Origin: Basidiobolus meristosporus CBS 931.73
Taxonomy: Eukaryota > Fungi > Basidiobolomycota
Assembly (NCBI GenBank): GCA_002104905.1
Contig: MCFE01000415.1
Span: 15,419 to 79,418 of the forward strand
Length of the DNA stretch: 64,000 nucleotides
Direction: 5' to 3'
Shown here: positions 1 through 64,000 of the stretch, one piece after another
Position numbering within the stretch: position 1 is the first letter of the stretch
How the letters are laid out: the number at the start of each line of letters is the position of its first letter
Notes under the pieces: model-generated
The model's input: the letters and a program-made list of their open reading frames with translations, nothing else
The model's database searches: none
Told to the model about the DNA's origin: nothing
Program-made: the position numbers and the translations under genes

Positions 1-725
1 TCCATTGTACTGTGCCAGGGCGCGCGGAGCAATCCGCAGTTGTTTAGAACAATCAGGCGTGATATTATAGCTACCAGAAGGCAGGATTGTTCTTGGACAA
101 TTTCGCACTATGCAGGACAATCTTGCACACTATGGCACAATGGGGTTGGCACGGATGATTGCGCCAACTTGTAATGTTTGCATCATGTGCGTGATCAGAT
201 ACCGCTATTATGGCAGGTAAAATCCGGTATTTGGATATGTTTCTTTAATGTAAATGGAAATAAATGTGTATCACACTATAAACTACACTGATACTTACCA
301 TTTTTGTTACCCTCACTCCAATTGGACAGTATCTCAGTGGTTAATTGGTCCAAAAGTATCCTGGAGCTGGCAGCCCCCAATTGGCTCATTAACTACTGAA
401 AAAGCTACCTGATTTGCCATCAAATATCTCATTTTGCCCATTGAGCAAGTAAATCCCTGATCCTAGTGATTGGACAAGGTGTCATAGCTAGCATGCAAGC
501 AATTGTGTAGGTGCAAAACAGATCCAATAGCTGCACTGGTATTACAGATGACGTATATATATGCAGGGTGTTTATTTAAAGGGGTTCTGTCTCAAATGTG
601 AGACAACCTTGATATTACTTATATCAAAAATTTGATGATCACTGATTTGCAATGGCTCGATTTGGATTGCAAAAAATAAGGGTTGTTGGGATCATTACAA
701 ATGTGAGCAATTCAAAGCAATTGCA

Positions 726-1973
726 TCATCTTCTCCTGGGTTTTTTTCTCACAGGGATTACTACTAAAGCATTTGGTAGTGACTCACTTTGCACACCTAT
801 ACTACTTCCTGGCTGACTATCATCTTGGCTACTTGTGTATTTGTAGTCAGTATTTTGCCTCCTAGTTGATGAGTGCAATGCTGCAGCTTGGCCGCGCTGA
901 ATTGCTCCAACTGAACCACCTGAACCAGCCTGTAGTGCCACATGCTGACGCGTTCTTTTACTTGCTAAGGGCTCCGGTGGTTGAGGCACTTCATGTTAGT
1001 CATCATCAGTCAGTTCACCAGAAGTAACTTGCTGATGGTCAGGCAAAACAGCATGCGCAGGCGTGCCTTGACACGTCGGGATGGCCCTTGGCTGAGTTCA
1101 ATGTGATGCTGCATGTTGACGCAACTTGGTCCGCTCCAATGGACTCATTTCTAAATGAGCAGTTTGGCGAGTTCTGGTAGTTTTGCTCTGAAGCGTGCAC
1201 GTTGACCCGACGCGCATTGACTCAATGCGGGGCGTTCTGGTAAAGGGTGTTGGCGTGGTCTGGACTGACATGCGCCGGCACGCTGTGGTTGCAAGAGATG
1301 GTAGGGAATCCAGCAAGGCATGCTGGCGCAATCTGGACAATGTTGCTTGCGGTCTGTATTCTTCCTCCTGAAGCTCACCATCTGATTCCTCAAGGTATTC
1401 ACTTACCCTCTGTTGGATACTTTGGAGCTGTTGCCTGGATGAGTCCTGTGTATTTTGCTCTTGGAAGCCACTTAGCTCTACTAATATATTGCGTAGTACA
1501 TCAGTCATTTGAGGCAAAAACTCATTCAAAATCTCTTTGGTTCCCAAAGTTGAGGCACAAACAGATGCATCCGGTCCGTACTGTGCAAATTGTGCGCAAA
1601 ATTGTTCCCGTGCGGCTTCTTTGTCAAATCCCCTCACTCTCAGCCCATTCTTGATTTCAATACTTGTCTTGTTTTATATCTTTTGACATACATTGGCTGG
1701 CATCTTGATGTAGAACTCATGCCACAGCTTTCTACTCAAATTCTTCCATCTTTGTTGACTCTCTGAGATATCTAGTTCTGTTAGATTAATCAGTAGTGCC
1801 CAAATATCTGTATGAAGGCTCATCATAGACACTTGGGCCATACTAAAATCATTTGGCAAGAACTCAAATGGATCCAACATTGACTTTTCCGGTCCGGACC
1901 GTGCTTGAGAGCTAGGGGATGGGTTTTGTCTGGGTTGTACTAAAGATGAGTTGAGACTTGGTATGGGGACCAT
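726..1973 (-). pseudogene. Accessory ORF2 (Myb/SANT-like) of Harbinger copy A, disrupted
   Basis: ORF fragments 1674-1973, 1098-1637 and 726-989 match the copy B ORF2 protein. Premature TAA at 1674 plus frameshifts. Confidence 0.8.
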
Positions 1974-2332
1974 AGCAACGGATTTGGATACTTATACAGC
2001 AGTATATTGGCATCAACCTGGTCTTATATGAAATATATATGAAAACTAATGTGATTGTTGAATTTTCCATAAATTATGCAGGATGCATCTTGGATTGCGT
2101 TGATACAGATCAGATCACATCAATTGCAGATTTCCTATTTGATTATAGACCTATGATTAAAGCATCAATAAAAGTACCAAGGCATTGTTTGCGGATGATT
2201 TTTGCAACATAATGATGGGATACATGGCAATTGATGGAGATTTAACCATAATGTATTAAAAATCAGATAAATAATGCAGATTGCACCAAATCAATTCAAA
2301 CCGCCTCCATACAATCATCCACCAATTTTAAT

Positions 2333-2854
2333 ATGAGTTACTTATTGGAATGGTCTTTTCTCATCAATTCAATCACTACCACTGTATTTCCTTTTGACGC
2401 ACTAGAGGAGATTTATTCCAAGTACTGTGGACCATCAACCCCAATCTACTCAAGGAGATCCCTTGTTAAGCTTCTCTGCTATTACAAGAACTATTGCCCT
2501 ACAAGGTTTCATTCCACCATCCATGGCAACAAATGTCCTAGAAGCTTTCATTTCCAGCTGACAGCAATGGAGAACCACCTTGCAGAGGGTATGAATGACT
2601 TAGAGCAAGCTTGGAATACTAGGTTCAGAAGCTTCAATAGACTTCCATATCCCAGAGTGTTCAGCAACAGGTTCCATATCAGGAGTATTTTGGATACCTT
2701 CCCAGTGAGGATTAACAGACCTTCTAGAGGGCAGAGGCACTTTTATTCTGGCAAGTACAAGGCACACTGTGTGAAGTTTCAAGCACTGTCTGACATTGAG
2801 GGTAACATCATCTGGTTTAGTGGGCCATTTGCTGGAAGTAGGCATGACAAAGCA
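2333..2854 (+). pseudogene. 5' part of DDE_Tnp_4-type transposase, copy A (truncated)
   Basis: LDTFPVRINRP...YSGKYKAHCVKFQALSD...GPFAGSRHDKA, then an abrupt switch to Gypsy-derived sequence. Confidence 0.85.
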
Positions 2855-4790
2855 ATCTTGTGGCCCATGAACAACAATTTTGTATACAGGAAATGGCACT
2901 TCTTTGGATGTAGTTTGAGTTGGTTCTTGAGGAGGGCTGTCAGGATATGTTGCACATCATGTATATGTTCTTCTTCATTGAGGGAATATATTGTGATGTT
3001 GTCCAGATACACAAGGGCACATTCCCATTGTAAATATCCTAGCACCTTGTCAATCATCCTTTGGAACATAGTGGGGGCATTGCACAAGCCAAAGGGTAGT
3101 TGGTTCCATTTGTATAATCCAAACAATGTTATAAAAGCGGTTTTGGGTTGATCTTCAAGGGCTACTTCTACTTGCCAATACCCGGAGATTAAGTCAAGAG
3201 AGCTAAAATATTTAGCTCCAATTAATCTGTCCAAGAGGTTGTCTATTTGCGGTAGCGGATACATGTCCTTCTGGGTGACAGCATTCAATTTTTGGTAGTC
3301 AATCCAAAAGCGTTGCTTTCCTTCTTTCTTTGGGACTATCACTACGGGGAGGCCCACAGAGACTGGCTCTCTGTAATGATGTTGTCTTTTAATAAAGTTT
3401 CAATTGTCTCTTTGATATAGTCCGTGTTAATTTTTGAGTTCCTTTAGGCTTTTTGCTTGATGGGGTATTTGTTGGCAAGGTGAATTTGGTGATGTACCCC
3501 AGGTATATGACCAATTACTTGGTTCTTAGAGAATACTTGGGCAAGCAGGCATATTCCTTCTAGGAACTTGTCTTGTAATGCAGGCAGTAGACCAGGGTCC
3601 ACATCTAAAAGTATTAGAGTTCTTTGTTTGCTTCAACACTTCTTCCCAAGGCTCATTCTGTACCTCTTCACCTAATTCCATGTTCTTTCCTTTTGACAGA
3701 GCCTCTAGTACAGGTTTCTTTGCCTCCTCTCTAAAAGCATCATGTTGACGCTTCTTCTTCCGCACTTTGACTGTTCTGACCAGAGGGCTTAAATTGACTG
3801 AGTCCTGTTGGCCTCCTGGCAAGGGACTCTGTCTTTTGATGCCTTCTTCTCTTTTGTGTCTGGTATGGGTTCTTGTCTGTACCATTTTTCACATTTGTGG
3901 GCTTGGTGGCCTACTTCTCCATATACATAACACAGGTACTGTTGTTGCAGTCATTCCATCTGTTTGGTCAGGGCTTGTACCTGGGCCTTTAAGTCTACAA
4001 CAGCTTCCCAGAGTTTATCACCTTCTTTGGGGATTTATTGGACATTGTTGATCAAGAGTTCTTGGACCTTTTGCTGTAATTCCTCTAACTCACAATCTTT
4101 TGGGGAGGCAATTTTTCCTTTCTTACAGGGGATTCCTGTCCTTCAATCATTTGTATCACTATAGGGTAGCTCCATAGCAAGATGACCCCTTTTACTTGTT
4201 TGACCAACTCTTGCAACATTTTACATCCCTGTTATTCTTTGGATGCTCTACATCATATTTTGTTGTCTAAGCCCATGATGTAATACCTCATGAGCTGTCA
4301 TTTGGCAATTTTGTCCTTTGGGAGACATCAAACTTGTTGGAGAAACAGTTCAGTGTAGGCTTCATAGCTCTCACTGCTTTGCTTTTGTGAGGACAGTAGT
4401 AGGGCTTTGTAGTGGTATCCTTTGGCATATAGAAAGCGTGTCTTGTAGGCTTCTTCTAGTGCATCCCAGTTGTCTTTAACTGCATCTTCCAACCCATAAT
4501 GCCATTGCCATGCTGACCCTTCCATATGTCTTGCAAACTCCCTTACTTTCTTATCATTGTCCCATCCTGCATCAACTGCAACTCTCAAACTTATTAAACC
4601 ACTCAAGGGCTTTCTTTCTCTTTCCCTTGTATGTTTTTAGTTTGATTGTAGTAGTCATTACCTCACTTGTGCTTATTTCTGCAGAGACAGCACCAAATAT
4701 GTGGGTTATTTCTAACTGTACTTGGTGAGTGGGAGAGCTTGTAGGTCAAGTCAGTACCACTTGGTTCAGAATAGCTTCCAATAGAAAGGA
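2855..4790 (-). mobile_element. Ty3/Gypsy LTR retrotransposon remnant (gag, degenerate zinc knuckle, RT)
   Basis: RT motifs PVVIVPKK-G--RFWIDYQKLN, YPLPQID, LPFGLCNAP, YLDN (decayed YLDD) at 2855-3357. Retrotrans_gag-like GWDNDKK...GSAWQW...WDALEEAYKTRF at 4328-4606. Confidence 0.88.
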
Positions 4791-5239
4791 GCAAGGTAGT
4801 AAAGACTTGTGTTTATTCCATCCAAATCCTCTTCTCCTCTCACTTGGTTCAATTGGGTAGATATATATATCACTTGGGGGGGCTTAGATAATAGACAATG
4901 TGTTATAAAATAGGGGTGTGAACACCTTCCTGCTATGGTAAGTGCTCTAACTAGTTAAGGGCAGGGATAGGAGGGAGGGCACATGGGGGAATCATAGGGA
5001 GGATACTGGGGGACTTTGGGTAGGACTCTGGAGAGAACTCTTGGGCAAAGAGTGGGTACTGCATTTAGTACTCACATATGGCAACTTTGCAAGTATCACA
5101 CTAAAAAGCTGTAAAGCTGATGTGACAGAAGTATGTCAATTGCAGCAGGTGTGTGCATTTGTAGAGGTTAGTAAGCAGGAGGCCACAGTATTTTTTGATT
5201 CAAACTATATGTGGAATACCCAAGGTAGTAGTGGGTAAG

Positions 5240-6950
5240 CAAATAAAGAAAGGTGATTCTACAGCGGAATATATGAATTGCACAAGGGGATGTAGAAAAA
5301 GGAAATACCATTTGGTAAATTGGTAATGTAGCATTATACAGAACCAGTGGTTGGCCATCATACTGCCAATATAATGCCATCAGAGTCTTACTGTGAGGCC
5401 ATCAAAATACCGTCAGGTTTCTTGCCATATAAGGCAATTGGATGTCCTGGCTGACTGGATCCACTTAAAATAGTTATAGAGCACTGAAAGACCGCAACAA
5501 TACCATGCAAATATTGTTACAGCACCAATAAATTATTGACAAGTTTTATTGCTCTATTTGGCTGTAAAATTAGCAAAACACCGTCATAATCTTGTCATAA
5601 GATTGTTAGGAGGGTCACTAATTCTAAGCTGCTGTTATTATGATGGTCTCTAAACAGGATCTTAACGGCTGATTTGGATTGGATCCACCTGTGGGACCAA
5701 ATTATCTTTCATAGGGTCTCTCTTTTTCAAGCACTGGACTGATATGTGTCCTTTCCCTTTGCAGTAGTTACAATACAGGTTGCTATTGCCTTTGAAAGGT
5801 CTTGGGTATCTCCTTTGCTGGTTATCATTGCTTATTAAAGCTTTTTCTTCTTCCTTGTTATTGGTGCTTGATTTTCTTATTCTTCATCCAGGAGCCTTCC
5901 ATATACATTCACGTTTTTAGGAGGGCATTCTCTTCCCATGATGATATCCCAAGGGCCTCTTTCTTATAGAAGCATCTTCATCTTCACCTTCCACACTTGG
6001 TAGTTAGATCCATCCAACTTTTCAGCAGAGGGAAAAATTCTAGTAATAGCAGTAGTGGACATTGCAGAGAGTGACAGCTTGGGGCTTGTGACCTGTTGTA
6101 AGAGTCTTGGAGATATTGGAAGTGATTGGGACAACATGTGGATTATGTGGCTTTCACTTAATGTTTTCTTAAATGTAAAAGTAGTATTTATACTTTTACG
6201 TGGTTTTGGCAAATGCAGTTAAGGGCACTTTGTTCTTTGTTTTGGTACTTTAAGACTTCCTGGATATATTTTCTTAGCAGCTGTACATAACTGGTATGTG
6301 TCTTCTAATACCTTCCAGGCATTCTTTGCAGCTTTTGCTCTTGAGCATTGAATTAGCAATTTGTCTTTGACACTAAGGTATATGCAGCTAAAGGCACTTT
6401 GTTCTTTCTTCTGGTACTTTAAGACTTCCTGTCCCAAGCTTTTAGGAGGGCAATTTTCTCCCTTAACAATATCCTAAAGGCCTCTTTCCTGTAGCAGCAT
6501 CTTTGTCTTCACCTTCCACACTTGGTAGTTAGATCCATCCAACTTTTCAGCAGAGGGAAAAATTCCAGTAATAGCAGTAGTAGACATTGCAGAGAGTGAC
6601 AGCTTGGGGCTTGTGACCTGTTGTAAGAGTCTTGGAGATATTGGAAGTGATTGGGAGAACAAGTAGATTATGTGGCTTTCACTTAATGTTTTCTTGAATG
6701 TAAAAGTAGTATTTAAACTTTTACATGGTCTTGGCAAAACAAACATGTAAAAAAGGTTTGGGAAGGTCCCAAGAACATGTGTGCAAGGTTTGGGGCTGTT
6801 TGGACAACTTATCTAATTTTCATGTTCTGGGTAAATATTCCAAGTAAATCCCAACAAGGAATTCCGTCAGTATTCTCTAGGATTTGAAGGTAATGATCTA
6901 AGTGACCAAGTTAGGTGAGTATTTAGGTGGAATTCCGAATTTTTACAACA
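5240..6950 (-). mobile_element. Ty1/Copia retrotransposon 5' half (5' LTR, PBS, gag), internally duplicated and degenerate
   Basis: KLDGSNYQVWKVK(M/T)KMLL Copia gag N-terminus occurs twice. CNYCKGKGHISVQC knuckle at ~5740-5790. LTR end followed by GGTCACAAGCCC PBS-like motif. Confidence 0.85.
6619..6950 (-). repeat. Copia 5' LTR (332 bp)
   Basis: Bounded by TGTTGTAA...TTACAACA inverted ends; homologous to 47803-48151; directly followed (minus strand) by PBS and gag. Confidence 0.85.
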
Positions 6951-7992
6951 GTAAGTATTTAGTTTACATTACACTGTCCATATAGCATAAGACTCTACTC
7001 GGATTATTGCTAAGTTACGAGTTACCTGAGATTTAGCTTGCAATATATTAGATAATTCTTGAAGGAATGGAAGTTACCAGTATTTTCAAACTTTTCCAAA
7101 GCCCCCGAACACTACACAAACCTTCCTGGAATCTTACTTGAAGCATTCTCATCACTAGTCTTACAAATTTGAAAATCCTATTGATATCAAGCATTTGGGT
7201 AGTCATCACCCGGAATTATACTAGAGCACCTGTACTCTAGGCTACTCCGGAGTATGATGCCAAAGATGTTACCTTTGGATCAAGATAACAACGAAACCAT
7301 TTGCTCACTACATAAAGTCTAGAACTCACCACAGGCAGCAGCAATCAGTGAGCCCGATGCCCAACCCATCCAACCTACAATAGCCAAATCGAAATCCGTG
7401 GAGGCATCAAGGAATCCAATCCCAGATATGCACTGGGACCTGGGCTTGGGCCCACCAATAGAGCTGGGGATCAAATGGAACGCTACCTGCGTAGAACCAA
7501 CCAGAAAAGTCGGGAACGCTCCCCCAATCGTGGCGCTGGCGGGTCCAAATACGCGCTCTTTTTCCTGGAGAGGGTCCAGTGGAACCAATGCGTCCAGGTT
7601 ACTTGTCGAATTCCATTTATGGAGCGATGACCAAGTGGCGCTCACCTCCCGTTTCATTTGTCACACGACCTCAGCATTAAGCGAGGATACTCCGGGGAAG
7701 TCGGACCAAAGAGTTCTTTCAAAGCCACACATCCTCGCCGCTTCCATGATATGTTCGATGCGTTGGAATCCAAAAAATGGTGTTGCCGATGGTCGTACCC
7801 CGGCGAGCTGGTGGCACAAGTCAGATTGAATGTTTGGTGGGGATTACCATTGTTGGCCTCCGGTACCACGCTCAACTAGTGTGTGAGAAAATGCAAACAT
7901 GGGTCAACGCATATGGACAACACCGACTGGTGGAGGGAAATGTTTATTCTATATAAAATATAGAGGATGATTTATATTACAGGCGTCTAGGC

Positions 7993-8901
7993 TTACATAA
8001 GCTCAACAATCTTCTTGACGAGGTTTTGCATGTCGTTGGATCTCATGTTACCAACGGCCAAGACCTCTTCGTGGTTGGGAGTTTCGACGTTGTCCTCAGG
8101 GGGAAGGGAGAACTCGGGAGACTCCTCGTCGGCGGTTCTTTCTCTACGGGTGACGACAAAGTTGGTGACGAGGGAGAAACCGAGGACCTTCATGCCGCAA
8201 TGTCTGGCGACGACGACCTCGGGGACAGTGCTCATACCGATCACATCACCACCAAGGGCTCTCATCATACGAGCCTCGGCGGGGGATTCGTAGCTGGGGC
8301 CGGAGACGAAGCAGTAAACACCCTCTCTGATGTATTGGCGGATGTCCAATTCACGAGCGGCTCTGATGGCAAGGGAACGGAGCTCACGGGGATAAGCGTC
8401 GTTGACGGGAGGGAAACGGGGACCGAAGCTGGAAAGGTTGGCACCGATCAGTGGGTTGTTGCCAGCCATACCGGGGATGTTGATGTGGTCCTCGATGATC
8501 ATGATGTCACCAACCTTGCACTTCTCGTGGTTCAAGGAGCCGGCGGCGTTGGTAACGAAGAGAGTCTCGACACCCATGAGGCTCATGACACGGACGGGCA
8601 ACACGGTGAGCTTGAGGAGGTGACCCTCGTAGAAGTGGAAACGGCCAACCATGCACACGGTAGGCTTTCCGGAAATCAAACCGAAGACAAGCTTGCCAGC
8701 GTGGCCAGCGACGGTGCTGACTGGGAAACCGGGGATTTCTTCGTACTTGAACTCGACGGTGTTCTCCAAACTTCCGGCCAGACCACCCAAGCCGGATCCG
8801 CAGATCACACCTACCTTGGGGTAGAGCTCGGCAGGAACGTTGGCCTTTAGGAAATCGGCAGCAAGGTAAATGTCATTATCGGTGTAGGTGTGGGCAGCCA
8901 T
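7993..8901 (-). CDS. PNP1: Purine nucleoside phosphorylase (intronless)
   Basis: GVICGSGLGG, GHAG, GRFHFYEG, TNAAG, DHIN, GPSYES, GMSTVPE, SLVTN motifs; ATG at 8901 (MAAHTY). Confidence 0.96.
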   Translation of the reverse strand: MAAHTYTDNDIYLAADFLKANVPAELYPKVGVICGSGLGGLAGSLENTVEFKYEEIPGFPVSTVAGHAGKLVFGLISGKPTVCMVGRFHFYEGHLLKLTVLPVRVMSLMGVETLFVTNAAGSLNHEKCKVGDIMIIEDHINIPGMAGNNPLIGANLSSFGPRFPPVNDAYPRELRSLAIRAARELDIRQYIREGVYCFVSGPSYESPAEARMMRALGGDVIGMSTVPEVVVARHCGMKVLGFSLVTNFVVTRRERTADEESPEFSLPPEDNVETPNHEEVLAVGNMRSNDMQNLVKKIVELM

Positions 8902-9608
8902 GTTGTTCAGGGTTGATCGGGTGTGTTCTGGGAATCGCATCGTCACCAGCGGCCCTTATAAAGCCTTTGGGCCACCAGGTGTCCCGAGCCCTGATTTGAC
9001 GAAATCCCATCAATGGTGTGGCTTCACCATGTCAAAAATTATCGGCCACCCGCCAATCCATGGGCAGCGTTCTCTCCTGGGCAAGACAAAACATCGAATA
9101 AGGAAAAATCGCTTGGACAAGAATCCTGGATGAGACCGAAATTTCACTAACGACATATTGTGTTCGATTAATCTAACGCAACCTGGTACTCATTACGTGT
9201 TGGTGAGAGTTCCCAAATAAGGGAGTATTATGAGTTCTCAAATGATGCTGTGGCTCAGGCGAGCGAGCTTGTTACAAGCACATCTAGACAAGGATTTATG
9301 GAAACCGTAGGACGAAACCCATTGGCTGTGGTCCGAAGCGGATCTGTAGGTCGATATGTGCTTAATTAATCGAACTTTCTCCACTGCCACCGATCCATGC
9401 CACGGACCTGACCAAAAAGGCATCATTCAGGAAGACGATGGGTGGGATGCCAGATAGGCCATATATGTTGGTGATTTGGTTTTCTAGGATTTGCTGAATG
9501 GGCGCCGATTTTGTTTCGTAGAATATTGCAAAACGTGGTCGGTGTATTTGCTGAATGGGCGCTGATTTTATTTCACTGAATATTGCAAAACGTGGTCAAT
9601 GTGAATGC

Positions 9609-10846
9609 TCAGCGGTCGGCAGAGTACGGCGGTGCTGGTTCGTAGAGGGGCAGGGTGTCGACAGTTCTCCACCGCAGGCCGCCGCTGTTGTAGGTGCCTA
9701 TGACGATGGGAAAGGTCATCTTGATCTTCTCCGAAGACTCCTCCTCGGACAGCTTGATCTGGATCTTCAGTTTGGACGAGATGGTCAGCAGGTCGGTCTT
9801 GGTGTTTGGCTTCACCAGGGATTGCAAGGGGAACAGCAAAGGAAGGTCCAAACGCAGGGTGTCCGGATCAAGGATCAAGAAAGAGCTGGCGGTGGCAGTG
9901 ACGCGATTCTCGGTCATGATGTACCTGGTGGGGTGATTAGCACGCGAGCCGGGTTGATCCATGCGAGGAGAATTACCCTTTCGCCTCTCTGCAGATCTTC
10001 TGAAGGACGTAGAAGTAAACGGTGAGCGGGCCCTTCGGACGGGTATAATGGTTGATGTGCAACTCGATCGGCACCACATCGTCTGTCAATATTTTCAGTA
10101 CAATTCTGCTGAGCATCTACCCATAGCATCTCCTACCAGGACAGAAGCCTCGTCTAGGAACCCGGATCATTGCTTCGATCACACCCGACGGGTTGTGCAG
10201 CTGCTTGTACTTCTCCATGGGCAGGTGGAGTTCAGGCACGTCCACGTCGATGCGCTCCCAGATCTTGACAGGGTGACTGGCCTTCAGCCTCTTGAGCCAG
10301 CCCTTTTTTAAAATCACATGCAGTTGGTACTGGATCTGGGCCTTCGAATCCCCCTGTTACTGCAGGTTAGCTTGGATTTTAGCATGGGTTTCCCAATACT
10401 GCACGACTCGAGTGAATTTACCTCATAAGTGCTAGGTAATGTCATTAGTGGCAGTTGCATCTCAAATGGAAATCGGTGTTCACCTGCTGCCAAAATGGTG
10501 GATCGCAGTAGCATCGCTTTCTTTTTGATCAATGTTTGGGTGCCTAGTAGCTCCCTTGAGACCGATGGTTAGGCTGGTTGTCGGGATTGCAGTGAGCGGC
10601 TGGCCAACTTACGTGGAGAGCTCCTCGCTTTTGCATGCGGTTCGCACAATCCCCTCTAGCTCGAGGACTATGGAGCGTTTGATCGAGGATTTCTCTGTCA
10701 GGATGTTGACTACGCCTGATTTGGGTAAGTACAAGAGGAGGGAACAGGTAGGAAACCGTCTCGTTACCAAGCACCACATCTCCAGGGTAATATTTTCTAT
10801 CTGGCTCCAGCAAGGAGATGGCCAGTTCAGTGCCATCTATGGTCAT
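9609..10846 (-). CDS. Alpha-arrestin domain protein (multi-exon; boundaries approximate)
   Basis: Y-PGD-V-G start, GEHRFPFEMQLP--LPSTYE arrestin-N motif, FPIVIGT arrestin-C end, C-terminal PPY motif; GT-AG introns. Confidence 0.8.
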
Positions 10847-10990
10847 TCTATCTGGGAAATACCTGAGTTCAAAGCGACCCCTTGTCCTTATATAGCATGC
10901 CACGGGCTATTTCTGCACTTTGGAACATGGCCACGAGGCGCTTGATCATCCCTTACTTGGTGCATTAAGCTCCACCAAATTAACCATGCA

Positions 10991-11993
10991 TCAGGTAGGG
11001 GAAATCAAGTTCATGATTGTGTCGGCTGCATTTTCCATGGCTCGTTTGATTGATTTTATCAGGCTTATTCGTGGGTTTATTGGCGATACTAAGGTTTGCT
11101 TGTTGATACATATTGTGTGGTGACAGCGTCTGACGCTCACAAACTCGAGCTCCGTGCGTGGTGACTTAGCATCTGACGCTAACAAACTCGGTACTACCGC
11201 GGTCAAATGTCGATTATGGCCACAGCCAGTATCTAGGCCAATGGCATACGGTAATTTTACAAGTACCATAGAGCACAGTCTTGGGGGCATTCGAAGTAGA
11301 TTGCATCGTGTTCCAAATAGTTGCCCATGGTGTACCTTCCTGGCTACTCTTGGCAGGGTGGCGATTAGGCAAAAGTCGTCGGATATTCATCACGTCGAAT
11401 GGATTCTGTTGATCTATGGGCATATATGGGTTCAAATCTGCATGAACCGCATATACTGAAAACTCCGGTACGTGGATAACGAGCGGGCAGCTTAGTAAAT
11501 ATTCATACAACTCTATCGATAAAATGCTGGGAGTAGGTTGAGCAAAGGTAGGCTGGGGTGAGAAAATCCCGCAAAAGGGCTACCTTGAAAGGCGTCTATG
11601 TTCGTTGCCACCGTGGTCGATATTGCATTTCCCTTTGCGGCGGTTTCTCCATCGAAGGACCAAATCTTCGTGATTTCCGCGAACGCACAGAGCGTTTATT
11701 TCTTTGGCTCTGGCGAGTGTCCCGACGGAGTCCGGTCCTTTTGTAACCATATCACCCAGCAATACCACTTAGTCCTCTGGCTTGAGCTTCAGCTGGCTGA
11801 GAAGCTTGTTGAACGAGGTCAAGTGCCCACGAATGTCGCCAATAAAGATGAGTCGTCCCGTAGCATTATGGTGATACTCGAACACCTCAAGTCTTCGTTC
11901 AGGTGATAGATATATGGCACTCAATAGAATAGTCAGGAAGACGGCCAGACCTATCAGCAATAGACGGCGTAGACTTGTTGAAAATTTTGACAT
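10991..11993 (-). pseudogene. Metallophosphoesterase (Ppn2/ApaH-like, N-terminal TM anchor), apparently inactivated
   Basis: GDIRG (for GDxHG), GDMVTKGPDS, RGNHE, VHAD (for HAG), AIGLDTGC. In-frame TAA at 11769-11771 and an apparent deletion/frameshift near 11255. Confidence 0.75.
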
Positions 11994-12144
11994 GTTTCTT
12001 GAAAATTGGCCCTAATGGAAATTCCAGGTCATACTCCATGGGAGAAATTCCATCGTAGCCGACTTGTTGGAAAATATTGATCAACCATCAAATTTCTCGA
12101 TACTGCGCTTTCGATGTCGGCTCAGGCTTGGTTCGCAACAGCAC

Positions 12145-13758
12145 ATGCAGTTTCTACGTCATTCTGCAAGTAGGACGCTGTCAGGTGTTTCGAAGGTTAG
12201 CATACGCTTTATATCCTGTGAGAGGAATGCTGGTCATCGTGTACGGCGAAAAGACCTACGGAGCTCTGAGCAAGATGTAGAATACGTTCTCAAGAATGGT
12301 ACTCAATCTACGAGTAGTTGTAGCTAATAAATACTAATGCTCATTCAGGTCTGCGCCACGTAGAACCCTACTTTTTCACACACAAGACCTTTGCCAAAGA
12401 ACGCTGGCTCGGTCGACCATTAGTGTCCGTGCTCCAAACCGAATTCAAGGACAGACCAAGCGAATACTACGTAATTTTCCACATAAATGATAGATATCGG
12501 AGGAATATTTGATTGAAGTCTTGTTCGTTAAAGCAAACGGCGGTGATGGAGGGCTGGGTTACCGTGAATGGAGTTAAAGTCTCACCGGACTATACGTTCA
12601 AGCCCCATGATATATTGGCACACACTCTACATAGACACGAACCCCCAGTGACCAGTGACCATATCAAAATCATATATGAGGACGAGAATATGCTGGTTGT
12701 GGATAAACCAGCGAGTATTCCGGTGGGTCATACTCTCAATATGCTCCGATCCACACAAGCTAATGATTCTTCTAATTGTAGGTTCATCCTACTGGGAGGT
12801 AGTTCACATGCCCTCCATATTGTAAATCGATCACCAATACTCATTCTGCCATACAGATACCAGCACAACTCTATACTAAATATCTTGAAGCATGACCACG
12901 GCTATCAATCCCTCTTTCGTACGTCATGATTCTGCTGAATGCCACCACTCTATCGATACTGACTCCGCCACGTGTAGCGGCAAACCGTCTCGATCGACTC
13001 ACATCGGGTATCTTAATCTTTGCCCGAACGAAGGAGAGCGCGCAGCTCATTGAGAAAGCCATGCGAGCAAGGGAAATTCAAAAACAATACGTATGTAGAG
13101 TATTGGGTGAATTTCCGAGGTAGGCACCTCATCCCTCGAGCTACTTCAGACATGAGACTCAGTGTTTTCCTTAGGGAGGTCGTTTGTGATGAGAGGCTGC
13201 TGACGGTGTCGCACAGGCTTGGACTAAATGTGGTTAGCCCCCAAGGAAAAGAGAGCACCACCGTGTTTGAACGACTCTTCTTTGATGGGGAAACAAGTAT
13301 TGTACGATGTAAATACCTCCAACACTGCTGAACCTGTGTATAATTCAGTGACCGAACCTTTGTCGCTAGGCAAGCCAGTCACCGGGCGAACTCATCAGAT
13401 ACGCGTACACCTTCAATACCTTGGCCATCCGATAGCAAACGATCCACTTTACGCGAACTCCAATGCTTGGGGGCCCGATCGTGGCAAAGGAAAAGTGTAT
13501 GATGCTGCAGAGTGCGAAAGCGTGATTGAGGAGCTAGTGGCGCATGAATTCCTCAGTGGTGGCAAGGTGATGCCCGAGCGTGCTCTATGTCAAACATGTA
13601 ATATTCCAACATACTATGACCCACAGCCGGGCCAGTTATGTATATGGCTTCATGCTATACAGTACGCTCTAAACAACTTTACCTTCCAAACCGATCTCCC
13701 ACTGTGGGCCAGTCGAGATTACTCACCTGAAAAATACAGGCATCTGATCCAGTTTTAA
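12145..13758 (+). CDS. RluA-family pseudouridine synthase (Rib2/Pus8/Pus9-like), multi-exon; possible mitochondrial presequence
   Basis: [56 protein letters not shown] across spliced exons. Confidence 0.9.
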
Positions 13759-14040
13759 ACAATCTAACAATCCCCATCAGTTTTTAATGGCGGCTATCAC
13801 CCTTTGTGGTAGAGTTTTGTGGCACCTGATATATAATTCTGAGACATGAAATTCCATAGAATAGTAGAATCCTGGTATAGTTGCATATTAAATCATACCA
13901 TACAAGGCAGGACTATGGATTTCAACAAGTGTACAACATTGGTCTCTCATCCCTGATGTTGCCTCGGGAAACCGAATCAGTGATCCCTCGAACGTATTTA
14001 AATGTGGCCCAGGAGGAACATCCTCATCACACTACTGACC

Positions 14041-14346
14041 ATGTCGAAGTTGGTATTTGCAATCATCCTTACTTTTGCATATGTTTTGTCCTTCGTCTCG
14101 GCGCTTCCCATGGCTGGCTTCTCAGGAACAAATTCCAATTCCTTCGTCACCCAGAGCGAATCTGAGGTTGGGCAGCCTATAGACGAATGGGATCTTGCTT
14201 CCGACTTCCAGCTTGCTGAGGACGATGCCCTGTTTGATACATGGCTGGCAGAAGATGAAGAAGAGGACTACGACCTTACTGTGACAAACAACTACGATGC
14301 ATATCTTGACATCGTAGAAGATGGCTCATTGTGGAGATATTTGTAA
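14041..14346 (+). CDS. Small secreted acidic protein of unknown function (101 aa)
   Basis: Clear signal peptide MSKLVFAIILTFAYVLSFVSA; Asp/Glu-rich mature part; coding-like composition. Confidence 0.7.
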   Translation: MSKLVFAIILTFAYVLSFVSALPMAGFSGTNSNSFVTQSESEVGQPIDEWDLASDFQLAEDDALFDTWLAEDEEEDYDLTVTNNYDAYLDIVEDGSLWRYL

Positions 14347-14877
14347 TTATGCCCGCAATCTTAGTCGGTTTTGACAATCGATGGTTTCATTGCCTTGAAC
14401 AACCCCAATACGTCTATCTTCTTTGTAGTGCTCCCCTCCCCATGTAAATCTCGTAAATATGAATATGCAACAATGGTATCTAGAAAATCTAAAAGTAAAG
14501 AAGCTTATCTCATTTCGCTATGAAACTTATTCCACGCTCCTCTCCATTCTCTAAATTGATCTATACTCCAAGTGTCTCAACTCGCGGAAGGGTGACACCA
14601 ATAAATTTGGTGGAACATACTCCTAGGGTTTGAAAAGGTTCAACTTTAACCCGACTAAGCATCCACTCTAGATTACGTAGGGTTGCCGATGGGATCATGC
14701 CTAAACTGGTGGTTATGTTATGCCCATTTCGCCCAGGATAATCACGAAGATGATGCCTAAAAAAAGCGCCTGTGAGATGTCGCGAATTTGAATACTGGGC
14801 TTGACCTGAGCTACGGAGTACCTACCTTGCATTTCTGTTTATCCCACAAGGAGCGATTGTTCAACGTTAGATTCAGC

Positions 14878-17086
14878 ATGGGTAAAGGAACAGGTATTTA
14901 TATCTCCCTTACGATCAACCAGTTTATGTTGGAGAGATTAAGCCGTGCGATCCATAGATAAAATGTACATCACTCATAGCGAGTGGTCCAATGACTTTAG
15001 CGAAGGGGGTATGTCTTTTGGTGGAGCCAAAACTAAAAAAAACACACAGATATTTAAACGCCTCCCTTTCTATTGCTGCTCCTTAACGCTCCAGCCATTT
15101 GAACATCCTGTGTGTACCCCCGAAGGGACAGTTTTTGATTTAGAGTATGCACTTTATTTGCGGGTTTCTGGGAGTATACCTTGACCAACCGGCTTACCCT
15201 CTTTTCCAACCTAGGAGTATCATCCCGTACATTAAGAAATACGGAACCAATCCCGTAACCGGGGAGAAATTGGAAACAAGTAGTTTGATCAAACTCAACT
15301 TTCACAAAAATCCCGAAGGTAAGGCCTTCGTTATGGCCGCGAAACCAGGACTGCCCAGAGAATAACCGGAGCTCTTCGTCCATTGTACCAGGTGAATATT
15401 GCTGCCCAGTCACCTTCCGAGTTTTTAGCGATCATACACACATCGTCGCTGTCAAGCCTACCGGGAATGTGTATGCTTACGATACAGTGGAGAGGCTCAA
15501 CATCAAGCCCAAATATTGGCAGGATCTATTGACGGACGAGCAGTTCACCCGCAAAGACATCATCACTCTCCAGGTACGACGCGCTAGACTGCCCGGCTAT
15601 TCTACGATCGAGTATTTACGCGTTTGTTTAGGATCCTCACAATGTCGAAGGAAGAAACCTCACGACATTCCATCACCTAAAGAATGACCTAAAGGTGTTA
15701 TCGGAGGGTACGGTTGGCTCACAAAGGGATGCCTGTTTGGTCAAAAGATGCTAAACCATGTTCAACGTATCTAGAGGAGCTGGCAAAAAGAGATCCAATG
15801 AATAATATCACGAAGGTCGGAACCACTGGCCGAGTTCTCGCTGAGCTGAAGGCAAAAGAGGCCGAAAAGGTACCTAATCCCCAAGCTTTTGTTAGCAGTA
15901 TTTGACTGACACCGACGCCCAGGCTTCGAAAACCCCGGTCTCCCCAGAAAGCAAATCCAAAACACCATACAATGCGGCACACTTTTCTACTGGGCGAGCT
16001 GCCGCTGCGTTTACCTCCACCGCTTTCACCCCAGTGACCGTCAACGAGAAGGCGCTGATAGATGAAGACGAGTTCATGTACCAGGAAGTGAAGAAGAAGG
16101 GATACGCCCGGATTCAGACCAACTTTGGCGATATCAACGTTGAGCTTCATTGCGATCATGTAAGCGACTTCAAGCATGGCTCACATCCATCACACTCCCC
16201 CAACGCTTACATCGCTTGTTTAGACACCCATGACCTGTCACAACTTCATCCTGCTTGCGAAGTCGGGATATTACAAAAACATCAAATTCCATCGTCTGAT
16301 CAAACATTTCATGGTAACGATTCACAAGCGGTTACGCGCGATCATACAGCCTACTCACGTATTTTTAGATCCAAGGTGGAGATCCTACTGGCACCGGTCG
16401 CGGCGGGGAGTCGGCTTGGAAGAAGGATTTTCGCGACGAGTTCAAGGGAAACCTTACGCATACCGGACGTGGGATTCTTAGCATGGCCAATCGTGGGAAG
16501 AACACCAACTCGTCACAGTTGTACGTAACGATCAGCATCATCCCGCCTCATTACTGACGTACTCACCGCTCCCCCACTCTGTAGCTTCATTACTTTCCGA
16601 TCATGTAACCATCTGGACAACAAGCACACCGTTTTCGGGCGTGTTGTCGGCGGGATGAACGTGCTGGACAAGATAGAAATGATCGAGACTGACGACAAAG
16701 AGAAGCCGGCCAAGGATGTGATCATCAAGGACGTGATCGTCTTCGTCGATCCTTACGATGAGTACAAGAAGAGCCTGGAGAAATCCCTGAAGGAAAAAGA
16801 AGAAGAGCCAGCCAGAAAGATAGCCGAGATGGAGAAGGAGAAGGTATTTCCAAGGTTCTGCAGACACCCAGCGATCTCTGATGCTTATGTAACCATTGTT
16901 TAGGATAAATCCACCTGGTTCGGCCCAGCGAAGGTAAAGTCCACCAGCACAGCAATCGGAAAGTACATCAGCGCCGAAAGCAAGAAGAGAGACAACGACG
17001 GTGCTTCGGATATCCCGGAGAGCACCGGCGAGCCCAAAAAGAAGAAGCTGGGCACATATCAGTTTGGCGATTTCAGCGGATGGTGA
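14878..17086 (+). CDS. PPIL2: U-box + cyclophilin peptidyl-prolyl isomerase (PPIL2/Cyp60-like), multi-exon
   Basis: [57 protein letters not shown]-terminal FGDFSGW*. Confidence 0.93.
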
Positions 17087-17170
17087 TAGGATATTATAGA
17101 TCAATTAACAACAACAATAACAACAACGAATATTGAAACCCCGATGCTCTATTTTATTGTTCGTATTGAT

Positions 17171-18346
17171 TTAGACGAGACATGAGTCGCCACATGATTC
17201 ATCGGACGGATTGGGGCTTCTGTAGTATGGTTGCTGACCTAGGCATGTAGGCAGACTGACCAGCCTCCAACCACGGCATTTCAGATATTCTATGGCACGC
17301 TGGGCCAACGGCAGTGTTTTCGGGTAGTTCGGGAATCGGAAGTCAGCAGTGGAATTCCAGACATCGTGATTCAAGGCAATGAATTGTCCCTCCAGCGGGC
17401 TAGTATTACCGGTCTGATATGTGTATTCCAAGTACTTCTCGTCTATGCTGTTGGCAGGGGTCCAATCAACTGGGTTCACATTCCATGTGACGACTGTGTA
17501 ACCCATGCGCTTCAGAACCTTGCGCGAGTTGCTATCGGTATCTCCATACGGTGGACGCATACAGGTAGGAACCACGCCAAGAATATTCGCAAATGCACGA
17601 TTCAATTTGGACATCTCGTAGGTGACATTGTATTCGTTGACGGTGATCAGGTTAACATGAGACCAGGTGTGTGAGCATATTTGATGCCCAGAGGCATACG
17701 CCTTTCTGACTACATCAGACAGCTCGTAAATTGTGTTGATGGGGTTTCCAGTTCCCTGATTTTTCCAGTTGTAGCCATTCATAAAGAATGTGGCTTTGAC
17801 CCCTACCCGATCCAAGTAATCGATCAAACCGGAGGTCAGTACGCTTGGCCCATCGTCGAATGTGATCGCGAATGTCCCGGGTACTTGACATGCCGTGTAG
17901 ACTGATGCCTCAACCCCATCGTCACATCCACCGAAGGTATTCTGGCATCCGGCACCACAGTGATCCGATGTGTAACCGCAGTATCCGTTTCTACTACAGC
18001 AAAGACCTGGCGCACAAGAGCCAATATCCGCGCCACACCTCTGGTCCAAATATCTTGAGCCTACAGTAGGCAGGGTTAAGGCAGATGAAGTGGTAGAGGT
18101 AGTTGTAGTGACGCTACTGCTGGTGAAAGTGCTGCTGGGAGCAATGGTGTCGGTACTCTTGGAAGCGTTGGTGACGGTGCTTGTAGAAGTGGTAGCAGTA
18201 GCGCTCCCAGAGCTACCGGTCAATGTTGGCTGGCTCTCAAATGTGCCAACTTCTGTTGGAGTGCCACTGGTCTGCTGTGATAATGCGCACTCCAACAGGG
18301 AGAAAGCCACAACTGAAAAGATTGCCAAGGTGGTAGGAGACTTCAT
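17171..18346 (-). CDS. Secreted chitin deacetylase (CE4) with CBM18 chitin-binding domain and Ser/Thr linker; intronless
   Basis: Signal peptide; CG..G.C..G.CCS..GYCG....CG.GCQ hevein motif; TFDDGP, HTWSH, RPPYG, HD motifs. Confidence 0.93.
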   Translation of the reverse strand: MKSPTTLAIFSVVAFSLLECALSQQTSGTPTEVGTFESQPTLTGSSGSATATTSTSTVTNASKSTDTIAPSSTFTSSSVTTTTSTTSSALTLPTVGSRYLDQRCGADIGSCAPGLCCSRNGYCGYTSDHCGAGCQNTFGGCDDGVEASVYTACQVPGTFAITFDDGPSVLTSGLIDYLDRVGVKATFFMNGYNWKNQGTGNPINTIYELSDVVRKAYASGHQICSHTWSHVNLITVNEYNVTYEMSKLNRAFANILGVVPTCMRPPYGDTDSNSRKVLKRMGYTVVTWNVNPVDWTPANSIDEKYLEYTYQTGNTSPLEGQFIALNHDVWNSTADFRFPNYPKTLPLAQRAIEYLKCRGWRLVSLPTCLGQQPYYRSPNPSDESCGDSCLV

Positions 18347-19140
18347 CTAGGTGGAATGTGGTTCATGAAAAAATGAAACGGAGGTATTTAAACTCACACA
18401 TGGTTACACCCGCATATTGTCCATCTTGCTCAGTAGACACGGCAATTGGCTCGCGTTGCTTCCATAAATACGCAGCAACTCGGAGTGCGCCTTCGTTAAC
18501 TAGGCCCAAATTCGGAATAGGATCAAGAACGGCAGCGCAAGGAACCTTTATTCAGATTAAACCTGCTCCGTGATTTTGTTAAGAACCGGTGTTACGTGGA
18601 GGGTGCTGGATAAGGGCTATCTTTCGGACTTTATTAGCTGGCTTGAGTTTTCTCAACTCCATAGATGGCAATCACGAAATTGTTGTGCCACGAAGAGAAT
18701 ATGCACCTTAGCCTCAGTTACAAATTATTACCAAGACAACGACTTTTCAGTGCCGTTATCTGGCAGATCATGAGTTTGCAACGCATCAGTATGCCAATTG
18801 GCAGGGCTTCCCTAAGGTTGCGTGTTGATAGGCATATCTTTGCAAGTGATACATGTACACAGTAGCCCGCAATCTAGTTTTGAAAATAGATGAACCATCC
18901 GATCGTGCGCATGGACATTTCGTGATGGATATGATACCACGATTTATCCACACGCATGATGCTCGTTATTTTAGGTCAGCTTTGGAGAGTTGATCAAGTT
19001 TAAGCCATCATGAACGGGTGCTTGATTAAATCCAGGCGAACATCCGAACTTCAACGAAATTTTTTATTCCATCAAAAAAAAGGAAAATACGGTAAAAGGT
19101 GTGGGAGGAATTGGGTGTGGCTCGACGTTGTTGGAAGAAC

Positions 19141-22100
19141 ATGCCAAGCGCTTGCCCAGAATTCATTAGTGTTGGTTGCAACAAAACCACCCAGGCTTCT
19201 GCTTGGGGTAAGGACGGCTTAGTGGCCTTCGCTGCGCAAAACAATATCGCTCTATATAGACCAAAGGTAACCGTTACACTCACACAGCCGCGCGCATTCA
19301 ATAAACAGTGTTCTGATAATATGTCGAAAGGATCCTTCTCACAAGGGTGTTGAGAGTACCCTTCTGGGTCATGGTGGTCGTGTAAACTGCCTTCAATTTA
19401 TCAATAGAGGTACACATTTGTTTGCCCGAGAGGTTTCCTACGGGTGGTTAGGATTCACACGCACGTCAATTGGATTTAGGACATGAATTTGAGCAAAGAA
19501 ACGTTGCTTTGGTTTCGGGCTCTACTGATCAAACAGTCAGAGTTTGGAAGGCCCAGGAGGACGGCAAGGTTTTGGGTTCATTTCTATGTTTGTTGCTGTC
19601 GCGTATATTCATGCTTATTCGTTTTTGAAGTGGATCACTTCCGCTGTTCTTACAGGGCACACCTCTCCTATCACCGTTATAGGTTGCGTGCGGTCTCGTT
19701 CCATCGTCTCTGAGTATGACTTGTTTGCAACTGGCTCGACCGACGGCACTATAAGAATCTGGGAAAGGAAGGAAGGCTCCGCCGGTGAACCAGGTTCGAC
19801 TCTTGCACCAAACTGTTTCGAAATGGTATTTCCTTAATCTAATATTTTGTTGCAGATACGGTTGAGTGTAAGCAAGTCATTGAAGTGGGAACAAAATATC
19901 CTCTATCTCTATCGATCTCCATATTACCTGGATCCAAAGGTACCCCCGTCGGCAGGGCATATGCATGATGAAAGACAACTCAAAGCCTAACAACTCTCTG
20001 ATTAGTACCAATCATGGCTTGCGGCAGTACTGACATGAAGGTCCACCTCTACGTGGAGAAGAATGGAGAGGTAGTTTACTACGATTTTCTGGCGAATGTA
20101 GCCATTTTTAATCGTCAAGTACGTAGTTTGTCAAAGTGCTTTCTCTGCAAGGACATGAGGACTGGGTTCGAACCCTTGCATTCACTACCTATCTGCACGA
20201 CGACAAAGAGGAGCTCATGCTTGCCAGTGGCTCACAAGATCGTTACATCCGGTTGTGGCGCATAGTTGAATCTTCACAAATCGAGAAAGACGAGCACAAC
20301 AGCGGAGATTTCACCAAAGATATGCTTGACTCGTTGAACGAAGCTATGAGGTGCGACATGTTGTCAAGTCAGACCATCTATACCGACTAACGTTCTTTCG
20401 GAATCCAGCAAGGACGGAGCAGTGCAGCTTAGCACCAAGGCTCATATCATCGAGGTTGGATCAAACGAGATGGAAAAGTAATTGCTCCCGTTGGAAAATT
20501 GCTTGCATGCAGAGAAGCTAACCTTCCGAAAACAGAAAACGTTATACCGTGATGTTGGAGGCCCTGTTGATTGGTCATGAGGATTGGGTATATAGTGTCG
20601 ATTGGGCACCAGCCACTGAAAGTATGTTTATTGCCTTGATGATGTCGCCGCAATTTATGGATGCTAACCTGCTTTGATCGAAAGAAAATGGCACTTACAC
20701 CCAACCGCCTGTCTTGCTCTCTGCTTCAGCGGACAAATCCATGATGATCTGGACGCCCGAGGAGGAAGGAGGCGTTTGGCTTACGCAGGTGAGTTCGACG
20801 TGTTTTGCATCCCGATGCGCATGCCGTTCTTAACACATGTCTTTAGGTAAGAGTTGGTGAAGTTGGTGGTAACGCTTGTGGATTTTACGGTGGCATGTTT
20901 GGCCCTGATGGAAAATCCATCCTTGCCCACGGTTACAATGGCACCTTCCACTTGTGGGGCAATACATCTGAAAACGGTACGGGGCTTACAGCCAGGTCTT
21001 CTACCCAGCTCACTGTAGTAATATGATTTCTGCAGAATGGCAACCTCAAGTTACAATCAGCGGACACTTCAAGCCAGTCCAAAACCTTGCTTGGGACCCT
21101 ACTTCTCTCTTCTTTGTGTCTGTCAGGTTCGAGACTTACCAGGAATTATTTCGTTGTTGAGCAGCATTGCTTACCAATCTTCGTCCTACCAGTCATGACC
21201 AAACTGCTAGACTTTTTGCTCAATGCGTTTATTCCGACTCGACATCACAAGGAGAAGCCAATGCTTGGCACGAGATCGCTCGCCCCCAGGTTCACGGCTA
21301 CGACGTCCAGTGCTTAGCATTTGTTGATAACTATCGCTATGTCAGCGGCTCTGACGAGAAGGTACTTACAAATGCCTGAGCTGAACCAAAATGGAGCCTT
21401 AACCCTCGGAAAATTCTAGGTTCTCCGCGTTTTCGATGCTCCTCAGACATTCGTCAGCACTTTGGCACAGCTCACTGGTAAACAAGAGCTTTTGGAGGGA
21501 GTGGTATGGGGCTTCGTATTTGTTGTATCGTGTATGAGATCTACGCGTATTAATCCAACCCCAACCAACAGGCTCAAAGACCCCTAACTGCCAATCTCCC
21601 CGCACTTGGTCTCTCCAACAAGGCAGTTTTTGCAGGTGATTAATACATGAATTGACATGGTGAACGATCCACTCAACCCTTCGTTGTAGGTGATTTGGAG
21701 AAGGAAGCAGAGTCTGAGGATGTCCTGAACCGTCAAAATTTCACCGCTGCTTCTCTAGCCCCAGCATCAGCTTTGAAAGCCTCGGATCACCCACCATTTG
21801 AAGAGTTCTTGGTGCAGCACACTCTATGGCCCGAGGTCGATAAGCTTTACGGACACGGCTACGAAATCATGTGTGTTGGAGCTAGCCATGACGGCAAATA
21901 CATCGCATCCGCCTGTAAGGTACTTTGATCTGACGTTATTGATCACACGCATTGTTACACGCCGTGCTGAACAACCAACCCCAATGCAGGCCGCAAGTGC
22001 ACGTCACGCCGGACTTCGACTATTCACAGTCAACAACTGGAAGGAAATCACACCACCCCTCGCTTCTCATGTACTTACAGTGACGAAGGTCAAATTCTCG

Positions 22101-22871
22101 TGGAACGACAAATACCTCCTCTCAGTGTCCAGAGATCGTTGTTGGACACTCTTCGAGAAGACCGAGGATGAAGGTTTGTTGGACGCTTCCTCACGGAATC
22201 ACGTGCCACTGCTAACTGTCGAACCACCAGAGGAGCCATTTGTACAGGTCGCCAAAGACAAGCCGCACGCACGTATTATCTGGGATTGCTCATGGTCTCA
22301 CGACGACCGTATTTTTGCCACCGCCTCTCGTGATAAAACCGTAAGAGTCTCCTTCAGCATCATTAAGAGTACACAGTAATAATGAAGCATGGGGATTTAG
22401 GTGAAATTCTGGTCGGTCAACTCCACCCCCGAAGGCACATCGGTAACCCTTGCCGGTAGCATCAAGCTGACAGAGAGTGTTACTGCCATTGACTTTGTCC
22501 CCTCCACTGTTGATAACAAGTATGTATCCTGAGCATCACCCGATGGGAGATCTCCTACTAACCTCGAGATAGATATGTGCTAGCGGTTGGCCTTGAAACT
22601 GGGCAACTTTTATTGGTCCACGGACAGATTGGTGACAGCAACAATGAATGGGAAATCCTCTATCAGTTTGACCCCAGGTACATCATCTTACATTACCAAG
22701 AAAATGTCGACCTCACCAGCTAACGAATTATCGGACGTCTTTAGCATTTGCCACAGCGGTACGGTCCATTCACTGGCCTGGCGTCGCCAAACTCCCTCGG
22801 AGGCCGAACCATATCAACTGGCCACTGCAGGAGAAGATCACTCCGTGCGTCTTTTCCGGATTCGCATCTAG
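19141..22871 (+). CDS. ELP2: Elongator complex subunit 2 (WD40), many introns
   Basis: FISVGCN start, [80 protein letters not shown] end. Confidence 0.93.
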
Positions 22872-23091
22872 GAGGGATCGGTGGGAGGTGGAGTCTTGTA
22901 TGTAGCTATATACGCCAACCCCGCCATTGATTCGGCAAAAACCAACCCTTTTCTTTACCAGGTGTGTAGCCCCTGACTTAATAAATGGATCGACTCACAT
23001 TGGAATAGCCGTTTATAGACGAAAGGGAGGGCAACATTAATATTATAGAAATACAGTGGGATGCAAATGGGTGATTGTTTTGGGGATGCGA

Positions 23092-23850
23092 TCATACAAT
23101 CCTAGGGGAGGGCTGGGTGAATGTTCGGTTGGGGGATGGACTTCTAGGTGGATAGGTGGCTTGGCGTGGTGGGTAAAGGGATTGCTTGGGTGGGTATTCG
23201 GGCTGATTCAGTCGCTGTGGTGGATACGCATGAGTCTGCATCTGGCGGGGCAGGTTAGGCGAGGCTCGGGGAGATGGCAGCTGGTTAGGCTCGTCGATAT
23301 CGCTGTCTGATTCAGAAGATAAATCGTCAAAGTTGTCCAGCGTGAGGGTAGATGGGGTGGAAGTAAACGAGGGGGCTTTCCCCACCAGACATTCATAAAC
23401 AGGGACCCAGTCTTCTGGTCGAGTGGACGAGGAAGTGAGTACGAAACCCATGTTCAGCTCAATCTCACCGCTGACCACATCTTTTGAAGATTTCTTTTCC
23501 AGAGGATACCATATGGTTCGCTTCTGCGAGGGGTCAAACAGAAGGGGAACCCCATCAATGAACAGCTCCCTAAATGACAGGTTCAGCTGACCCATGAAAT
23601 CTCGGCCGAAGAAGTCGTTGTCCCAGCAAACGACCTGCAGAAATTTGGGAGGGTTTTTCATGTTGATCTTGAACTCGAAGGTGGTGTCCCATGTGGGCGA
23701 GAGTGACTTCGGGATCACTTTCGTGGTTTTCTTCTTGTTCTGCAGCTTGACCACGACAAAGGGATCGGACAGTCCGTTGCTATCTTTGGGTGCTAGGTTC
23801 CTTGCTCTGATCACCTGGATTTTCAGGGCTGATATCGAGTGTACAGACAT
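23092..23850 (-). CDS. Stand-alone C2-domain protein with Pro/Ser-rich tail (Psd2 C2A-like)
   Basis: LKIQVIRARNLAPKDSNGLSDPFVVV, WDNDFFGRDFMG, SGEIEL; 252-aa intronless ORF. Confidence 0.85.
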   Translation of the reverse strand: MSVHSISALKIQVIRARNLAPKDSNGLSDPFVVVKLQNKKKTTKVIPKSLSPTWDTTFEFKINMKNPPKFLQVVCWDNDFFGRDFMGQLNLSFRELFIDGVPLLFDPSQKRTIWYPLEKKSSKDVVSGEIELNMGFVLTSSSTRPEDWVPVYECLVGKAPSFTSTPSTLTLDNFDDLSSESDSDIDEPNQLPSPRASPNLPRQMQTHAYPPQRLNQPEYPPKQSLYPPRQATYPPRSPSPNRTFTQPSPRIV

Positions 23851-24278
23851 GTTGGCAAGGTTGGGTGAGTACCGAGGATACCGACGGGCAGCAACATTTA
23901 TACTTTTGAGTTCTCTTGGCTAACCCAAGCGAGGGCCAATGGTTGCGAGTATCGGTAATTACTCAGCCTTTGCTTGTGTTCCCAAATGAATAATTTAGAA
24001 CGTATGCACAGAAGATCGCATGGGCAAGAGATCTGGATTCCGATGTAATCTGTGCATGTGTTGCTCTCCTGAGAAGCAGCATTGAGCAAAGCCAAGCGCT
24101 GTACTCGTCGTAACCAAAATGTCGCACGAAATAATCATCTATTAACGCAATCTTGTTGGGTGGGTTGTTTGTATCCCTTTCGAGATTTATTTGATGGATA
24201 ATATACATGATAGGTAGGGGCGGCTATAGTGGTGGTTGTAGCGGGTGTGAATGGGAACATATATATAAATGAATCTGA

Positions 24279-25386
24279 TCATTGCTCTTTACTAGCCACT
24301 TCGATCTCCTGGGAAAATGTACTCTTCGACACGTTTCTCGGAGTAAACCCAGGAATGTCCAATTTGGTTTCTATGGACTCGTCATCAACTAGCCAGCAAT
24401 CGATCGATGGGGGCGGCACTCGAATAATGGCCATCGTCTCCTCCCTTGACTATGGCGCAGAGGTTACAGAGTGGGAGATCATTCCAATCATACCCAAACG
24501 GGTTCTCCAGCTCACCTCCAATCGCCAGAATCCCAAACAGCGTAAAGGCAGCCGCAGCGCTTACCAGGAGGGTTACCCAGCCGAGTGGTTCGACTATCTG
24601 GTAGGGCAACATGAGACAGTAAGCCCAAACAGTCTGGGCCAAATGAATGGAGTAGGCAACAGGTATAGGGGTCCGCAGAATTCGCTCAAACCCAGTGAGA
24701 CAGTCAATCAGGCTGTTGATGGAATTTGTAAGCAGTGTAAATAATGGGGCGTCTATATTCCCTCGCTCCTTTTGGTGTTGGATGAACGCCGTTAGATGGA
24801 TGGTGATCTCCAAGGGCATGTTGGAGCCTGGTGCTTTGCTTTGTGCTGGCGGGACGATAGGCCGAAGTAATTGATCATCCCGCGGGTGGTTTATAGAAGT
24901 GGGTGTGCGGTATTTATGGTGAGATGAGCGAAGAAAAGGCGCACAGTCAGGCGTGACATCCCGATAGTCATATTCCTCGCGTAGATAATGCTTTGTGGCC
25001 TGCGCATAAGAGATCAAGAGCTTGATGGCTGCCTCCTTGATACTTCGGTCGTTTTGTGATTTCTCGCCCACATTGATCCAAATCATTCGAGTCAAAGAGC
25101 GGATATTTACAATCTGCGTGCTCCACAAACGACGCCCTTCCCAGTAGCGGTCGTAAGCAGTGTTGGTTCGGAAAACCAGAAGAAGAGAGGTGACCATTCC
25201 AAGAATGGTGACCAGATTATCTTTGATGTTCAACCGGAGGTCGGTGAACCTATGAATCGATACTACGGCTGCGCTGTAGGCAGTCAAAAACAGCACCTTT
25301 ACTATGATTCTTGGGATGATTGACCTTTTGAGGCGAAGAGCAAACGGCCACCGGCGCTCGTATAGAGGGGGCATATTGTAGACCAT
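24279..25386 (-). CDS. Bestrophin/UPF0187 (YneE-like) anion channel; probable 1-bp frameshift near the C-terminus
   Basis: LLLVFRTNTAYDRYWEGRRLW, GFERILRTPIPVAYSIHL, IGGELENPFGYDWNDLPL. As read, the frame stops at 24385; the alternative frame runs to 24279. Confidence 0.85.
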
Positions 25387-26231
25387 TTCGGATCACTGGT
25401 GCTAGCACCAAAAACGAAAAAAGGTTATGAGAAGTAGCTGGTCGATGTAAATACAGGGAGCCTTTTAAATTCAATGGCTGAATCTTCTCCACAACGTTGA
25501 CGTTTTCCTGGACTGAGGGTGATGATAAACAATGGCAAGGGAATTACCGGTTCCTTGCACGTTTCCGGTGAATGTAAGAAACCTGTCTTATTAAGCGTAA
25601 TAGTCAAATCTATGCCAGGAAGGGGATTATTGTTGACATGTTAGGCAACCACCTGGAGATTAAGTGAATTGTGCGACTAAGCCTTAAACCGATTTCCTCC
25701 TATATAAGCAGTCATAGATTTCGCCCTGTTGTGTTAGGGGCTTCTTTATAAAATCTGACTTTAGTGGCACTATTCTTGCTGAGTACTGCATGGAATGACT
25801 CAATCTCACCTGGTTTATTGAAACTTACCTTGAAACCTATCGCAAGCGTACCTAATGGAGAGTGCTGGTTCCAATATGCACAGGCAAATCGCACACATCT
25901 CGGCCAAGTGTCGGCAGAATGACGCCATCCAAGATAGGGTAATTACGAGTATATACACAGGTTTTATCGCTAATGAACTAGCACCCTCTTTCTCCAGAGG
26001 GGTCGAAAGGTTCAAACACCCATCAACCGAGCAACGTTCGTGGGGCGTGGTTAAATATCGATGTGTAGTGCATGGGTGTTAGGATTTCAAGGTATATTTC
26101 TTTACTGGATGCATCAAAATATCGGGAAATCCAAACGAAATGTACAGTGGTTTGGGACTTTGGAATGCAAAATAAAAATTTCTAAAGATTGACGAATCTA
26201 TCATGCTTATCCTAAGCGATTGGTCCTCTCT

Positions 26232-26763
26232 TTACATTAAGACTTTTAGCACTCTCCTGCTGGTGACAAGATAATGGAAGCGCTCGAATTCGGCCTTGGC
26301 AATTTCCGGTTGCTCGTTCTGCAGATAGGCCTCGAGGTGGTCCTGGGACTGGATGGTGTAATGAATAGTGAAGTAGATCTAAAGCAAATCCAAATATAAA
26401 TCTCTACACGCGTAACGAACGAATACAGTGGCTCGAGTTTACCTTGCTGCACCCTTCCTCGGATAGCCAGAACAGCCCAGCTAAAATAAAGGAAAGTCTA
26501 TTACTTTACTCGCCTCATACTCGGGTATATGTCGAATCCAATGAAGTACCTGGCTTGGGCTGACTGAATACGTTAACGGAAAGAAATCCTGGAAAAAGAG
26601 CGGTCAACACCAGAGCATTGAGCTAGTGTATGGGGAACATACCATCCACTCTATCGCAGGTGTTACGGGCAAAGCTGCGAAGCCAGTCTAGATATTCATC
26701 GCCTTTGTCTTTTGGAACGGAAATGTTGACCTCGTAAATCAGTGTATCTAACGCATGCGACAT
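26232..26763 (-). CDS. DUF4286-like dimeric alpha+beta barrel protein (114 aa, 4 exons; absent from the ORF track)
   Basis: Exons 26763-26643, 26588-26550, 26480-26443, 26378-26232 with GT-AG introns give MSHALDTLIYEVNISVPKDKGDEYLDWLR...YFTIHYTIQSQDHLEAYLQNEQPEIAKAEFERF...RRVLKVLM*. Confidence 0.75.
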
Positions 26764-27535
26764 AGTAACAGAGAAGCGGACAATACAGGTGTGCAAAAAA
26801 TCCGGACATTAAATACACTCATCCTGTCCAAGAATTTGATTTGATTGGATGGTTGAGCCAACCTGGTTAACTAGATGATTAATCTAAGGCAAGGCATGAT
26901 GGCGAGGTAATCCAAGGTGAGGCAAGCGAGGGAACAAGCTAGGAAACCTCATGTGGGAACAGGAGCAGTGTCAGAAACAGCAATCAACGCCACTGGTCCC
27001 CTGTCCCCTTCCCCTTTTCCGCACCCTTACTCGCGTGGATTGGTGGACTACATGTTTGATTTGATGCAACTTTAGCTCCAATATCATGGGCAAAAGCAGG
27101 AAGAAACGTTTATCACTAGATCAATCCTCCCTAATTAATAATCCAAATGAAACCATGACGTACAAGTAGTCAACCCTAGCCCAGATACTGCTGCCATAGA
27201 TAAACTGGTCTTCCATTTCCCATTTAGGTTTTTATCCAGCTTCCCTTTCCCACGATTTCTTGGGCTCTCATCAACCGAATATCTTTATCCATTATAATCC
27301 TCTTTTACGCTGATTCCCCACTCTTATCCCCACCATTCTCGCTTAATTGAGCGTGAATTATTTTCCAAGTAATTTCGATCTTTCTACCGCGTCTTCAAAG
27401 AAGGATATTATCTCGTGCACGTACCAGACACTTGGTTTTTGACTGTCGCGTTGGAATACTGAGTTCAAGCTGTCCTCCCAAACCCCGTTCGACTTTTCGA
27501 AAATCCCTTTCGATACACATCCGGAGATCTCTGCC

Positions 27536-28786
27536 ATGGAGGTTAGAGACTTTTTAGCCAAATGCAGGCTTGAGCAATACTACACCACCTTCGTATCCGA
27601 AGGGTTTGACCAGCTGAAATCGGTATGTCACTGTTCCCAACTTCTGGCGACGCAATCTGGTATTCATCTTTGCATTCTGTTGCCACAGCTCCTGGAGATA
27701 ACGGAGAGTGATTTAGCTGCCATGGACGTCAAGAGAGGTCACAGAAGGGTAAGTTGCCAGTAAGCTGGCCCTATGAGGCAACGTGTAGCTCATCCTTTGT
27801 TTAGTTATTGCAGCAGGAGATTGCTAGCCTGAAGGGATTTACTCAGCCACCCTCTATGGGTTTATCGATGGTCCCCACAGATGAGAACTTCTTGAATATG
27901 TCAGAAACAGGTCAGCAAAAACTGCAGTTACTTATGGTGTCTTCATTACTAAGTAGTTATTCATTTTTTGAACGGAATAGACTCAACACCCATTCAACCT
28001 CGTCTTTTAACTCCAGGCGCCTTACCAGCCAGCCACGGCTCGCACATCTCGCTACATGGGCAACATCTGATGTCGCCGGACATGGGGGAGTATACCACTC
28101 CAGACAGCAACGGAAAACGCAAATACAGACGCCACCCTAAACCAGACAAAAACGCACCGGAGAAGCCTGCTTCAGCATACGTGATGTTTTCAAATAAGGT
28201 TCGGGCAGAGCTCAAGGACCAGAATATGTCGTTTACTGAGATCGCAAAAATCGTTGGCGATCGATGGAAATCCATCAGCCGTGAAGAGAAGGAGCAAGTG
28301 GAGCAGAGTGCAGCGCAAGCACGTGAGGAATACTACGAAGCTTTACGTGTCTACAAAGAGACCAACGAGTACAAGGTACTGAGGAATCGGAATGCGTGTG
28401 TGAAGCCTCCATACTTAACCATCCTGAACATTAGGAGTATCAAGAATACCTGGCCGAGTTTCGTAAGAAATCCAGTAGTTGCGGTACGTATGGTTCAATC
28501 GGGTTACTTTCACGCCTCAACTAACAGACATCCGGTAGTGCGCCCCGTTGGTCGGCCAAGAAAGCATCCCAAACTTCACGAAGAGGCCGGAAACTCGCTA
28601 GTGGACTTAAATTCCGAAAACAAGCACCCAGCACCGCCCACATACAATCTCAACATGGTGCACAACGGCTCGGCGCTCCATCCGCACAACGATCACCCCC
28701 ACGACCACTCACATCAAAACAACCATCACTCTGATATCAATTTAGAGTTCATGGTTAGCCAATCGGATCAAACATTCATGATCTAA
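27536..28786 (+). CDS. SAM-domain + HMG-box protein (multi-exon; 3' end approximate)
   Basis: N-terminal FL..CRLEQYY..F.SEGFD...L.EITESDL..M.VKRGHRR (SAM); RKYRRHPKPDKNAPEKPASAYVMFSN...KIVGDRWK (HMG). Confidence 0.85.
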
Positions 28787-29641
28787 ACGCAATTTTGTCA
28801 ACTTCAACCTTGCCACAGGTGTTATATATATAATTTATCGGCGTAAGCTAGGGTTTTCTTCGTGTTTAGGTCTTTACAACTGCACACTGTTTATTTGATG
28901 GAATCAGTCTTTACTTTATCTATACTGCAAAATATACACTTTACTCGCATCTTCTGTGCTAGATAGCAACAATCGGATTTTGCTCATAAATCCTCTGGAC
29001 TAGATAGCAAATATAGGATTTTATTCATAAAATAGGATTCAGAAATCCACACACCTTGGGGCAAATATGGTTATACTGCAGGCATTGGCGTCCACCTCAT
29101 CTGAGTGGAATTCGGGTGGAATAACTGCGACCCAACTAACCTTCACCCTCTCGGTCGAATCCTGGAAACAGACCATCGCCATCAAGCCATCGTACAGGGC
29201 ACACAAAACCCTAGTCCTAACCTAAATCGCAACCCCGCATCTAGTCCTAAGCACCTTATCCCGAATAGAGCTCCAGGCAACCATAGACCATTATGGTGAA
29301 ATTAGGGCAATGCTGCCAGCAAATTTGGGACAAATCACCTTCCAATGTAAGCCTGAGTCATCGAATGTGCAGTCTAGCTCATTCTTGAGTGGCCAATTTG
29401 GGCGTAGACCTGTCATCTAATGTGTATGGTCATTGTCCCTCTTAGGTGGCGCTTCAAATAATTCATACCAAAAACCCATCGACTGGGTTGATTCAGCCAG
29501 AATGGTCCAATCAGTATAGCTTATTATGGGAATGCCATCACTATGGTGCCGGATTCTCAATGAATTTCGTATGCCTGCCGCTGCCTGGATTATAAATATT
29601 CAACCAGAGATCCCCGCCATCCGTACTATCATTCTCCACAC

Positions 29642-29938
29642 ATGGATACTAAGTGGTGCACCGTTTGTGACCGGTATATCGATTTTTACGAAGACGAGCT
29701 GTATTGCAGCGAAGCGTGTCGTCTGAAAGATGCTCACGGCTCTAACTGTCTCCAGAACAACGACTGCAGCTCCGTATTGTCATTCAGCTCAGCCTCCGAC
29801 AGTAGCTCTCCTCTCTCTTCGCCTATCAGAACCTCCTTCCTTCAAGAAGGCTACCCGCCCACACGAGGTGGACTAAAGCTTCCGACCAGATACGTCTCAC
29901 TGAAGCCCAAGGGACACCGTTTTACGTTGGTGCGTTAG
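29642..29938 (+). CDS. Ecl1/2/3-family (extender of chronological lifespan-like) zinc-binding protein
   Basis: WCTVCDRYI......LYCSEACRLKD motif followed by a Ser-rich tail. Confidence 0.8.
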   Translation: MDTKWCTVCDRYIDFYEDELYCSEACRLKDAHGSNCLQNNDCSSVLSFSSASDSSSPLSSPIRTSFLQEGYPPTRGGLKLPTRYVSLKPKGHRFTLVR

Positions 29939-30165
29939 ATATATACTTCGTAGTATCTACTGTAACAACACAGCTATCATTGCATGTATATATCCACACC
30001 CATCGGCAGTTCATTGTTTGTATTCTATAATCACCGCACACCAACATCTATATATACAAAATCCCGTTCATCCGACATATTGCTAGTCCATCATGGCGTG
30101 CTCGTACAATAAACCCATCCCCATCTTCTTGATCAACTTTTCGGTGATTTATTGGATGGGCTCCC

Positions 30166-31677
30166 CTACTTACGACTCAGGTCACACTCGAGAAGGGGAA
30201 CCAGCTTGGTTTTCTTGATTAGTTTAAATGCAATATAAAGTACAATGAAGATGAGTAGGCCAAGGTATGAGGCTAGCAATTGCATCCAATCGATCGGATC
30301 AGATGTGAAGCCAGAATATCCTTGTCCAATAATGACGATCACAATGAGCACCAGCGCGAACAGTGGGCCATATGGGTAGAACATGGCGGTGTAGGGCAAC
30401 TGGCTTAACTGGTTCCCTTGAGCTAGGAATGCTTTGCGGAATCTGTAATGGGATACGGCAATGCCGAACCACCCTACGAACCCGGTAATGCCGGAAGCGT
30501 TGAGCAGCCACTCGTATACCACACCTTCACCAAAGGTTGAGGTGGTGAACGACAGACACGATATCAAGGCAGTAAAGCCGAGCGCCCAAAGGGGAATCCC
30601 ATTAGAGCTGACTTTCTTGAGGAACTTCGGGCCTTTGTCCTCGTTGGCCAGAACCCACAGCGTTCTTGTGGCGGCATACAAGCCGGAGTTACCGGCGGAA
30701 AGCAAAGTCAACAGCACGATGGCGTTCATCATGTGCGTGGCCGGCTTGAACCCGATCATGAGGAAGACCAAGGTGAACGGGCTGGTAGAGATGCTCTCCA
30801 CATCGGAGCTGCTCAGCCTCACGTCATCGTAGCGGATAATCAGACCTATCACCGTGATGGCGCAAATATAGAACAGAAGGATGCGCCAGAAAACCTGCTT
30901 CACCGCTCTTGGCACGTCCTTTTCCGGATTCGAGGATTCCCCAGCAGTAACACCCACGATCTCGGTTCCTTGGAAGGAGAATCCTGCTATCAAGAAGACC
31001 TCAAGAACGCCGACAAAGCCGTTGACGAACGGAGCCTCGTTGTAGGTAAAGTTGGATGGGCCATGTAGCTCAGCATCAGCGCCCTTTCTGGTACAGAGGA
31101 ATACCACACCGACGACGATAAATACAACGACAGTAAGAATCTTGATCAGCGCGAACCAGTACTCGGACTCGCCATATCCTTTCACGGACAGTGCGTTGAA
31201 TCCAACCATGATCGTCAGTAATAGCAGGGACCATACCCACGAAGGGAAATCCGGAAGCCAAAACTTCATGATCACCGCAGCTGCTGCAAGCTCAGCAGCA
31301 ACAGTGATGGCCCAGCTGAGCCAGTAATTCCAACCCAATGCAAAGCCCAGCGCGGGATCCACAAATCGCGAGGCATACGTGTTGAATGAGCCGGAGACTG
31401 GCATATAAGCAGCCATCTCGCCCAGACTTGTCATCAGGAAAAACACCATGATCCCGATCAATCCGTATGCCACTAGAGCACCGCCTGGGCCTGCTTTGGC
31501 GATTGACCCACCGCTGCCCAGGAATAGCCCGGTTCCAATCGTACCTCCGATGGCGATCATGGACAGGTGACGGGATTTCAGATTCCTCTTGAGATCTCCT
31601 CCCTCAAGGTTTGGATGCTGGTGTTTCTCATCCGCATGGTCCACTTCATGCTTTTCATCAGTCGATATATCTTGCAT
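30166..31677 (-). CDS. APC-superfamily amino acid permease, LysP/YAT-like, intronless
   Basis: LKSRHLSMIAIGGTIGTGLF, FLMTSLGEMAAYMPVSGSF, GFSFQGTE, AVKQVFWRILLFY, SAGNSG; ~12 TM segments. Confidence 0.95.
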   Translation of the reverse strand: MQDISTDEKHEVDHADEKHQHPNLEGGDLKRNLKSRHLSMIAIGGTIGTGLFLGSGGSIAKAGPGGALVAYGLIGIMVFFLMTSLGEMAAYMPVSGSFNTYASRFVDPALGFALGWNYWLSWAITVAAELAAAAVIMKFWLPDFPSWVWSLLLLTIMVGFNALSVKGYGESEYWFALIKILTVVVFIVVGVVFLCTRKGADAELHGPSNFTYNEAPFVNGFVGVLEVFLIAGFSFQGTEIVGVTAGESSNPEKDVPRAVKQVFWRILLFYICAITVIGLIIRYDDVRLSSSDVESISTSPFTLVFLMIGFKPATHMMNAIVLLTLLSAGNSGLYAATRTLWVLANEDKGPKFLKKVSSNGIPLWALGFTALISCLSFTTSTFGEGVVYEWLLNASGITGFVGWFGIAVSHYRFRKAFLAQGNQLSQLPYTAMFYPYGPLFALVLIVIVIIGQGYSGFTSDPIDWMQLLASYLGLLIFIVLYIAFKLIKKTKLVPLLECDLSRK

Positions 31678-32247
31678 GCTCTTGATACCTACAGTAGATA
31701 GATAGTCAAGAATAAGCTACTGGCGCCCTTCGAATGCCCCTTTATAAATGGAGGGACATCCACCTTAAAGGGGATAAGCTTTTCGAGAACTATATCTTTA
31801 ATATTTCCAAGGTTGTTTCTTTTCCGAGATAAACACCAGATTTGGCTACTTCTGATACGTAGTACCATGCTGGCCCAAACCGTCGATTTTCTTATCTTTC
31901 GTTCGTTTCTGCACTTCTGCCAGCCACCCGTCGAATCACCTGCTCAACCTAACTTTGTGGAGGTGACTAATTTGGCTGATCCATCAACACACACCCACGA
32001 TGACATGTAGCTGTACATAGGCTACACTGAGGCTTGGTGAGAACTTGGCATTTTGGTCTATGCCTCCCTCAACAGAATTCATGGGTTGGAATTGGAAGGG
32101 CTGATATGATCGATCAGTATCTATCTATCCTAAAACCAAGCACATGACCAAACTGAATAGTGATCAGGGGCAACAGTCAACACTAATTGGGATGCCGTCA
32201 TCTACGCAATTGTAGTACGTTTACTTTCTTCCCTTGGCTGTTCAAGG

Positions 32248-32538
32248 ATGTCCGACCAAAAGGCTGCAGAGAAAAAGCACGAAGAATACCTGGAGGAGAT
32301 AAAAGCTGCCCGCGCGAAAGAGGAGCAGCCTCCACCCTCGTACGATGTTCCTGATGCGAATGGGATGACGGAGGCTGCTAAGAAAAAGCACCAGGAGTAT
32401 CTTGAAGAGCTTGCTGCCAACAGGGGTCAGGTGGAATCTCCTTTGCCTAGGTATGACGAAGAAGCAGGTCCATCCCATGCTGAGGAATCCCTTGAAGATC
32501 TGCCTCCTCCAGATTATGCCCACCCCGAGCCTAATTAG
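32248..32538 (+). CDS. Small acidic protein with an internal repeat and PY motifs
   Basis: AAEKKHEEYLEE / AAKKKHQEYLEE duplication; PPSY, LPRY and PPDY motifs; strong coding bias. Confidence 0.7.
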   Translation: MSDQKAAEKKHEEYLEEIKAARAKEEQPPPSYDVPDANGMTEAAKKKHQEYLEELAANRGQVESPLPRYDEEAGPSHAEESLEDLPPPDYAHPEPN

Positions 32539-32948
32539 AGCTAGGCCATGTTCTGACGACTCAACCCAGCTGTTCGGCGGGGAATAGGAGAGGTCAGTAA
32601 GTAACTTGTGCTCCTAGTATTTCAGTGCTTTCACAATAAACAGTCCAATACGTTGATAGTACCGGTAACGCTATTCCCTATCGATCACCCCAACACCGCC
32701 AGCAGCAGAGTCACCAATGAAACCCCATTGATTATTGGCACTCCAGTAGTTAAAGAAACGAACGAATATTTAATAAAAGCATGCTTGTTATTAACTAATC
32801 ATTTACAGGCGAATTAGGTGGGTCAAGGGATAGCAAAATCGCTGGGTTATTAGTGATGGCTGGAGACAGCTTTGGTTCAGTGAATTGGGTGAAATGATCA
32901 GGTTCTGTTTATGGCTGGGGTGGGATGGACACAAGGAGCATTCGAAAG

Positions 32949-34562
32949 TTATACACGGGTTTTGATTTTGCCATGACTATTGGGTGAGGAGTGCGATTCA
33001 GGATGCGGTGCTTTGCTGGTGGTTTTGATGAGGACGCTCTGAGTTTTCCTGCTGCGAGCCGGCAACGGTGTGGAAGGATTACTGATGGAGGATCGCGGCC
33101 TCGTTCTACTCTGTACATTTGGGGTCGGTGTGAACGAGGATGGCGCGCTCTCCGCATCCTCACTGTTGCATAGCTGTTCTTTCAGATGGGTCAACATGGT
33201 GTGTATGGACTCGCTACTGCTAACACTTGAGGTGGGGTTTAGGGGCTTTTGCCCACTGCTTTTGGCAGCTGTGGGTGGTTGTTTGTTCGTAAGATCTAAT
33301 ATTTGATTAATAAGTTCCTTTATACGTTGCTCGTTTGCTTCCGTCTGAGTGCCACTGTCTGTGAGGTCTGCTGGCTCTGTCTGACATCCCATCTCTACAT
33401 TCCCCAACGGTTCTTCAGATGTAGAGTCCTCTATACTATCATTCAACTCCTGTTCCTCTTCTTCACCGATATCGCTTAGATCCCTTGAAATCTCCTCATA
33501 GGGTTCTTTCCCGTTCTCATCTAAAGCGTGGGAGCAAAGTCTGTGAGATAAAGACCATGTCGTTGCGGACTCGTATAGGCGATAGCATACCAGAATTGAA
33601 TGTGGTCAGCACTTTGCCCCCATTGACCTGCGTCTTGTATTCTAAGGACTTCTTGGCATCCGAAATCAACGAGTCTACCATAGTGCAAACACGTGCAAAC
33701 ACCTGGTCGTTTACTAAATCAATATTATCTTCTTCTTCTGTAGGAGAAAGCGTGATATCCTGGCATGATCTTCGTGTTAGAACATTGGGATACAGCAGCC
33801 AAGAATCAACAGCTTTACCTCCCAATTCGGCAAGGGGACATCCAACGCTGCTAGGTCCATCGGGCCACCTCTAATTGGAAACAGGTTTAGTGGCTTAATC
33901 ATCTAAGCAGCCATGATACATAAATACCTGCTGATCCTTCTCTCTAGCTGCTCAATTTGAGCCGTTTGTTTCTTAATGGTAGATTCTAAGGAAGCGTTTA
34001 TAGACAAAAGTGAACTGTTGGAAATTTCAAGGTCCATAATCTAAACAAAATAAATTAGTAAAAGTAGGACGTGTGGTAGAATACTATCAGGAAGTACCTT
34101 CCGGTTCGTGCGGGCCTCCTTGGCTTCAAGATCTTCAGACTGACCTCTATGCGGGATAGAGGAATAGCGAGACATTGACAGGGGGCGAGTCCTTCGGTTA
34201 ACATCAGTCTTCACACTCAAAACACTCGCCCGATTGCTAGAGTCGGACGAATCTGAACCGAAACCATCATCAGAGCGAGTTCTGTTTGGGTTAGAAGGGT
34301 AGAAGCCCAGCTCCGATTTGGCATATCCACCAGAGGGAAGTTTTTTTGTTACCGGACTAAACAAACCGTCTTCACCAGGCCGTAAGATTATAGGGCCATT
34401 CTTTGGCAACCGTCCAGGTGTGCTTGAAGAGACTCGAGCCGCCTGCTGCTCCTCTAGCATGCTACGTATTTTTGAGGGAGTGGAGGCACCTTTAGGAGGT
34501 TTAGCGCCCTTGAAATTAGGAAAACCTTGCATGCTTGTCATGATACTCGAATCTTTTCCCAT
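32949..34562 (-). CDS. Hypothetical low-complexity/coiled-coil protein (multi-exon; ends uncertain)
   Basis: Ser/Pro-rich ORF segments joined by plausible GT-AG introns; FARVCTMVDSLISDAKKSLE helical block. Confidence 0.55.
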
Positions 34563-35605
34563 AAGATCACCCTCAAACGAATGGACAGTAGTCAAGCAAC
34601 TATGAGATTAAATGGTTTACAATTATATATGACTGTATAGATGCGGAGGCGAAATCGGAGTAGACACTGTTGCGTTTAACAAGATATAGGCGGCGAAAAG
34701 GTATCTTGTTAAAATGGGCAGTGACAGTGAAGAAAGAAGCGCAAGTAGGAAAAGGGGACGATGATAATACAAATTCAGAAAATCTCCAATTAATCCCAAG
34801 CCAACTTGAATGAATGAGCGAGCTTATTAAAATAATAAAGCAATCATTAACATGATTCTGTATGATCGAACTTGGTTTCAGTGAGTAATTTGAATGAATA
34901 GCTGAAAGTTCATTTCTTCCTTGGCCCATTATCAGTGTGTTTAGATTGTCGGTGGCTCTTTTGTACAATGGATCTATGCAATATTGTTGGCAGTAGGCTC
35001 GACCTTCCTAGTGTTACTGATATCATCAACATTTCCCTACAGAGTAGCCGGAAATTATAGGTTACACGCAGTAAATGCCTCTGTATATAATTCATGCACA
35101 CCACGTTGGTTTTAGTATCAACAAAACAATCAGTCCTATATCACGTGACTCTCCGTTCCTTTCGTATTTTTAACACGAACAACTAATATTTCAAGCTTGA
35201 AGTGAAGCCAACGTGGGTGTATTTTTTAACGGATTATCTAAGCCACACACCTGCACCAAACCTACAAAAGCCCTTGTATTTGGGTGGAAATATACACATA
35301 TGAAAGGTCTTTTCCAATGACTATAATTCTTGGATAAATACGTGTTTCTTGCTTTAACATTCCTTGAAGACTCACTGCCTCATCACACCATAGTATTCTG
35401 CGCCATATTGGTTTCCATAAAAAGAGTGATCAATTAAAGCTCGATTTTAACCAAACCAACTTAGCTTTGGTTGAATAAGCAACAAACTGAAACAGATTAC
35501 CAACAGTGTGATTGGTATGGAGCCTGAATATTAAGCCAGTGACAATCGCCATTTTTATCAGAGCCTCTGGTGTGTTCGACTTGTCTACAACTTGAGCACT
35601 CTTCA

Positions 35606-38448
35606 ATGCAGGTAAATCAACAGCAAGCCATTGCTCCTGACGATTGGAGAGCCACTTTCTCTTCAGATGAGCGAGCGAAGCTGATAAAGAATCTGTAAGT
35701 CTACAGGGCTGCTATAGAACCCGTCCCTGATTGGGGGCCTTGAGAGTTTACGTTGCACTTACTTATACGAACCAACCTTTTAGTGCGGTACATTTGAAAA
35801 TGCTATCGCCAAATCTCCCTCAGGAGCAAATCATCAAAGTAGCGACCACGTTTGAATCGTTCATATTCACCAAAATGGCTACCAAGGTGATACCCACACA
35901 ACTCCACCGATGTTTCCAACGATCTCTCATACCTTGCGCGCTTTATTTGTAGAATGATTATATAAGGGCATACGGGAAAAAATTCTATCAGATCAAATCT
36001 CAGATTCAGGCAGCGAGAGGTTGGTATTGCCACGCACGTTAACTCTAGACCTTTGCAAATGCCTATTTTACTCACATGGCACCTTCTCTTCAGCCAATAA
36101 TGGGAGTGGTGGAGCCCAGATGGCCGCAGGCGATAGTGGTGTGTAGCTGATGTGTATCGTTTTAGTAAGGAATGGCGTATTCATACAGCTTTTTGGTAGT
36201 TAATTTAAATGCTGGAAACGAGTTTACTGCCTCGCCTCAAGTGGCGCATACAGGCCTACCAAACCAGTCTTCTCCCCAGCAGCAGCAAGCGACCCTTCAA
36301 AATCAAGCCCAAGCTGTTGGCGCCACGCCGCAAACAGCGGCACAGCAACAGAATCTACAAGCTCTCGCCAACCAAGCTCAGCTGAATATACAGGCACATG
36401 CGTCTCCACAACAAGCCCAAGCTAATCTTCAATCCCCACGTGTAAATCCAATGAACTTGAATGCCGCAGGTGGCCTACAGCAGCAGGCAAGACCCGCGGT
36501 AAATCCCCAAGGAAGACCGCTTCAAGCGAACAATGTAAGCAACATGGCTAGACAGAACGCACTCGCGTCCATGCTGAAGAACATCAACCCAAACAATCTA
36601 TCTCCTGCACAGATCGCCCTCTTGAAGCAACGCTTAGCTGCTGGACAATTTAACCCTGCTGGACAAGCGGCGCAAACACAGATTCCAGGTGTCAACCAGA
36701 ACCCTGTCAATGTGTCAGCAGATAACAATAATCTACAAGCTCAAGCTCAGGCCCAAGCCCAAAGTGCACAGCAGGGTCAGCAACCATCTCCACAACTGGC
36801 CCGGTTGGGGCAGATGGGGATGCTGAACCCTCAAACTATGCTTAAGCAGCAGATGCTACAAAGGCAACAAAAACAACACATCCAACAACTTCAACAAGCA
36901 CAGCAGCAACAACAGCAACTCCAACAACAAGCACAACAGCTTCAACAATCTGTAAATCAGGGACAAGCAAGGCCACCCAACGCCCAAATCTCGCTTGGAG
37001 CTCGATCAGCGAATGCAGCTCAACAACCCGATTCTAGAGCTCAGAATATCATAGACGTGTCCAGCTCGCCGAATATTCCAGCGGTTGAGGTTGGAGGAGG
37101 GGCAAGGCCCATGACACCGCTGCAGCATGGAGCTGCTGTCAATACTGTAGCAGGCATTAGTAGACAGCTATTAGCTGGGCGAGGTTTGTTGGCGCACAAC
37201 AGTTGGCAAGATCACTCTCCACTTACCACTCTACCTATTCAGTGAAAACATCACCAATCGAAGGGTTAACGGATGACGAAAAGCGACAAATTCGTGCACA
37301 GGTAAATCCACCGTAGATGTATATAAATTCCAGACCCCGTTATTGACTTGAGTGCTACTGACCTGTAGATGGAGCAAATGACGCCAATGTTTCAAAAACT
37401 GGACCAGCTATTGCCACTATTCTTTCATCTCACTTCAAGCCCCGAGGCCACCAAAAGGCTGATGATGATGGTATGTTCTTCAGCTGGGAAGAGCGTTGTA
37501 TTCTGGTTCTGAATTATAAATCACAGAAACTACTGTTTCAAGATCAGCTGGATGCACTACCCAAAGGGCAATATGTTATCTCCCCAACAAACCTCAAGAA
37601 ACTTCGTGAACAGTTCCAGCGATATTTCATGTTTGTCCGTACACAGATGGCCGCGGCAAGCAATGTACCCCAGCCTAATGCACCACAGTTAGGCGCCAAC
37701 GCCTCTATTCTAGGGCAAAACGCTAGACCACAGGTGCAAACTTTACTTGCCAATGTGTTTTATACGATTGTTTCTTATTAATGATATACATCCTAACCAG
37801 CAACCTGTTGCTCCTGTCGCGGCTAGCCCTACCGATCCCACAGCCACACAAGCAGCGGATTCGAATCCCCTGAAGCACCCACTAACCACTGCAGATCTAA
37901 GGCTTCCGCCTACAAAGCGCAAGTCGCCCCAAATCGCCTCGGGGGTATTCACAGGTGCCCAGGGTATGGGCTCCCCAAGGCCTCAGGGAGCTAACGACGT
38001 TGGAAAGACTCCACAGGCCTTGGCTCAGCAGCGACAAAAGCTGATGCAAGCGCAAAAGTTACAGCAAGCACAGCTCGCATCAAGGCAACTGGGCCAAATG
38101 CAAGCACCCTTGGACCAGCAATCCGTGGCACAAACCAAAGAGATCATGGAGGAAGCTGCCCCAATCGAGATCAACCCATTGGATTTCGTGGCGAATATCC
38201 TCGACAACCTAAAATCAGGTACATTTGATGTGCCCACCATATAGTATCTGACGATGTATTAACTTTGTCTTGTTTGTAGACTCCGAGTTCCGCATATCGT
38301 CAAGAACGCGTTTTCATCGGTTGTTGTGCGTCGCTCTGGTATGGGCCTATTCGACCCATTCGTTGGCGGATGGTCAGAAGAGCATGAGACTGACTCCCAG
38401 GAGACTGAAGTAAAGCCCCAGATATGGGCCAAGCCGCTGAGTGTCTGA
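35606..38448 (+). CDS. MED15: Mediator subunit Med15/Gal11-like (KIX-like N-terminus, Gln-rich), multi-exon; 3' end uncertain
   Basis: DWRATFSSDERAKLIKNL...ATTFESFIF KIX-type start; long Q/N/A-rich region; LPKGQYVISPTNL..LREQF block. Confidence 0.65.
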
Positions 38449-38959
38449 TTAGATAGCGACGAACCGTGGACGCGTTTCTTTATTAATACCTATCCAATTA
38501 TCCCGTCGAGTTCATTGGCCGTCAGTTTTTCGAATACAATGGGACAGCCACCATATAAACATTACAGGATTGTACGAAATAAAGATGGATTACAGTTAGT
38601 TGGCCATGGACAAGGCTGGATTGACCTCCATGATGTCAAGCTCCTCTTTATTTAGCTAGCGATCGATAAGAAGCCAACCCAAAGTGGTGCCACTGGTTAC
38701 ATGAAGTCATGACGCACGAAGCAATTGAGGATGGAAATCAATGTGTGCATATATAGCATTGGGGATGAGCCTATCCAACAGCCAATCCGGAAATCAATGA
38801 GCTAACAAAACACCCAATGCAAATTAGCGGAAGTAAAGCGAAGAGCTAGGACTATTTAAAGGTGGCGCGTGAAGAAGCAGGACTATTTTAAGGTAGTGAA
38901 AATCCCCCAAGATAATCTACACTTCAGTAATGTGGACACTTCAGAAGCATGATTGGTAT

Positions 38960-39444
38960 ATGCTCAGCATGCTGTTCTGTGTGCTGATATTATGCTGCAT
39001 CTCCGTCACCATTTGCCGTATCATTAGCCCCAATTCCTATCTCATGGCCGATGGTAACATCCTGGACAACTGCCCACATGGAAAAAGCGTACTTTAACAC
39101 CTTCTTGATTCGCAGGTCCAAGTCTCTACTCGGTCAGCCTTGTTGTCGTTGAGATACTCTCGATCTTGGGGATTGGCATCACAGTATTTCAGCTGGTTTA
39201 TTTTGTGCATAAGTCCTATACCACCTCCAACCCGACTGCTCAGATGATGCAGAACAACCGAACCCCTGCGTATAATTCCCTGATCGATGCACCCAGCACG
39301 AATCATCGGAGAAACACCATTTTGCTTGACCTTGAATCCAGCACTCCCTCAGAAAGCTGGATTCAAACACCCCCACCCACATACGAGAATTCACGCATTC
39401 AGTATTTTGACTATTCTGCACATCCGTTTCGAAATGTTCCCTGA
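38960..39444 (+). CDS. Small two-TM membrane protein with a C-terminal PPTY motif (2 exons, 140 aa)
   Basis: Exon 38960-39053, 62-nt GT-AG intron, exon 39116-39444 in frame; two hydrophobic segments; TPPPTYE. Confidence 0.6.
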
Positions 39445-40294
39445 CAGTGGCCCAGCTAGCTGTAGATTATCCTCACCAACGTACATAGCGCCTGTTTAAT
39501 ACTTCACCCATTAGATAGATTGTAAAGGCCAGTTTCAATATGTGTTTCTGTATTGGCATTAAACATGTTTCAGCATGCATTATCGGCGTTACGCTCCACT
39601 GTGGTCGTACAGTAGCCGTGAAATGGTAGAATAACCCCCTAGGCTTCGGCTCTCCCATGGCATTGCCGCATCACTCCATATTTCTCATGAATGATTCCAG
39701 TTCAAGCAACCGATTCTGGATCAAAATTTTCCCTTGAAGGATGTGAAATAAATTCGGAATGCTGGTTTCATGTTCGGATGTATGCCTTGCCGATGATTGG
39801 TCACAGCGATCAGAAATGCCGAACCTGTGTAACCCTAACTGACGTGGGAAACGGGGATGCCTTCCAGAAGTCGCATTTCGGTTGCTGCCATGTTCTCCTT
39901 GGTCATTTAGAGAGGGTTTCTGATAAGGAATAGTCTAGTTCGCACAGTGGGAGAGGGAATCAAGCCACTGTCTGCTCGTAACTCAACCCCACCTTTGCTG
40001 CCTCCCCAAAATTTTACATGTGAACAGAATGTTAATTGATTGAACGTCACCTGTCAATCACTCAACGGCGTGGGGCTCCATACAATTTTATGAGAAATCA
40101 AGTTGGCGGGATGTCATCCCTGCCGCCGTAATGCCTAATTATGAAGATCCGATCCCGGATGGGATCACTCGGGAGGTTTAGGCTTCCCCAACATGGGATT
40201 TCCCTAAAATATATTCCTGGAGTTCCCTAACCATTCTTTGTTTGAACTCAGCCCTTTCCTCTGTTCTTTCGCTTTCCTTTACACTTTATCTGAA

Positions 40295-41355
40295 ATGACT
40301 CTTGCCATCCTTACTGCTGTCTCGAGGGCCTCCGTGAGACCCATCGCCAGACAAGCACCTATGGTAAGTGTGGAGTGGCTGTTTTCTCTCTTCTATGAAG
40401 AGCACCAGTACTCACCAGATTTCCTATGATTTTAGCTTGCCAACATGGGGGTTAGGGGCATTCATGCTACCATCGCACCTCAAGCTAGTGAGGAAACCCC
40501 AGCCACCAAGAAGGAGCCACTACTTAAAACCTTTTCCATTTATCGTTGGGTACGTGTCTATTCCACATCGTGTCTGCCTATTGCAAAACGCCCCGTGCTA
40601 AACAGCATTTCCAGAACCCAGATGAGCCCACCGAGAAGCCCAAGCTGCAAGAGTACACTATTGACATCAACACCTGCGGCCCAATGGTGTTGGACGCCCT
40701 CCTAAAGATCAAGAACGAGATCGACCCCACCTTGACTTTCCGTCGTTCCTGCCGTGAAGGTACGCACCTGAGCAAGTATCTCGTACGATGTGATTACTAA
40801 ACCAGACTTCACCATCCAGGTATCTGCGGTTCCTGCGCCATGAATATTGCCGGTAGCAACACCCTCGCCTGCATTTGCAAGATTGAGCGCGAGGAAAAGA
40901 AGGATGTCAAGATCTACCCATTGCCCCATATGTACGTTGTGAAGGATTTGGTTCCGGATCTCACCAACTTCTACAAGCAATACAAGAGCATCGAGCCATA
41001 CCTCAAACAAAAGAATACCCGCACGGTCGATGATCGTGAGAACCTCCAGAGCATCGAGGACCGTAAGAAGCTGGATGGCCTGTACGAATGTATTCTTTGC
41101 GCTTGTTGCTCTACCTCATGTCCTTCCTACTGGTGGAATCAAGACGAGTATCTTGGTCCCGCGGTCTTAATGCAGGCCTACCGCTGGATGATCGACTCTA
41201 GAGACGAATTTGGACCTGAGCGTCGCGAGAAGTTGCAGAACCCCTTCAGCATGTACCGTTGCCATACAATCATGAACTGTGCCAGAACCTGCCCCAAGGG
41301 TTTGAACCCTGGTAGAGCCATTGCTGAGATCAAGAAGATGATGGCTGCTGAGTAA
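40295..41355 (+). CDS. SDH2: Succinate dehydrogenase iron-sulfur subunit, multi-exon
   Basis: [68 protein letters not shown]. Confidence 0.98.
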
Positions 41356-41774
41356 ACCATCTACTCGAGCCCCAAAACGTCCGACTTCGTTGTTTCGTTC
41401 GAATGTGTAAATTCATCTGCATCACATATCAAAACCAACACTACATTCCTCACTACTATCCGATCTTCAGCTACCTTTCACTGATACGTTGAATTCCAAT
41501 AAACCTTAATCCAAAATGGCCCACATCCAGAAAACTTCATATTCCGAAGAGTTTTATTCTGATCTCTAGTGGTTGAGAGGTGCGTTACAATAGCATGCGA
41601 AAGTCCAAGTTTCCTCCTTGAAGTTTCATTATGAATAAAGGGTCTATTTAAGAGAAATAAATAACATAAAGGCGCGGTAGAGGGGTTTTCAGTCTGTTCA
41701 CTGGAGTAGGGTGTGAATTCTAGGCTACATGAAGATGGTGACTGGAGAGAATGAATACGATCGAACGATGACTC

Positions 41775-43608
41775 CTAAGCAACAGGATAGTGTCCCAAAC
41801 GATACAACAACACCTTTCCTTTATCATTACCGATGGCCAAATAGCCACTCTCCGGTGAGAAGTCAAAGGCGTTCACGTAGCTGAGCGGAGTGCCGTGTGT
41901 TGGCCAGTTGTTGAACACAGTCATGGAAGGCATGTGGACCAGTCGGAACTGGTCTTTCTTGGCGCGACTGGAGATGCCCAGGATTTGTGAGTCGTGGTTG
42001 AATTTCATGGCGGTCACGTTGGTTGTCAAGTTCATGATCGACTTGACTGGCTGGGGGCTGTCGGTGCTCTGAAGACTGGCTGACTCGTAAATGTTGACGA
42101 TACCGGATTGAGAACTACGTGGACAATTGGTTAGTTGGTACTGAAGGGTCATCAGATTCCACTAGATAACGTACCCGCAGGCATAGTAGCCATTGGTGTT
42201 GGAAACCGAAATGATGCTGGGTCTGTAGCCTCCGTAGTCAGGGAACTTTTTCATGCAACGCATGGTCTTCATATCCCATTGATAGATCTCGGTGTCTGTA
42301 CCGATGGAGTACAAGTAACGACCGTCTGCTGACCAATCGATGGATCTCACTTGACCATTCATCTTCAAGTTGGCTACCCACTGCTTGGTTCGCTGCGATA
42401 CCAAAACAATGTATCCCTCGCGTCCTTGGAAAGCAATGTATTCACCATCTGGCGAGACCTTGAACTTCTCCAGGGATTTTTCCTCGCGTCCTCGGATGCC
42501 GGAGATCTTTGTGATCTGACCTGCCTCCACATCGTACGCATAGAAGTACTTGCGTCTACCTGAGAGTAGGATCTGGTTGCCCTCTGGGGTGAAGGCAGCC
42601 TGATGGATTGGCAAGTCCTTGAAGTGTACAGATTGGATTTTGTTGTTGATTTTGCCATCGATTTGGAAGAGTCGAAGGGTCTTATCGAATCCGGCAGTGA
42701 GGAGTACCTGGGCGTTGGGATGGAACTCCACTGATTGGATAACACTCTGTTCAAGTGGAAGGGCCGCTTGTTAGAGATCGGATTTTGGCGTGTTCAGTGG
42801 CTTCAAACTTACTTGTGAATATCCTTTTTGATTTGCGTTGCGTAGTCGGGTAATCTCCAGAGCATCCTTCGGCAACACCTTGGACTTCTGCTTTTTCAAG
42901 AAGCCATTGGTGCTACGAAGGATTTGTAGATTCTCGACATCCTCATCTTCACTGTCATAAACATCACCATCGGCCCAAGCAGGAGTGGGGTGGATCTTCT
43001 CAAACCTTGGGGAAAATTCCGCTTGTGAGCTCGACCAGGTATTAAGAGTATCCAATGATTCTTAATGCTTACTGCTGACGAAGTCTTTGCTCGTATTCTC
43101 TTCCTGTTAACACATCCTCCTCTTCGGTGGTTCGGAGCTTACGTAAAGTTCTCTTGCTAGCGACTGAGATTTCAAGCTCATCATCGTCTTCATCTTCCCA
43201 AGCAGCTGAGGCTGATTGCTCGTCAGGAGTCTCCTCCTCGGACTCTTCCTCGCTATCCTCTTGTTCTGTGGGAGCTGGACCGCTATCCATGTAGAAGAGC
43301 TAAGATTCAAAAGAAAGTACCCTTCAGATTAGCTAAAATTGAAAGAAAACACAGAGGAACAAGACGTAAGGGTGGTAACATACTTGATCACTTTCCAAAC
43401 CCTCAAGACTGGTTTGCTCATCGCCACTCTCCTCCTCCTCGACACTCTCCACGTCGCTTAATTCGTGACCAGCATTTTTCCATATCTCTTCGTCACCACC
43501 AAACACTAAAGCCTCGAGCTCTAATTCATCCGCCTCCTTCGCCTTCTTCTCTCTGTTAGCCAGGCCCTCGTTGGAGAGACCACGTTTTCTCGATATTTTG
43601 GTGCTCAT
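41775..43608 (-). CDS. UTP18: U3 snoRNA-associated protein 18 (WD40), multi-exon
   Basis: ELEALVFG, PTPAWA, FHPNAQVLLTAGFDKTLRLFQIDGKIN, FSPESGYLAIGNDKGKVLLYRLGHY. Confidence 0.92.
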
Positions 43609-44031
43609 TTACGTTGAAGAGAATCGATAAACCACAAAATACGTGAACTAGCCAAACGACTCGAACGAATCCGTGACTTCAACCAGCTACACCAACCGAA
43701 GCATGATTTTTTTTTCTTTTCTTTCTTACTCAATAAGATCAGTTCGGAAATCAAGAAAATCAAAATTCCACCTGAAAAAATCAAAAAAAACTGGTTCACC
43801 GAGGCTGAATAATCCGTGGTTAAATTATGCGGATTTCGTGCATTTGACTATTTGTTGGTGTCAGCCGGTGCTTCCGGAAATATATGCATACAAATGGGGA
43901 TTATTCCGAGCGTTGACCAATCCGCCATACCAAATATGGTATATTTACCCATGGATCGTAAGTATAAAAGCCTCCAAATTGAATGGTCTCTCTCATCAAT
44001 CGTACTTTCAATTTCAGCAACAGACACACTC

Positions 44032-44901
44032 ATGGCCGCTCAAAGATACGTTACAAGTCAAGTAGAAGCCATCGCCCAATCTGAGGGAGATGGTGCCACT
44101 GTCAGAAGAAGCATCGGGACTAGCGAGCTCGAGAATTTCGATCCTTTCTTGATGCTTGATGAGTTCATGGTCGAGCCTCCTGCTGGATTCCCAGATCATC
44201 CACATCGTGGTTTCGAGACTGTTACTTATATGCTCGAGGGGATAGTTGCTCACGAAGACTTCGCTGGCCACAAGGGGGAGATCGGACCAGGTGATCTTCA
44301 ATGGATGACTGCTGGGCGTGGTATCGTTCATGCGGAAATGCCACAAACGAAATGCCGAGGCTTGCAGCTCTGGGTGAACCTGAGCGCTACTGAGAAAATG
44401 TGCGAGCCTCGCTATCAGGAGCTACTGGACAAGGAAATCCCTAGGGTATCCCCTCCAGGTGTGGATGCAGTGATTAAGGTTATCGCCGGCCACTCATTCG
44501 GAGTAAGCAGTCCAGTGGTTACGAAAACCCCAACTATGTACCTGGACTTCAAGGTTGAGAAGAATTCCAAATTTGAGCAGGTCATCCCAGAGAGCTACCA
44601 AGGTTTCTTGTATATCCTGGAAGGCGAGGGCTACTTCGGATCAAAGAATACTCTTGGGAAAGCACACCATACTCTGACCCTAAGCGAGGAGGGTGGGTCA
44701 GTTAGCATCGAAACCAAGGATAGTGGAGTGCATTTTGTACTTGTTGCTGGCGAGCCCATCAAAGAACCCGTTGTTCAATACGGACCATTTGTCATGAATC
44801 ATTCAAGTGACATTCAACGAACATTCATAGACTATCGCATGGGAATGAATGGTTTTGAAAGAGCTCGTACATGGCGCTCCGAGATAGGCAATCGTCGTTA
44901 G
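44032..44901 (+). CDS. Pirin (bicupin), intronless
   Basis: QSEGDGATVRRSIG, DPFLMLDEF, FPDHPHRGFETVTY, QWMTAGRGIVHAEMP, EPVVQYGPFVMN. Confidence 0.96.
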   Translation: MAAQRYVTSQVEAIAQSEGDGATVRRSIGTSELENFDPFLMLDEFMVEPPAGFPDHPHRGFETVTYMLEGIVAHEDFAGHKGEIGPGDLQWMTAGRGIVHAEMPQTKCRGLQLWVNLSATEKMCEPRYQELLDKEIPRVSPPGVDAVIKVIAGHSFGVSSPVVTKTPTMYLDFKVEKNSKFEQVIPESYQGFLYILEGEGYFGSKNTLGKAHHTLTLSEEGGSVSIETKDSGVHFVLVAGEPIKEPVVQYGPFVMNHSSDIQRTFIDYRMGMNGFERARTWRSEIGNRR

Positions 44902-45055
44902 GTTGAGCGCATGTCAATCAAGCAACAGTGTATTTTTATTTTTATCAATGATCAATCTTATTAGTAAATCATCTATTCTGTATTTGTATTATACCAATTA
45001 TCATTCAATAAATATAAATAAGTACAGTATATACTTCTTCCCAGAGTGTTGCCAA

Positions 45056-45469
45056 ATGCCTAAGCTTAAAAAGCCCAGGAAAAACCGGGGAAAGGTTGTT
45101 TCTCTGAAGGAAAAAGTTGGAAGCATGGATGAGCTGTGTCAATCCAAACAGATGGATTTGCTCAGAGATTTATTCAAGATTACTCCGAAAACTTGTAGCC
45201 AATTCTGGGAGATTGGGCTTCGAACAGTTGCAGATTTCCGGAAGCCTGAACTTACAGCCCATGAGCTGTATGAGCGCTTTAATACCTACGGAAAGAAAAA
45301 TAATTTATGGAATGGTGCAAACGCCCCTCGGAATTATTTAACAGTATTTCGACGACTTCTATGGACTGCTAATGCTACCGAGGAAGACAGACGCCTGCAT
45401 CCACATATGATGACTTGTAAAGCATGGTCCAAAAAAGCCATGACTGCTAGGGGGGAATCTGTGGATTAG
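45056..45469 (+). CDS. Cdd1/HhH-like small protein (mitomycin-resistance/pathogenicity-locus-type fold), tentative
   Basis: Basic N-terminus, then I-PKT---FWEIGLRTVADF....AHELYERF...YL-VFRR....A......W pattern recalled from Cdd1-type HhH proteins. Confidence 0.55.
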   Translation: MPKLKKPRKNRGKVVSLKEKVGSMDELCQSKQMDLLRDLFKITPKTCSQFWEIGLRTVADFRKPELTAHELYERFNTYGKKNNLWNGANAPRNYLTVFRRLLWTANATEEDRRLHPHMMTCKAWSKKAMTARGESVD

Positions 45470-46034
45470 CAATTGAAATACTCGATATTCACTTTGTTGT
45501 TTCTGAGAATAGACCCGAATAGTATAGTTGATGAGTCGACTTACACTAAATGCACTTATACTACCCTGAGTTTTCTTGAGATCGGACGATGGCATACTTC
45601 TGTTGGGGGGGGGTTTACCTTTATCAAAGTTAATGGAGGATGAAGGCATTGTAGAATCGAACAGTTCACTTACAACCTTTCCATGAATTTCCAGATACGA
45701 GGTAATATAGATTCAGGGGTTTAACTCGATATTTATAACCAGCTAAAGTTCTATAGTAGCTGCTTTTTAATTGCTTAAAGGCAAATGCCCTCAAAGCGAG
45801 CCCAAGTATCACTCGCTTGTGGCCTCACAGTTGATATTTATCAATTGGAGCATGGATAGGTGCGAGTATTAGCATGCCTTCCAAAGTCAAGCACAGCGTT
45901 GTTACCAACACCCATCCCGTTTGTCTTCTAAATTGTTTTTCTGGGAGCCATTTGTGCTGCTTTGTTGTAATCTTCATTTTACTTTAGTGTTTTATTGCAA
46001 ATAGATTATGCTGATAAAGTGCCGCTTTCGTAGT

Positions 46035-47186
46035 TTATGCTAGATCTTTTTCCGTTCTTATGTTCGGAGAATTCCGATGCACACATCCTGGGGTGCTCGA
46101 AAGTCTGGCCAGGATAGCGGTTGACAACTCCGTTGCCCATACATTTCCTCCTATGGCCAGGATGCGATGCGCCATTGAAAGCTGTGTTGGCAACGCAGAA
46201 GCCTGCTCGCTTACGATAGTACTGTACGTTTCATCAAACTGAACCTTGATGATCATGTCTTTGGCATTGGTATTGACAATGCTGGAAGCTAAGAGCCACA
46301 AGGTTGGGTGACTGGGATCTGGGCCACTTTCAAAGGCGAGATGTAGTAATGAGGCTCCCTTCGCTTGGTTTGATTTTAAAGTGAACCAAGTGATCTGACC
46401 GTTGTCATTGATTCGGCCAAAGGTACCGGTCCCTGTGGTATTTGAACCCAGAAGGACAAACCATACACCATGAGGTCCGGATATTGCACCCACAGGTGTA
46501 GATCCAAACTGAGATGGGATTGGAATCTGTGATGTAGTTCCGTTGGAAGTAATCCTCAGCAGCGAGCTGCCCTGATCTTGAGTAACGTAGAAATCTTTGT
46601 TTGTGGGGTGTTGAGCTACGAAAATGGGACTGGGCTTGGTTGGGAAGAGTGTTTGGTTGGCACTGTAATCCTTGTGGTTAAGGCGTAGTGCATGGCCGCT
46701 CTCCTTCAGAGTTGCCCAAAGGAAGTCGCCATATTCACCAATGTAATGCGGGCCCTTACCAGGAGCTGCCACATGTATTGTCCTGTGAATAATTGGTGGA
46801 GCCTCGAGGCTCTGTGGTTGTGGATCTACAAGTAGGAGCTGGTTTAGATATTCGACAGTGCACCATATCATTCCAGGATACTCAGTGGAAAGGGATAGGC
46901 CATGTAGCCCGGCATTTGGCCCTCCTAATGAGTGAGCCTCAATACCTGTAACCTGGCCATCTGGCCCAAGCTGAACCTTGACCAATTTACTATTGCTCAT
47001 TTGTGAGATTAAAATCATATCAGAGTTAGGCAGCTTCAGCAGCTCGTGTGTCATCTCAGTAGGTGGTAGATGATATTCATCAATTCGATTCGTGCATATA
47101 GGAGCAGCAGCAGCATCCACTTGGATAGAGCACAAGGTCGACACAAGGAAGAGTACTAATGTGTTGAAGTGTAACATCAATACCAT
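46035..47186 (-). CDS. Secreted beta-propeller, virginiamycin B lyase (Vgb)-like; intronless
   Basis: Signal peptide; repeated propeller blades (GPHYI, PIFVA, TPVGAISGPHGVWF, GRINDNGQITWF, AHRI). Confidence 0.65.
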   Translation of the reverse strand: MVLMLHFNTLVLFLVSTLCSIQVDAAAAPICTNRIDEYHLPPTEMTHELLKLPNSDMILISQMSNSKLVKVQLGPDGQVTGIEAHSLGGPNAGLHGLSLSTEYPGMIWCTVEYLNQLLLVDPQPQSLEAPPIIHRTIHVAAPGKGPHYIGEYGDFLWATLKESGHALRLNHKDYSANQTLFPTKPSPIFVAQHPTNKDFYVTQDQGSSLLRITSNGTTSQIPIPSQFGSTPVGAISGPHGVWFVLLGSNTTGTGTFGRINDNGQITWFTLKSNQAKGASLLHLAFESGPDPSHPTLWLLASSIVNTNAKDMIIKVQFDETYSTIVSEQASALPTQLSMAHRILAIGGNVWATELSTAILARLSSTPGCVHRNSPNIRTEKDLA

Positions 47187-47802
47187 GTTTGTATTATATC
47201 TACCATTGGCCGTCTTAAATACATTCTCTTGATTTCCCACCATTGTCAACCTTACTTCATTATATGCAGGTCTTAGGGGTAGCTTTCGTTTGATTGGCAG
47301 ATGTCTAAACTTTTATCACTGTAGTTGTAGAAGAATCAACAGGCGAAACAAAGCCTTTGAACATAGATTTTTCGGGAAATTTAGCAACATTTACGTGGTG
47401 AACAATAGAGCATCCCAACGGAACATGTGTCGTTAGGGGTCCAATCTATTACTGCAGCTGCATATATAGCTCACCTATTTCCATTTACCTTCTCATAACT
47501 ACGATTTCCTTGAATGAGTGCAGGGAGGCCAATAAGAATGCTACCCTTACTGACATAATCATCTGTACATTTTTGGAACTTGGCCATCCACCTGGTCAAT
47601 GCTTAGTTCACACTAAGTTAGCTTCCAATCCAACTGACAGAAATAGGAGAGGATTGAAATGATAGTAATTTCAAAATTATTCATACTACAGCACTCCTAT
47701 GAGCTCATAGTTCTCACTGTTGCGCAGAAAATTATTCTGACAACTCTTCACAATGACTGTGCAGCAGTGCGTTACCATATGTTCATATGAACAACTACAA
47801 TG

Positions 47803-48151
47803 TGTTATAAGATTCTTGGGGATGTTGGAAGTGATTTGGAGAACAAGTAGATTATGTGGTTTTCACTTAATGATTGATTAAATGTAAAAGTAGTATTAAT
47901 ACTTTTACATGGTCCTGGCATAACAAACACATAGAATATTTTCACTAAAATATCAGGTACCAAGAACATGAAAATTAGATGAGTTGTCCAAACAGCCCCA
48001 AACTTTGCGCACATGTTCTTGGGACCTTCCTAAACCTATTCTAAGTAAACCCTGACAAGAAGTTTGGTGAGTATTCTTTAGGATTTGAAGGTAATGATCT
48101 AAGTGACTAAGTCAGGTGGATATTTAGGTGGAATAATAACTTTTTATAACC
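47803..48151 (-). repeat. Copia 3' LTR (~349 bp)
   Basis: TGTTATAA...TTATAAC ends; preceded on the minus strand by purine tract AGGTGGGAAG; homologous to 6619-6950. Confidence 0.85.
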
Positions 48152-48725
48152 TTCCCACCTGGCTAAATTTTCCTACTGACTAGTTCCAGTTTTGACCAAA
48201 GATATTCAGACTTCTCTTTAGCTAATGGTTTTGTAAATATGTCTGCAATCATTTCATCTATAGGACAGTAAACTAAGCTAACTAAGTTATTCTCTATAGC
48301 TTCACATATGAAATGATGTCTAATATCTATGTGCTCAGTTCTAGCATGAAAAGTTGGATATCTACCTAGTTGTATACATCCTTGATTATCTTGAAATAAA
48401 GTAATAGGCATTTTTGACATAGGCCCAAGTCTGTAAAAAGCTTTCATAACCACATTCCTTCTTTTGTAGCTTCACAGGCTGCCATATACTCTGCCTCTGT
48501 AGTAGAAAGTGCCATGGTTGGTTGCTTTCTTGAATTCCATGAAATTGCTCCTTTAAAGTAAAGAAAGGTGTATCCTGTGCTAGAACTTCTGTCTTCCAAA
48601 ATTTGTCCCCAATCAGCATCAGAGTATCCCACAAGATCCTGTTCTGAATCTTTATAAGTGTATCTTAAGCAGATATCAGCAGTTCCTTTTAGGTATATAA
48701 AAATCTGCTTAACTGCCACAATATG
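47803..48725 (-). mobile_element. Ty1/Copia 3' end (end of RT, RNase H, PPT, 3' LTR)
   Basis: LVGYSDADW, STTEAEYMA, DNQG-I-L, HARTEHIDIRHHF, ADIFTKPL. Confidence 0.92.
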
Positions 48726-49380
48726 ATCAGATTAGGGAGGGGGGGAAAGTCACCATGGTAGGTGAAATCTTTAGGGGGGGAGACAGTCACCAACAGGTGA
48801 AATCTTTATTTCAGTTGAAACAAAGAAGCCAGTGCTACTGTTGCAGCTTTGATACAAGAGTGTGTAGCTGAGGGGAACTTGTAGGTAAGTTAACAAGAAG
48901 TGATGATAGTTCTTCAGTGCTCAAGATACTGTTCAGTGGGAAGGGGGGTAGCAAGAGAGGTAAGGGTCAGGGGGGATGATAATCACCACAGGGTGAAATC
49001 TTTATTTAAATCATAAATAAAGAAGCCAAATTTGAATATGAATAATTGAGATGCAGTAAGCCTACAAGATAAACTTGGACTTTGCTGTATCCCAAATATC
49101 CTCAATACTGAAGTCTAGTGGAGAATGTAGCAAAACTGCCTGTTCACTGTAGTATTTCTTTAGGAAGTTTGTGACTTGAAGGGAAGGAGAGTTTTTCAAC
49201 AAGCTGGTAAACCTTTTGAGGAGTTCTTAGGGTGTAGGTGTTATAGTAAGGGCTAGGAAAAGGTTAGAAGAGCAGGGGGTCTGGGGGATGCAGACCCCTA
49301 GAGAATAAAAAAGCAGGGGGTTTGGGGGATGCAATCCACCATACTGCTCCCATACTCTTTAAATTCCCTTTGAATTACTT
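48726..49380 (-). mobile_element. Stack of 5'-truncated LINE 3' tails
   Basis: 48773-48963 is nearly identical to 61531-61720; three repeats of the AATAAAGAT-TCACC..GGTGA-(C)n-TAA tail motif. Confidence 0.75.
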
Positions 49381-49861
49381 TTATCTCATTCTTGGTTCTG
49401 GTCCCTTAGGGTTAGAAGTCCTCCTCCTAACCCTTATCACCCTAACCATAAATATTTTTACCCTACAATTGGCACATTGTTTGCTCATATAGTGGGCATG
49501 TCTGGGCCAATATTTGTCTCCCTATACTGTCCATATGCTCTGTATAAGTCTTGATGACTATTTAATTAATAAATTGTTACTTTTAATATATATCTAATAA
49601 TTAATGGGATTCATCCCAATCTGGCCACAATCCCATATTTTGATCAGCTTTGGGCACCATAAATTGCGCAGCCCTAATATGATAAAAATACTCATGGCCA
49701 ATACAAATTTTCAGTAACCCAATTGCTTTTACCAAATATAAAGTGTATCCCAAAGTTCAATATATATTATGGCTATAATAGAAACTTTATTTGACACCAT
49801 TGCAACTACTACTTATGTTCTATGCGCACATGTATCCTGCGGGAATTGTAAAACTTAGCCA

Positions 49862-50262
49862 TGTGGTACAAAAGTGCTTTTATTTTTCATCATGATAGTT
49901 TTATATGAGTTCCTAATGCACTTTGAAAGTACGCAGTAGCCATACCCCAACAGGTTTTAAGGATGTCCACTAGCTACATCTACTTGTGTCTAGCAGGAGC
50001 CATCTATCATCAGCTGCGCAATACTGAAATGCTTTTATTTTTCATCATGCTAGTTTTGTATGAATCCCTAACGCACTTTCATAGTGCATGGTAACCATAC
50101 CCCAACAGGTTTTAAGGATACCCACTTGCTATGTTTACTTGTGTCTAGTGGGAGTCATCAATCATCAGCCATGCGGTAATAAAGTGCTTTTATTTTTCAT
50201 TATGAGAGTTTTACATGAGTGCCTAACGCACTTTTATAGTGCGTGGTAACCATACCCCCAGA
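49862..50262. repeat. 155-bp tandem repeat, ~2.6 copies
   Basis: GCTTTTATTTTTCAT anchors at 49876, 50031 and 50186 (period 155). Confidence 0.9.
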
Positions 50263-52888
50263 AAGTAGTGTGGATGCTTACTTTAAACGCTCACTTGTGT
50301 ATTGTATGGACTATCAACAAACAGCCGCATGGGAATGAAACATCATAGAAAAGCATTGCTTTGTTGTTAGCAAGTATGGATGTGCAAATAGTGGTACTAT
50401 GTGAATTATTGAGTAACTATTTACTCTAGTTGGTTCCAAGATATTCCTAGACAATATGCTCAAAATCAATATTAGCATCAATAGCTTGCTCTTTGATCAC
50501 CAAACCACCGCACCCAATATGCAGTGGCCTTGGTTTTGTCTAGCTGTTGAGGAATGAAACCAGAGTACAGTCACAAGAGTGGCAAAAGTGAAATGTGATG
50601 AAGTAAGTGTATATGAAAGTAATATAAATCTACAGGACAGAAGAGAACAACTAGTAGTTAAACAGCACTCACTGACACTCCACCAAGTAGAGCACCAACA
50701 TGGACAATAAACAAGTCATGAGCGGAAAGCTTAAGGACTGCTACTTGGGGATCAAGACCAAAAGAGGAAGCTGCCTCTACCATAGCAGTCCTTGTGCTCC
50801 AAAGGAAGACCAAGAGTATACTATAGACAAAGATTGCAGCAAGAAGAGCAGTACAATTACCAGTTCTGGTAGTGGTACCTTTGGAAGTCCCAAATACCTG
50901 GAGAAAACTTGGAAAAAATTGGCAGATGACTCAGTTGTCCTGAAGAGAAAACAAACCAATGTGATTGAGCAGTTCCAAAACAAACTTCAGCTTAGTTCTT
51001 CTTTGCCTCACTATAAAGTACTCCAAGTGGCTTATTTGGATTATAAGCGTATGAAGGAGAATCAGGCAGAGACTAATAAATTAAGTGATAGTCAATTGCA
51101 TCATTTCTTAGATCAGGTAGAGAAACAGTAGCACAGCCAAGAGATGGAACAAGAATTGACAATTGCAGAAACCAAATAATTTTGCCAATGTAGTTTTGCA
51201 TTCTAATAAAATAAAAGGGTGCTAATAAGAACAGAATAAAGTTAACTTATGTGTACATCAAATGATTCAAATACTGGCTAGAAGGAAGTTATGTAGGAGC
51301 AAGAAGCTCAGTAACCTCAAAGGAAAGATTTGATGAATGGGCCACCCATCATCCAAATGAGTATAAAAGTGGAGAAAGTAGACATAATCCTTCATAAAAA
51401 ACAAGAAGCATGGAAGCAGACAGTAGCCAGGTAGATGCCAGGAGTGAAGGTAGAGTACAAAGAGAGCAAGGAAAGGGACAAGGATGTGGAACCGGGTGCA
51501 GAAGAGGAAGAGGGCAAGGAAGTGGCCAAATCCAAGTGGAGCATGAAGGAGTTGTTGCAGCAAACGTGAATGATGCTGAGCAAGTTGCTGTAGTCACTAC
51601 CAGGCGGCCGGTCAACCAAGTTTCCCAAGCATTGTCAGAGGTTTGACAAGAGCTTCCAGAATATAGGACAACATCTCACCATGAGATATTGCGACGTATG
51701 TGCCAGGAGATTAAACAGAGGAGGGGTGATATTGTAAAGCTAAATTGGGATATTGCTGGACTTCAAGCCCAGATTGATTTCAGTTTCCACCATTCTACTG
51801 AGGCATTAGTGGCACAAATGGTGGAAAAGTTTGCCTGCATCAGGGCAAGCAATGAGCAAGATGCATCTTCCAACCCAGGTGTACTTGCAAGCAACAGTAT
51901 TGGAGGGGATACTACTTCCTCCCTTGGACCTACCACAAGCCAAGAGACAAGAGCAGAATCCTCCACAACAATGAGAATGGCCCCCACACAGGTTGATGTG
52001 GAAGTGTGCAAAGAAGACGTGGAGAAGCAGAGTGGGGATACTATAGGCCAACCAGAAACTGTAATGGAGGCGGAGAGACCAAGTCATATTGTCATCTTAA
52101 AAATATCACAGGTTGATTCACTGCTATCACTTCCCCCACCATCACTAGACTTGTTCCATCGTACCGTGCCAGGGCGTGCGGCGCGATCCGCGGTTGCAAA
52201 GAACAATTGGGCGCAATATTATAGCTACCAGAAGGCAGGATCATTCTTGGACAATTTCGCACTATGCGGGACGATCTTGCACACTATGGCACAATCTGAC
52301 ACGATGAGGTTGGCGCGGATGATTGCGCCAACTCGTAATGCTTGCATCACGTGCGCGATCGGATACCGCTATAATAGCAGGTAAAATCCGGTATTTGGAT
52401 ATGTTTCTTTAATGTAAATGGAAATAAATGTGTATCACACTACAAACTACACTGATACTTACCATTTTGGTTACCCTCACTCCAATTGGACGGTATCTCA
52501 GTGGTTAATTGGTCCAAAAGTATCCTGAAGCTGGCAGCCCCCAATTGGCTCATTGACTACTGAAAAAGCTACCTGATTTTCCATCAAATATCCCATTTTG
52601 CCCATTGAGCAAGTAAATCCCTGATCCTAGTGATTGGGCAAGGTGTCATAGCTAGTACGCAAGCAATCGTGTAGGTGCGAAACAGATCCAATAGCTGCAC
52701 TGGTATTACAGATGACGTATATATATGCAGGGTGTTTATTTATAGGGGTTCTGTCTCAAATGTGAGATGACCTTGATATTACTTATATCAAAAATTTGAT
52801 GATCACTGATTTGCGATGGCTCGATTTGGATCGCAAAAAAAAGGGTTGTTGGGATCATTACGAATGTGAGCGATTCAAAGCGATTGCA

Positions 52889-54160
52889 TCATCTTCTCCT
52901 GGGTTTTTTTCTCACAGGGATTACTACTGAAGCATTTGGTAGTGACTCACTTTGCACACCTATACTACTTCCTGGCTGACTATCATCTTGGCTACTTGTG
53001 TATTTGTAGTCAGTATTTTGCCTCCTAGTTGATGAGTGCGATGCTGCAGCTTGGCTGCGCTGAATTGCTCCAACTGAACCAACTGGACCAACTGAACCGG
53101 CCTGTAGTGCCACGCGCTGACGCGTTCTTTTACTTGCCAAGGGCTCCGGTGGTTGAGTCACTTCATGTTGGTCATCATCAGTCAGTTCACCAGAAGTAAC
53201 TTGCTGATGGTCAGGCAAAACGGCACGCGCAGGCGCGCCTTGACGCGTTGAGATGGCCCTTGGCTGAGTTTGATGTGATGCTGCATGTTGACGCGACTTG
53301 GTCCGCTCCAATGGACTTGTGTCTAAATGAGCAGTTTGGCGAGTTCTGGTAGTTTTGCTCTGAAGCGCGCACGTTGACCCGATGCGCGTTGACTCAATGC
53401 GCGTTGACTCAACGCGGGGCGTTCTGGTAAAGGGTGTTGGCGTGGTCTGGACTGACGTGCGCCGGCGCGCTGTGGTTGCAAGAGATGGTAGGGAATCCAG
53501 CAAGGCGTGCTGGCGCAATCTGGACGATGTTGCTTGCGGTCTGTATTCTTCCTCCTGAAGCTCACCATCTGATTCCTCAAGGTATTCACCTACCCTCTGT
53601 CTGATACTTTGGAGCTGTTGCCTGGATGAGTCCTGTGTATATTGCTCTTGGAAGCCACTTAGCTCTACTAATATATCACGTAGTACATTAGTCATTTGAG
53701 GCAAAAACTCATTCAAAATCTCTTTGGTTCCCAAAGTTGAGGCACAAACAGACGCGTCCGGCCCGTACTGTGCAAATTGCGCGCAAAATCGTTCCCGCGC
53801 AGCTTCCATGTCAAATCCCCTCACTCTCAGCTCATTCTTGATTTCAATACTTGTCTTGTTATATATCTTTTTACATACATTGGCTGGCATCTTGATGTAG
53901 AACTCATGCCACAGCTTTCTACTTAAATTCTTCCATCTTTGTCAACTCTCTGAGGTATCTAGTTCTGCTAGATTAATCAGTAGTGCCCAAATATCTGTAT
54001 GAAGGCTCATCATAGACACTTGGGCCATACTAAAATCATTTGGCGAGAACTTGAACGGATCCGACATTGACTTTTCCGGTCCGGACCGCGCTTGTGAGCT
54101 AGGGGATGGGTTTTGTCTGGGTTGTACTAAAGATGAGTTGAGGCTTGGTATGGGGACCAT
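52889..54160 (-). pseudogene. Harbinger ORF2 (Myb/SANT-like W...RWKNL segment plus disordered tail); one premature TGA at 53942-53944
   Basis: 53942-54160 and 52889-53890 are in one frame, separated by TGA where copy A has CAA. Confidence 0.75.
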
Positions 54161-54519
54161 AGCAACGGATTTGGATACTTATACAGCAGTATATTGGCAT
54201 CAACCTGGTCTTATATGAAATATATATGAAAACTAAAGTGATTGTTGAATTTTCCATATATTATGCATGATGCATCTTGGATTGCGTTGACACGGATCAG
54301 ATCACATCAATTGCAGATTTCCTATTTGATTATAGACCTATGATTAAAGCATCAATAAAAGTACCAAGGCATTGTTTGCGGATGATTTTTGCAACATAAT
54401 GATGGGATACATGGCAATTGATGGAGATTTAACCATAATGTGTTAAAAATCAGATAAATAACGCAGATCGCGCCGAAACGATTCAAACCGCCTCCATACA
54501 ATCATCCATCAATTTTAAT

Positions 54520-55404
54520 ATGACTTACTCATCTGAATGGTCTTTTCTCATCAATCCCATCACTACCACTGGATTTCCTTTTGACACACTGGAGGAGATC
54601 TATTCCAAGTACTGTGGACCATCAACCCCAATCTACTCAAGGATATCCCTTGTTAAGCTTCTCTGCTATTACAAGAACTATTGCCCTACAAGGTTTCATC
54701 CCACCATCCATGGCAACAAAAGTCCTAGAAGCTTTCATTCCCAGCTGACAGCAATGGAGAACCACCTTGCAGAAGGTATGAATGACTTAGAGCAAGCTTG
54801 GAATACTAGGTTCAGAAGCTCCAATAGACTTCCATATCCCAGAGTGTTCAGCAACAGGTTCCATATCAGGAGTATTTTGGATACCTTCCCAGTGAGAATT
54901 AACAGACCTTCTAGAGGGCAGAGGCACTTTTATTCTGGCAAGTACAAGGCACACTGTGTGAAGTTTCAAGCACTGTCTGACATTGAGGGTAACATCATCT
55001 GGTTTAGTGGGCCATTTGCTGGAAGTAGGCATGACAAAGCACTCTGGGTAGAGAATCATCCTGAATTCAGTAGAGGGGAGAAATGTATGGCAGACTTGGC
55101 CTATATAGGAGAGGATGGTCAGAGATTAGGATGTATTACAGCTTATAGGAAGCCAAGGAATGGTGTGCTTAGCAGGAAGCAGAAGCTCTACAATGAGATA
55201 TTTAATCATCTCAGAGTAAGGGTAGAGCACACATTTGGATATCTGAAGAGATTCAGCATATTGGCAGGTAAATACAGAGGAAAGTCATATATAGGAGAAA
55301 ACAGCAGAATAGGTAAAATAGTTAAGATACTTATCAGTGCACAGTATGTTCATACAAGAAGACATCCACTGAGAGAAATGTGTCTGGAGCATTATGAAGA
55401 GTAA
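54520..55404 (+). CDS. DDE_Tnp_4-family transposase (294 aa), catalytic D-D-E apparently intact
   Basis: LDTFP, YSGKYKAHCVKFQ, GSRHD, MADLAYIG, YNEIFNHLRVRVEHTFGYLKRFSIL. Confidence 0.92.
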   Translation: MTYSSEWSFLINPITTTGFPFDTLEEIYSKYCGPSTPIYSRISLVKLLCYYKNYCPTRFHPTIHGNKSPRSFHSQLTAMENHLAEGMNDLEQAWNTRFRSSNRLPYPRVFSNRFHIRSILDTFPVRINRPSRGQRHFYSGKYKAHCVKFQALSDIEGNIIWFSGPFAGSRHDKALWVENHPEFSRGEKCMADLAYIGEDGQRLGCITAYRKPRNGVLSRKQKLYNEIFNHLRVRVEHTFGYLKRFSILAGKYRGKSYIGENSRIGKIVKILISAQYVHTRRHPLREMCLEHYEE

Positions 55405-55799
55405 ATAAAGCAAGGAAAGCACTATTCTGAGCAACATAAGTAAGATTGAGTAAAATTACCAGTAACTGTATCATACCACTGGCATCATGGTAGAAATTAT
55501 AGTGCCAGATAGTGCCGTAGAGTGCCAGATCAATCCGGCACTATAAACCGGCTGGCACTATGTGGCACTATCCAACGGAACAAGTCTACTATCTGTGCCC
55601 CCATCACCACCGCCATCCTCTGGCTAACTTGAGTAAATAAAGAGTTTCCACCATCCCAAATCAATGAATTGACAAGTGATAAGTTGAACTGATAATATTG
55701 ACAATTTACAGACTAATATATGTAAAGTATGTAGTACTTAAGAGCTTTCAAGTTGTGGTGTATTATCAAGTATTCACTGTCACATAAATCACACAGCAG

Positions 55800-58636
55800 T
55801 TGTTGTATCACTTTCCCAATGGCATTAGAAGCCAGCAGTCACAAGGAGCATTGGAAAATTTTGGCGTTTACCTGGCAACGGTGGCAGGTGTAACAAAACG
55901 CAGCTATTGCTTGATGACCATTACCCCATCTATGAGATACTTGCTATTATATGGAGGGTATTCTGTTGAGCACTTTCAAGACAGCAAAATATCCCCGCCT
56001 TATGATGAGCGTAGAGCTGAAGAAACATCCAGCTGTGGAATAATCTATGAGCCCAGCTCAAAGGTTCAAATGATTCACCTTGCAGATCTACATGGTGATG
56101 AAGACATCACAGTGACAGTCCTCCCAACTCCGGACAACATATCAACTACAGAGGCAGCCAAAGGGGTGATTTTAATTGGCAACAGCTGTGCTGGTGACCA
56201 TGAGAATCTCTACATATATGGTGGTTCTGAGCTGAGAATACTCAGGGCAACATGAAAGTGCAAAAAAACGGGGGAAAAAGCAATACAAAGCAAGAGTGGG
56301 GAGACAATTTATAGCAGACTGAGCAAGCTGGAGGTAATCATGTACAAAGATGGCAATGGATGCTCCAGAGTATTGGAGACAAGGCCATTCTTGAATAATC
56401 TGGCAAATATGCCTTCAGCAAGAGGTTGGGCAGTTCTTATGTATGCATTTGATTGCTTATTCTTGCTGGGCGGCTATCCTACACCATTGGAACCACCTTA
56501 TACTCAACCAAATGGGAGTTTTTTAAACAAGTTCTACTGTTTAAAATTGCAAACTGGTGATTGGGAAGCACAACATGTACACTCAGCAATACAGGAGCTT
56601 GGAGAAAACTTTATTGCTGTGGTAAATGAGTATGGCAACCAAATCCAATACATCAACAATGCAAATGTTACATATACCTATGATGTTAATAATCAGATCT
56701 GGATTTACCCTCCCAATCCAAGTCAGTAAGAAATGAGTACAAAGCAGCTACTAGGGCGCATTCTTAATGAATTGGCAGCAATCTCTCAGCGGCACAAGAG
56801 GGAAGGCAAAGGAAGTGCTGAGACTGAAAATATCTTGCAGCATAGTGCCCATGGTCTTACTGTCCCACTTAAGAACCATCAAGCATTTGGCGTACAATGA
56901 CTGATGTATACACAGGCCATCCATAAAGGAGCATTGCTTGCCAATTCCATGGGACTTGGGAAGACATTGCAGATATTAAGTCTCATATTGGAGACACCTG
57001 AGCAAAGGCCAAATCTTATTGTTATCACGCTTGGAATACTTCTCAATTGGGTAATGAAGATAAAGACAAAAACAAGGATATCCAATGAAGAGCTTCATGT
57101 ATTTCATTGAAAATTCCAAGCTATCAAGAAGTCAGATATGGAGACTAAGAGGATTGTGCTCACCACCTACCACACACTATGTGTTGAAGCAAGGAACCCT
57201 GATTCACCTATATGGAGTGTGAAATTTGGCCAAATAGTGGCCAATGAGGCAGATACACTTAAGAACTACAAAGGTGGTAGCTTAAACTCAGTGAGCAAAA
57301 TTGATGGAGAATCCTTGATACTTGTCACTGCCACCCCATTCCAAAATGAGATTATGGATCTTTAATCATTATCACATTATTCAAGCTATGGGAAGGCATT
57401 CCAAAGGATTTCCATCAACTCCTACTTGAGGAGGCCAATGCAAACAGGCTAGTTGAATGGGTTGCAGAAAGACTTGGCCCATTAACATTGAGACGCGTTC
57501 CAGAGTTGCAAATATTTGGAGAATGTGCAGTATCCATGCCTAGTATTCAAGAGCAGATTGTCTTGTGCTAATTCTTGCCGGAGGAGCTGCAGGAGTACAA
57601 ACAACTGGAGTCAAGTCTTCCAGAGGAAGTTGGTTGGATGGGTGCAAATACCTATCTGCATCTGTACCCATGACATCCATATATGTATACCTGGAGCAGG
57701 AAGAGGAATTGACTGAAAAAAGTGGCTGATGCTAGCATTGTCCAAGATGTTGAGATGAGTGAGGATGATTTTCTACCTGAGATTGATGAGGATCTTGAGG
57801 CGGTTGTGGCTGAGGTTGAGGAGCAGCTTCAAGAGATTAATAGCAAAGAGGTTGACAGCTCATCCAACGTTCCATCTACTTCTGCACCAACTGCCATACG
57901 CACCAAAGATGCCCCTACAATTGCCCAAAGTGGGCTTGCATTAGAGGACTCCAACAGGGTATTTATCCAAGATTTCCTCACTGGTGTAACCAACAACACT
58001 GTGAACAAGCATAGTGGCAAAACTCAGAAAATCATGGAAATCCTGCTTGAAATCCAAGAAAATAAGGAGCACACACGTGTTATTATTTTTTCTGGGTTTA
58101 ATCTGATGCTTGACATAGTGGCTTACCATTTGAGGGAGCAGAGCATTGGACATCTGAAGATTACCAGTTCCACCCCAGTTTGGATACAAATGAGCAGTAT
58201 AGATACATTTGCATTGCCAGTTCCGGAGGGCAAGATTTGTGTGTTACTGATCAACATCAAGTGTTGCGCATTTGGATTAAATTTGCAGATGGCATCAGCA
58301 GTGATCATTGCCAACAATTGGTGGAATCCCTATGTAGAAATCCAAGCAAAGGCCAGAGTTTGGAGGGTGAATCAACCAAATAATGTTTCTAGTTACCAGT
58401 TAGTTATGCAAGATTCCATTGAAGCTCAGGGTGTAATTGACAGTCAAGCTTGTAAGATTGGCTTATTTGGCCAGATTGCGCATACATTGGTAGATGAAGC
58501 ATCCAAAGTACCAATTTTGTTACAACTTCAAGAGCAAGATGATCAGTACTTGAGCCAATTACATGAAGCGCAAGGGGGTGGATCTCTGATGCACAAAGAT
58601 GAAGAGGAGGTTGACAAGACAACAGATGAGGAGTAA
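55800..58636 (+). pseudogene. Intronless Kelch-repeat + SNF2-family ATPase fusion gene, decayed
   Basis: Kelch-like LLLYGG, LYIYGG, LFLLGG. SNF2 LKNHQAFGV, LLANSMGLGKT, IVLTTY, VANEAD, VTATP-QN, VIIFS, GLNL--AS-VI---WWNP--E-QA--RV-R. 56340-57365 is one frame with point stops. Confidence 0.82.
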
Positions 58637-58871
58637 ATAGGGGTTGCAATGCACCAGGAATCAAGTATGCCAGACTTGAGGTAGTAGTAGCTACTATTGG
58701 TAAATAAACAATGAGACTAATCTTTTTGTACAAGAAGGGTGGGAGAGGGAGAAGGAGAGGGAGAGAGAAAAGTCAGAGTGGTACGGTCTAAATAAAAAAG
58801 GGTGCAAGAGTTTTATGGTGATGAAGATAAACATGCATTTGGTGCTGTGTGGTGGTGTTTGGATCCATTGG

Positions 58872-60125
58872 TCACAAATGAAAGTGCAATACTAGAATAT
58901 AGTGATGAGAATCACCATATGTTGGTGCTGCGCGGTGCCAATTTGGTATTGAGATTCATCAGGCACATATGAGAGTGCAATACTAGAATATGGTGATGAG
59001 AATAACCATAGGTTTGGTGCTGCGCGGTGTGGTAGGGTAAACATACCTCCCACAGACAAGTTTATTCATATAGTCATTATGATATACTTATCCATATTTT
59101 ATCTTATCAGTATTATCCCATTCTTCTTTTGCCCATATTATCAGTATTATCCCCATGTGATGTTTACCCTGATTAGTTATTAGCATTAGTTATCCCAGAT
59201 GTTATTCAGCTTTGTGATCAGTAGATGTATCTATATAAGGCAAGTACCCGCGTCAGTACCCATGACACATGACCTAGGTCTGTGTTACCATCCCTACCAT
59301 TTCAATACCATATATGGTATCCATATGTTACACAGGTTTCAGAATACTGATTCCTGATTGGTTGAGAGTGCTGTGCCTTTTAGAACCTTCCAGGACATTC
59401 TTGGCATATTCTTAGCTCATAGTGATGTCATCAAGAATTCCACTGATACCTAGAATCTTCTAGAACCTTGTCATTAGTAATCACTTGGCAATCAGGAAAA
59501 GTATTTAAGGGAAAACAATCCCTCATCAATAAATCATCCCTTCTATCAGTTACACTTCTACCTTATTGATTAGCAGTTGATCACTGCACCTGCCTTCAAC
59601 AGTACATCTCAGACCTGCCATCAAGGAGCTTTTCAAGGTAGTGCACAAGACACACAGAGGCCTTTGGAGACACTTGGAGCACCTAGGAAGCTAGAGAAGC
59701 AGCAGCTTATACCATAGAGACATACTGACAAAGACACCAGCAGTTTAGATCCAGAGGTTATTGCACCCATCAGACACCTCACACACCTTGAGTTGTGTAG
59801 CTTCTCCCAGGAGTACCTCTACACCACCACAGCGGTGCCAATTTAGTATTGAGATTCATCAGGCACAAATGAGAGTGCAATACTAGAATATGGTGATGAG
59901 AATAACCATAGGTTTGGTGCCGTGCGGTGCCAATTTGGTATTGAGATTCATCAGGCACAAATGACAGTGCAATACTAGAATATGGTGATGAGAATAACCA
60001 TAGGTTTGGTGCCGTGCGGTGCCAATTTGGTATTGAGATTCATCAGGCACAAATGAGAGTGCAGTACTAGAATATGATGATGAGAATAACCATAGGTTTG
60101 GTGCCACGCGGTGCCAATTTGGCTT
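58872..60125. repeat. 92-bp tandem repeat array (~5 copies) split by a solo LTR
   Basis: GTGCCAATTT anchors at 59835, 59927, 60019 and 60111; ~1.7 further copies at 58872-59027. Confidence 0.92.
59028..59831 (+). mobile_element. Solo LTR (804 bp) with 4-bp TSD GCGG
   Basis: TGTGGT...ACCACA inverted ends; GCGG at 59024-27 and 59832-35; internal TATA-like and AATAAA motifs. Confidence 0.85.
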
Positions 60126-60854
60126 TAAGATTCATCAATATGCAGTAATGAATGATTTGATATGTGCCTTTGTTGGATGGATGACATGCGTTAGTTGGTA
60201 CTAAAATAGTCTACTCCAACAAAAACCACATTGTATTCCTCTGTGTCTGTTTCATGGGGTTCAGTAAATCACCCAGGGCTATATAAAAATGAAGACCTCT
60301 TCTGTCAGGTATTCAGACACAGACGCAAGAGTTAGTGAAGTACTGGAATCTTATACACAATTGTAAGCAATGGACTTTCAGTTAGGCAAGAAGTCTTACT
60401 TAAGGTAAGTTGTGCTTTGAAGATTCTAGAAAGGACTTGAGCATCTTGGTTGCTGCTATTAGCATTCAAGTAAGAACTGATTTGGTGGCAATTGTGTGCT
60501 TAGGGTTAAGGTAAGTGATGAGGAATGCCTTGTGCAGAGTTCATTTTTAAAGTACTATGTGAATGGGTTTGAAACAAGGTAGATGTGAGATGTTTTTAGA
60601 GAGAGAAAAAATAAAGTAAACAGTAATTCAAAGAACTTTTATTTTTTGAAATGCTCATAGGGACACATAATCTCCCGTAGATTATTTTGACCAAATCTTC
60701 TTCAGTATCCTTTACCAAGTTTATATCCTAGCTTGTTGACCACACCTTTGTTCATCAGATGTGTCAATATCATATGATTGTTGCTTCTTTGAAACTGTTA
60801 GGGGGCTAGGGGAACTTCCCCTTAGGATAAATTGTTGGCTTCCTTGGTTTGGAG

Positions 60855-61530
60855 TTAGGGTTAGGGGAGGGAAAGTCACCAAGTTGTTGAGATCTTTATT
60901 TGAGTTAAGAACTAATCTAAGTACAAATAAAGAAGCCAATTAAGAGGTCTAGAACCTCTCTAATAAGTAATCTAATTTATGTTTTGTTTCATCTCTAATG
61001 TTTGTTTCAATAAAGTAGAGCATATAAAATTCAGGGGTTTTGGGGGAAGTACAAATTGTAGATGTTTCTGATCAATATAATCCAAGACTGGAACCCAGCC
61101 TGGGATTAGGTGTAGTAGGAAAGGTGTGTGGACTTGTAAGTAGCTCTGCCACATAGATCTTAGATGGTCCTGAGCCAGTAGTCTTGGTTTCTCTGCTTTT
61201 TGAAGTTTTGAAGCAAGCTCTGTTACTACAGCAGAGCCAACCAGGGTGTGCCAGCAAGAAGATTTCAGGGAGGTGCTAGATTTAAGCCATTTTTGATGGA
61301 GGGGTTATGTGATTTCTGAAGTTTGACTAGGAAGGAAGCACGGAGATAGATCATTTGGATTTGGTATGGGTACAACCCAAAGGCTCCATTAGTTGCATGG
61401 ATATAGGGAGATACTGGAAGATAAGGTACCAAGGATCTGATACACTGATGGACAAATTTATCCAGGCGGTCAAGTTTGCTGGAGGTTAGGGGTATAATGT
61501 GGAGACCAAATTCAAGTACCGGCAGTACAT
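60855..61530 (-). mobile_element. Second, diverged, 5'-truncated LINE copy (3' end only)
   Basis: Encodes YVLPVLEFGL..DKFV.., paralogous to FVFPVLEFGL..DKFA in the main LINE; ends in the same tail motif. Confidence 0.75.
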
Positions 61531-64000
61531 ACTTAGGGGGAGACAGTCACCAACAGGTGAAATCTTTATTTCAGTTGAAACAAAGAAGCCAGCGCTACTG
61601 TTGAGCTTTGATACAAGAGTGTGTAGCTGAGTGGAATTTGTAGCTAAGTTAATAAGAAGTGATGATAGTTCTTCAGTGCTCAAGACACTGTTCAGTGGGA
61701 AGGGGGGTAGCAAGAGAGGTAAGAATGACTTGTGAACAACATTAATGAGGGGAATGTGATAAGGATTGATATTCATCATAAAGGGAGTGTGCTGCTGCAG
61801 ATATTGCTGCAAAAGGTCTGTCAAGTACTTCAGGTAGGCCAGCTTGGGTTTTTCTGACTTCAGAATAAATTCAGCAAACTTCTTGACTTCAGGATCTCCA
61901 AGTATAGCTCTCCAGCAGGAGCCAGGTGTTGTGTGGTGTGTTCTCTTCCAGGCCTTAATCAGTGGATTGTTGCAGTTGTGAAGTCTGAGGTATAATCTGG
62001 TTCTAAGGTAGAGAAGTCTGATCTTATAGGGCATAAACCCAAAAGCACCAAGAATGCATGTCTGTAGGGGCATTCAGGCAAATGAGGCACCAAGGAGGTA
62101 ATGCACCATACTGCAAACTTGTCAAGCTTAGTGCAGTCTCTAGAAGTAAGAGAGAGAAGTGGTAAGCCAAATTCCAGGACAGGGAAGACAAACTGCTTGA
62201 GTAGAAGCAGGCAGCTGGGAGCTGAAGTTGTAGGAGGAGTAACAGCCAGTAGCTTGTGGAGTGCCTGTCTTGCCAGGATGATTCTCTTCTTCAGGTGTGC
62301 TCCAGAGTCTAGTCCAGTAGGAAGGAAAGGAAAGCCAAGATATGTAGCAGAAACCTGAGCAGGTAGAGTGGAGTTCTCCAAGTTGATGGGAGAGCCCAAA
62401 GGTACTGTCTTTGCAATGGAAAGCTGGAGATTATTCTTCTGCAGATACTGGTGGATGGTCTGGGAGTCTTGTTGCACATTGGAGGAGGATATTCTGATGT
62501 CATCAGCAAAGAGAGTAACCAGGCAGTCAGCTGAGAGTCTTGGGAAATCATTCAGGAAGATGGCAAACAGTATAGGACCAAGCACAGAGCCTTGGACCAC
62601 TCCATTAGGAACTGAGAACACAGCTGATTGCTCACTTGGGTGCAGAATTCTTGCTTGTGGATCCAGAAACAGAGACCTGACAAGGAGGGTGAGAGAGGTA
62701 CTGGAGAAGCATTGCAACTTGGACCAAAGCAGATTTCTGTCAACTGAATCAAAGGCCTTAGTAATATCAAACAGAACAGAGGGATACTTGCACTGGAGAG
62801 AGTGATCTTGGCTAAGTATGACTGCATATTCCAAGGAGAGGCCAGGAACAAAGCCAAACTGTGCAGGATGAAACTTGAGGGAGTCAGAGTAGAGCTCCTG
62901 AGCAAGCAGAAGCTCAAACACCTTTCTGCAGGTGGGCAGCAGAGATATTGGCCTGTAGGAGCTAGGATCCAGGTGCTTTCCTTTACCCTTGTACAGTGGC
63001 AGAACATTGGCAAAGGACCATTCCTCAGGAGTAGAAAGCTGGGCTGAGCATTGCTGAAACAGTGGAAGCAGAAGTGCAGACATGGCCTTGGTACTAGTCT
63101 TCAGAAGCTCATAGGAGATTGTGTCCACACCTGGAGCAGTAGAGTTGGGAAGCCTCTTGAGCACATTATGGATTCTCCCTTGATTAAGTGCAAGTGGGAT
63201 GGGCAGAGTCTTGAAGTCAGGATGAAAGCCAGGAGTTGAGTACTGCTTTGTAGAGAAGAAGATGTTAGCCAGCTGTTCTGTTGAAGGTAACTTCCTGGAA
63301 GAGGGCCTCATTGCCCTGTAGAGTCTTGATACTGTTCTTGTTATAGAGTTGGAAGATTGCAGAGGCAAGGAACTCATAATATGATCCCAGAGCTGAGTAT
63401 GCACAGTGTGGTGAATTGCCTTGGAGTGGTGTATGGCTGTCAGGAGGAGTTTCTCTGTTTTTGGGTTAGGGAAACTCAGGTAGCTTTGTTGCAGGGCTGA
63501 AACAATGGATTTCCATTTTCTTGAGGTAACAGCAGTAGTTGTGCATGGCAGTGAGAGGGAGGCAGACACCAGAATCAGATGCTTCACAAAGAGCCAGGCA
63601 TAGTTGAGATCATCTGGCAGAGAAAGTAGCACACTGGCAAGCTTCAAGTAGTTCCCAAAGTCTTTCTTCTGATTCTTGGTAGCTTTGTGGGTGAGCACAG
63701 TAAGTTTTGGCAGCTTCTTCTTCACAACTGGTTGCATAGAAAGGGACCAGGCTGGGTGGTCAGAGGCTCTCAAAGATCCTAGCTCAGCTCCAGAGAATTG
63801 CTTAACTTCATTCACAAAGTAGAGGGCAGCAGCAGAAGGGCAGATCCAGTCAACACATCTTTTCTCAGATTGAGCACCTAGTGCTAGCAGGTGGCTTTCT
63901 CTCAGGAAGTTCAGTAGGAATGTAGACCTTGGCTTCATTCTTGCAGTCAGAGTAGTCTTGTTCTCAGGATGGGGAATGTTGAGATCTCCAAGCAAGATAA
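61531..64000 (-). mobile_element. Non-LTR retrotransposon (LINE, APE + RT); 5' end beyond the window
   Basis: 678-codon ORF with GDLN and SDH (APE), APGVD, YRPISLL, QFGF, FDITKAFDSV, QGSVLGPILF, FADD, YLG. One frameshift at ~62065 into the 61486-62073 frame. Confidence 0.95.

What the first reader, a model, noticed from the sequence alone, without database searches (positions are those of the whole stretch)
55800..58636. Kelch-repeat + SNF2 ATPase fusion, intronless, in repeat chromatin
Seen: the third Kelch-like block (56340) runs in frame through point stops into the SNF2 Q motif (LTVPLKNHQAFGVQ*L), Walker A (LLANSMGLGKT), motif II (VANEAD) and on to a helicase-C domain. One frameshift (~56235) links the earlier Kelch blocks. 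Both D->N losses are GCC GAT->GCC AAT, i.e. CpG decay. I know of no standard fungal SNF2 subfamily with N-terminal Kelch repeats. Inference: a TE-borne chromatin remodeller, potentially an anti-silencing factor, later killed by the silencing system.
Basis: partly seen in the sequence, partly recalled or inferred. Interest (0 to 1): 0.75.

Follow-up and report, generated by a model that had tools for sequence, protein, structure and literature searches.

The report
Dead SNF2 gene in chromosome-end repeat
This is a broken copy of a gene found so far only in the fungus Basidiobolus, a SNF2-type DNA motor with an unusual, probably Kelch-like front domain. It sits in a repeated block flanked by telomere units, much like the helicase-bearing blocks at yeast and mould chromosome ends, but with a different kind of motor.

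Summary
Window 55819-58636 (+) is one intronless 942-codon frame. It runs from an N-terminal region with GG-doublet repeats into a SNF2 N-lobe and a Helicase_C lobe.

The fusion is real. Three gene models from other copies in Basidiobolus meristosporus CBS 931.73 read from the N-terminal region into the SNF2 lobe without a break.

"Kelch" is likely but unproven. Only sub-threshold Pfam hits support it, solved structures give nothing, and two AlphaFold runs failed.

The carrier does not look like a transposon. The block (about 49406-60867) lies between two short TTAGGG seeds, inside an array of telomere-attached LINE 3' ends next to ordinary genes. The only transposase is a Harbinger that inserted later.

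Both D->N motif changes occur in every sampled copy that covers them. None of the four stops I could trace is a CpG transition, so "killed by silencing" is at best partly right.

The same scan already found this family on other DNA of this genome and read it as a chromosome-end repeat; my window agrees. New here:
- a lesion map of this copy;
- a second subfamily and a B. ranarum relative;
- weak placement beside Rad5/16-like SNF2s;
- no Kelch among the nearest relatives.

The parts
55819..58636 (+). Pseudogene of a 942-codon intronless gene: Kelch-like N-terminal region fused to a SNF2 ATPase
   Evidence: Family proteins align collinearly at 87-94% identity (tblastn and MAFFT). Pfam places the domains.
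55819..56726 (+). N-terminal region of about 305 aa with GG-doublet blocks (YLLLYGGY, LYIYGGS in this copy / LYIYGGF in other copies, LFLLGGY) and a fourth block without GG; putative Kelch-type repeats
   Evidence: Only sub-threshold Kelch-clan Pfam hits. ESM Atlas neighbours are all Kelch or RAG2 at 0.76-0.79. No PDB hit. AlphaFold pLDDT 32 and 29.
56856..57368 (+). SNF2 N-lobe: Q motif, Walker A (56934-56966, LLANSMGLGKT), motif II (57237-57254, VANEAD instead of DExH), motif III (TATPFQN)
   Evidence: Pfam SNF2-rel_dom on two pieces. P0153 aligns to SsoRad54 at E 3e-16.
58022..58369 (+). SNF2 C-lobe (Helicase_C), with ANNWWNP at 58310-58330 and QAKARVWRVNQ
   Evidence: Pfam Helicase_C E 6e-14. 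PDB hits to Chd1, Fft3 and Sth1 at 1e-16 to 1e-13.
55855..55858 (+). Frameshift 1: one A missing from an A-run
   Evidence: the frame switches between P0003 residues 13 and 14.
56235..56279 (+). Frameshifts 2 and 3: 8 bases missing at about 56235, one A missing from the run 56275-79. The ancestral frame between them reads EYSGQHESAKKRGK.
57363..57373 (+). Stop (Tyr to TAA at 57363) and frameshift 4 (one base missing plus substitutions at 57369-73)
56727..57712 (+). Span holding the other in-frame stops: 56727 TAA (was Glu), 56898 TGA (was Trp), 57108 TGA (was Gly), 57569 TAA, 57671 TGA, 57710 TGA
49406..60867 (+). Repeat block carrying the gene. Left edge: TTAGGGTTAG at 49406-49415. Right edge: TTAGGGTTAGGGG at 60855-60867. 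The right edge could lie at the weaker seed at 60500.
49430..49451 (+). Telomere-like units in the opposite orientation (CCCTAA-type), just inside the left edge; a head-to-head arrangement with the seed
50700..51131 (+). Upstream orphan ORF A (143 aa)
   Evidence: no family match.
51398..55627 (+). Upstream orphan ORF B, in two parts (51398-52146 and 55591-55627), split by the Harbinger. One internal stop at 51644.
   Evidence: The frame rejoins when the Harbinger is removed. No family match.
52147..55587 (+). Nested PIF/Harbinger transposon with 26-nt TIRs, flanked by ACT on both sides. A second copy, 94% identical, lies at window 1-2858.
58814..60137 (.). 92-bp tandem array downstream of the gene, interrupted by an 802-bp insert (59030-59831) that starts TG and ends CA and is flanked by GCGGTG on both sides; probably a solo LTR
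49871..50258 (.). 155-bp tandem array in the left part of the block
48732..49405 (-). Three stacked, 5'-truncated LINE 3' ends. The first two each follow TTAGGG plus a G-run (48732, 48771); the third (48964) follows a G-run only.
   Evidence: Positions 48776-48964 are 96% identical to the 3' end of the LINE at 61536.
60868..64000 (-). Two more telomere-attached LINE 3' ends (60868 and 61539). The second carries an open reverse-transcriptase frame.

Best explanation
This is a dead copy of a SNF2-family gene known so far only from Basidiobolus. The gene has a probable Kelch-like N-terminal domain. It rides as passive cargo in a multi-copy chromosome-end repeat block.

Shown in this window: ordinary genes stop at about 47 kb. 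To their right lies a stack of sequences, most of them (four of five LINE tails and the block itself) joined to a short TTAGGG seed. The stack is LINE 3' ends, then the block of about 7 kb (11.4 kb with two later insertions), then more LINE 3' ends. All seeds have the G-strand pointing right, as expected if the chromosome end is on that side.

Inferred: the block spread between chromosome ends by recombination or break-induced copying primed from telomere repeats, as yeast Y' and fungal TLH regions do. Spread would not have needed the protein. Two observations fit this: every sampled copy already has Asn in place of the acidic residues in motif I (LANS) and motif II (NEAD instead of DExH), and no annotated copy is whole.

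This copy then decayed, apparently without constraint. It gained 4 indels, 7 stops and a mixed substitution spectrum in which CpG sites are hypermutable.
For: - Domains and lesions.
- Fusion seen in other copies: P0166, P0153, P0167.
- Copy number: copies at 90% identity or more on at least 12 contigs of B. meristosporus. All are fragments; the longest model is 526 aa.
- Telomere seeds at both block edges, and five LINE 3' tails, four of them joined directly to TTAGGG.
- From 47 kb onward, 13 of 16 TTAGGG hexamers are on the + strand.
- Ordinary genes lie at 8-47 kb.
- CpG o/e is 0.18 in the gene and mostly 0.7-1.0 in the genic part.
- The Harbinger is secondary.
- Motif changes shared among copies.
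- Known parallels: TLH-containing regions and telomeric retrotransposons at Fusarium chromosome ends (PMC12857005; 10.1101/2024.02.27.582403).
Against: - The block limits, the sameness of the junctions and the terminal position of the other copies therefore rest on this window plus unchecked earlier notes.
- The window's contig is 79,418 bp, so the gene may be 5 to 21 kb from the contig end. No long terminal telomere array is in view.
- A second subfamily at 53-66% identity and a B. ranarum relative show that the family is old. That is easier to explain if the protein was useful at some time.
- Recombinational spread is inferred, not shown.
Confidence: 0.68

Rival explanations
1. The gene is cargo of an autonomous mobile element, for example a tyrosine-recombinase element of which this window holds a shortened three-ORF version. 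That element, not recombination between chromosome ends, spread the copies.
For: Earlier notes of this scan report longer versions of the block that carry a tyrosine recombinase (unchecked). The gene is intronless and multi-copy.
Against: Between 49406 and 60867 no recombinase, transposase or reverse transcriptase appears apart from the nested Harbinger. The block has no TIRs, LTRs or target-site duplication; its edges are telomere seeds. No close relative turned up in the pattern-based scans of viral or metagenome contigs, which detect close relatives only.
Confidence: 0.12
2. The block was attached to chromosome ends through an RNA copy made by the telomere-specific LINE machinery. This would resemble the LINE tails beside it and the rare retro-copying of yeast Y' elements.
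For: The block's left edge follows a telomere seed just as four of the five LINE 3' ends do. The gene has no introns.
Against: The block's left 450 bases show no similarity to any of the three LINE 3' ends beyond chance (z from -0.2 to 0.6 against shuffles). The apparent MAFFT match was forced. If the left edge were an RNA 3' end, the genes would be antisense to that RNA. The block also keeps tandem arrays and intergenic DNA.
Confidence: 0.1
3. The family is, or recently was, a working gene whose product acts at chromosome ends. It could be a SNF2-type counterpart of Y'-Help1 or TLH helicases, or an ATPase-dead adaptor. This window simply holds one dead copy.
For: The family has persisted. There are two subfamilies in B. 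meristosporus and a relative in B. ranarum, together forming a 100%-supported clade. The C-lobe motifs are well kept (WWNP, both motif VI arginines).
Against: No whole model exists among the annotated proteins. NEAD replaces DExH in all copies that cover motif II. Motif VI is itself hit in the second subfamily (R to C) and in B. ranarum (R to W).
Confidence: 0.15
4. This is a processed or segmentally duplicated pseudogene of an ordinary single-copy host SNF2 gene.
For: It is intronless and decayed.
Against: No intact parent appears in the protein collections; every B. meristosporus model is a fragment of this same family. The nearest other protein is only about 35% identical. There is no poly(A) tail, and the same flanking ORFs and arrays travel with the gene according to earlier notes.
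Confidence: 0.03

Closest known systems
Yeast Y' elements and fungal telomere-linked helicase (TLH) regions, often beside telomere-specific retrotransposons (MoTeR, FoTeR)
   Same: A multi-copy block at or near chromosome ends carries one large helicase-superfamily gene. Short telomere-repeat tracts bound it. It sits among telomere-attached non-LTR elements, and many copies are decayed (PMC12857005; 10.1101/2024.02.27.582403; PMC1635262).
   Different: The motor here is SNF2-family, not RecQ (TLH) or the Y'-Help1 type. It has a Kelch-like N-terminal region and no TLH or C2H2 motifs. Motif II is NEAD. The host is a zoopagomycete, not a member of the Dikarya.
Rad5/16-like grouping of SNF2 ATPases (Rad5, Rad16, Uls1, Lodestar)
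   Same: The WWNP signature before motif VI is present. In a quick C-lobe tree the family falls on the DExH side, with RING-bearing proteins and a Boothiomyces protein whose best solved match is Rad5.
   Different: No RING or HIRAN domain. The stem branch is very long (2.9 changes per site) and support is only 89% SH-aLRT. For the family itself, PDB ranking puts Chd1, Fft3 and SsoRad54 ahead of Rad5.
Bacterial and archaeal SNF2 proteins (SsoRad54; SNF2_assoc- or SWIM-bearing proteins with a DEAQ box)
   Same: They are the best N-lobe match among solved structures (1z63, E 3e-16), make up many of the top hits, and share the WWNP signature.
   Different: The tree separates the family from the DExQ group. 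Identity is about 30%. None has the N-terminal region.
Kelch beta-propellers (Kelch_1-6, KLHDC2-type, RAG2)
   Same: GG-doublet blocks with the expected hydrophobic pattern. Every non-SNF2 Pfam hit is a Kelch-type family. The ESM Atlas neighbours are Kelch or RAG2. UniRef names two copies 'Galactose oxidase'.
   Different: No hit reaches a curated cut-off. Only 3 or 4 blades can be recognised where a propeller needs 6 or 7. There is no hit to solved structures and no confident fold.

Membership tests
SNF2 family ATPase | SNF2-related N-lobe above Pfam gathering score | tested here: met
   34.7 and 36.6 bits on two window pieces and 47.9 bits on P0166, against a cut-off of 24.9.
SNF2 family ATPase | Helicase_C lobe with motifs IV-VI | tested here: met
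   52.7 bits against a cut-off of 23.5. QAKARVWRVNQ keeps both arginines.
SNF2 family ATPase | Catalytic motif II DExH/Q and the acidic pair before Walker A | tested here: not met
   NEAD and LANS are found in the window and in all sampled copies that cover them. The nearest relatives have DEAH or DEAQ and LADDMGLGKT/LADEMGLGKT.
SNF2 family ATPase | Open reading frame | tested here: not met
   4 frameshifts and 7 stops in this copy.
Kelch beta-propeller | A Kelch-family profile match above its curated cut-off | tested here: not met
   Best scores are 20.8 bits against 50 (PF24681) and 18.4 against 22 (Kelch_3). A profile search of PDB found nothing.
Kelch beta-propeller | Six or seven repeated blades | tested here: inconclusive
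   Four candidate blades. hhalign gives E 1e-3 for blade A against B and 0.03 for A against C; the other pairs show nothing.
Kelch beta-propeller | Propeller fold | tested here: inconclusive
   AlphaFold2 mean pLDDT was 32 (single sequence) and 29 (11 near-identical rows). I ran no fold search on such models.
Rad5/16-like SNF2 | RING (and HIRAN) inserted between the lobes | tested here: not met
   Pfam finds no RING or HIRAN in the pieces between the lobes. The insert is acidic and Ser-rich.
Rad5/16-like SNF2 | Groups with Rad5/16-like proteins in a tree | tested here: inconclusive
   It falls on the DExH side at 89% SH-aLRT, but on a very long stem in a quick tree of 226 columns.
Telomere-linked helicase (TLH) / Y' element | RecQ-type (TLH) or Y'-Help1-type helicase | tested here: not met
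   The protein is SNF2-family.
Telomere-linked helicase (TLH) / Y' element | Multi-copy block bounded by telomere repeats at chromosome ends | tested here: inconclusive
   The window shows seeds at both edges and a telomeric LINE array, and copies lie on at least 12 contigs.
Autonomous transposable element carrying cargo | Own transposase, RT or recombinase plus TIR, LTR or TSD at the block edges | tested here: not met
   Only the nested Harbinger has these, and it splits ORF B.

The most novel reading that the evidence does not exclude
The block is a self-propagating chromosome-end element of early-diverging fungi. Its signature gene is a SNF2-type translocase with a propeller-like front domain, a functional counterpart of Y'-Help1 or RecQ-type TLH helicases. 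Working copies in some strain or species would help telomerase-independent end maintenance or open subtelomeric chromatin. The head-to-head telomere units at the left edge and the direct units at the right edge also leave open that the unit once existed as a linear piece capped at both ends.
Probability: 0.15. Interest if true: 0.75.

Novelty: new variant of a known kind. Interest (0 to 1): 0.45.

Why it matters
Helicase genes tied to chromosome ends are known from yeasts and several moulds, and all are RecQ-like or Y'-type. A SNF2-family gene in the same setting, in a distant fungal lineage, would show that different DNA motors have been recruited to the same niche more than once. It would also give a second system for asking whether such genes serve the chromosome end or only ride along.

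This window adds a clear fossil record of stepwise additions to a chromosome end, and a domain pairing (Kelch-like region plus SNF2) not seen among the nearest relatives. This particular copy is dead, and the family may never be caught working, which limits the interest.

Tried and rejected
Block limits, junction sameness and dN/dS therefore went untested.
- The search of earlier findings by sequence returned nothing. The operators warn that this means nothing.
- AlphaFold2 on P0003 alone and on an 11-row alignment headed by P0166 gave pLDDT 32 and 29. I ran no fold search on those models.
- PDB sequence and profile searches with the N-terminal region found no Kelch protein.
- The word search with the 157-aa N-terminal piece found only this family.
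- Pattern-based scans of metagenome and viral contigs found no close relatives; these scans detect close relatives only.
- I tested whether the block's left end is a diverged LINE 3' tail. MAFFT suggested a match, but local alignment scores equal those of shuffles, so I rejected the idea.
- Orphan ORFs A and B gave no family or Atlas match.
- I did not submit the gene read through its stops to any tool. Pieces were searched separately, and my in-script reading used X at each break.
Full report
**Identity of the genome.** The C-terminal piece of the frame is 93% identical to a hypothetical protein of Basidiobolus meristosporus CBS 931.73 (P0001). The N-terminal piece is 92% identical to another (P0003). 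Two proteins that the window itself encodes are recorded on a contig of 79,418 bp, so the window covers most of that contig.

**The observation.** A six-frame reading and Pfam scans of the pieces between stops confirm a SNF2 N-lobe in two pieces (E 1.3e-8 and 3.5e-9) and a Helicase_C lobe (E 6e-14), in order on the + strand. I aligned nine family proteins to the window. They give the following map:
- Start codon at 55819, stop codon at 58634-36.
- Four frameshifts: -1 at 55855-58, -8 at about 56235, -1 at 56275-79, and -1 with substitutions at 57369-73.
- Seven in-frame stops.

The missing bases add up to 11, which restores exactly 942 codons. The TGA at 56253 is out of the ancestral frame.

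**The fusion is real.** P0166 (436 aa), P0153 (526 aa) and P0167 (417 aa) are gene models from other copies. They read from the N-terminal region straight into the Q motif and Walker A, and P0153 and P0167 continue into motifs II and III. The window's frame is collinear with them, so no intron is needed. The one gap in P0153 (ten residues after LKLQT) is present and open in P0166 and in the window; it looks like a modelling detour around a lesion.

**Kelch.** All non-SNF2 Pfam hits on the N-terminal 305 aa are Kelch-type families, but none reaches its cut-off. The best is 20.8 bits against 50, E 2.6e-4. Other evidence:
- The ESM Atlas feature search lists only Kelch and RAG2 clusters, at 0.76-0.79. 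The tool itself calls scores in that range a lead only.
- UniRef names two copies 'Galactose oxidase'.
- Single-sequence and profile searches of solved structures find no Kelch protein.
- Blade-to-blade profile comparison is weak.
- Both AlphaFold runs failed, because every available homologue is at least 88% identical.

I put the Kelch reading at about 60%.

**Which SNF2.** Against solved structures the C-lobe is closest to Chd1, Fft3, Sth1 and ERCC6 (1e-16 to 1e-13; Rad5 scores 2e-9). The N-lobe is closest to SsoRad54, SRCAP and Fft3.

A full HMMER search of 1.84 billion representatives with the C-lobe found only four proteins at E 1e-30 or better. Three are from B. meristosporus and one is from B. 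ranarum. The next hit is a Boothiomyces (chytrid) protein at 35% identity, whose own best solved match is Rad5.

The family has at least two subfamilies in B. meristosporus: the main one, and P0005/P0009 at 53-66% identity to it. There is also a B. ranarum member at 54-66%.

Of the 46 nearest full-length relatives, 17 carry the bacterial SNF2_assoc domain, 8 carry SWIM, about 5 carry RING and 1 carries HIRAN. None carries Kelch. None of the 120 listed word-search hits carries Kelch either.

A quick tree of the C-lobe gives a 100%-supported Basidiobolus clade on a very long stem. It sits on the DExH side, with the RING-bearing proteins and Boothiomyces, at 89% SH-aLRT, and apart from the DExQ bacterial-type group. 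The WWNP signature fits either grouping. I treat the family as an unplaced, RING-less offshoot nearest the Rad5/16-like proteins.

**State of the motifs.** LLANSMGLGKT and VANEAD (both Asn codons are GCC AAT) are present in every sampled copy that covers them. The nearest relatives have LADEMGLGKT or LADDMGLGKT and DEAH or DEAQ. These changes therefore predate the recent burst of copies. From general knowledge of SF2 enzymes, Asn in place of the first Asp of motif II should abolish ATP hydrolysis; I did not test this here. ANNWWNP is shared only with P0001; P0004, P0005 and P0006 keep DNWWNP.

**How it decayed.** CpG observed/expected is 0.18 in the gene and about 0.2 in the rest of the block. 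It is 0.0 in the Harbinger transposase and the LINE. In the genic 8-47 kb it is mostly 0.7-1.0 (range 0.49-1.0).

Of 28 amino-acid changes private to this copy that need one traceable base change, 8 are CpG transitions, 10 are other transitions and 10 are transversions. The four stops with a known ancestor are not CpG transitions. The two Harbinger copies show the same bias: 50 sites are CpG in one copy and TpG or CpA in the other.

CpG decay is therefore real in this compartment, but it did not deliver the killing lesions.

**Surroundings.**
- Positions 8-47 kb hold ordinary genes: amino-acid permease, chitin deacetylase, pirin, bestrophin, a phosphorylase, HMG-box and C2-domain proteins.
- From 48.7 kb the + strand shows TTAGGG followed by a G-run and a conserved tail, the reverse complement of a LINE 3' end, at 48732, 48771, 60855 and 61533. 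A fifth tail at 48964 follows a G-run only.
- One fragment is 96% identical to the 3' end of the LINE that carries an open RT frame at 61.5-64 kb.
- From 47 kb on, 13 of 16 TTAGGG hexamers are on the + strand (a one-sided binomial gives about 0.01 by my arithmetic).

This is what repeated additions to a chromosome end lying to the right would leave.

**The block.** It starts after TTAGGGTTAG at 49406 and ends before TTAGGGTTAGGGG at 60855; a weaker seed at 60500 could be the true right limit. In order it holds:
- a 155-bp array;
- two orphan ORFs;
- the gene;
- a 92-bp array.

Two later insertions interrupt it. The first is a Harbinger with 26-nt TIRs and ACT on both flanks, which cuts ORF B; the ORF B frame rejoins when the Harbinger is removed. 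The second is an 802-bp TG...CA insert flanked by GCGGTG, probably a solo LTR. I found no recombinase in this copy.

**Comparison with what is known.** The arrangement matches yeast Y' elements and fungal TLH-containing regions, which lie beside telomere-specific retrotransposons (PMC12857005; 10.1101/2024.02.27.582403; PMC1635262). The motor family and the N-terminal domain differ. Full-text searches found no paper on Basidiobolus chromosome ends and none on a subtelomeric SNF2 gene with Kelch repeats.

**Earlier notes of this scan.** Other windows of the same genome had already been read as a chromosome-end repeat carrying a dead 942-codon Kelch-SNF2 gene. Those notes turned me from a transposon reading to the end-repeat reading. 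I then tested that reading within this window (seeds, LINE tails, gene boundary), and it held. The claims about other copies remain unchecked by me.

**Limits.** Every statement about the DNA of other copies therefore rests on protein models and on earlier notes.

Noticed in passing
window 49406-49451: Head-to-head telomere-like units. TTAGGGTTAG is followed 12 bases later by two CCCTAA-type units on the same strand. With the direct units at 60855, the block has the end layout of a linear molecule capped at both ends, or of an old end-to-end joining.
   Followed up: partly
window 48732-49405, 60855-61600: Five LINE 3' ends from at least three related families share a tail (G-run, TCACCA, GAAATCTTTATTT). 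Four of the five are joined directly to TTAGGG; the fifth, at 48964, follows a G-run only. These are telomere-primed non-LTR elements like MoTeR and FoTeR, here in a zoopagomycete.
   Followed up: partly
window 52147-55587 and 1-2858: Two Harbinger copies are 94% identical. At 50 sites the copy at 52 kb keeps CpG where the copy at window 1-2858 has TpG or CpA, against 6 sites the other way. The transposase ORF at 54520-55404 has no CpG at all, while ORF2 (52889-53890, minus strand) has CpG o/e 0.8.
   Followed up: partly
window 59030-59831: An 802-bp insert that starts TG and ends CA, flanked by GCGGTG on both sides, lies inside the 92-bp tandem array. It is probably a solo LTR.
   Followed up: partly
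window 55497-55575: Three AGTGCC motifs are followed by three GGCACT motifs just inside the right TIR of the Harbinger. They are probably transposase-binding subterminal repeats, not part of the SNF2 gene's promoter.
   Followed up: no
window 50700-52146: Two orphan ORFs lie upstream of the gene (143 aa, and about 250 aa with one stop). Neither has a family, Atlas or structure match. They appear to travel with the gene as a three-ORF unit.
   Followed up: partly
P0007 (Boothiomyces sp. JEL0866, 1833 aa): The nearest non-Basidiobolus relative is a gene model with two complete SNF2 units in tandem. This is either a fused model of two neighbouring paralogues or a true double ATPase.
   Followed up: no
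window 60340-60520: Several GTAAGT-type donor-like sites and a TTAGGGTTAAGG unit lie in the stretch between the 92-bp array and the right seed. The block's true right limit may be at 60500.
   Followed up: no
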